From positions 1 through 24,090 of the IMG/VR virus record IMGVR_UViG_3300031925_000034: a DNA stretch of 24,090 nucleotides. One strand, given 5' to 3'. The notes beneath the pieces were generated by a model that saw only the letters and a list, made by a program, of their open reading frames with translations, was not told where the DNA came from and did no database searches. The DNA comes from a virus. Lineage: Duplodnaviria > Caudoviricetes. Shown here one piece after another: positions 1 to 24,090 of the stretch. The position numbers and the translations under genes were made by a program. Positions within the stretch are counted from its first letter, which is position 1, and each line of letters begins with the position of its first letter.

Positions 1-2
1 TA

Positions 3-86
3 TACGTCTACATCGGCAACGAACAGGTAGATGCGTATATCTACCGGTCGCAAGAAAGACGCAGTATCCGAAGTAACGGGAGGTAG
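3..86 (+). CDS. C-terminal end of an upstream tail gene, probably tape measure protein (partial)
   Basis: Open frame from window edge YVYIGNEQVDAYIYRSQERRSIRSNGR*; position directly before distal-tail-like gene. Confidence 0.6.
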   Translation, partial: YVYIGNEQVDAYIYRSQERRSIRSNGR

Positions 87-91
87 ATAGC

Positions 92-454
92 ATGGCAATG
101 ATACAAATTGATGGTGTGGATTTACCTTCCCCCGTTGAATACAGCGTATCTTTGCAGGATATTGACAGCGAGAACACAAGACGGACGGAAACGGGAGTAT
201 TACAGCGGGATAGAGTGAGGCAGGGAGTGTATAAGATACAGGTCAAGTGGCGAGTTAAGAAGTCGCAGCTTAAAATCATCACAGATGCGCTTAAACCAGC
301 CAAGTTCAGCGTAACGTTTTTTGACCCAACAACTAACACAAACCCAACAAGATATATGTATTGTGGCGACCGCAATGCCGATTTGATATACTACAAGGAA
401 GGCTCCCCGGACGATAGTCTGTGGGAGCTTTCTACTTCACTGATTGAGTACTAG
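92..454 (+). CDS. Phage distal tail (Dit)-like protein
   Basis: 120 aa, 'RRTETGVLQRDRVR' and 'FSVTFFDP...MYCGDR' resemble small Dit-like proteins of Bacillota siphoviruses; position between TMP and large tail protein. Confidence 0.7.
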   Translation: MAMIQIDGVDLPSPVEYSVSLQDIDSENTRRTETGVLQRDRVRQGVYKIQVKWRVKKSQLKIITDALKPAKFSVTFFDPTTNTNPTRYMYCGDRNADLIYYKEGSPDDSLWELSTSLIEY

Positions 455-466
455 GGAGGGAGAGAG

Positions 467-3400
467 ATGTATCCTGTCAGCGAAGCATACAAAAACGCAA
501 TAGCGCAGAATGAAAGGAATGTGAAAATAGTTGGCACAATTACGCTTAAAGATGGTACAGTTATCGAAATAAGCGATGAAGACATTGTGCAAGGTAGTTT
601 GTACGTTTCCGAGCAATGTGTGGCTGGTGAAGACATAGAAATAGGCAACGTCTATGCATCAGAGATGGGTCTGTCTCTAAACTCTCCTCCTGAGAACCCA
701 TATGCGCTTGATGGCGCCAGGATTGTGCTTAATTTTGGCATAGAAACAAGCGAAGGCGTATGGGAATATGTGCCTTTGGGGTATTTCTACGTAACCGAGA
801 TTGAGCGTAAAACCGACATGGTAAATCTTAAGGCTCTGGATGGCATGATACTGTTTGATGTGGACTTGTCGGGAGTGCTCACTTCAGGGACACCGTATGA
901 AATAATAAATTCCTGTTGTTCAAAGGTTGGCATAACCCTTGCTACCGATTCGGCTACATTTAGCGCTTTTGCAAATGGCAACATGACATTTACGCTTTCT
1001 GCCGATAGCAAAGTGCAGACATGCAGAGACCTAATCATGTGGCTATGCCAGCTTACTGGCACATTTGCACGGATGAACCGGCTGGGACAACTTGAAATAG
1101 TGCCTGTCAAGCTCGGTGCGAGTGTTAAGACAATTGATAAGCAGCAACGGTTTACATCGGATGTATCGGATTCCTACGTAAAAATTACAAAGGTTGCAAT
1201 GAAAGTCGGCGACGTAGAATATTCGCAAGGCACAGACGGCATGACAATGGTGCTGGAAGAAAATCCATTGCTAGTTGGCAAAAGCGAGACAGAGATAAAC
1301 ACCGTATTGAGCAATATCCTTAATCAAGTTACTACCGCAGAATACATCCCATACAACGTTAATTTTGCAGGCGACCCTGCTCTCCAAGCAGGAGACTATG
1401 TAACCCTAACAGGCATAAAAGTGTTTGACAAGATATGTGCCACCTTTACCCGTTCCAGTGTCGCCTACCTCAGCGACGGCACTCAGGTCGCCGCCAACGT
1501 CCCCCGCTTTGAGCCTGGCAAGTTCGGCAAGGCGATTATGGTGGAGGAAGGGACGACGAACTTAATTGTTACACCACTTATTGATGCAACCGCAACAAAC
1601 TGGGGAAAGGTAGCTGTACTCGGTAATGGTCAAGCCAATGTGGTAAGTGGGGCTTTATTTGGTGATTATAGTTTGGAAATATCAGTACCAAATAGTATTG
1701 AAGATGGAGGAACTGATAGAGCAATTTGGGAATTAGGAGGTACTGTTCCAGATGATATTAAAGAAGCTCCGCAACCAAATACAACCTATACTTTGTCGGC
1801 TTGGATAACAGACCCTACAAAAGCTGCAAGTATTCAATTTCAGCCTCACGATAGCGATGGGCAATATCACCGCCAATATGGACAGCTAACTGGTAGAACA
1901 GCGATAGATAGTCAAGGCGTAACTTGGTATGAGGTAGCAGTAACTTATACAACAGAAAGTGATGTTACTGATTGGTCTTGGGGTGTTAGAGTATCAAGTG
2001 AGTTTGCAAATTCGAGTGGTACTTGGCGGGCTTGCGGTTTCCAACTTGAGAAAAAACCCTACGCCACCTCCTTTGTGGACGGCACTCGCTCCGCCGAAAC
2101 CTTGACCATACCCACGGCGGGGGTGCTGAACCCGCAGGAGGGGACAATTGAGTTTTGGGTAAAGCCGTTAATAGTGACCAACTATAATAATTTTTTATTT
2201 ATGACTACAAGCAATGGTCGGTTTTTGTTATTCTTTGATATCAACGGAAGAGCTCGATTCGACTATGGCCCTAATAACACAGGCCCTTACGCCCCTGAGG
2301 GAACTATTACATCAAATAATTGGTATTATATCGCTTTACGATGGTCGGCAACTACAGGTAAACAAGCATTGTTTGTTAATGGTGTTAAATATGAAAGTGG
2401 CTTACCAAATGGTGTAGCTACAGGCTTTCCTGCGACAGTAACAATTGTAAATAACTATAGCGCATACATCGACGACTTCCGCATCTCCAGCATTGCACGC
2501 AGCGATGAGGAGATAGCACAGGCGTATGCAAGCGGGCAGCCGTTGCCGGTGGATGAATACACAACGTTGAAGATGAACTTTGATGGGTCTCTCTCGACTA
2601 TTACCACAGTAGGCGATTCAATTGTTACCCATTCGACTTGGCGCTACCGTGGCCCGCACAACATAAAAGCTGTTGGCAAGAGCGCATTGGTACGTGGCGT
2701 GCAGGCACAGCAGACAAAATCCGTATCCGCAGTAAAAACTGTTGCAGAAACAGCCCGAGAAATAGCACAGGCAGCGAATCAATCGACGCAGTTAATACAG
2801 GATGCCATAACAGGGTATGTGCTCATCCGTAAGAACGAGACTACTGGGTCGAACGAGATACTCATCATGGACAATCCAGACCCAGCACAGGCTAGAAAAG
2901 TATGGCGCTGGAATATGGGCGGTCTGGGATATAGTGATAATGTGGTCGGCGTAGATAACCCAGACAGGCAGTACACCATAGCAATAACGATGGATGGGGC
3001 TATAAATGCAGATTTCATAAAGGCTGGGACGTTACAGGGGAATATTATAGCGGCAGGTTCAATCACAGCAGATAAATTAAAAATAGGGAGTACCAAAACT
3101 TCGTCTTTGTATGTTCGTGGGACTGGTTTAAATAGAAATGCTAATAGAATAGTGAGATTGGATGGGATAGACCTTGTTAATGGAACTGGCAGAGGTTTAA
3201 CGCTTACGGTGTTAAATAGAAGTGACCATTCACACGTGTCGTCTACTACTTATGACGTGTATGGCAGTGATACAGCTAGAACTGATTTGGCGAATGCCCT
3301 AAATGCTTTAGGTAATGACAAAATAGTTATTCTAACAAGTTATGATGCAATAAGGTTTAATGCTGCTTTAGAAGCAGCTATTGAACGATGTGGTGGCGGG

Positions 3401-4633
3401 AGTGTTAAGGACAGTTATCTTGCAACAAATTACCGCTTGCCTTATCTATTAATTGGTATTCCTGGAATCGGAAAAGGGAAAGGTATAGAAATTTTTACTA
3501 GTACTGCTTCTGATGCACCGTATGCCGAAATTTCTACTTTGATTGTAGATGGCACTCCAGTTGGGATTAATACAGGCTTTACTAATACAACAATTATTGA
3601 CGGTAGTCAGATTATAACAGGTTCAATCACAGCAGATAAAATTTATGGTGGCACTCTAACACTTGGAGGCGCAAATAACGCAAACGGCGTCATGAACATA
3701 AAAGACGCTTCTGGAGTTATAAAAGCAAGAGGTGACGTTAACGGGTTTTTTATTCTTGATAAAGGAGTTAACGTATCATTAGAGTCAAAGAATAATCTAA
3801 TTCCAGACCACAGTTTCGAGGCTATACCAACGTCGGGGTCAGCAGATGCAACATATTACGATTTTGCTATTGGAACACTGTCAAGGAATTTATTCGACTG
3901 GTTAGCTTCTGGTTCGCCACGCATCTTATCAGCACGAAATACAGACATTGCTCCAGAAGCAGCTTTTGGTTTACAATGTGTTGTAGTTAATAGTTCAAAT
4001 TGGTTGTATGTGTATGTTCCAGTGAAGCCAAGTACAACTTACTATTTATCTGGTTATACAGCTCGTGGTTATAGGAATCCAACCGCTGGTACTCCAAAAT
4101 TATACGTGGATTTTCGTGATGGTAATCTTACTTATATTAGTGCTGTATCCCGAACATTTACGCCCAATACATCTATGTTTGATTGGAAGCGTGTTGGATT
4201 TAGTTTTACTACACCCGATGCTTCAACTAATGTGGAATTTGCAAGAATTGTTGTATACTCTGCTGACGCTAATTACGTGTACTGGGACGGAATACAATTG
4301 GTTGAAGGTGCATTCCCAGCTATATACGACCCAGAAGAAAATTTATGGCGTGCAATGTACGGCGTGGCAGGATTACAAGGATTTAAAGCCTTCAACACAA
4401 ATTACGTAAGAAGAGGTTCAGCAACAATAAACGACTCAACTAATACGACCATAAGTTTTGGTATTACATTTCCTGGCATTCCAACCGTCGTTGCTTCCTA
4501 TCATGATACTAACTCAGGTGATTGGGGTATAGTAAAAACAAGAAATACATCAACTACTTCATTTGATGCTATCATTGGTGGCAAAACTTCAGGGTTGTCA
4601 AGAGTAATAAACTGGATTGCAATATACTATTAG
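467..4633 (+). CDS. Large modular tail/baseplate-hub and receptor-binding protein (carbohydrate-binding, LamG-like, ILEI-like and lectin-like modules)
   Basis: 1388 aa; N-terminal hub region, LamG-like motifs (TIEFWVKP, WYYIALRW, YIDDFRIS), 'VWRWNMGGLGYS...ITMDGAINADFI' tail motif, ILEI-like segment, CBM-like 'NLIPDHSFE...YWDGIQLVEG', C-terminal 'VINWIAIYY'. Confidence 0.85.
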   Translation: MYPVSEAYKNAIAQNERNVKIVGTITLKDGTVIEISDEDIVQGSLYVSEQCVAGEDIEIGNVYASEMGLSLNSPPENPYALDGARIVLNFGIETSEGVWEYVPLGYFYVTEIERKTDMVNLKALDGMILFDVDLSGVLTSGTPYEIINSCCSKVGITLATDSATFSAFANGNMTFTLSADSKVQTCRDLIMWLCQLTGTFARMNRLGQLEIVPVKLGASVKTIDKQQRFTSDVSDSYVKITKVAMKVGDVEYSQGTDGMTMVLEENPLLVGKSETEINTVLSNILNQVTTAEYIPYNVNFAGDPALQAGDYVTLTGIKVFDKICATFTRSSVAYLSDGTQVAANVPRFEPGKFGKAIMVEEGTTNLIVTPLIDATATNWGKVAVLGNGQANVVSGALFGDYSLEISVPNSIEDGGTDRAIWELGGTVPDDIKEAPQPNTTYTLSAWITDPTKAASIQFQPHDSDGQYHRQYGQLTGRTAIDSQGVTWYEVAVTYTTESDVTDWSWGVRVSSEFANSSGTWRACGFQLEKKPYATSFVDGTRSAETLTIPTAGVLNPQEGTIEFWVKPLIVTNYNNFLFMTTSNGRFLLFFDINGRARFDYGPNNTGPYAPEGTITSNNWYYIALRWSATTGKQALFVNGVKYESGLPNGVATGFPATVTIVNNYSAYIDDFRISSIARSDEEIAQAYASGQPLPVDEYTTLKMNFDGSLSTITTVGDSIVTHSTWRYRGPHNIKAVGKSALVRGVQAQQTKSVSAVKTVAETAREIAQAANQSTQLIQDAITGYVLIRKNETTGSNEILIMDNPDPAQARKVWRWNMGGLGYSDNVVGVDNPDRQYTIAITMDGAINADFIKAGTLQGNIIAAGSITADKLKIGSTKTSSLYVRGTGLNRNANRIVRLDGIDLVNGTGRGLTLTVLNRSDHSHVSSTTYDVYGSDTARTDLANALNALGNDKIVILTSYDAIRFNAALEAAIERCGGGSVKDSYLATNYRLPYLLIGIPGIGKGKGIEIFTSTASDAPYAEISTLIVDGTPVGINTGFTNTTIIDGSQIITGSITADKIYGGTLTLGGANNANGVMNIKDASGVIKARGDVNGFFILDKGVNVSLESKNNLIPDHSFEAIPTSGSADATYYDFAIGTLSRNLFDWLASGSPRILSARNTDIAPEAAFGLQCVVVNSSNWLYVYVPVKPSTTYYLSGYTARGYRNPTAGTPKLYVDFRDGNLTYISAVSRTFTPNTSMFDWKRVGFSFTTPDASTNVEFARIVVYSADANYVYWDGIQLVEGAFPAIYDPEENLWRAMYGVAGLQGFKAFNTNYVRRGSATINDSTNTTISFGITFPGIPTVVASYHDTNSGDWGIVKTRNTSTTSFDAIIGGKTSGLSRVINWIAIYY
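3054..3640 (+). repeat. 23-bp exact direct repeat CAGGTTCAATCACAGCAGATAAA at 3054-3076 and 3618-3640
   Basis: Read directly; both copies encode GSITADK in frame and bracket the ILEI-like module. Confidence 0.9.
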
Positions 4634-4645
4634 TGAGGTGATAGG

Positions 4646-5017
4646 ATGATAAAGGAAATATATTATGAAACTACACACAACAAAACACATCATACTATAG
4701 TTCCAGTTATTGAAGGCATGACGATAAAATTAAATAAAGGGTACTATCAAACGCACGATGGAACAAGAATAGAATTTCCAGAAGATATATTAGAAATCGA
4801 AACGCCAGCAGTAGATACTTACTATGCAATAAAATTTCTAAAAAATGGCGAATACTACTGCATCATACAAGAGATAGGGGCAGATGATGCCCCGCAACAT
4901 CCGCTATTTTTAGATAATTTTATAAGTTTTGTAGCACCAGCAGGGTCAACATCATTAGACGACATCGAAATAACTGTGTTGCTACCAAAATTTGTAGATG
5001 AAGAGGTGACATCATGA
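4646..5017 (+). CDS. Hypothetical tail-associated protein
   Basis: 123 aa ORF with GAGGTG RBS directly after the tail protein. Confidence 0.7.
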   Translation: MIKEIYYETTHNKTHHTIVPVIEGMTIKLNKGYYQTHDGTRIEFPEDILEIETPAVDTYYAIKFLKNGEYYCIIQEIGADDAPQHPLFLDNFISFVAPAGSTSLDDIEITVLLPKFVDEEVTS

Positions 5018-5220
5018 AAATAGAGAAGTTTACTTTGCAAGACAAAAAAAAGAAAGAGCAGGACAAATGGGATAAATTCCAGAAATTATCACAAAAAGAA
5101 AAAGAGAAACTATTGTTTAAGCTGTTAGACAAATTTGGTATGTTAGATGATGAGCAGAACAAAAGACAGTACCTAATAAAGAAGCAGAGAACGAATAAAT
5201 ATTATTGTCAAAAAGAGTAG
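5014..5220 (+). CDS. Small hypothetical protein
   Basis: 68 aa, GAGGTG RBS, ATGA overlap with upstream stop. Confidence 0.6.
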   Translation: MKIEKFTLQDKKKKEQDKWDKFQKLSQKEKEKLLFKLLDKFGMLDDEQNKRQYLIKKQRTNKYYCQKE

Positions 5221-5243
5221 GGTTATCACCTACTCTTTTCTTA
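5211..5243 (+). terminator. Intrinsic terminator after tail module
   Basis: AAAAGAGTAGG-gttatca-CCTACTCTTTT inverted repeat followed by T-rich tract. Confidence 0.7.
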
Positions 5244-5276
5244 TTGTATTCTTTTTGGCAGAAAGGGGTATGTACT

Positions 5277-5492
5277 ATGAATTTAGAGGAGAAGGTGAAT
5301 GACATGGAGGTACTATTAGGTAAACATGATGAAAGATTAAAAAAATTGGAGGAATGGCAGTCAAAGCAAAACGGAAGCCTACTCAGGCTTGAACAAAAGG
5401 TAGAAGGTATATATTCATGGCTGATTGGTCTTATGGGTGGTATGATTGTTTCCCTGATTTTGCTTGTCGTTAACATGCTTAAAGGGAGGTGA
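5277..5492 (+). CDS. XhlA-like/holin-like membrane protein
   Basis: Start re-assigned to ATG 5277 (GAAAGGGG RBS); coiled-coil N-terminus, single C-terminal TM helix; precedes endolysin. Confidence 0.75.
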   Translation: MNLEEKVNDMEVLLGKHDERLKKLEEWQSKQNGSLLRLEQKVEGIYSWLIGLMGGMIVSLILLVVNMLKGR

Positions 5493-6247
5493 AGTGGGTG
5501 CAGATTTACGATGTAGGCTTACAATTTAGACAAGCTTTGCAAAAGCGAACAACGACGGACTACATTATCTTGCATCACGCAGCAGCAAGCGAAGCATCGG
5601 TTACATCCATCCATAATTGGCATCTTCAGCGTGGCTGGGCAGGCATAGGATACCACTATTATGTGCGCAAAGACGGAAGCATTTATCGAGGCAGATCCGA
5701 GGACACAATTGGTGCGCATACCGAAGAATACAACAGCCGGAGCATCGGCATATGTGCAGAAGGCAACTTTGAAGTAGAAATGATGTCGGATGCGCAGAAA
5801 CGAGCTATTATAGAGCTATTGCGGGAACTGAAGAAAAGGTATCCGAATGCACAGATAAAGAGACATAAAGACTTTGCAGCAACAGCTTGTCCAGGCAAAA
5901 ATTACCCATTTGAGGAAATTGTACGAGAGACATTAAAGGAGGAAGATGAAGCGATGAAGAAAGGGGATAAAGGTACGCAAGTTAAAAAGATACAAGAAAT
6001 GCTGCTTGCGTTAGGTTATTCGCTACCTAAATACGGTGCGGATGGTGCCTTTGGGAGCGAAACCGAGGCAGCAGTAAATGCATTCAAAAAAGCTGTCAAT
6101 TTGCCACAAAACGGTATTGTAGATATAAACACCTTGCTGGCAATGAGCGAAGCACTTGTAAATAAGGAAAAAGCAAGGACACAAGATTTTCAGAATCGCC
6201 TGCAAGTGGCCAAAACATATGCGAAGAAAATAGCGGAGGAGGCGTAA
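5489..6247 (+). CDS. Endolysin, N-acetylmuramoyl-L-alanine amidase (Amidase_2) with peptidoglycan-binding domain
   Basis: IILHH, GIGYHY, GAH, SIGICAEGNF, H..ATACPG zinc-amidase motifs; 'GADGAFGSETEAAVNAFK' PG_binding_1-like. Confidence 0.93.
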   Translation: MKWVQIYDVGLQFRQALQKRTTTDYIILHHAAASEASVTSIHNWHLQRGWAGIGYHYYVRKDGSIYRGRSEDTIGAHTEEYNSRSIGICAEGNFEVEMMSDAQKRAIIELLRELKKRYPNAQIKRHKDFAATACPGKNYPFEEIVRETLKEEDEAMKKGDKGTQVKKIQEMLLALGYSLPKYGADGAFGSETEAAVNAFKKAVNLPQNGIVDINTLLAMSEALVNKEKARTQDFQNRLQVAKTYAKKIAEEA

Positions 6248-6251
6248 TACT

Positions 6252-6497
6252 ATGGAAATTTACAATGTTGCCATTATCCCTCTTATTGTTGGTGTAGTCG
6301 AGTTGGCCAAAAAACTTGGCCTTCCAGACAAATTTGCAGCCGTTTTAAGCGCAGTTTTAGGCGTGGTAATAGGATTGGTCTATGTGGCGCCAAACGACCC
6401 TGCTAAAGGCGTTTTAATCGGTTTAAGCATGGGTCTGTCGGCAAGTGGGTTGTACAGCGGTGTAAAGAATACGGCGGAAGGTATCAAGGGGCAGTGA
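6252..6497 (+). CDS. Holin
   Basis: 81 aa, several hydrophobic helices, 'GLSASGLYS' C-terminal motif, next to endolysin. Confidence 0.85.
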   Translation: MEIYNVAIIPLIVGVVELAKKLGLPDKFAAVLSAVLGVVIGLVYVAPNDPAKGVLIGLSMGLSASGLYSGVKNTAEGIKGQ

Positions 6498-6512
6498 TGC
6501 CCCTCTTTTTTT
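6487..6512 (+). terminator. Terminator of lysis cassette
   Basis: AGGGGCA-gtga-TGCCCCT then CTTTTTTT. Confidence 0.8.
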
Positions 6513-6624
6513 GTTCCCACCCGAGCAGTTAGCCGCTCTTTTTATGTCTCCGCTTGCAAACATTTTGCTATGCCCGTTCAATTTTCTCTCATTATAAAGC
6601 AAATACAAACGTTATCATATGGGT

Positions 6625-6650
6625 AAAAATAAAAGGGCTTGTTAGCCCTC
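6625..6650 (-). terminator. Terminator of leftward accessory operon
   Basis: AGGGCT-aaca-AGCCCT followed by TTTATTTTT on the minus strand, overlapping the RHH stop. Confidence 0.65.
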
Positions 6651-6797
6651 TTTGTTCTCATCTATAACCTCTCTCAATTTTTCTCTTACAAACTCCGACA
6701 TGGAATATCCCATCTCGGCAAGTTTTTTTTCGGCTTTTTCTTTTAATTCGGACGGTAGCTTCACTTGTATATATGCATCGTTCTTTTTTATTTTCAA
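6642..6797 (-). CDS. Ribbon-helix-helix (CopG/RelB-like) DNA-binding protein, Aca-like position; not in ORF track
   Basis: TTG start with AGGAGG RBS; MKIKKNDAYIQVKLPSELKEKAEKKLAEMGYSMSEFVREKLREVIDENKEG (51 aa): beta strand, helix, G-x-S-x-S-E turn, helix. Confidence 0.8.
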   Translation of the reverse strand: MKIKKNDAYIQVKLPSELKEKAEKKLAEMGYSMSEFVREKLREVIDENKEG

Positions 6798-6822
6798 TTT
6801 ATCGCCTCCTATCTCTTTTTAT

Positions 6823-7203
6823 TTACTCCCAGCCGTCTATCCCCTTTTTAAAAGGGGAAATAACATACGTACAATGTGGAAGGGCGCCGTCAAATTGGCG
6901 ACGCTTGCCTCCTTCTTCGTCCTCGTCTATCAGCGAGGACGGAACTTCTAATTCTTCTGCAAGGGTAATAACCGTTTTTTTCAGTCTTGCCATTTCTTCC
7001 TCAGAGGCTTCATCTCCGAGATAAAGCCCACATACCTCTACAGGCTCTACTACGCATCTATAGGGCCTGTAGAGGACGGCTACTCTTATGTTTCCATCAC
7101 ATTTCTGGGAGGGATGAATATGCAAGTCTATCCCAGCATAGTAGGGAATGTCCCCTACTACGATTTTTATTTTTTTTACAAAAAATTCTTTTAAAATGAA
7201 CAT
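6823..7203 (-). CDS. Hypothetical accessory protein
   Basis: 126 aa, strong AAGGAGG RBS, acidic patches. Confidence 0.75.
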   Translation of the reverse strand: MFILKEFFVKKIKIVVGDIPYYAGIDLHIHPSQKCDGNIRVAVLYRPYRCVVEPVEVCGLYLGDEASEEEMARLKKTVITLAEELEVPSSLIDEDEEGGKRRQFDGALPHCTYVISPFKKGIDGWE

Positions 7204-7230
7204 TTTTTTATTCCTCCTTTATTTTTTTAA

Positions 7231-7253
7231 ATAGGCGTATCGGCTACGCCTAT
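7231..7253 (-). other. Intergenic hairpin with GCCGA loop (copy A)
   Basis: Minus strand AUAGGCGUA-GCCGA-UACGCCUAU. Confidence 0.75.
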
Positions 7254-7257
7254 AATT

Positions 7258-7533
7258 TTAAAAATTGTACTCAAGAGTAATAGGTTCATCGGGCTGCAGA
7301 TTGAAGTGTTCTGCAGTCCTTTGTTGTGCATAAGAGAGGATTGCCTCTCTTATGCTTTCTCCAATAGGGACGTATAGAACTACGTCTTTTTCTATAAAAG
7401 TTTCTCGGGGAATACGTGTCCCCTTTTTGCAGACTGATAGTGTAAAAGTGACATACCAAAAATCTTGATTCCATTTGGTTAAATCCTGATCTTTATAATC
7501 AGTTATGTTGACTACATATATCCTTTTATTCAT
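7258..7533 (-). CDS. Hypothetical accessory protein
   Basis: 91 aa, AAGGAGG RBS. Confidence 0.8.
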   Translation of the reverse strand: MNKRIYVVNITDYKDQDLTKWNQDFWYVTFTLSVCKKGTRIPRETFIEKDVVLYVPIGESIREAILSYAQQRTAEHFNLQPDEPITLEYNF

Positions 7534-7563
7534 TTTAATTCCTCCTTTTATTTTTTTTATCTC

Positions 7564-7580
7564 CCCGCATCGGCTGCGGG
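7564..7580 (-). other. Intergenic hairpin with GCCGA loop (copy B)
   Basis: Minus strand CCCGCA-GCCGA-UGCGGG immediately after a stop codon. Confidence 0.7.
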
Positions 7581-7943
7581 TTAGTTTTCTTCTTTTAAAT
7601 AGTCTAATACATCCACGTGTACAGCAATTCCTTCCCGTGGGTAGATAAGGTCATGGTACTCTTGTGGCAACCAGTCATGTATGCATGTAGGTCTTCCTTG
7701 TGCGTCGAACATTGTTGTGTCATATCTTGGTTGATTACTCCATAGGTATTCCCCGATTTCTACCTCTAACCAATCGGGAATAATTTCACCGTCATCGTTC
7801 CATATTGGGACAAGTCGGACGGGTTGATCTTCCTCCATATATTCTTCTGCTAGCCCGACGTAGTCGTCAGGTAAGTGTTCTACTGCTCTCGCTAAGCGAT
7901 TCCACGTGGTGTAAAATACAAAATCTTCATTAATCTTTTTCAT
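7581..7943 (-). CDS. Highly acidic hypothetical protein (anti-defence candidate)
   Basis: 120 aa, by hand count 27 D/E versus 9 K/R; AAGGAGG RBS. Confidence 0.8.
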   Translation of the reverse strand: MKKINEDFVFYTTWNRLARAVEHLPDDYVGLAEEYMEEDQPVRLVPIWNDDGEIIPDWLEVEIGEYLWSNQPRYDTTMFDAQGRPTCIHDWLPQEYHDLIYPREGIAVHVDVLDYLKEEN

Positions 7944-7977
7944 TTTTTATTCCTCCTTTTTAATTTTTCCCTGCAAT

Positions 7978-8047
7978 AGCAGGTTGAGCGTTGGCGGGCT
8001 GTTATGCCCGCTGTGGGAATTTCACCCACCGTGAACCTTGCCCTGCT
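7978..8047 (-). ncRNA. Twister-sister self-cleaving ribozyme (copy 1)
   Basis: AGCAGG GCAAG GUU CACG GUGGG-UGAAAUU-CCCAC A GCGGGC-AUAACA-GCCCGC C AAC GCUCA A CCUGCU: P1, GCAA/GCUCA internal loop, P2 and two hairpins with a UGNAA loop, matching the twister-sister consensus. Confidence 0.8.
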
Positions 8048-8319
8048 CATAAGAGTAAATCTTCTTCAAAAATTTCTCTTTTTATTTTGTTTACATCTTC
8101 AGTAGCACTAAAGATATACCACTGATTCCCCTCATCCACATCGCATACGTGGATGAGGGCATCTCCATCAATTTTAAAAATGCGTTGCCACCCATTATTG
8201 TTAATCGTGGTGAAGTACATCACTAAATAATCTCCTTTTTTCTCTATCCCAGACAAAAACTCTTCAAAAAGTCCTTCCTCATTTTGTCTGTAATAATTTT
8301 GATTAAAGTTAATCATCAT
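8047..8319 (-). CDS. Acidic hypothetical protein flanked by ribozymes
   Basis: 90 aa, 17 D/E versus 8 K/R; AAGGAGG RBS. Confidence 0.8.
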   Translation of the reverse strand: MMINFNQNYYRQNEEGLFEEFLSGIEKKGDYLVMYFTTINNNGWQRIFKIDGDALIHVCDVDEGNQWYIFSATEDVNKIKREIFEEDLLL

Positions 8320-8351
8320 TTTTCCTTCCTCCTTTTTAATTTTCCTGCTCT

Positions 8352-8414
8352 AGCAGGTTGAGCGTAGCAGCCTTTCGGCTGGCCCGACTTTCACGGCCTG
8401 TACCTTGCCCTGCT
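8352..8414 (-). ncRNA. Twister-sister self-cleaving ribozyme (copy 2)
   Basis: AGCAGG GCAAG GUA CAG GCCG-UGAAAGU-CGGGC CAGCC-GAAA-GGCUG C UAC GCUCA A CCUGCU; P2 covaries with copy 1 (GUA/UAC vs GUU/AAC). Confidence 0.8.
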
Positions 8415-8486
8415 TTATTTAAGAAAATCTTTTCCAAAGATAAACTCAAATTTAATTTGTTTTTCTGAACCTTTTAAATTTACCAT
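8415..8486 (-). CDS. 23-aa leader ORF or gene remnant MVNLKGSEKQIKFEFIFGKDFLK
   Basis: AGGAGGAG RBS, first ORF after the promoter, stop codon abuts ribozyme copy 2. Confidence 0.55.
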   Translation of the reverse strand: MVNLKGSEKQIKFEFIFGKDFLK

Positions 8487-8530
8487 TACAATCTCCTCCT
8501 TATTTTTTTATTTCCCTTGCTTCTGTCTTA

Positions 8531-8559
8531 ATTGTACCACGCATAATTACCTTTGTCAA
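8531..8559 (-). promoter_or_regulatory. Strong SigA promoter of the accessory operon
   Basis: Minus strand TTGACA-17 bp-TACAAT with extended -10 TG and A/T-rich upstream region. Confidence 0.85.
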
Positions 8560-8579
8560 TACTTTTATCATTACTTTTT
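8544..8579. repeat. Three 12-bp tandem imperfect repeats over the -35 box (candidate operator)
   Basis: TAATTACCTTTG / TCAATACTTTTA / TCATTACTTTTT. Confidence 0.5.
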
Positions 8580-8821
8580 AAAAAATTTTTATTGCTCTCA
8601 AATCCGCTTGTATCAAGGGTTGTAGCGATTTGAAATAAAACTTGCAAAAATTTTTTTAAAAGAATTTTTTATCTCACAAAAAATATTGGTGCCAAAATGG
8701 TGCCCAAAAGTCTCTCTAAATGTCATAAAATATCAAAAAATATCACAAAATAAAATGCCTTAAAATGCAGTAGTACCAATGGTTTAAAGCCATTTTTCTA
8801 ATCTCACAAAATACTCATGGA

Positions 8822-8871
8822 TTACGCTCACATCGTAGAGGCCACAGGTTCGAATCCTGTTAACCCCACCA
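8822..8871 (+). other. attP core: 3' half of tRNA-Val(CAC)
   Basis: TTACG-CTCACAT-CGTAG anticodon arm, ACAGG-TTCGAAT-CCTGT T arm, TAACCCC-ACCA end; no D arm or 5' acceptor strand upstream. Confidence 0.88.
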
Positions 8872-8888
8872 GTAAAATAGCGGATTTG

Positions 8889-8920
8889 AAGGCACTAAAA
8901 AGGTGCCTTATTTTTGTTTT
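8889..8920 (+). terminator. Terminator after tRNA fragment (probably bidirectional)
   Basis: AAGGCAC-taaaaag-GTGCCTT then ATTTTTGTTTT. Confidence 0.65.
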
Positions 8921-8925
8921 GGTGC

Positions 8926-9669
8926 CTATTTGGTGCCTAAATTTTTTCCTATCTGTTTGACTGCATTTTTCTTCATCTCTAGTAAAACATGAGAGTACAC
9001 GTCTGCCGTTGTCGATACTCTTGCATGCCCCATCAACTCTTGAACAATTTTGAGATTTACGCCAGCCTCTAACAACATCGTTGCAAAAGTGTGCCTAAGA
9101 GCATGTAAATTTACATCTTTAATTCCTGCTTTTTTGAGTAATTCATAGTATTTTCTATTCAAATTTCTTGGATGAATATAAGTGCCATTTTGTGTGCAAA
9201 AAACCGGCTTATCTTTGCCATAATTCCCTTCCTCCAACATTCTTATTTGGTGCCTCCTTAGAAACATTAGAAGTATATCTAAAATAGGAACAATCCTTTT
9301 AGATTTTTCAGTTTTAGGCTCTTGTATAACTAACCCTTTTTCTTTTGTATAAACTAATCCTTTTGTAACGGAAATGGTTTCATTTTTAAAATCTATGTCC
9401 TGCCACGTCAAAGCAAGAAGTTCGCTTCTTCTTAATCCCGCTAGTAATAACGTTGCAAATGCAGCTCCTAATCGGTCTTCTTTTAAAACTTCTAAAAATC
9501 TATCTCTCTGCTCTTTTGTAAGTATCTGTATCTCTTTTTGTTTTTTTCGTGGTAATGTAACCGCTTCAGCAGGGTTATTAAGAATTAGCTTATTTTTTAC
9601 CGCTTGTTTTAAAGCACCTCTGACAATATCGTGCAGTTTATAAATTGTTGCTGGTGATTTCCCTTGCAA
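8926..9669 (-). pseudogene. int: Tyrosine integrase, N-terminally truncated
   Basis: Catalytic GLRRSE, PKT, HALRH, MGH and VY present; only 247 aa, begins inside the core-binding domain (GKSPATI), no clear RBS, overlaps repressor end. Confidence 0.85.
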
Positions 9670-9958
9670 AGAGAGGACGACCTGCTCTTATATCTGCAAG
9701 AATGGGCAACATAACCATATCCACCTGTTGGACATTTGAGATTGTTTGAGTAAGCTTCTTTTTCTCTCCATTCAATAAATAATCAACAGACACACCTAAA
9801 ACATCTGCTATAGCTTTCAACATTTCTGGGTCTGGTTTTCTTAAATCTTTCTCATATCGATTGATAGTAGCATCAGTAACGTTTAACAATTCAGCTAATT
9901 GCTTTTGCGTTAGCTCTTTATCTAAGCGAGCTTTTTTAATTCTTTTCCCTAATGACAT
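9638..9958 (-). CDS. CI-like XRE repressor, S24 peptidase domain truncated
   Basis: HTH 'LTQKQLAELLNVTDATINRYE..RKP'; 'LPILADIRAGRPLFA' is the start of a LexA/CI-type C-terminal domain, then the ORF stops. Confidence 0.85.
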   Translation of the reverse strand: MSLGKRIKKARLDKELTQKQLAELLNVTDATINRYEKDLRKPDPEMLKAIADVLGVSVDYLLNGEKKKLTQTISNVQQVDMVMLPILADIRAGRPLFAREITSNNL

Positions 9959-9984
9959 TCTTATTCCCTCCTCATTAATATTTT

Positions 9985-10132
9985 TACCATATTGGTAACA
10001 TAATTATACCACTATAAAAAAATTTTTTTAAAAAAACTACCGAAGTGGAAGAAAAACTATTGACAATACCAAATTGGTAGTCTATAATATAGTTGTGACT
10101 ACCGAAAAGGTAATAAAAATACCAATATGGAA
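9985..10132. promoter_or_regulatory. Genetic switch: five TACC-N5-GG(T/A)A operators and divergent promoters
   Basis: Operators at 9985-9997, 10038-10050, 10067-10079, 10100-10112, 10120-10132; rightward TTGACA(10060)-17-TATAAT(10083); leftward TG-G-TATAAT at 10003-10011. Confidence 0.85.
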
Positions 10133-10146
10133 GGAGTGACAACAAG

Positions 10147-10356
10147 ATGAGAGTTGATTTAGAAAAAATGAAGCGACTACGTAAAGAAAAGAAAATTTCA
10201 CAAACGGAACTAGCAAAAAAAATAGGCTACAAAACTGGAGTGGGCTATCACTATATAGAAACCGGTAAAAGAAAAATTAGAGCTGAAACATTAGCGAAAA
10301 TAGCAGAGATTTTAGGTGTTTCGGTAGAGGATTTATATGAGAAGGAGGTAAGTTAA
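10147..10356 (+). CDS. Cro-like XRE HTH regulator
   Basis: 69 aa HTH, divergent from repressor. Confidence 0.88.
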   Translation: MRVDLEKMKRLRKEKKISQTELAKKIGYKTGVGYHYIETGKRKIRAETLAKIAEILGVSVEDLYEKEVS

Positions 10357-10357
10357 A

Positions 10358-11002
10358 ATGAGTAATTTAATAAAGATTGAAAGCTGGAACGGACATGAGA
10401 TTAGATTTGTTTTTCACCATGGTGAATGGTGGGCAGTTTTAGCTGATATTGCAAAGCCATTAGATTTACAAACCGCCGCAGTTGCACGTCGGTTAAGGGT
10501 AATAGAGAAACAAATTAAAAAGGGTATGATTTCAAATCACCCCCTTCCAACCGCAGGTGGCACTCAAGAGATGCTTATTGTAAATGAGTATGGAATATAT
10601 GAAGCAATTACCCAAAGTAGAAAGAAGGAAGCTATTGAGTTTAGATTTTGGGTATACGACATTCTTAAAGAACTTCGCCAAACAGTAGGACTTGAAGGAT
10701 TTCAAATATTTAGGATGTTAGATAAGGAACATCAAAAGGAAATGATGAAGAAGCTAAAAGAAAGCTTAAGACAGCCCACAAAAGTAGATTATATCAAAGC
10801 TAACGTTATAGCAGACAAAGCAATTAGTAATCTGTTTGGTTATCCCAAAATGATAAAAAAGAATGAAATGACGCCAGAAATGTTAGTAAAAAGAGAAGCA
10901 GTTTTAGAAGATACAGTTGAATTGATGGCTTTAAAAGAAAAATATGGACTTGATATTTCAGTTTCGCAAGCAATTTATAACAAATATAAAGGAACAGCAT
11001 AA
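10358..11002 (+). CDS. BRO-N domain antirepressor-like protein
   Basis: 'EIRFV....EWWAVLADIA..L', 'PTAGGTQEMLIVNEYGIY....SRKKEAIEFRFWV'. Confidence 0.88.
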   Translation: MSNLIKIESWNGHEIRFVFHHGEWWAVLADIAKPLDLQTAAVARRLRVIEKQIKKGMISNHPLPTAGGTQEMLIVNEYGIYEAITQSRKKEAIEFRFWVYDILKELRQTVGLEGFQIFRMLDKEHQKEMMKKLKESLRQPTKVDYIKANVIADKAISNLFGYPKMIKKNEMTPEMLVKREAVLEDTVELMALKEKYGLDISVSQAIYNKYKGTA

Positions 11003-11017
11003 AGGGGGCAAGCAAGA

Positions 11018-11191
11018 ATGATTAAAATCGTTGGGGAATTAACACAAGAAGGCTATGAAATAAACTACAAAGGTGCTGAAGAAGGACAAACATATATAGA
11101 TATTCAATACAATTTAGAAGAAAAAGACAAAATAATTGACGCTTTAGAGAGAATTGTGGAATTTTTAAAAACTTGGAAAGAAAAACCATAA
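11018..11191 (+). CDS. Small hypothetical protein (57 aa, not in ORF track)
   Basis: MIKIVGELTQEG...LKTWKEKP*, AAAGGGGG RBS, fills the gap in the operon. Confidence 0.65.
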   Translation: MIKIVGELTQEGYEINYKGAEEGQTYIDIQYNLEEKDKIIDALERIVEFLKTWKEKP

Positions 11192-11209
11192 TAAAAAGGA
11201 GGAGGCGAA

Positions 11210-11416
11210 GTGACTAAAGTTCTCACTGTCAAACAAGCAGTAGAGCAATTCTTTAACAATACTATTTCACAAGAAATGTTATATGTACTTGTTAGGCAAA
11301 AGAAAATTCCTCATGTTCGCTTGGGTTCAAGAATTCTTTTTGATGAAGATGCCTTACAACACTGGTGGGACGAACAACTACAAAAGTCTACTACTGGTAT
11401 GAGAAAAATTTATTAA
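11210..11416 (+). CDS. xis: Excisionase-like HTH_17 protein
   Basis: 'LTVKQA...LY.LVRQKKIPHVRLGSRILF...L..W'. Confidence 0.8.
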   Translation: MTKVLTVKQAVEQFFNNTISQEMLYVLVRQKKIPHVRLGSRILFDEDALQHWWDEQLQKSTTGMRKIY

Positions 11417-11431
11417 AGGAGGTGAGAAAGC

Positions 11432-11687
11432 ATGAACATGAGTTGGGGACATAGTGAAGAGAGGGAAAAGAAATATACGCTAAAACTCACAATTGAAGAA
11501 CTAATCAGACTAGAAGAAGCAGTAAAAACATCATTAAAAGCAGCAGAAGATATGTATATGTTTTTTTGAAAAGCAAACTTTTGCGAAAGAACTAGACTCG
11601 GAATACGCTCAACAGCGGATGGAAGGATACATGAGAGACATTGAAGCATTCAGAAGTATTTTAAGAAAAATAGAGGAGGAGGTGTAA
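11432..11687 (+). pseudogene. Hypothetical gene split by a frameshift at a T7 tract
   Basis: Frame from ATG 11432 stops at 11567-11569; removing one T from 11561-11567 continues to TAA 11685-11687, next to the following RBS/start. Confidence 0.55.
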
Positions 11688-11689
11688 AT

Positions 11690-11785
11690 ATGTCAATCAA
11701 GCTTGCGCAAATACTATATCGCTTAGGCTTTGCTGTAACGATGGATGGCGACAAACACAAAATTGTTATAAAAAGAGACAAATAA
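11690..11785 (+). CDS. 31-aa hypothetical protein
   Basis: MSIKLAQILYRLGFAVTMDGDKHKIVIKRDK*, GGAGGTG RBS. Confidence 0.55.
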   Translation: MSIKLAQILYRLGFAVTMDGDKHKIVIKRDK

Positions 11786-11855
11786 AAAGTGCCTCCAAAG
11801 GCACAGAAAAAACACACCTACCTTGAGTATAGCACATTTTTGTGCTGTACTCAAG
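11784..11855 (-). promoter_or_regulatory. Antisense promoter plus terminator (tiny sRNA unit) inside a long palindrome
   Basis: Minus strand TTGAGT-17-TATACT within the inverted repeat 11822-11855; GTGCC-tttgga-GGCAC-TTTTT shortly downstream. Confidence 0.5.
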
Positions 11856-11878
11856 AAAAAATTCAGGAGGGGAGAAAA

Positions 11879-12094
11879 ATGGTAAATGTAAATATTCATT
11901 TATATAAATTTGAGGAATTCAAAATTGATACGGAGAAATTTGCCGACGAATTCATACTTACAATACAAACTCCTCAAGGCACAGTAAATTTCATGTCCAC
12001 TAGTCTAAGAGACCTTGAGGAACTAACAAGAAAGATGTTGGCAGAAGTGAAATATAGACAGCTACTGCCACAGCGAGAGGAGGCAGCAATATGA
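11879..12094 (+). CDS. Hypothetical protein
   Basis: Start re-assigned to ATG 11879 after AGGAGGGG. Confidence 0.7.
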   Translation: MVNVNIHLYKFEEFKIDTEKFADEFILTIQTPQGTVNFMSTSLRDLEELTRKMLAEVKYRQLLPQREEAAI

Positions 12095-13005
12095 TACGCA
12101 TTAGTCAGGCTGGAGCATGTCCCCGCAGGATTCAATTAGAAGCGTGGGGAGTAGAAGGAGAGCCTTTTTCGGAAATGACTTTACGTGCATTTGAAGAAGG
12201 GAATTTACACGAAAGCAGTATTCTTAAGTGGGTAAATGAACAATATGATTTGGAAATAACAGACCAGCAAAGAGAAGTAAAAATAAATGATTGGTTAATC
12301 GGGCATATAGATGCAATCGGACGTAAAGAAGGAGAAAAACCAATATTGTTAGAAGCAAAAACTTTGAGACGCAGAGCAGTACAGGAAATGAGAGAAAAGG
12401 GGCTTTTAGCATCTCATTATCAATATTATGTACAAGTACAACTTTATTTGCACGTCCTAAGCAAAGAAGAAGGCATAACACATGCAATGCTCATCGCAAG
12501 AGATAAAGAAACACCACCTATTAGGTTATGGGAACATCACGTTGAACATATAAACTATGATAAAGAATTTGCTGAGCAAAAGATAAAAGAACTTGCAGGA
12601 ATACAGAAAGCAATAGAAGAAGGCATAGAAATAGATATGCCTTATCATCCTGACACGGACTGGCAATGTAGATGGTGTCCATATTTAAAGAGATGTTATC
12701 CAGATTGGAGAAAAAAGCAAGAAAAAGCGGAGTTGCGTAGCGATTTAACAGAGATTGTTGAAGAGCTTATTTCAGTACAGGAAGCAAGAAAGGAATTAGA
12801 AGCGAAAGAAAAAGAATTAAAAGAGGCATTACTCACAACTATAGATGTGGGTAGTGTTATAGCCGGAAAGTGGACAGTTACAGTTGAAGAACGTAGGGCA
12901 GAACGCTTTGATACAACACTAGCACGAAAAACTTTACCGCCAGAGGTTGTCAGTAGTTTACTGAAAGTAACAACTTATAAGCAATTAAAAATAGAGGAGG
13001 TATAA
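12091..13005 (+). CDS. Cas4-like PD-(D/E)XK exonuclease with probable Fe-S cluster
   Basis: N-terminal CPR, GNLHE, GHIDA, LEAKT, QVQLY, C-terminal CRWCPYLKRC; coiled-coil tail. Confidence 0.85.
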   Translation: MIRISQAGACPRRIQLEAWGVEGEPFSEMTLRAFEEGNLHESSILKWVNEQYDLEITDQQREVKINDWLIGHIDAIGRKEGEKPILLEAKTLRRRAVQEMREKGLLASHYQYYVQVQLYLHVLSKEEGITHAMLIARDKETPPIRLWEHHVEHINYDKEFAEQKIKELAGIQKAIEEGIEIDMPYHPDTDWQCRWCPYLKRCYPDWRKKQEKAELRSDLTEIVEELISVQEARKELEAKEKELKEALLTTIDVGSVIAGKWTVTVEERRAERFDTTLARKTLPPEVVSSLLKVTTYKQLKIEEV

Positions 13006-13007
13006 GC

Positions 13008-13817
13008 ATGGAAAATAAAAATTTACCGACTTTGAGAGAAAACTCTATTATAGACGAAGTGGATTTAACTCATGTTAAAAACACTATGCAGAAAATTTCG
13101 CAGTTTCAAGCCATAGTCCAGAGTACCTTAAAAGAAAAAAAAGACTATGGTATCATTCCCGGTACAGACAAACCAACATTACTCAAGCCCGGAGCTGAAA
13201 AAATTTTAATGATGATGGGCTTGAGAAGTGAATTTGAAATTGTCGACAGCACAAGAGATTGGGAGAAGGGATTTTTTCAGTACCAAGTGAAGTGCAAGCT
13301 GCACAAAGGCGACATGCTTATCACAGAAGGTTTTGGAGCCTGCAACACAAAAGAGAAAAAATATGCGAAATCAGACCCTTATACACTTGACAATACAGTG
13401 CTAAAAATGGCAAAAAAGAGAGCTTTAATAGATGCTACACTCCTTGTAGCAAGTCTTTCGGATATATTCACACAAGACGTAGAGGATTTAGAAGACATAG
13501 AAGGAACACCAGTACAGGATAAGATAAGTAAAAATCAATTAAATCTTATACAAAAGCTAATTAAGGAAAAAGAAGTATCTGAAGAAGACTATAAAAAGGC
13601 TTTACAGAAATATTACAACACAACAAATGAGGGAGAATTGACTAAAGAACAAGCTTCAGACTTAATTAGAAGACTGATGAATATGGATAAGAAACAAAAG
13701 AAAAACAATGTGCAAAAAAATGATGAAGACAAAGAAACAAAGCAAGAGCCAATAGAGGTCAATTTTGAGGAAATAGAAGACATACCATTGCCATGGGAAA
13801 ACGGAGCAGAGGGCTAA
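13008..13817 (+). CDS. Putative single-strand annealing/recombination protein
   Basis: 'KPTLLKPGAEKI', 'NTVLKMAKKRALIDA', 'SDIFTQDVED'; acidic 'DIPLPW' tail; follows the exonuclease. Confidence 0.65.
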   Translation: MENKNLPTLRENSIIDEVDLTHVKNTMQKISQFQAIVQSTLKEKKDYGIIPGTDKPTLLKPGAEKILMMMGLRSEFEIVDSTRDWEKGFFQYQVKCKLHKGDMLITEGFGACNTKEKKYAKSDPYTLDNTVLKMAKKRALIDATLLVASLSDIFTQDVEDLEDIEGTPVQDKISKNQLNLIQKLIKEKEVSEEDYKKALQKYYNTTNEGELTKEQASDLIRRLMNMDKKQKKNNVQKNDEDKETKQEPIEVNFEEIEDIPLPWENGAEG

Positions 13818-13913
13818 TGCCCTCTCTCTAAAAAAATTTTTGACGGAAAAATGTGCATATATACCCATTATATTTTATGTATTTTCAGATTATTTATACA
13901 GGGTGGGATTCGG

Positions 13914-14771
13914 ATGGCAAGACCACAAAAGCAAGGATTAGATTATTTCCCATTAGATGTAGATATGGACCAAGACGATAAGATACAGCTAATAGAAGCA
14001 GAACATGGGCTTGTTGGATTTGCAATAGTTATAAAACTTCTTATGAAAATCTATAAAGAAGGCTACTTCTATCATTGGACTGAAAAAGAACAATTAATCT
14101 TTTCAAAGAGAGTTAATGCTGACATTAACCAAGTTAATGCTGTCATTAATTCCTGCATTAAATGGGGTTTATTCGACAAAAACCTCTTTGAAAAACACAA
14201 TATCCTAACATCTAAAGGCATTCAGCGACGTTATTTAGAAGCAATATCACGCAGAAAAAAAGTCACAATTATAAAAGAATTTTACTTACTTCAAAATGAA
14301 TATTCAAATGTAGTTTTTGTAGACATTAATGGTGTTAATGTAGACAAAAACTACAATCCAGATGATATAAATGACAGCAAAAATCCCCAAAGTAAAGTAA
14401 AGAAAAGTAAAGTAAAGTATCATCATAATAATACTGATGATGATTTACAAGTTGATGATGATATCGTCAAAGCAGTTGAATGTTATGAGGATTATGGATA
14501 TGGAACTATAAACAAAGCAGTTTCTGACTTCTTGATAGATATGGTTAATGAATATGGTATTGAATGGGTAAAAGAAGCTTTATACGAGGGAGCGATACAG
14601 AACAAAAGGACATTAAAATATGTGGCTGCGATTTTACAACGCTGGAAGGCTAATGGTGGTATTAGTCATGATTTTAAAAAGGAAAAAGAACAACAACCGC
14701 AACAAATCAAAACCCTTACTGAGCAACTAAAAGAAAAATATGGTGACTTACTGGCAGGTGGGAGCGCATGA
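13914..14771 (+). CDS. Phage replication initiator (DUF4373-like N-terminus, DnaD-like C-terminus)
   Basis: MARPQKQGLDYFPLDV; 'LTSKGIQRRY'; 'LKYVAAILQRW'; precedes DnaB. Confidence 0.85.
   Translation: MARPQKQGLDYFPLDVDMDQDDKIQLIEAEHGLVGFAIVIKLLMKIYKEGYFYHWTEKEQLIFSKRVNADINQVNAVINSCIKWGLFDKNLFEKHNILTSKGIQRRYLEAISRRKKVTIIKEFYLLQNEYSNVVFVDINGVNVDKNYNPDDINDSKNPQSKVKKSKVKYHHNNTDDDLQVDDDIVKAVECYEDYGYGTINKAVSDFLIDMVNEYGIEWVKEALYEGAIQNKRTLKYVAAILQRWKANGGISHDFKKEKEQQPQQIKTLTEQLKEKYGDLLAGGSA
14112..14351. repeat. Candidate replication-origin iterons inside initiator gene
   Basis: 18-bp quasi-palindromes GTTAATGCTGACATTAAC (14112), GTTAATGCTGTCATTAAT (14133), GTTTTTGTAGACATTAAT (14313), GTTAATGTAGACAAAAAC (14334), two pairs at 21-bp pitch. 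Confidence 0.7.
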
Positions 14772-16063
14772 AGATACACGATATCGAATTAGAAAAAAAC
14801 GTATTGGCATTGTTGTTACTTGATGATGACATAGAGGACAAAGTTTTAAAGTTAACGGAAGATGATTTTTATACTACAGAAAATAAACAGGTATTTACAG
14901 CGATAAAAACACTGCTTGAACAAGAAAAAAGCGTTGATATTGTTAGTGTTTCAACATTTATGAAAGATAAAAATCAAAATGCTAACTATATCAAAAAAAT
15001 ATTAGAGGATGCTGAAACTGTAGACTTTGACGAAGCAGTAGCGGTTTTAAAAGAAAAAACAAAAATACGTCAGCTTATAAATGCAGGTCAAGAATTGATA
15101 AAGCTGGCAAAAGAGGACATGGAGCTTGAGAAAAAACTGAACATAGCACAAGAGATATTTAATGCATTTGAAAATAGAAATTACGCAAATATAAAAAGCA
15201 TGAAAGAAATAGTTATGGATACGCTAAAAATCCTTGAGGAAAGATACAAGAATAAAGGACAAACTGTTGGGTTAGATACAGGCTTTGTGGACTTAAACAA
15301 TGCAACAGGTGGATTAAGAAACGGAGAATTAATCACAATAGCAGGCAGGCCGGCGATGGGCAAAAGTGCTTTTGCACTGGATATAGCTATGAATGTAGCA
15401 AGTAAGGGGAATACGGTATTGTACTTCAGCTTAGAAATGAGCAAAGAACAGTTAGGGGAAAGAGCATTTATCCAATGGGGGACAAAACCATACATTGATG
15501 GCTATCAGCTAAGAACAGGACTAATAAGCGATGAAACATGGAAGAAGATAGGCATACAAGTAGCACAACTGGCGAAATTGCCACTCTATATATGCGACGA
15601 TACAGATTTGAACATTTATCAATTGCGGTCTATATGCAGGGATTTTAAAAAGACGCACGATTTGAAGCTCGTAATAGTTGATTACCTACAGCTTATGGAA
15701 GGTGGTAATGACAGTAGTTATGAAAACAGGCAGAACGAAATAGCAAAAATATCTCGTAACTTAAAGAAGTTAGCACGGGAATTGAATATTCCAGTCATAG
15801 CTTTAAGCCAATTAAACAGAGAAGTAGAAAAGAGGCAGAACAAAAGGCCAATGTTGAGCGACTTGAGGGAAAGCGGGAGCATTGAACAGGATAGTGATAT
15901 GGTGTGGTTGTTGTACAGAGACGAGTATTACCATCCAGACACAAAAGAAGCTGGCGTAGCAGAGGTGATAATTGCAAAACAAAGGTCAGGACCTACTGGC
16001 ACAATTAAATTGGCATTCTTGAAAGATTATATTACTTTCAGAAATCTTGCAAAGAGAGAGTAA
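14768..16063 (+). CDS. dnaB: Replicative DNA helicase
   Basis: GRPAMGKS Walker A, FSLEM, VIVDYLQL, LSQLNR, SDLRESGSIEQD, KQRSGP. Confidence 0.96.
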   Translation: MKIHDIELEKNVLALLLLDDDIEDKVLKLTEDDFYTTENKQVFTAIKTLLEQEKSVDIVSVSTFMKDKNQNANYIKKILEDAETVDFDEAVAVLKEKTKIRQLINAGQELIKLAKEDMELEKKLNIAQEIFNAFENRNYANIKSMKEIVMDTLKILEERYKNKGQTVGLDTGFVDLNNATGGLRNGELITIAGRPAMGKSAFALDIAMNVASKGNTVLYFSLEMSKEQLGERAFIQWGTKPYIDGYQLRTGLISDETWKKIGIQVAQLAKLPLYICDDTDLNIYQLRSICRDFKKTHDLKLVIVDYLQLMEGGNDSSYENRQNEIAKISRNLKKLARELNIPVIALSQLNREVEKRQNKRPMLSDLRESGSIEQDSDMVWLLYRDEYYHPDTKEAGVAEVIIAKQRSGPTGTIKLAFLKDYITFRNLAKRE

Positions 16064-16077
16064 GGAGAGAGTAAGGC

Positions 16078-16314
16078 ATGTTCGATGAAAAAAAGTTTGA
16101 GAAAATTGCACAGAGGACAGAACAATTGATAGACCAGTACGGGGATGATAAAGAGGCGCAAGAGATAGTAAGAGATAATCTGTTGCTGTTGGTAGATATG
16201 ATTTTTGACGAAATTGAAAAACAATACAAAAAAACAAAAGACAAAAGATATTTAGAAATTGCGGATAAACTTTACAAAAAAGCAAGAAAGGAGAATGCGT
16301 ATGATTTACTTTGA
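16078..16314 (+). CDS. Hypothetical protein
   Basis: 78 aa, RBS, operon position. Confidence 0.7.
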   Translation: MFDEKKFEKIAQRTEQLIDQYGDDKEAQEIVRDNLLLLVDMIFDEIEKQYKKTKDKRYLEIADKLYKKARKENAYDLL

Positions 16315-16456
16315 TGAGCTAGAAGCACGAAAAGAAGAAAACAGACAATTAAGACAGCTTGTACATAAACTTGCGGAGGAGAATGAGAAACTTGTAGAAG
16401 AAAACAAACGGTTAAAAAGAATTATAAGAATTTTCGCAGGGGAGGAGGAGACATAA
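16301..16456 (+). CDS. Small coiled-coil hypothetical protein
   Basis: ATG 16301 after AAGGAG. Confidence 0.6.
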   Translation: MIYFDELEARKEENRQLRQLVHKLAEENEKLVEENKRLKRIIRIFAGEEET

Positions 16457-16462
16457 AACGAA

Positions 16463-16630
16463 ATGAATAAGAGGGAGTTATTGGAAAAATTTTTGGAAGC
16501 ACAAACGGAAGACTGTCCTTACTGGTGTAATATGTGCGAATATGTTGAAATATGCGACACAATCGAAAGAATGTACGAAAGGTTAAAAAGGCAGAAAGAA
16601 TGGGAAGAATGGGAGGAGGAAGAGGAATGA
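16463..16630 (+). CDS. Small Cys-rich acidic protein (55 aa, not in ORF track)
   Basis: MNKRELLEKFLEAQTEDCPYWCNMCEYVEIC...EEEEE*; ATGA overlap with next gene. Confidence 0.6.
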   Translation: MNKRELLEKFLEAQTEDCPYWCNMCEYVEICDTIERMYERLKRQKEWEEWEEEEE

Positions 16631-16818
16631 AAAACAAGAAAGGTAACCCTAATAAAGTGCATCCAGTTTTAGCCAAAAAGGCATTAGAAATGGCTGGCGG
16701 AGATAGAAATGCAGCGTACAGCTACTGTGTAAAGTTAAGCTGGAAGCTGTGGGGGAGGTTAGCTCCCGGTTTTGACAATGCGGATTTGCAAGCATTTTAT
16801 GAGAAGGAGAGGATGTAA
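16627..16818 (+). CDS. Hypothetical protein
   Basis: Start re-assigned to ATG 16627 (MKNKKGNP...). Confidence 0.65.
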   Translation: MKNKKGNPNKVHPVLAKKALEMAGGDRNAAYSYCVKLSWKLWGRLAPGFDNADLQAFYEKERM

Positions 16819-16819
16819 A

Positions 16820-17254
16820 ATGCGAGAAATAAAATTTAGGGTTTGGGATAAAAAGAATAAAAAAATGTACTATGGCTATAAACCTGATAGACCAAATATG
16901 ATAGATTTTGACGGGAATTTATGTATAACAGGTACGGGGAATATAGATGAATATGGTAGTCCGACAGATTATATTATTGGATGTAAACAACAGAACTACA
17001 TTCTCATGCAATATATAGGTCTAAAGGACAAGACTGGAAAAGAAATTTACGAGGGTGACATAGTTAGACAAAGACGGTTTTTAGGATGGGATAAACAAAA
17101 TGGAGAAAGATACAAGGATATTTATGGAGTGGTACGTTTTGAAAATGGAATGTTTACATGTGGGATTGTTGACTATACGTTAATTGATTGGAATAAATGC
17201 GAAGTAATCGGCAACAAATGGGAAAATCCTGAATTATTGGAGGAGGGAAAGTGA
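16820..17254 (+). CDS. YopX family protein
   Basis: MREIKFRVWDK, 'LMQYIGLKDKTGKEIYEGDIV', 'EVIGNKWENPELL'. Confidence 0.92.
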   Translation: MREIKFRVWDKKNKKMYYGYKPDRPNMIDFDGNLCITGTGNIDEYGSPTDYIIGCKQQNYILMQYIGLKDKTGKEIYEGDIVRQRRFLGWDKQNGERYKDIYGVVRFENGMFTCGIVDYTLIDWNKCEVIGNKWENPELLEEGK

Positions 17255-17352
17255 ATGGGAGAAGATTACTTCTTTGATACTGAGGCGGATTTAGAAGCGC
17301 AAGAACAACTGTGGCTGGAGTGCATGTGAATAAATAAGGGGGGAGGATAAAG

Positions 17353-17538
17353 ATGAATAAAAATTTACTAATTAATGTGTTGCATGATGAAATTGATGTA
17401 GCAAGAGTAAATGAGGCACAATCAATGACATTAGCTGGTGCTTATTATTGGAAAGGATATAGACAAGCATTAGAGAGAGCACTGACGCTTGTACTCAGAG
17501 AAGAACAGAAACATTTATTAGTAGCAAAGAATGAGTGA
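17353..17538 (+). CDS. Hypothetical protein
   Basis: 61 aa, GGAGG RBS. Confidence 0.65.
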   Translation: MNKNLLINVLHDEIDVARVNEAQSMTLAGAYYWKGYRQALERALTLVLREEQKHLLVAKNE

Positions 17539-17648
17539 TGCTAATAAATGCCCTTCAGAAGCTCATATTTGACTCAGAATCGTTTTTATAAGGTAAAGCA
17601 ATATTTTATATGTCTAAAACAAAATCAAGGCAGATGGAGGTGTTTTAA

Positions 17649-17807
17649 ATGAAATTGTATGAGAAATACTGTAAAAAATGTCATCAAAAATTTATTACTT
17701 CAAGCCCGTACAAAAAACTGTGTCTTTTCTGTGCAATAGAGAACGAACAGAAATCGATAAAAAAGTCTTATCAGAAGAGGAAATTGAAGAAGGTGAAGAC
17801 AGAATGA
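17649..17807 (+). CDS. Small zinc-ribbon protein (52 aa, not in ORF track)
   Basis: MKLYEKYCKKCHQKF...LCLFC...KTE*; two CxxC; ATGA overlap with rusA. Confidence 0.65.
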   Translation: MKLYEKYCKKCHQKFITSSPYKKLCLFCAIENEQKSIKKSYQKRKLKKVKTE

Positions 17808-18226
17808 GAATAGTTCTTACAATTCCAGGCAAACCTTTCGGCAAACAAAGACCACGTGTGACAAAGGCAGGTATTGCATATACACCACAGGAAACAGTCA
17901 ATTATGAAAATTTTATAAAGTTGTTATACATACAACAATACAAAGATTTAAAGCTAGAGGGAGCACTTAGAATGATTATCAGGGCTTTCTATAAAATCCC
18001 CAAGAATGCCAGCAAAAAAGATAAAAAATTGATGGAACAAAATATCATAAGACCAACTAAAAAGCCGGACATGGATAATATTGCAAAAATTATTGCAGAT
18101 GCGCTGAATGGACTTGCTTACGAGGATGACAAACAAATCGTGGAAATGTACATCAGTAAGATTTATGCGGAAGATGAATTTGTGGAAGTTGTCGTGGAGG
18201 AGGTGAGAGGAGGTGAAGCTAGGTGA
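17804..18226 (+). CDS. rusA: RusA family Holliday junction resolvase
   Basis: 'PGKPFGKQRPR', 'KKPDMDNIAKIIADALNGLAYEDDKQIV'; start re-assigned to ATG 17804. Confidence 0.92.
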   Translation: MRIVLTIPGKPFGKQRPRVTKAGIAYTPQETVNYENFIKLLYIQQYKDLKLEGALRMIIRAFYKIPKNASKKDKKLMEQNIIRPTKKPDMDNIAKIIADALNGLAYEDDKQIVEMYISKIYAEDEFVEVVVEEVRGGEAR

Positions 18227-18851
18227 ATTGCTTCTCAAGGCAACAGGTAGTACACCACAAACAGGAAACACGAAAGGAGTTTGTGTGGTTTGTGGTGCTG
18301 AGGTAAATAATGGTATACCACTTAAGGAATGCGTATCTGATAATTTCACAGGCTGGAGTTATTTCTTCTCAGGAAATTGTATGTGCCCAGAGTGCGCATA
18401 CCTTTTTAGCGACCAAACATTCCGCAGGAAGTCATGGGTAGCATCATTACAGGGTTTCAAGGTGTTTAAAAACGACGAGGCGCAGCAAATCTTGTTTAAT
18501 CCACCTGACCCGCCGTTCTTTATCCACATCGCCAAAACTGGTCAAAAACAAACATGGCTTTCATGCATCCACAGAGTCGCACACAATCCGCACAAATACT
18601 TCTTTTCACACGAGAAATATGACGTACCAATATTGTTCGAGCATGATAGGGCAGCGACGTACATCCAAATCATTGCAGAGGCAATGGCAAAAGGCTTGAC
18701 CAAAACGGAACTTACGACGGGCGAGTTCAAAATGAAAACATGGCAAAAGGCAATTGAAAGCGGCTATCGTGATTTCCTGCGAGAGCTGACTAAATTCAAA
18801 GGCGATATCTTATGGGAGGTGTTAGTGGATGTTTACCGAAAAAGAGATTGA
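18213..18851 (+). CDS. csf1: Type IV Csf1 (Cas8-like large subunit)
   Basis: CVVCG...SDNFT...CMCPEC zinc finger, 'LFNPPDPPFFIHI..GQKQ.W'; first of five coupled genes. Confidence 0.8.
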   Translation: MKLGELLLKATGSTPQTGNTKGVCVVCGAEVNNGIPLKECVSDNFTGWSYFFSGNCMCPECAYLFSDQTFRRKSWVASLQGFKVFKNDEAQQILFNPPDPPFFIHIAKTGQKQTWLSCIHRVAHNPHKYFFSHEKYDVPILFEHDRAATYIQIIAEAMAKGLTKTELTTGEFKMKTWQKAIESGYRDFLRELTKFKGDILWEVLVDVYRKRD

Positions 18852-19212
18852 GGATAAAACGGTAGAACTATTGGCGATAGTCTACAATAGCATAAATTGG
18901 AGTAAGATGCATACCAGCAAGAACCCGCATGATATATTCAACCATCGAGTTAGGGCAGCCAGTAGACGGGCGACACTGTTTGAAGCGGTAAGTAAGCTGG
19001 CAAACTATTTTGGTTTGCAGTCGATTCCAACAGAAGCCATTAATATCACTCAAGAGCTTAGACCATATGAGAGAGCAGTGCTCAACAAGATGTACATGGA
19101 ACATATACCAATGTCTATGATGGCAATCATGCGTGCCAAAGAAAGACGTAAAAATAAAAGCCAAATGACAATCTTTGAGAACATAAAGGAGGAGGAATTG
19201 AAAGATGAATAA
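18829..19212 (+). CDS. cas11: Type IV-B Cas11-like small subunit
   Basis: 127 aa predicted helical protein between csf1 and csf2, the type IV-B position. Confidence 0.7.
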   Translation: MFTEKEIEDKTVELLAIVYNSINWSKMHTSKNPHDIFNHRVRAASRRATLFEAVSKLANYFGLQSIPTEAINITQELRPYERAVLNKMYMEHIPMSMMAIMRAKERRKNKSQMTIFENIKEEELKDE

Positions 19213-20041
19213 GCGATTTTATGAAATTGAGGGCACTATCACGGCTTTGACACCAATTTTTCATGGAGGGGACGAAAAGACAGGGTCAACACCGGTTTTA
19301 CGCACAATCATGGTGTATGTGGACGGTATTGGCGAGGTGCCGATACCGTATATCTCCGGGAACGGTATTCGTGGTAAGCTCCGCAGGCTAAGCATAAAAG
19401 ATTTTCTTGATATGCTAGGGTACGAAATCACTAACACAAAACTACACCATGCGCTGTTTTCAGGAGGTGTACTGGAAAGCACAAGCGACACCACAGGCGT
19501 AATCGACCTGGCATTCCGAAAGAAAGTGCGAGAACTTATGCCACCTGTGGCCATATTCGGCTGCGCATTGGGCAACCAAATGATACAAGGTAACTTGATA
19601 GTGGAACACATGTGGCCCATATGCGAGGAGTACAAACCATATCTGCCAGAGGAGTACCAAAAGGACCCACGTGCAGAGCGACCCATCCGCACATTTACCG
19701 ACCAAAGCTTTATAACAAGGCGGGATGATTTGCGTGAGGAGCGCCAAGAAGACGAGCAGGCGGTGCAAATGAAGGTAGATTATGAATGCTTTGTACCCGG
19801 TACGAAGTTTTTCCACCGCTTTGTGCTGCAACTACCAGACCAACTTCAGCTTAGCGCCTTTGGCCGAGTATTAGACCTGTTTGAAGCTATGCCATATGTG
19901 GGAGGCAGGAGCTCCAGCGGTGATGGCAAGGTCATGTTGAACTACAAGAACAAGCCAGATGCCAGCCTGTATCTTGAGTTTGCGCAAGAGAAGAAAGACG
20001 AAATCATAAAATTGCTGAAAGAATTGGAGGAGAGGTTATGA
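19205..20041 (+). CDS. csf2: Type IV Csf2 (Cas7 family RAMP backbone)
   Basis: 'ALTPIFHGG', 'IPYISGNGIRGKLRR', 'LFSGG', C-terminal glycine-rich loop 'VGGRSSSGDG'. Confidence 0.9.
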   Translation: MNKRFYEIEGTITALTPIFHGGDEKTGSTPVLRTIMVYVDGIGEVPIPYISGNGIRGKLRRLSIKDFLDMLGYEITNTKLHHALFSGGVLESTSDTTGVIDLAFRKKVRELMPPVAIFGCALGNQMIQGNLIVEHMWPICEEYKPYLPEEYQKDPRAERPIRTFTDQSFITRRDDLREERQEDEQAVQMKVDYECFVPGTKFFHRFVLQLPDQLQLSAFGRVLDLFEAMPYVGGRSSSGDGKVMLNYKNKPDASLYLEFAQEKKDEIIKLLKELEERL

Positions 20042-20820
20042 GCGGGATGTTAGAGGAAGTAAAATATTTTGCAAATCTAGCGGAGAAGGCTCTGCCTATT
20101 CGGTGGAGCCGCTTCCGGCCATTCAAAGTGACGTTCAAGATAGGCTCACCGGTAGCTCTTTCACATCCGTGGATAAATTTTGACAGCCTTATTTCACATT
20201 TGCTTCTTCTTGAGGCTTTTGGACAAGATTACTTCATTACACCTAAAAAATTTGACATATCACCGTACTTACCTAAGAACAACCGTCTTTTGCCTATTAA
20301 GAGAACAGGCGAAATCTATCATGCAAGTGTAAGTCAGTTTATACCGAAATATTCAGTTAAAATTACAAGGATTTACAAAAGATTTGAAGATAAATGGGCA
20401 GGAGACTTGGATAAGAAAAAAATCAGAGTAGGCAGTGGTCATTTTAGGTCATATGCAATGGCAGAACCGTATATAGCTTGCAAGGAAGTAGTATTTTACG
20501 TAAATGGAGATTTGGAGATTATCAAAGGTCTTATCCTGAGAAATGTGATAGGTTTAGGAAATGATTTACGCATAGGCTTTGGTACAGTAAGGGATATAAT
20601 CTTTGAAGAGATTGAAGAAGATTGGTCCTTGGTGGCTGGCGACATTGCTATGCGACCTATTCCTGTAGAAATGTGCAAGGAATATGAAGAGGCTGCTTAT
20701 ATAGCTTATAAAGGGCCTTATTGGAATCCTAAAAATGTGGCACTATGCGTGCCGCCGGGAGCGAGGTGTAAATTGAAGGATGAATATCAAAGAAGTACTA
20801 AAAAAATGGGCTCAGAATGA
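20038..20820 (+). CDS. csf3: Type IV Csf3 (Cas5 family RAMP)
   Basis: 'FKVTFKIGSPV....PWINFDSLI', 'GSGHFRSY', G-rich loop 'GLGNDLRIGFGTV', 'MRPIP', 'PYW'. Confidence 0.85.
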   Translation: MSGMLEEVKYFANLAEKALPIRWSRFRPFKVTFKIGSPVALSHPWINFDSLISHLLLLEAFGQDYFITPKKFDISPYLPKNNRLLPIKRTGEIYHASVSQFIPKYSVKITRIYKRFEDKWAGDLDKKKIRVGSGHFRSYAMAEPYIACKEVVFYVNGDLEIIKGLILRNVIGLGNDLRIGFGTVRDIIFEEIEEDWSLVAGDIAMRPIPVEMCKEYEEAAYIAYKGPYWNPKNVALCVPPGARCKLKDEYQRSTKKMGSE

Positions 20821-21466
20821 GGAATTTCAACAGAAATTAAATGAGGCTAATAGAATGATTTCGCAAGCATTAAAAAGATATACAAAGATGTATGTTGCCT
20901 ACAGCGGTGGTAAGGATTCCACTGCACTATTACATCTTGTATTACAGCACGACCCGGAGATACTTGTATTCCATTGGGATTATGGGCCGTATCTTATGCC
21001 TAGAGCTTACGAAAAAGAAATAATAGAAAACATGAGAAAAATAGGAGCTAAAAATATTTACATTGACACTTCGGATAAATATAAATCAAGAGAAGATACG
21101 GGAATTTGGTACAAAGAGTTTTTTGGTAGGGTAGTACCAGAATTATTGAAGCAAGGCTATGATGGCTGTTTTGTTGGTATACGAAAAGAAGAGTCTATAT
21201 CGAGAAAATTGCGTATAGAAGCGCAAAAAAGTTTGACAAAGATAAAGGAAATATGGCCGTTGCAAGATTGGAGCTGGAAAGATGTATGGGCTTATATATT
21301 TGCTTTTGATGTTCCATATCATAGTGTTTATGATAAATATGCTCCTATTGTTGGATGGGATAAAGCTAGATTTGTAACGTTTTTTGATAAAGAGTTTGAT
21401 ACGTTAGGAGCAAGTAATGTAGATGGTATATTATCATGGAGGTGGAGATATGACAGCAATTCCTGA
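20780..21466 (+). CDS. cysH: CysH-like (PAPS reductase family) type IV-B accessory protein
   Basis: PP-loop YSGGKDS, GIRKEES..R, PLQDWSWKDVWAY, PYHSVYD. Confidence 0.88.
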   Translation: MNIKEVLKKWAQNEEFQQKLNEANRMISQALKRYTKMYVAYSGGKDSTALLHLVLQHDPEILVFHWDYGPYLMPRAYEKEIIENMRKIGAKNIYIDTSDKYKSREDTGIWYKEFFGRVVPELLKQGYDGCFVGIRKEESISRKLRIEAQKSLTKIKEIWPLQDWSWKDVWAYIFAFDVPYHSVYDKYAPIVGWDKARFVTFFDKEFDTLGASNVDGILSWRWRYDSNS

Positions 21467-21722
21467 AAAATGCCAAAAGTGTTTGAAAAACGAAAATGGG
21501 AGGTGTATAGCATATAAAGAATTTATTGGTGAAGGTTGCCTGGGCTATGTGGACAATCCAGAAGGCATGATAGAAATGTATAAAGAAATGAGAGAATATT
21601 ATTTAACAAAAGTTGGTAGTTGGGATGATATAACATCAAAATTCATGAAAGAAATACGAAGATGGGAAAATGAACTAAGGAGGTGGCATCTTGAAGAAAC
21701 TGCCGAAGCGAAACGTTCTTGA
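21450..21722 (+). CDS. Hypothetical Cys-containing protein
   Basis: ATG 21450 after GGAGGTGG; CQKC..C..C. Confidence 0.65.
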   Translation: MTAIPEKCQKCLKNENGRCIAYKEFIGEGCLGYVDNPEGMIEMYKEMREYYLTKVGSWDDITSKFMKEIRRWENELRRWHLEETAEAKRS

Positions 21723-22167
21723 ACATTACTTTTTTAACTACTACCAAGTCTTGTTTGAGGTAAAAAAGAGAATAGACGATATAATACATTCTTCTCCAGC
21801 AAAGTATGTAGAAACAGGGGGTGGAGGTGTAAGCCATAACAGTAACCCTACTGAATTAAAAGCGATTAAAATTGCAATGGATGAAGAACTAACGGAAAAA
21901 CAACAATGGCTTAAGATTGTGAGAGATGTTGTAGCAGATATGAAGTACATAGATGAGAAAAATAAGACAAAGTATGCTGTACTTATTCAGAAACGCTATT
22001 TTGACGAATTAGCGGACAATCATGTGCAGAAACAATTAGGTTTGCAGTACAGGAGTCAGTATAAAGAGATGAAAGATGTTATATTTCTTGAAGGCATCAT
22101 GCTTGCAATAGCAAGCGGTTTGATAGATTATGATGACATAAGAAAATTTGTGAGGGAAAACTGGTGA
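21691..22167 (+). CDS. Late transcription activator, ArpU/RinA-like
   Basis: 'SNPTELKAI', 'LIQKRYF' and C-terminal HTH-like part; last early gene before the terminase region. Confidence 0.7.
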   Translation: MKKLPKRNVLEHYFFNYYQVLFEVKKRIDDIIHSSPAKYVETGGGGVSHNSNPTELKAIKIAMDEELTEKQQWLKIVRDVVADMKYIDEKNKTKYAVLIQKRYFDELADNHVQKQLGLQYRSQYKEMKDVIFLEGIMLAIASGLIDYDDIRKFVRENW

Positions 22168-22180
22168 AAATGTACTGTAC

Positions 22181-22209
22181 TTGACAGGCTTTTTAAAGGG
22201 TGTTATAAT
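22181..22209 (+). promoter_or_regulatory. Consensus SigA promoter (probable late promoter)
   Basis: TTGACA-17 bp-TATAAT with extended TG. Confidence 0.8.
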
Positions 22210-22262
22210 TAAACTGGTACAATAGAAATTGCGCTCTAGCGTTTGCTAGAGCTCTTTATTTT

Positions 22263-22291
22263 AGCCCGGTCACCCCCGCCGGGCTTTTGTT
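22263..22291 (+). terminator. Intrinsic terminator shortly after the promoter
   Basis: AGCCCGG...CCGGGCT then TTTGTT. Confidence 0.7.
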
Positions 22292-22295
22292 ATGC

Positions 22296-22324
22296 TTGTA
22301 AGAAAATTTATGTTGGTGTAGAAT
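22296..22324 (+). promoter_or_regulatory. Promoter of moron gene
   Basis: TTGTAA-17 bp-TAGAAT. Confidence 0.55.
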
Positions 22325-22361
22325 ATATTTAACGAAATTAAATCTTTTAGGGGGTAGTAAT

Positions 22362-22619
22362 ATGGGAAATAAGGACAATTGGACACCGTGTCCACGTTGT
22401 GGTTCAAACAGAGTGCAGAAAATAAGCAAATGGACATACTTTTTGACATTCTTTGCAGGTTCAGGATGTCTTATATGGCTTGGAATTATATTTCCGTTGT
22501 TTTGGTTTTTAGTGCCGGTTTTATGGATACTGTCATTTATTATACTTTTTGGCCACGATGTTTGGCAGTGTCAGGATTGTAAATACACGTGGAAAGTACA
22601 AAAAGCAAAGAAGAAGTGA
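22362..22619 (+). CDS. Membrane-associated zinc-ribbon protein (moron)
   Basis: CPRC, long hydrophobic stretch, CQDC; own promoter and terminator. Confidence 0.8.
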   Translation: MGNKDNWTPCPRCGSNRVQKISKWTYFLTFFAGSGCLIWLGIIFPLFWFLVPVLWILSFIILFGHDVWQCQDCKYTWKVQKAKKK

Positions 22620-22643
22620 AAGAGCTGAAAGGCTCTTTTTTTT
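22620..22643 (+). terminator. Moron terminator
   Basis: AAGAGC-tgaaag-GCTCTT then long T run. Confidence 0.75.
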
Positions 22644-22683
22644 CTTGTTTTTGAAACAAATTGAAACGAAAGGAGGTATGCTT

Positions 22684-23070
22684 ATGAGCTTGACAAAAAA
22701 GCAGTTAGAAGCAGCAAAATTAATAGCTGAGGGCAATATGACTGATGAAGAAATAGCAAAAGCATGTTCCATAGGGCGCACAACGTTATATCGATGGAAA
22801 CAAAATGATGAATTCCAACAAGCCATTGAAGATTTCACAGTCGAAATGAAAAAAGATATACAGCGTAAGCTCATGAGCATGTCCTCCAAGGCGTTGAGAG
22901 AACTTGACAAATTGCTTTGCGCACGTTCGGAAATGGTGAGGCTTCAGGCAATCAAAGATGTGCTTGATAGGTTAGACATCAAGCCAGCAGACAAACAGGA
23001 CATTGACCTTAAAACCGACATGGAGATAGTCGTTAAGCTGCCGGATGACTTAGCGACTGATGAAAAATGA
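22684..23070 (+). CDS. terS: Terminase small subunit (HTH type)
   Basis: 'MTDEEIAKACSIGRTTLYRWK...F', 'AIKDVLDR'; overlaps terL start; ATG 22684 after AGGAGG. Confidence 0.8.
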   Translation: MSLTKKQLEAAKLIAEGNMTDEEIAKACSIGRTTLYRWKQNDEFQQAIEDFTVEMKKDIQRKLMSMSSKALRELDKLLCARSEMVRLQAIKDVLDRLDIKPADKQDIDLKTDMEIVVKLPDDLATDEK

Positions 23071-24090
23071 TTAAGATAGATTTGACAGCGTTAACACAGC
23101 TCACAAATGAGGTTTATTATCCACTCTACAAAGACAAAAACCGTTATCTTGTGCTATATGGTGGTGCAGGTAGCGGGAAATCAGTTTTTGCTGCACAAAA
23201 GATACTAGTACGGTTGCTGACAGAGCAACCGCACAGATTTTTGGTTGTAAGAAAAGTTGCGAGGACGCTGAGATTCAGCGTCTTTTCTTTATTCCAGGAC
23301 ATAATTGCGCAGTGGAATTTGGCACCGCTGTTCAAAATAAATAAATCCGACATGAGTATTACATGTGTCAACGGCAATCAGATTTTGTTTGCTGGGCTTG
23401 ATGATGTTGAAAAGTTGAAATCAATTGCAAATATAACTGGGATATGGATTGAGGAAGCAAGCGAGCTTGAGCAAAAAGATTTTCAACAATTGGATTTGAG
23501 ATTGAGAGGGCCTACGAAGCACTACAAGCAAATCATTCTCACATTCAACCCAATATCAGCTTTACATTGGTTGAAGAAAGTGTTTTTTGATTTTAAGAAA
23601 GACAATGCCACGATTGTGAAATCCACGTACAAGGACAACAAATTCATAGATACCGAATACGTCAAAGTTCTTGAAGACTTGAAGAATCAGGACGAGACAT
23701 ATTACAAGATTTATGCTCTTGGCGAGTGGGGAGTTTTAGGAAACCTAGTTTTCACAAATTATGTCATCGAGGATATACCGCTCAACGATGAGAGTTACAA
23801 TGCCATTTACTACGGTTTGGACTTTGGCTACAACGACCCATCGGCGCTTATAAAAATTGGCTGGAAAGATAGCGAGATATATGTGCTTGATGAGATATAT
23901 GAAAGGCGTTTGACAAATACAGAGCTTATAAAGTTGTGTGAAAACAGGGTTGACAAAAAGCATTTAATCATAGCTGATAGCGCAGAGCCAGACAGAATAA
24001 AAGAGTTTAAAAAAGCGGGTTTTAGAATTCAACCCTGTACAAAAGGCAAGGATAGCGTGAAATTCGGTTTGGATTGGTTAAAAAGGCGTA
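23067..24090 (+). CDS. terL: Terminase large subunit, PBSX family (partial, runs off window; not in ORF track)
   Basis: YGGAGSGKS Walker A, GLDDVEKLKSI, IWIEEA Walker B, LTFNP, GLDFGYNDP nuclease motif, ADSAEP. Confidence 0.95.
   Translation, partial: MIKIDLTALTQLTNEVYYPLYKDKNRYLVLYGGAGSGKSVFAAQKILVRLLTEQPHRFLVVRKVARTLRFSVFSLFQDIIAQWNLAPLFKINKSDMSITCVNGNQILFAGLDDVEKLKSIANITGIWIEEASELEQKDFQQLDLRLRGPTKHYKQIILTFNPISALHWLKKVFFDFKKDNATIVKSTYKDNKFIDTEYVKVLEDLKNQDETYYKIYALGEWGVLGNLVFTNYVIEDIPLNDESYNAIYYGLDFGYNDPSALIKIGWKDSEIYVLDEIYERRLTNTELIKLCENRVDKKHLIIADSAEPDRIKEFKKAGFRIQPCTKGKDSVKFGLDWLKRR

Follow-up and report, generated by a model that had tools for sequence, protein, structure and literature searches.

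Two predicted self-cleaving ribozymes in an accessory operon of a temperate phage are each followed by a short hairpin that reuses one strand of the ribozyme's own closing stem, and comparison with homologous loci indicates that each hairpin supplies the 3' strand of P1 with a spare partner, apparently kept by compensatory change across the twister-sister family. The hairpin itself is real and, judging from the sequence comparison, is selected in a large minority of the family. We infer its function, leaning modestly towards a post-cleavage 5' cap for the downstream mRNA, combined in this lineage with a role as a Shine-Dalgarno decoy.

Results

The window, by which we mean the whole 24,090-nucleotide stretch analysed, is a 24-kb temperate-phage record carrying tail, lysis, integrase, repressor, replication and terminase genes. 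The accessory operon is encoded on the minus strand, to which all operon coordinates below refer, between the lysis genes and the integrase, and it extends from a sigma-70-type promoter-like site (8531..8559; 11/12, 17-nt spacer, extended -10) to a terminator-like stem-loop (6631..6652). It contains five small ORFs without a family and, at its end, a ribbon-helix-helix (CopG-type) gene (6642..6797; Pfam PF01402, 22.3 bits, cut-off 20.5). Neither the four larger operon ORFs nor a 23-codon ORF could be placed in a PHROG or Pfam family, and one Pfam match among the operon ORFs, at E 0.03, was below its cut-off and was disregarded. The 23-codon ORF (8415..8486) is the first of the operon, and its TAA (8417-8415) lies one base before P1 of ribozyme 1; a 90-aa ORF without a family (8047..8319) lies between the ribozymes and ends in a TGA (8049-8047) that overlaps P1 of ribozyme 2, to which the A of the codon belongs; and a 120-aa ORF without a PHROG or Pfam family (7581..7943) is encoded downstream of ribozyme 2. 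Stop codons abut each ribozyme, as the initial annotation had stated. The 23-codon ORF matches both ends of a longer gene at locus L459, resembling an in-frame internal deletion. The ribbon-helix-helix gene is a candidate autoregulator and also closes related operons (L466, L473), and the genes between the ribozymes differ among G000, G001 and G002 while the RNA parts stay.

Parts of the operon match G001, the genome of locus L219, labelled as a Thermoanaerobacter, at 79-92% identity (90-92% in the promoter-like stretch), so the host of the phage is probably a thermophilic Firmicute. G001, which bears a near-identical element, also encodes a gene scoring over the cut-off of TIGR00649, a family that we take to be RNase J. 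Between the operon promoter and the integrase, TGGTGCC-type boxes are repeated at 8686-8723 and 8919-8956 and a partial tRNA-like stretch lies at 8806-8860, which suggests an attP region. Both operon gene junctions without a ribozyme are occupied by a different hairpin, whose AGCCGAU loop is invariant while the outer stem varies; one lies at the next gene junction (7564..7580) and the second at 7231..7253, and each precedes an A-rich spacer and a Shine-Dalgarno sequence. Further low-GC phage records show this arrangement too (L630, L459, and two copies each in L632 and L677). An Rfam scan of the window gave no match to these hairpins, a 15-mer scan returned 76 loci, about chance level by estimate, and a longer stem together with a Shine-Dalgarno-like site was present in only 5 of 64 distinct matches; the AGCCGAU hairpin is possibly a protein-binding or nuclease-blocking element of these operons.

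Ribozyme 1 (8352..8414) is a three-way twister-sister ribozyme matched by Rfam model RF02681 (42.3 bits, gathering threshold 34), with the P1 5' strand at 8414-8409, G5 at 8408 and the P1 3' strand at 8357-8352. Ribozyme 2 (7978..8047; P1 5' strand 8047-8042, G5 at 8041) is divergent, and Rfam finds no match to it at E values up to 10, leaving it below the gathering threshold of RF02681. A covariance model, R1, was built from 31 three-way homologues, none of which came from the window's cluster and which did not include L219; this model scores ribozyme 1 at 61.3 bits and ribozyme 2 at 56.6 bits (E about 1e-13), and it also detects a second divergent copy in G002. The fold of ribozyme 2 has a z of -3.6. 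Both ribozymes resemble twister-sister, as described in the available text of PMC5660989, in their L1 residues (G5-C6-A7-A8-G9 and G59-C60-U61-C62-A63, here GCAAG and GCUCA), in the SL4 loop and in stems P1, P2, P4 and P5; the phage intergenic context and the absence of P3 are shared with known three-way members of the class. G5 and A63, which are needed for twister-sister cleavage (PMC5660989), are present in both. In the alignment of the 31 homologues (A1), 94.5% of cells pair and 17 of 19 pairs change on both sides, figures that hold partly by construction, the hits having been pre-filtered for these same stems.

The SL4 loop G29-U30-G31-N-A33-A34-G35-Y36-C37 is fully matched in ribozyme 1. 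Ribozyme 2, unlike RF02681, where G35 goes with C12-G56, carries U35 in place of this conserved residue together with the pair U12-A56. A G35.(G56-C12) base triple has been described for twister-sister (PMC5660989), and U35 occurs in 4/4 rows of A1 with U12-A56 and in 0/27 others; this fits a swapped base triple rather than decay, with the reservation that the four rows may share ancestry. Ribozyme 2 is filed here as a putative twister-sister-like variant. The U35 subgroup comprises window 8047-7978, L356, L505, L517 and L527, and the members rescanned with Rfam (the window's, L356, L505 and L517) were all missed.

In PMC5660989, twister-sister cleaves at C62-A63 and gives a 3' product of 6 nt; in this class the P1 3' strand begins two bases past the cut, and the new end carries a 5'-OH. 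From this position, the cuts are placed by alignment at 8360/8359 in ribozyme 1 and at 7986/7985 in ribozyme 2. Two bases past each predicted cut begins a hairpin, CCUGC-UAGA-GCAGG at 8344..8357 (hairpin 1, -7.4 kcal/mol) and CCUGC-UAUU-GCAGG at 7970..7983 (hairpin 2, -9.0 kcal/mol). In both copies CCUGC(U) doubles as the P1 3' strand, whose P1 partner is AGCAGG (8414-8409 and 8047-8042), so that the hairpins are alternative pairings of this strand, and both were found as the initial annotation had read them. Its proposal that the hairpin would stand at the 5' end of the 3' product follows from the published cut site (PMC5660989), which, taken as the cut position of the family, puts the predicted stem-loop no more than a few bases from the start of the RNA. 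The predicted 3' products would begin with two A and the 5-bp hairpin, followed by 10-12 A-rich bases and then AGGAGG, the latter at 8328..8333 (10 A-rich bases after hairpin 1) and at 7952..7957 (12 A-rich bases after hairpin 2), and the order ribozyme, hairpin, ribosome-binding site holds at both copies. The hairpin is the sole predicted structure of these products, and 3/200 and 2/200 shuffles, respectively, fold as well. It is built from the P1 3' strand and hence is not separate from the ribozyme's own stems, and its predicted strength at 60-70 C, -2.3 to -4.8 kcal/mol, is weak for a thermophile. The two copies share one window and so do not count as independent cases; the role of chance was therefore assessed in homologous loci.

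Twister-sister pattern scans were run over viral, genome and metagenome contigs, six and then one more; in three of these, 127 of about 290, 126 of about 390 and 121 of about 280 matches were listed, so that the loci collected are a sample. Chance matches to the pattern were removed by filtering on structure (P2 3/3, P4 3/4, P1 of at least 3, a folding P5). Filtering of 533 loci yielded, among the matches listed, 177 distinct flanks, which group into 72 clusters by similarity of the downstream sequence, and removal of the window's own cluster (4 sequences) left 173 sequences in 71 clusters. Because 25 downstream bases served to delimit the clusters, these do not represent wholly independent lineages. 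When rescanned with Rfam, 37 of 40 loci gave a twister-sister match (the exceptions were L356, L505 and L517), and a search of 21 genomes of G001's family found one ribozyme, already in the set. Hairpins were counted, with cluster weighting, as contiguous stems that begin with the P1 3' strand and enclose a loop of 3-10 bases, and the counts were compared with three nulls of 500 draws each, in which P1 was swapped among loci, the downstream sequence was shuffled, or the searched interval was moved 15-45 bases on. Per-locus shuffle tests of pairing probability were weak at most loci; because such shuffles retain the C-rich arm bases, cluster-level tests were used.

A hairpin at -4.5 kcal/mol or better is present in 19.7 of the 71 clusters (own cluster removed; among the matches listed), against 6.5 expected from P1 swaps, 6.0 from shuffles and 5.4 from shifted intervals, and 0/500 draws of each null reach the observed count. 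At -3 kcal/mol the corresponding numbers, again among the matches listed, are 29.5 of 71 against 13.3, 11.5 and 9.9. Where P1 strands do not start with GGG, 6.8 of 36 clusters carry the hairpin (1.1 swap, 1.8 shuffle, 1.6 shift); in the GGG group it is carried by 12.8 of 35 clusters, compared with 4.2 shuffled and 3.9 shifted, and the swap null is uninformative there (9.8, with 50/500 draws reaching 12.8). The mirror control, an upstream partner for the P1 5' strand, was flat (1.0 vs 1.8; 4.0 vs 3.5). Of the 21 distinct P1 3' 4-mers, nine are each accompanied by a matching complementary arm at -4 or better, and differing P1/arm pairs occur at the Rfam-positive loci L029 (CUCGA/UCGAG), L350 (GGAC/GUCC), L115 (GGCU/AGCC) and L101 (GGUG/CAUC), while the CCUGC/GCAGG stem is kept in the close relatives L078, L459 and L003 and in both G002 copies, with loops of 3, 4 or 5 bases. 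Conservation in homologous loci, which the initial annotation had named as its own test, is thus upheld by compensatory changes in distant homologues, though 41.5 of the 71 clusters among the matches listed have no hairpin at -3 kcal/mol and the feature is not universal; L219 is without one although its core is nearly identical to that of ribozyme 1.

A hairpin followed by a Shine-Dalgarno-like site was found in 20.1 of the 71 homologue clusters among the matches listed. Counting the window's own cluster, 24 of 31 hairpin clusters have 0-1 unpaired 5' bases, in a search that allows at most 2-3. In 26 clusters selected by their core stem only, the base that follows the arm is able to pair with N64 in 18 and is a G in 6, three clusters with U64 and G being counted in both; A/U covariation at N64 is borderline (p 0.047 and 0.073) and weaker at stricter thresholds. 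Extension of the stem to the product end favours, but does not prove, selection on that end. Partners further away, 11-60 nt downstream, were rejected as a family-wide feature (pairings of at least 6 bp in 10.3 clusters against 9.1 in shuffles, 115/300), L041, L059 and L499 being striking single cases without a family-wide excess. In the gut-phage loci L041, L059, L087 and L038, a conserved stretch about 45 bases past the ribozyme can pair with the first six bases of the product and shows compensatory change; across the family such pairing is not above shuffles.

Nearest-neighbour folding, which omits tertiary and magnesium contacts, gave active folds of -25.4 and -34.9 kcal/mol for uncut ribozymes 1 and 2, hairpin folds of -24.0 and -34.7 kcal/mol with P2 kept, and unconstrained hairpin folds of -27.8 and -39.2 kcal/mol. 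At 37 C the probability of P1 in the uncut RNA is 0.04 and 0.001, with the hairpin favoured, on secondary structure only; because the hairpin is favoured over P1 at this level, cleavage would depend on tertiary energy or on folding order. With the transcript truncated, P1 prevails up to near-completion of the arm, which comes 8-9 bases beyond the P1 strand.

A pistol scan of viral contigs gave 99 matches, 81 of them distinct; the cut was placed in 54 and not in 27, and 51 distinct products in 43 clusters were compared with the three nulls. Product hairpins at -2 or better number 8.0 against 3.1, 2.9 and 2.7 expected (5, 3 and 1 of 500), and those at -4.5 number 3.5 against 0.8-1.3 (14-30 of 500). 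The first base of the product is paired in the clean cases L544, L539, L607 and L628, and L548, L571 and L602 look misparsed; the weaker enrichment at pistol ribozymes is suggestive only. In L544, L539, L607, L628 and L627, the closing-stem strand folds a blunt 5-bp product hairpin whose sequence differs by lineage. At L326, L373 and L462, twister-sister ribozymes lie at most 300 bases from pistol or twister-P5 ribozymes in the same operons.

Discussion

Several other readings of the hairpin were weighed. It may act before cleavage, competing with P1 to set the cleaved fraction, while a terminating ribosome melts the P1 5' strand and couples cleavage to upstream translation; we consider this rather unlikely. 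The active and hairpin folds do lie within 1.4 and 0.2 kcal/mol of each other when P2 is kept, the hairpin fold without constraint undercuts the active one by 2.4 and 4.3 kcal/mol, and among the matches listed an upstream open frame ends 15 nt or less from G5 in 53 of 70 clusters, a proximity that may reflect compact gene spacing. However, P1 has a head start of 8-9 bases, and a finished 5' end accounts at least equally well for a stem that extends onto A63 and N64. The special link to stop codons and ribosomes that the initial annotation had raised is not borne out, a stop lying within 15 nt in 25/30 hairpin-bearing and 28/40 hairpin-lacking clusters (p = 0.26). It is quite unlikely that the arm serves mainly as a decoy, keeping the anti-Shine-Dalgarno-like P1 strand off the ribosome-binding site, with nuclease protection incidental. 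Predicted Shine-Dalgarno accessibility is 0.97-0.99 with the native arm (0.82 for ribozyme 2 with a longer flank), and randomising the arm leaves the freed CCUGCU strand, by prediction, to engage AGGAGG via CCU.CU pairing, lowering accessibility from about 0.98 to 0.20-0.21 at 37 C; this effect, however, shrinks at higher temperature (0.40-0.48 at 60 C, 0.64-0.74 at 70 C), and most hairpin-bearing homologues have a P1 of GGGY, GGAC, GGCU or GGUG that is unable to pair with a Shine-Dalgarno sequence. The decoy role is not general, because in 2.8 of 71 clusters among the matches listed arm and Shine-Dalgarno overlap and because the Shine-Dalgarno is itself the nearest partner in several CCU-type loci. 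At L107, L121, L057/L061, L435, L517 and L531, all CCU-type, the freed P1 strand meets this partner often across a GAAA loop, and cleavage at such loci could lower translation instead.

Release of the product was part of the initial annotation, in which the arm would prevent re-ligation or lingering of the two fragments. What stands of this is that the hairpins (-7.4 and -9.0 kcal/mol) compete with a 6-bp product duplex that is fairly tight at 37 C (predicted Kd about 2e-8 M); at 60-70 C, however, the duplex is weak (2e-5 to 7e-4 M) and would fall apart unaided, as should the 4-bp P1 of 108 of 205 descriptor hits among the matches listed. Cofolded products with native and randomised arms gave no clear difference, other A/U-rich pairings dominating, and in the portions of the literature searched ligation by the twister-sister class was not found reported. 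We regard product release as a very unlikely main role. An arm without function, arising as a short duplication of the upstream P1 strand (a target-site-like repeat) or as a chance match in C-rich spacers, is already disfavoured and is given a low probability. Any second partner necessarily repeats the first one directly, over half of the clusters have no arm, and the swap null comes close to the count observed in the GGG group; yet shuffled and shifted intervals give a third of that count, the upstream mirror side shows nothing, the G that duplication predicts after the arm is present in only 6/26 clusters, and arms often depart from the upstream P1 strand by G-U-compatible changes.

The preferred reading, a post-cleavage 5' cap, would operate as follows. 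P1 would fold first during transcription, 8-9 bases of synthesis preceding the spare arm, and would then be held by tertiary contacts; after the cut, the released P1 3' strand would fold onto the spare arm, giving a product that starts with a 5'-OH, two bases, a 5-bp stem-loop, the A-rich spacer and the Shine-Dalgarno. This terminal stem-loop may hinder 5'-exonucleolytic entry of RNase J and keep the CCUGCU strand off the AGGAGG, the latter a point absent from the initial annotation; cleavage would thereby divide the operon into pieces that are each stabilised and open to translation, and would not mark it for decay. Shielding from RNase J by the hairpin is plausible, and a 5' hairpin or a ribosome-binding site is described in the available text of PMC3997798 as stabilising long downstream mRNA regions in B. 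subtilis. It should be noted, as a point against the cap, that the window's own products keep two unpaired 5' bases; two added 5' bases destabilised a mycobacterial RNA, by a triphosphate-dependent route (available text of PMC5360333).

The ribozyme class, protection by a 5' hairpin and the engineered RiboJ layout are all known already, and their natural combination in a two-state closing stem appears to be new. In the portions of the literature searched, no paper was found to describe a natural twister-sister ribozyme with a product-refolding hairpin. The RF02681 model ends five bases after P1 without a downstream hairpin, so the feature lies outside the Rfam model, and it covaries with P1 in at least nine sequence forms. 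As in the clustered prophage hammerheads of PMC3088659, which cut polycistronic RNA in vitro and for which a role in processing such RNA has been proposed, several ribozymes flank single small genes near an integrase; those ribozymes belong to another class, and no mention of a product hairpin was found in the available text of that paper. The RiboJ synthetic insulator (available text of PMC6206723) likewise places a hairpin at the 5' end of the cut mRNA between the ribozyme and the ribosome-binding site, and raised mRNA and protein were measured there, with stabilisation and exposure of the ribosome-binding site proposed as causes. RiboJ is engineered, however, and its hairpin is an appended 23-nt element, whereas the window's element is natural, reuses the ribozyme's P1 strand and forms a hairpin mutually exclusive with the active fold. 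Such elements would offer compact natural insulator parts for Gram-positive and thermophilic hosts.

For self-cleaving ribozymes of phages, processing of polycistronic RNA has been suggested but not shown (available text of PMC6765202). Phage twister-sister, pistol and hammerhead ribozymes may share a two-state closing stem in which a terminating ribosome gates cleavage and the same hairpin then caps the downstream mRNA; we think this unlikely, but if true, the two-state closing stem would be a protein-free, translation-sensing module for mRNA processing. The glmS ribozyme, the only well-understood bacterial case, uses its cut to destroy the mRNA: in B. subtilis, self-cleavage likewise leaves a 5'-OH upstream of a Firmicute gene, and RNase J1 enters at that end and degrades the product (available text of PMC3997798), whereas the ends in the window are predicted to be closed by a stem-loop. 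A hairpin selected to close the new 5' end would mean the opposite of glmS, with cleavage products meant to last and to be translated.

Follow-up and report, generated by a model that had tools for sequence, protein, structure and literature searches.

The accessory operon of this phage raises the question of what two intergenic elements with the same ends do to the transcript that carries them. The initial annotation had proposed that these elements, here called A (upstream) and B (downstream), are twister-sister ribozymes that cut a polycistron and release the gene lying between them. The reading that we consider probable is that A and B are the heads of swappable cassettes and cut the transcript at both of their C^A steps, after which a hairpin would release the product, prevent its rejoining and shield the new end. 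The window analysed is a whole virus record of 24,090 bases (completeness estimate 45%).

The operon and its setting

The window holds tail and lysis genes (lysin, holin), an integrase, repressor-like genes and replication genes. The operon lies on the minus strand, between an attP-like site and the lysis genes, and comprises six small ORFs. Its genes and flanking sites are as follows.

8806–8871, plus strand: 3′ part of a tRNA (CAC anticodon, CCA end) beside the integrase gene
8531–8559, minus strand: sigma-70-type promoter-like site (TTGACA, 17 nt, TG-extended TACAAT), 11 of 12 matches
8415–8486, minus strand: 23-aa ORF (g1, shortened form) with a Shine-Dalgarno site; P1 of element A adjoins its stop codon
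8047–8319, minus strand: 90-aa ORF flanked by ribozymes A and B, with a stop codon that overlaps P1 of B
7581–7943, minus strand: 120-aa ORF (g3)
7258–7533, minus strand: 91-aa ORF (g4)
6823–7203, minus strand: 126-aa ORF (g2), retained across sister phages
6642–6797, minus strand: 51-aa ribbon-helix-helix protein, the operon's last gene (Pfam RHH_1, 22.3 bits, cut-off 20.5)
6631–6652, minus strand: terminator-like hairpin at the operon end

The promoter-like site is the likely start of the operon and is kept in L532, L539, L572 and L573; the scan that detected it found five sites in all against 7.4 expected, and is by itself no proof. An in-frame internal deletion has left g1 with 23 aa in the window and in L536, while six of the eight loci carrying g1 encode 100 aa. 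The 90-aa ORF has two homologues besides itself, and none of the cargo proteins other than the ribbon-helix-helix protein gave a match in Pfam, PHROG, NCBIfam or Atlas.

The tRNA piece scored 25.5 bits with the Rfam tRNA model (8806-8860), below the cut-off, and ARAGORN found no whole tRNA at 8806–8871; it is likely the attP core. GGCACC repeats at 8688-8704 and 8919-8936, on either side of it, are likely integrase arm-binding sites, and the integrase itself is an ordinary phage integrase according to Pfam. The repressor ORF (9958-9638, minus) stops soon after the start of a LexA-like stretch and the integrase ORF (9669-8926, minus) seems to be without its N-terminal part, which looks like a deletion that fused repressor and integrase. 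From the structure of these ORFs, the phage may have lost lysogeny. L536 is 99.9% identical to the window over 4980-11412. Among the replication genes, positions 18213-21466 (plus) contain a five-gene type IV CRISPR-Cas-like cluster, made up of Csf1-like, a 127-aa ORF in the Cas11 slot, Csf2-like, Csf3-like and PAPS-reductase/CysH-like genes; its NCBIfam matches are below the curated cut-offs, and we take it to be of type IV-B. Nothing was found that would connect this cluster with the ribozyme products.

Compared as DNA with 50,697 phage records, the stretch 6600-8900 matched Thermoanaerobacterium phage THSA-485A best, in the ribozyme parts only. The named lysin relatives are from Caldicoprobacter (46-47% identity). 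From these two matches we infer a host among the thermophilic Clostridia.

Both elements have the twister-sister architecture

The pattern AGCAGGGCAAGG...CGCTCAACCTGCT, which the initial annotation had described as the shared ends of two intergenic minus-strand elements, matched the window twice, at 8414-8352 and 8047-7978 on the minus strand as it had indicated, and matched none of 100 dinucleotide shuffles. Folding gave a three-way junction in both cases.

8352–8414, minus strand: twister-sister ribozyme A, three-way junction (Rfam RF02681 42.3 bits, model R1 56.1 bits); P1 AGCAGG/CCUGCU, L1 GCAAG and GCUCAA, P2 GUA/UAC, P4 with SL4 GUGAAAGUC, P5 with GAAA loop, T2 pair G8388-C8400
7978–8047, minus strand: twister-sister ribozyme B, three-way junction, U35 subclass (R1 56.8 bits, fold z-score −3.6); P2 GUU/AAC, junction CACG, P4 GUGGG/CCCAC with SL4 GUGAAAUUC, P5 GCGGGC/GCCCGC
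8359–8360, minus strand: predicted cleavage step C8360^A8359 of A, equivalent of C62-A63 (PMC5660989)
7985–7986, minus strand: predicted cleavage step C7986^A7985 of B, equivalent of C62-A63 (PMC5660989)

The compensatory change in P2 (GUA/UAC in A, GUU/AAC in B) and the UGAAA loop of both elements were found as annotated. The P4 helix of A contains a G.G mismatch (8397/8383) at a place where relatives have C-G and the sister copies have no mismatch. The fold of B is a clean three-way junction, with U (8019) at the conserved SL4 position G35.

The covariance-model search that had been suggested as a check of the family assignment gave a split result. RF02681 recognised A (42.3 bits against a gathering threshold of 34), whereas B was not listed at E≤10, and B, falling short of the Rfam score, counts by its features as a twister-sister variant and not as an RF02681 member. 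Relatives were collected by pattern scans and then with a structural descriptor over 573 loci, which gave at least 148 matches, at least 103 of them distinct (at least 56 three-way and at least 47 four-way). A model (R1) was built from 32 aligned three-way sequences of 29 core clusters, leaving out A, B and their clusters; part of this training set had been found via the window's own flanks. R1 gave 56.8 bits for B and 56.1 for A, and the third-best of its 20 matches in the window at E≤10 scored 9.8. The twister-sister identity of the two elements thus stands by Rfam for A, and for B by the hold-out model and a residue-by-residue check. In the 32 relatives 95.6% of positions in helices P1, P2, P4 and P5 are paired, a figure that is partly circular for P1, P2 and P4, whose pairing the descriptor demanded.

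Rfam passed 4 of 25 R1 three-way matches in 20 loci and missed the other 21, and so misses most of the three-way elements tested; L542, nearly identical to the 5T5A sequence, scored 62.1 bits. A first viral pattern scan was too loose and yielded one new convincing element (L106) in at least 120 loci. A scan of genome contigs (33 loci) found no bacterial host genome with an element; its lone descriptor hit, L142, was lost at a stricter setting and was rejected as a chance match. Beside the R1 matches, the 20 loci contain three twister-P5 ribozymes and one pistol, and a type II hammerhead lies in L124. These three kinds of ribozyme and a skipping-rope RNA were seen in the same loci as three-way elements (L525, L537, L540, L530, L124, L534). 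Six viral contigs (L165, L169, L182, L201, L206, L212) carry three or four consecutive four-way twister-sister ribozymes, mostly with a Shine-Dalgarno site and a small gene next.

The catalytic loop and the T2 pair

Cleavage has been placed at C62-A63 within G59-C60-U61-C62-A63-U64, and mutation of G5 or A63 nearly or fully abolishes it (Zheng 2017, PMC5660989). The GCUC^A site of the initial annotation coincides with this step. In A and B the L1 strands are GCAAG and GCUCA, with G5-G9 and G59-A63 kept, and A (not U) at position 64 as well as A at position 32. SL4 is given as G29-U30-G31-C32-A33-A34-G35-U36-C37 (PMC5660989); at the sequence level its closing pairs G29-C37 and U30-A34, together with A33 and A34 (the T1 contact, receiving A7), are present in GUGAAAGUC of A and GUGAAAUUC of B.

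In 5T5A the T2 pair is formed by the first base extruded from the loop and the first base of the junction (PMC5660989). Among the matches listed these two bases covary: G35 occurs with C in 15 of 15 cores, and C35 with G in 14 of 14. T2 can form in 31 of the 38 distinct three-way cores against a shuffle mean of 17.9, and none of 10000 shuffles, which ignore relatedness, reached as high. This covariation, with its U35 and C35 subclasses, provides natural support for a tertiary pair known from one crystal structure. The T-loop swap (U-A 22, A-U 16) is built into the descriptor and carries no evidential weight.

Element A follows the T2 rule with G8388-C8400. In B the loop base is U8019 and the first junction base C8033, so that no T2 pair forms at the first junction position. 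Among the matches listed U35 is present in 9 of 38 cores, including all seven with a U12-A56 pair; in five of these seven, one of them B, the second junction base is A. A8032 is a plausible T2 partner in B, forming a U-A pair, and by its sequence B is a member of a natural U35 subclass that also occurs in THSA-485A. Neither the U35 and C35 subclasses nor the downstream hairpin presented below came up in the literature searched; the alignments or supplements of Weinberg 2015 and Liu 2017 may already show these.

By analogy with the family, cleavage should depend on Mg2+ and leave a 2′,3′-cyclic phosphate and a 5′-OH, and self-cleavage is very likely for A and likely for B. Against full activity stand the missing G35 of B, whose first junction C cannot pair with U35, the P4 mismatch of A, and A64 in both. 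We also considered that only A cuts, B being a decayed or slow copy that serves as a structured spacer. The absence of an Rfam match for B, its change of G35 to U, its extra junction bases and the alternative fold favoured in context would agree with this, as would the A.C mismatch in the first P2 pair of the THSA-485A copy. However, the recurrence of U35 in all seven U12-A56 cores, mostly with the A at the second junction position, argues for a distinct subclass. Moreover, the B core is letter-identical in L532, L536, L555 and L556, its catalytic loop is intact, and in related minimal ribozymes the loop plus stems alone cut, slowly (PMC11620745). Cutting by A alone therefore seems quite unlikely, and we retain cleavage by both elements as the preferred reading.

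Cuts at both C^A steps would, by geometry, release the 8047-8319 gene. They would leave leaders of 40 nt to ATG 8319 (A) and 42 nt to ATG 7943 (B), as indexed, which agrees with the leaders of about 40 nt that had been annotated; 33 of 56 three-way elements, among the matches listed, fall at 35-43 nt. The product 3′ of the predicted cut in B still carries four joined ORFs. Among the matches listed, a Shine-Dalgarno site and start codon follow within 86 nt of the cut in 46 of 56 three-way elements, and an upstream ORF stops within 80 nt in 38 and within 12 nt of G5 in 30 of these 56.

A predicted hairpin that repeats P1 follows each ribozyme

Four nucleotides after each element GCAGG is repeated, and it offers a second partner to the 3′ strand of P1. 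This repeat was absent from all search patterns.

8344–8357, minus strand: predicted P1-mimic hairpin CCUGC-UAGA-GCAGG after A, in competition with P1; 2 nt separate it from the new 5′ end
7970–7983, minus strand: predicted P1-mimic hairpin CCUGC-UAUU-GCAGG after B

The predicted 3′ cleavage products of A and B both start with AA followed by a 5-bp hairpin. In a first set of elements of the CCUG type, a stem of at least 5 pairs was present in 7 of 7, for a shuffle mean of 0.3. Among the matches listed, the mean pairing probability of the hairpin was 0.90 in 55 three-way elements against 0.64 for shuffled tails (best shuffle set 0.73), and 0.93 in 47 four-way elements against 0.78 (best 0.84). 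With one element per cluster (29 three-way) the mean was still 0.85 against 0.64 (best 0.78), although the count above 0.5 (25 of 29) was reached by the best shuffle (26); in the three four-way clusters the pairing was indistinguishable from shuffles. Exchanging the tails between P1 classes, which could be done for 102 of 103 distinct elements with enough tail, strongly reduced pairing: from 0.95 to 0.33 for CCUG (n=48), 0.94 to 0.18 for GGGU (n=38), 0.89 to 0.28 for GGGC (n=8) and 0.96 to 0.19 for GGGG (n=2). Of six P1 types represented once, only CCUA and CCCA had a hairpin of their own class, and four were without a clear hairpin. The hairpin begins 0-2 nt from the new end in 38 of 48 distinct three-way tails, among the matches listed. 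By these fold predictions the hairpin is real in the two large lineages, themselves equivalent to few independent events, without being universal.

The hairpin and P1 compete for the same strand. In folds restricted to secondary structure, in which Mg2+ and tertiary contacts are ignored, the probability of P1 was 0.99 (A) and 0.85 (B) for a transcript ending just after P1. It dropped at 37°C to 0.13 (A) and 0.02 (B) with the hairpin strand just out, and was 0.74 (A) and 0.00 (B) for a transcript up to the start codon, with a mixed outcome at 65°C. Because the hairpin strand out-competes P1 in the 37°C folds, cutting may be only partial.

The same competition could act before cleavage as a switch, in which a ribosome at the upstream stop codon melts P1 and locks the uncut state, so that the share of cut mRNA would be set by upstream translation, transcription speed or temperature. 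The stop codons lie 6 nt (A) and 5 nt (B) before G5. The upstream stop is as close in many relatives, within 12 nt in the 30 three-way elements counted above and within 15 nt in 38 of 47 four-way elements among the matches listed, these being raw counts with no shuffle background. Blocking the stop-codon stretch in the folds brought P1 to 0.0 and the hairpin to 0.89-1.0, and B can form an additional inactive pairing, UGAGC/GCUCA. On the other hand, phage operons are compact, so that short gaps after stop codons are no surprise, the folds put P1 at 0.85-0.99 once its 3′ strand is made, and the rates given for these ribozymes extend from about 5 (reported) to more than 100 per min (predicted; PMC6154101). 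We consider such a switch unlikely, and favour a hairpin that acts after the cut.

The predicted 374-nt excised piece (8359-7986) bears on a further possibility, namely that the middle gene is excised and its ends joined on the shared P1 as a circular mRNA, or that the flanks are joined and the gene skipped. The 5′ end of the piece, derived from A, is complementary to the 5′ strand of P1 of B, and the active site so rebuilt would bring the 5′-OH next to the cyclic phosphate. When the hairpin strand was blocked, the end-to-end P1 with B reached 0.93 (0.91-0.93 over the folds made). In the native piece it was 0.28 at 60°C, but the hairpin suppressed it to 0.003 at 37°C. According to the excerpts of Perreault 2011 (PMC3088659), a search among the products of tandem hammerheads found no spliced or circular forms, and no report of twister-sister ligation was found in the literature searched. 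Circularisation is accordingly very unlikely in our view. The ribozyme pair and hairpin might also form a latch, sensitive to temperature or translation, that makes the mRNA of the flanked gene either capped and linear or self-ligated and circular: the excised piece would rebuild B with its own 5′ end, and the blocking hairpin would loosen at the growth temperature of a thermophilic host. This is equally improbable; if true, a DNA phage would thereby make circular mRNAs without the help of protein. We also rejected a permuted ribozyme with the downstream hairpin in the role of P1, as inspection by eye revealed no GCAAG or P2 partner after the hairpin.

Proposed processing of the transcript

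In the processing that we prefer, each ribozyme would fold and cut soon after synthesis of P1. The hairpin would then strip P1, the sole helix holding both products, and pair the new 5′-OH end, and it would block the end-to-end re-formation of P1 in the excised 374-nt piece. This model of early cleavage, product release and end protection would yield gene-sized mRNAs with a standard 5′ leader and with a ribozyme body as structured 3′ end. An incoming gene would thereby be expressed independently of its neighbours.

RNase J is expected to need several unpaired 5′ bases, for which the literature search gave no confirmation. In Bacilli, a 5′ hairpin or a ribosome-binding site stabilises the downstream mRNA, whereas RNase J1 attacks an exposed ribozyme-made 5′-OH end and degrades the glmS mRNA (PMC3997798). 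Cleavage might therefore lower expression, with RNase J degrading from the 5′-OH and the ribozymes setting a gradient of mRNA decay. The glmS precedent would fit, as would the differing product stabilities suggested for bacterial ribozymes (PMC6765202), and the hairpins are weak at 65°C, the whole 3′-product folds amounting to -3.0 and -3.8 kcal/mol. However, pairing is predicted to begin no more than 2 nt from the new end in A and B, as in most of the tails analysed above, and strong Shine-Dalgarno sites, of the kind that stabilises downstream mRNA in Bacilli (PMC3997798), come next. Decay is thus a doubtful outcome, and protection of the cut end is preferred.

Genes are exchanged at the ribozymes

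Two or more elements (two to four) were present in 23 of 116 element-bearing loci, always on the same strand and 296-1497 nt apart, among the matches listed; the 116 loci are a redundant count, in which the window's own locus and, for some contigs, overlapping pieces take part. The cassettes were compared in 23 mapped loci, with breakpoints read from the maps. In sister phages, different genes follow each ribozyme. In L532, B comes directly after g1, and L555 has the same upstream flank. In L569 and L572, g3 follows A, and L572 joins the body of A to the tail of B. A third ribozyme body occupies the slot of B in L122, and L123, L546 and L573 have other genes between two ribozymes. As read from the maps, the ribozyme ends, or the adjoining leaders, would be the exchange joints.

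These exchanges could mean that the identical ends are simply DNA repeats, recombination joints for the gain, loss and swap of accessory genes, with catalysis incidental. The arrangements just described would agree with this. Nevertheless, T2 covaries and the internal helices vary with their pairing kept, and homology for recombination needs neither; the shared A-rich Shine-Dalgarno leaders are alternative joints, the breakpoints being those of the maps. We give this explanation very little weight, and hold that the cassette heads are probably active ribozymes.

Further downstream, two other gaps of the operon contain hairpins with a common loop.

7564–7580, minus strand: intergenic hairpin with A-GCCGA-U loop, in the slot that is filled upstream by ribozymes; also scored as a plus-strand terminator-like site
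7231–7253, minus strand: another intergenic hairpin, whose A-GCCGA-U loop is identical and whose 9-bp stem differs

Such hairpins were also seen in sister phages and THSA-485A, as well as inside the DUF1874-type gene g7 of relatives. They gave no match in Rfam. By itself the loop exceeds chance in the window only marginally, a count of 2 being reached by 2 of 100 shuffles. The hairpin is not widespread, since a stem of at least 4 pairs was found in 4 of 111 distinct viral matches (background 1.9%), two of them in sister phage L618. It is possibly a protein-binding or processing signal.

Comparison with known systems

Both the ribozyme class of A and B and their kind of arrangement were known before. 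Twister-sister itself came out of a search around genes associated with other ribozymes, and a role in polycistron processing has been suggested for phages without being settled (PMC6765202, PMC5737381, PMC6154101). Tandem hammerheads flank single variable prophage genes and cut 2-kb native transcripts in vitro (Perreault 2011, PMC3088659); protein-free processing of phage polycistrons by tandem ribozymes, according to these excerpts, is therefore a proposal already made, and one shown in vitro for hammerheads. The likeness to the prophage operons lies in several same-strand ribozymes between small variable genes of a temperate phage, with proposed cutting of long transcripts into single-gene mRNAs. 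The same arrangement was found here: same-strand ribozymes flank single small genes, the cargo is variable, and an integrase, an attP-like tRNA piece, lysin and holin are nearby. The differences are that hammerheads are another class and were seen to cut in vitro, one set in E. coli, whereas A and B are known from sequence, and that the excerpts of PMC3088659 mention neither a P1-mimic hairpin nor exchange at ribozyme ends.

The closest structural model is the three-way ribozyme 5T5A (RF02681, Liu et al. 2017). A and B share with it P1 GCAGG/CCUGC, an identical first 11 nt (PMC7373991), GCAAG, a 3-bp P2, the absence of P3, P4 with SL4, P5 and the GCUCA strand; A also has its T2 pair from first extruded loop base to first junction base. 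They differ in GCUCAA, compared with GCUCAUU in 5T5A and GCUCAU in the four-way form, and in the loop UGAAA in place of UGCAA; B in addition has U35, a U12-A56 P2 pair and a longer junction, and A the P4 mismatch. The downstream P1-mimic hairpin is absent from the Rfam model and the crystal constructs as described in these sources. With the four-way form (5Y85/5Y87, Zheng 2017, PMC5660989) they share an L1 of 5+6 nt, the residues G5, C6, A7, A8, G9, G59, C60, U61, C62 and A63, and the SL4 closing pairs G29-C37 and U30-A34, and the four-way elements of phage contigs are likewise in tandem before genes. A and B differ from it by having no P3, by A64, and by a T2 junction pair where the four-way form has the G35.(G56-C12) triple.

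The glmS ribozyme of Bacillus also cleaves itself upstream of a gene and leaves a 5′-OH in a Firmicute (PMC3997798, excerpts). It needs a metabolite and triggers decay, whereas A and B are without a ligand site, intergenic and repeated, and their new end is predicted to be paired. Integron attC sites are single-stranded DNA hairpins with extrahelical bases used by the integron integrase (PMC5737381, excerpts); A and B, in contrast, fit the ribozyme model, and the integrase nearby is of phage type.

A relative with a cultured host

The THSA-485A genome (CP003186) has one element (R1 55.3 bits), which gave no Rfam match at E≤0.1. Its neighbours on either side are Tsac_2835 and Tsac_2836, and the stop codon of the latter overlaps P1. 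As indexed, its predicted cut falls at 3465/3464 of CP003186. It is of the U35 type, has a P1-mimic hairpin with an AAAA loop and contains the A.C mismatch in the first P2 pair; an A-GCCGA-U hairpin is present in the next gap. After this hairpin, a hairpin-rich non-coding stretch of about 290 nt was observed (L694:5363-5640, Tsac_2835/Tsac_2834), with GGTTCGA motifs resembling tRNA T-loops and no Rfam match at its cut-off. THSA-485A was found in laboratory strains of Thermoanaerobacterium saccharolyticum (PMC5886521). With this cultured, non-pathogenic host and a B-type element followed by the hairpin, a test in vivo is feasible.

The function of bacterial and phage ribozymes that cleave themselves is unsettled in the literature (PMC6765202). 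The present analysis adds the P1-mimic hairpin, the cassette exchange, the T2 covariation and a cultured model, which should make function more testable while being predictions themselves. Synthetic insulators of the RiboJ type combine a ribozyme, a hairpin and a ribosome-binding site into a fixed 5′ end; they are hammerhead-derived, and their hairpin does not copy a helix of the ribozyme itself, unlike the P1-mimic described here. The locus offers a concrete design that can be mutated, consisting of ribozyme, P1-mimic hairpin, A-rich leader and gene. If the hairpin does release and protect the cut end, this would be a natural phage insulator, into which new accessory genes can be plugged with a standard leader.
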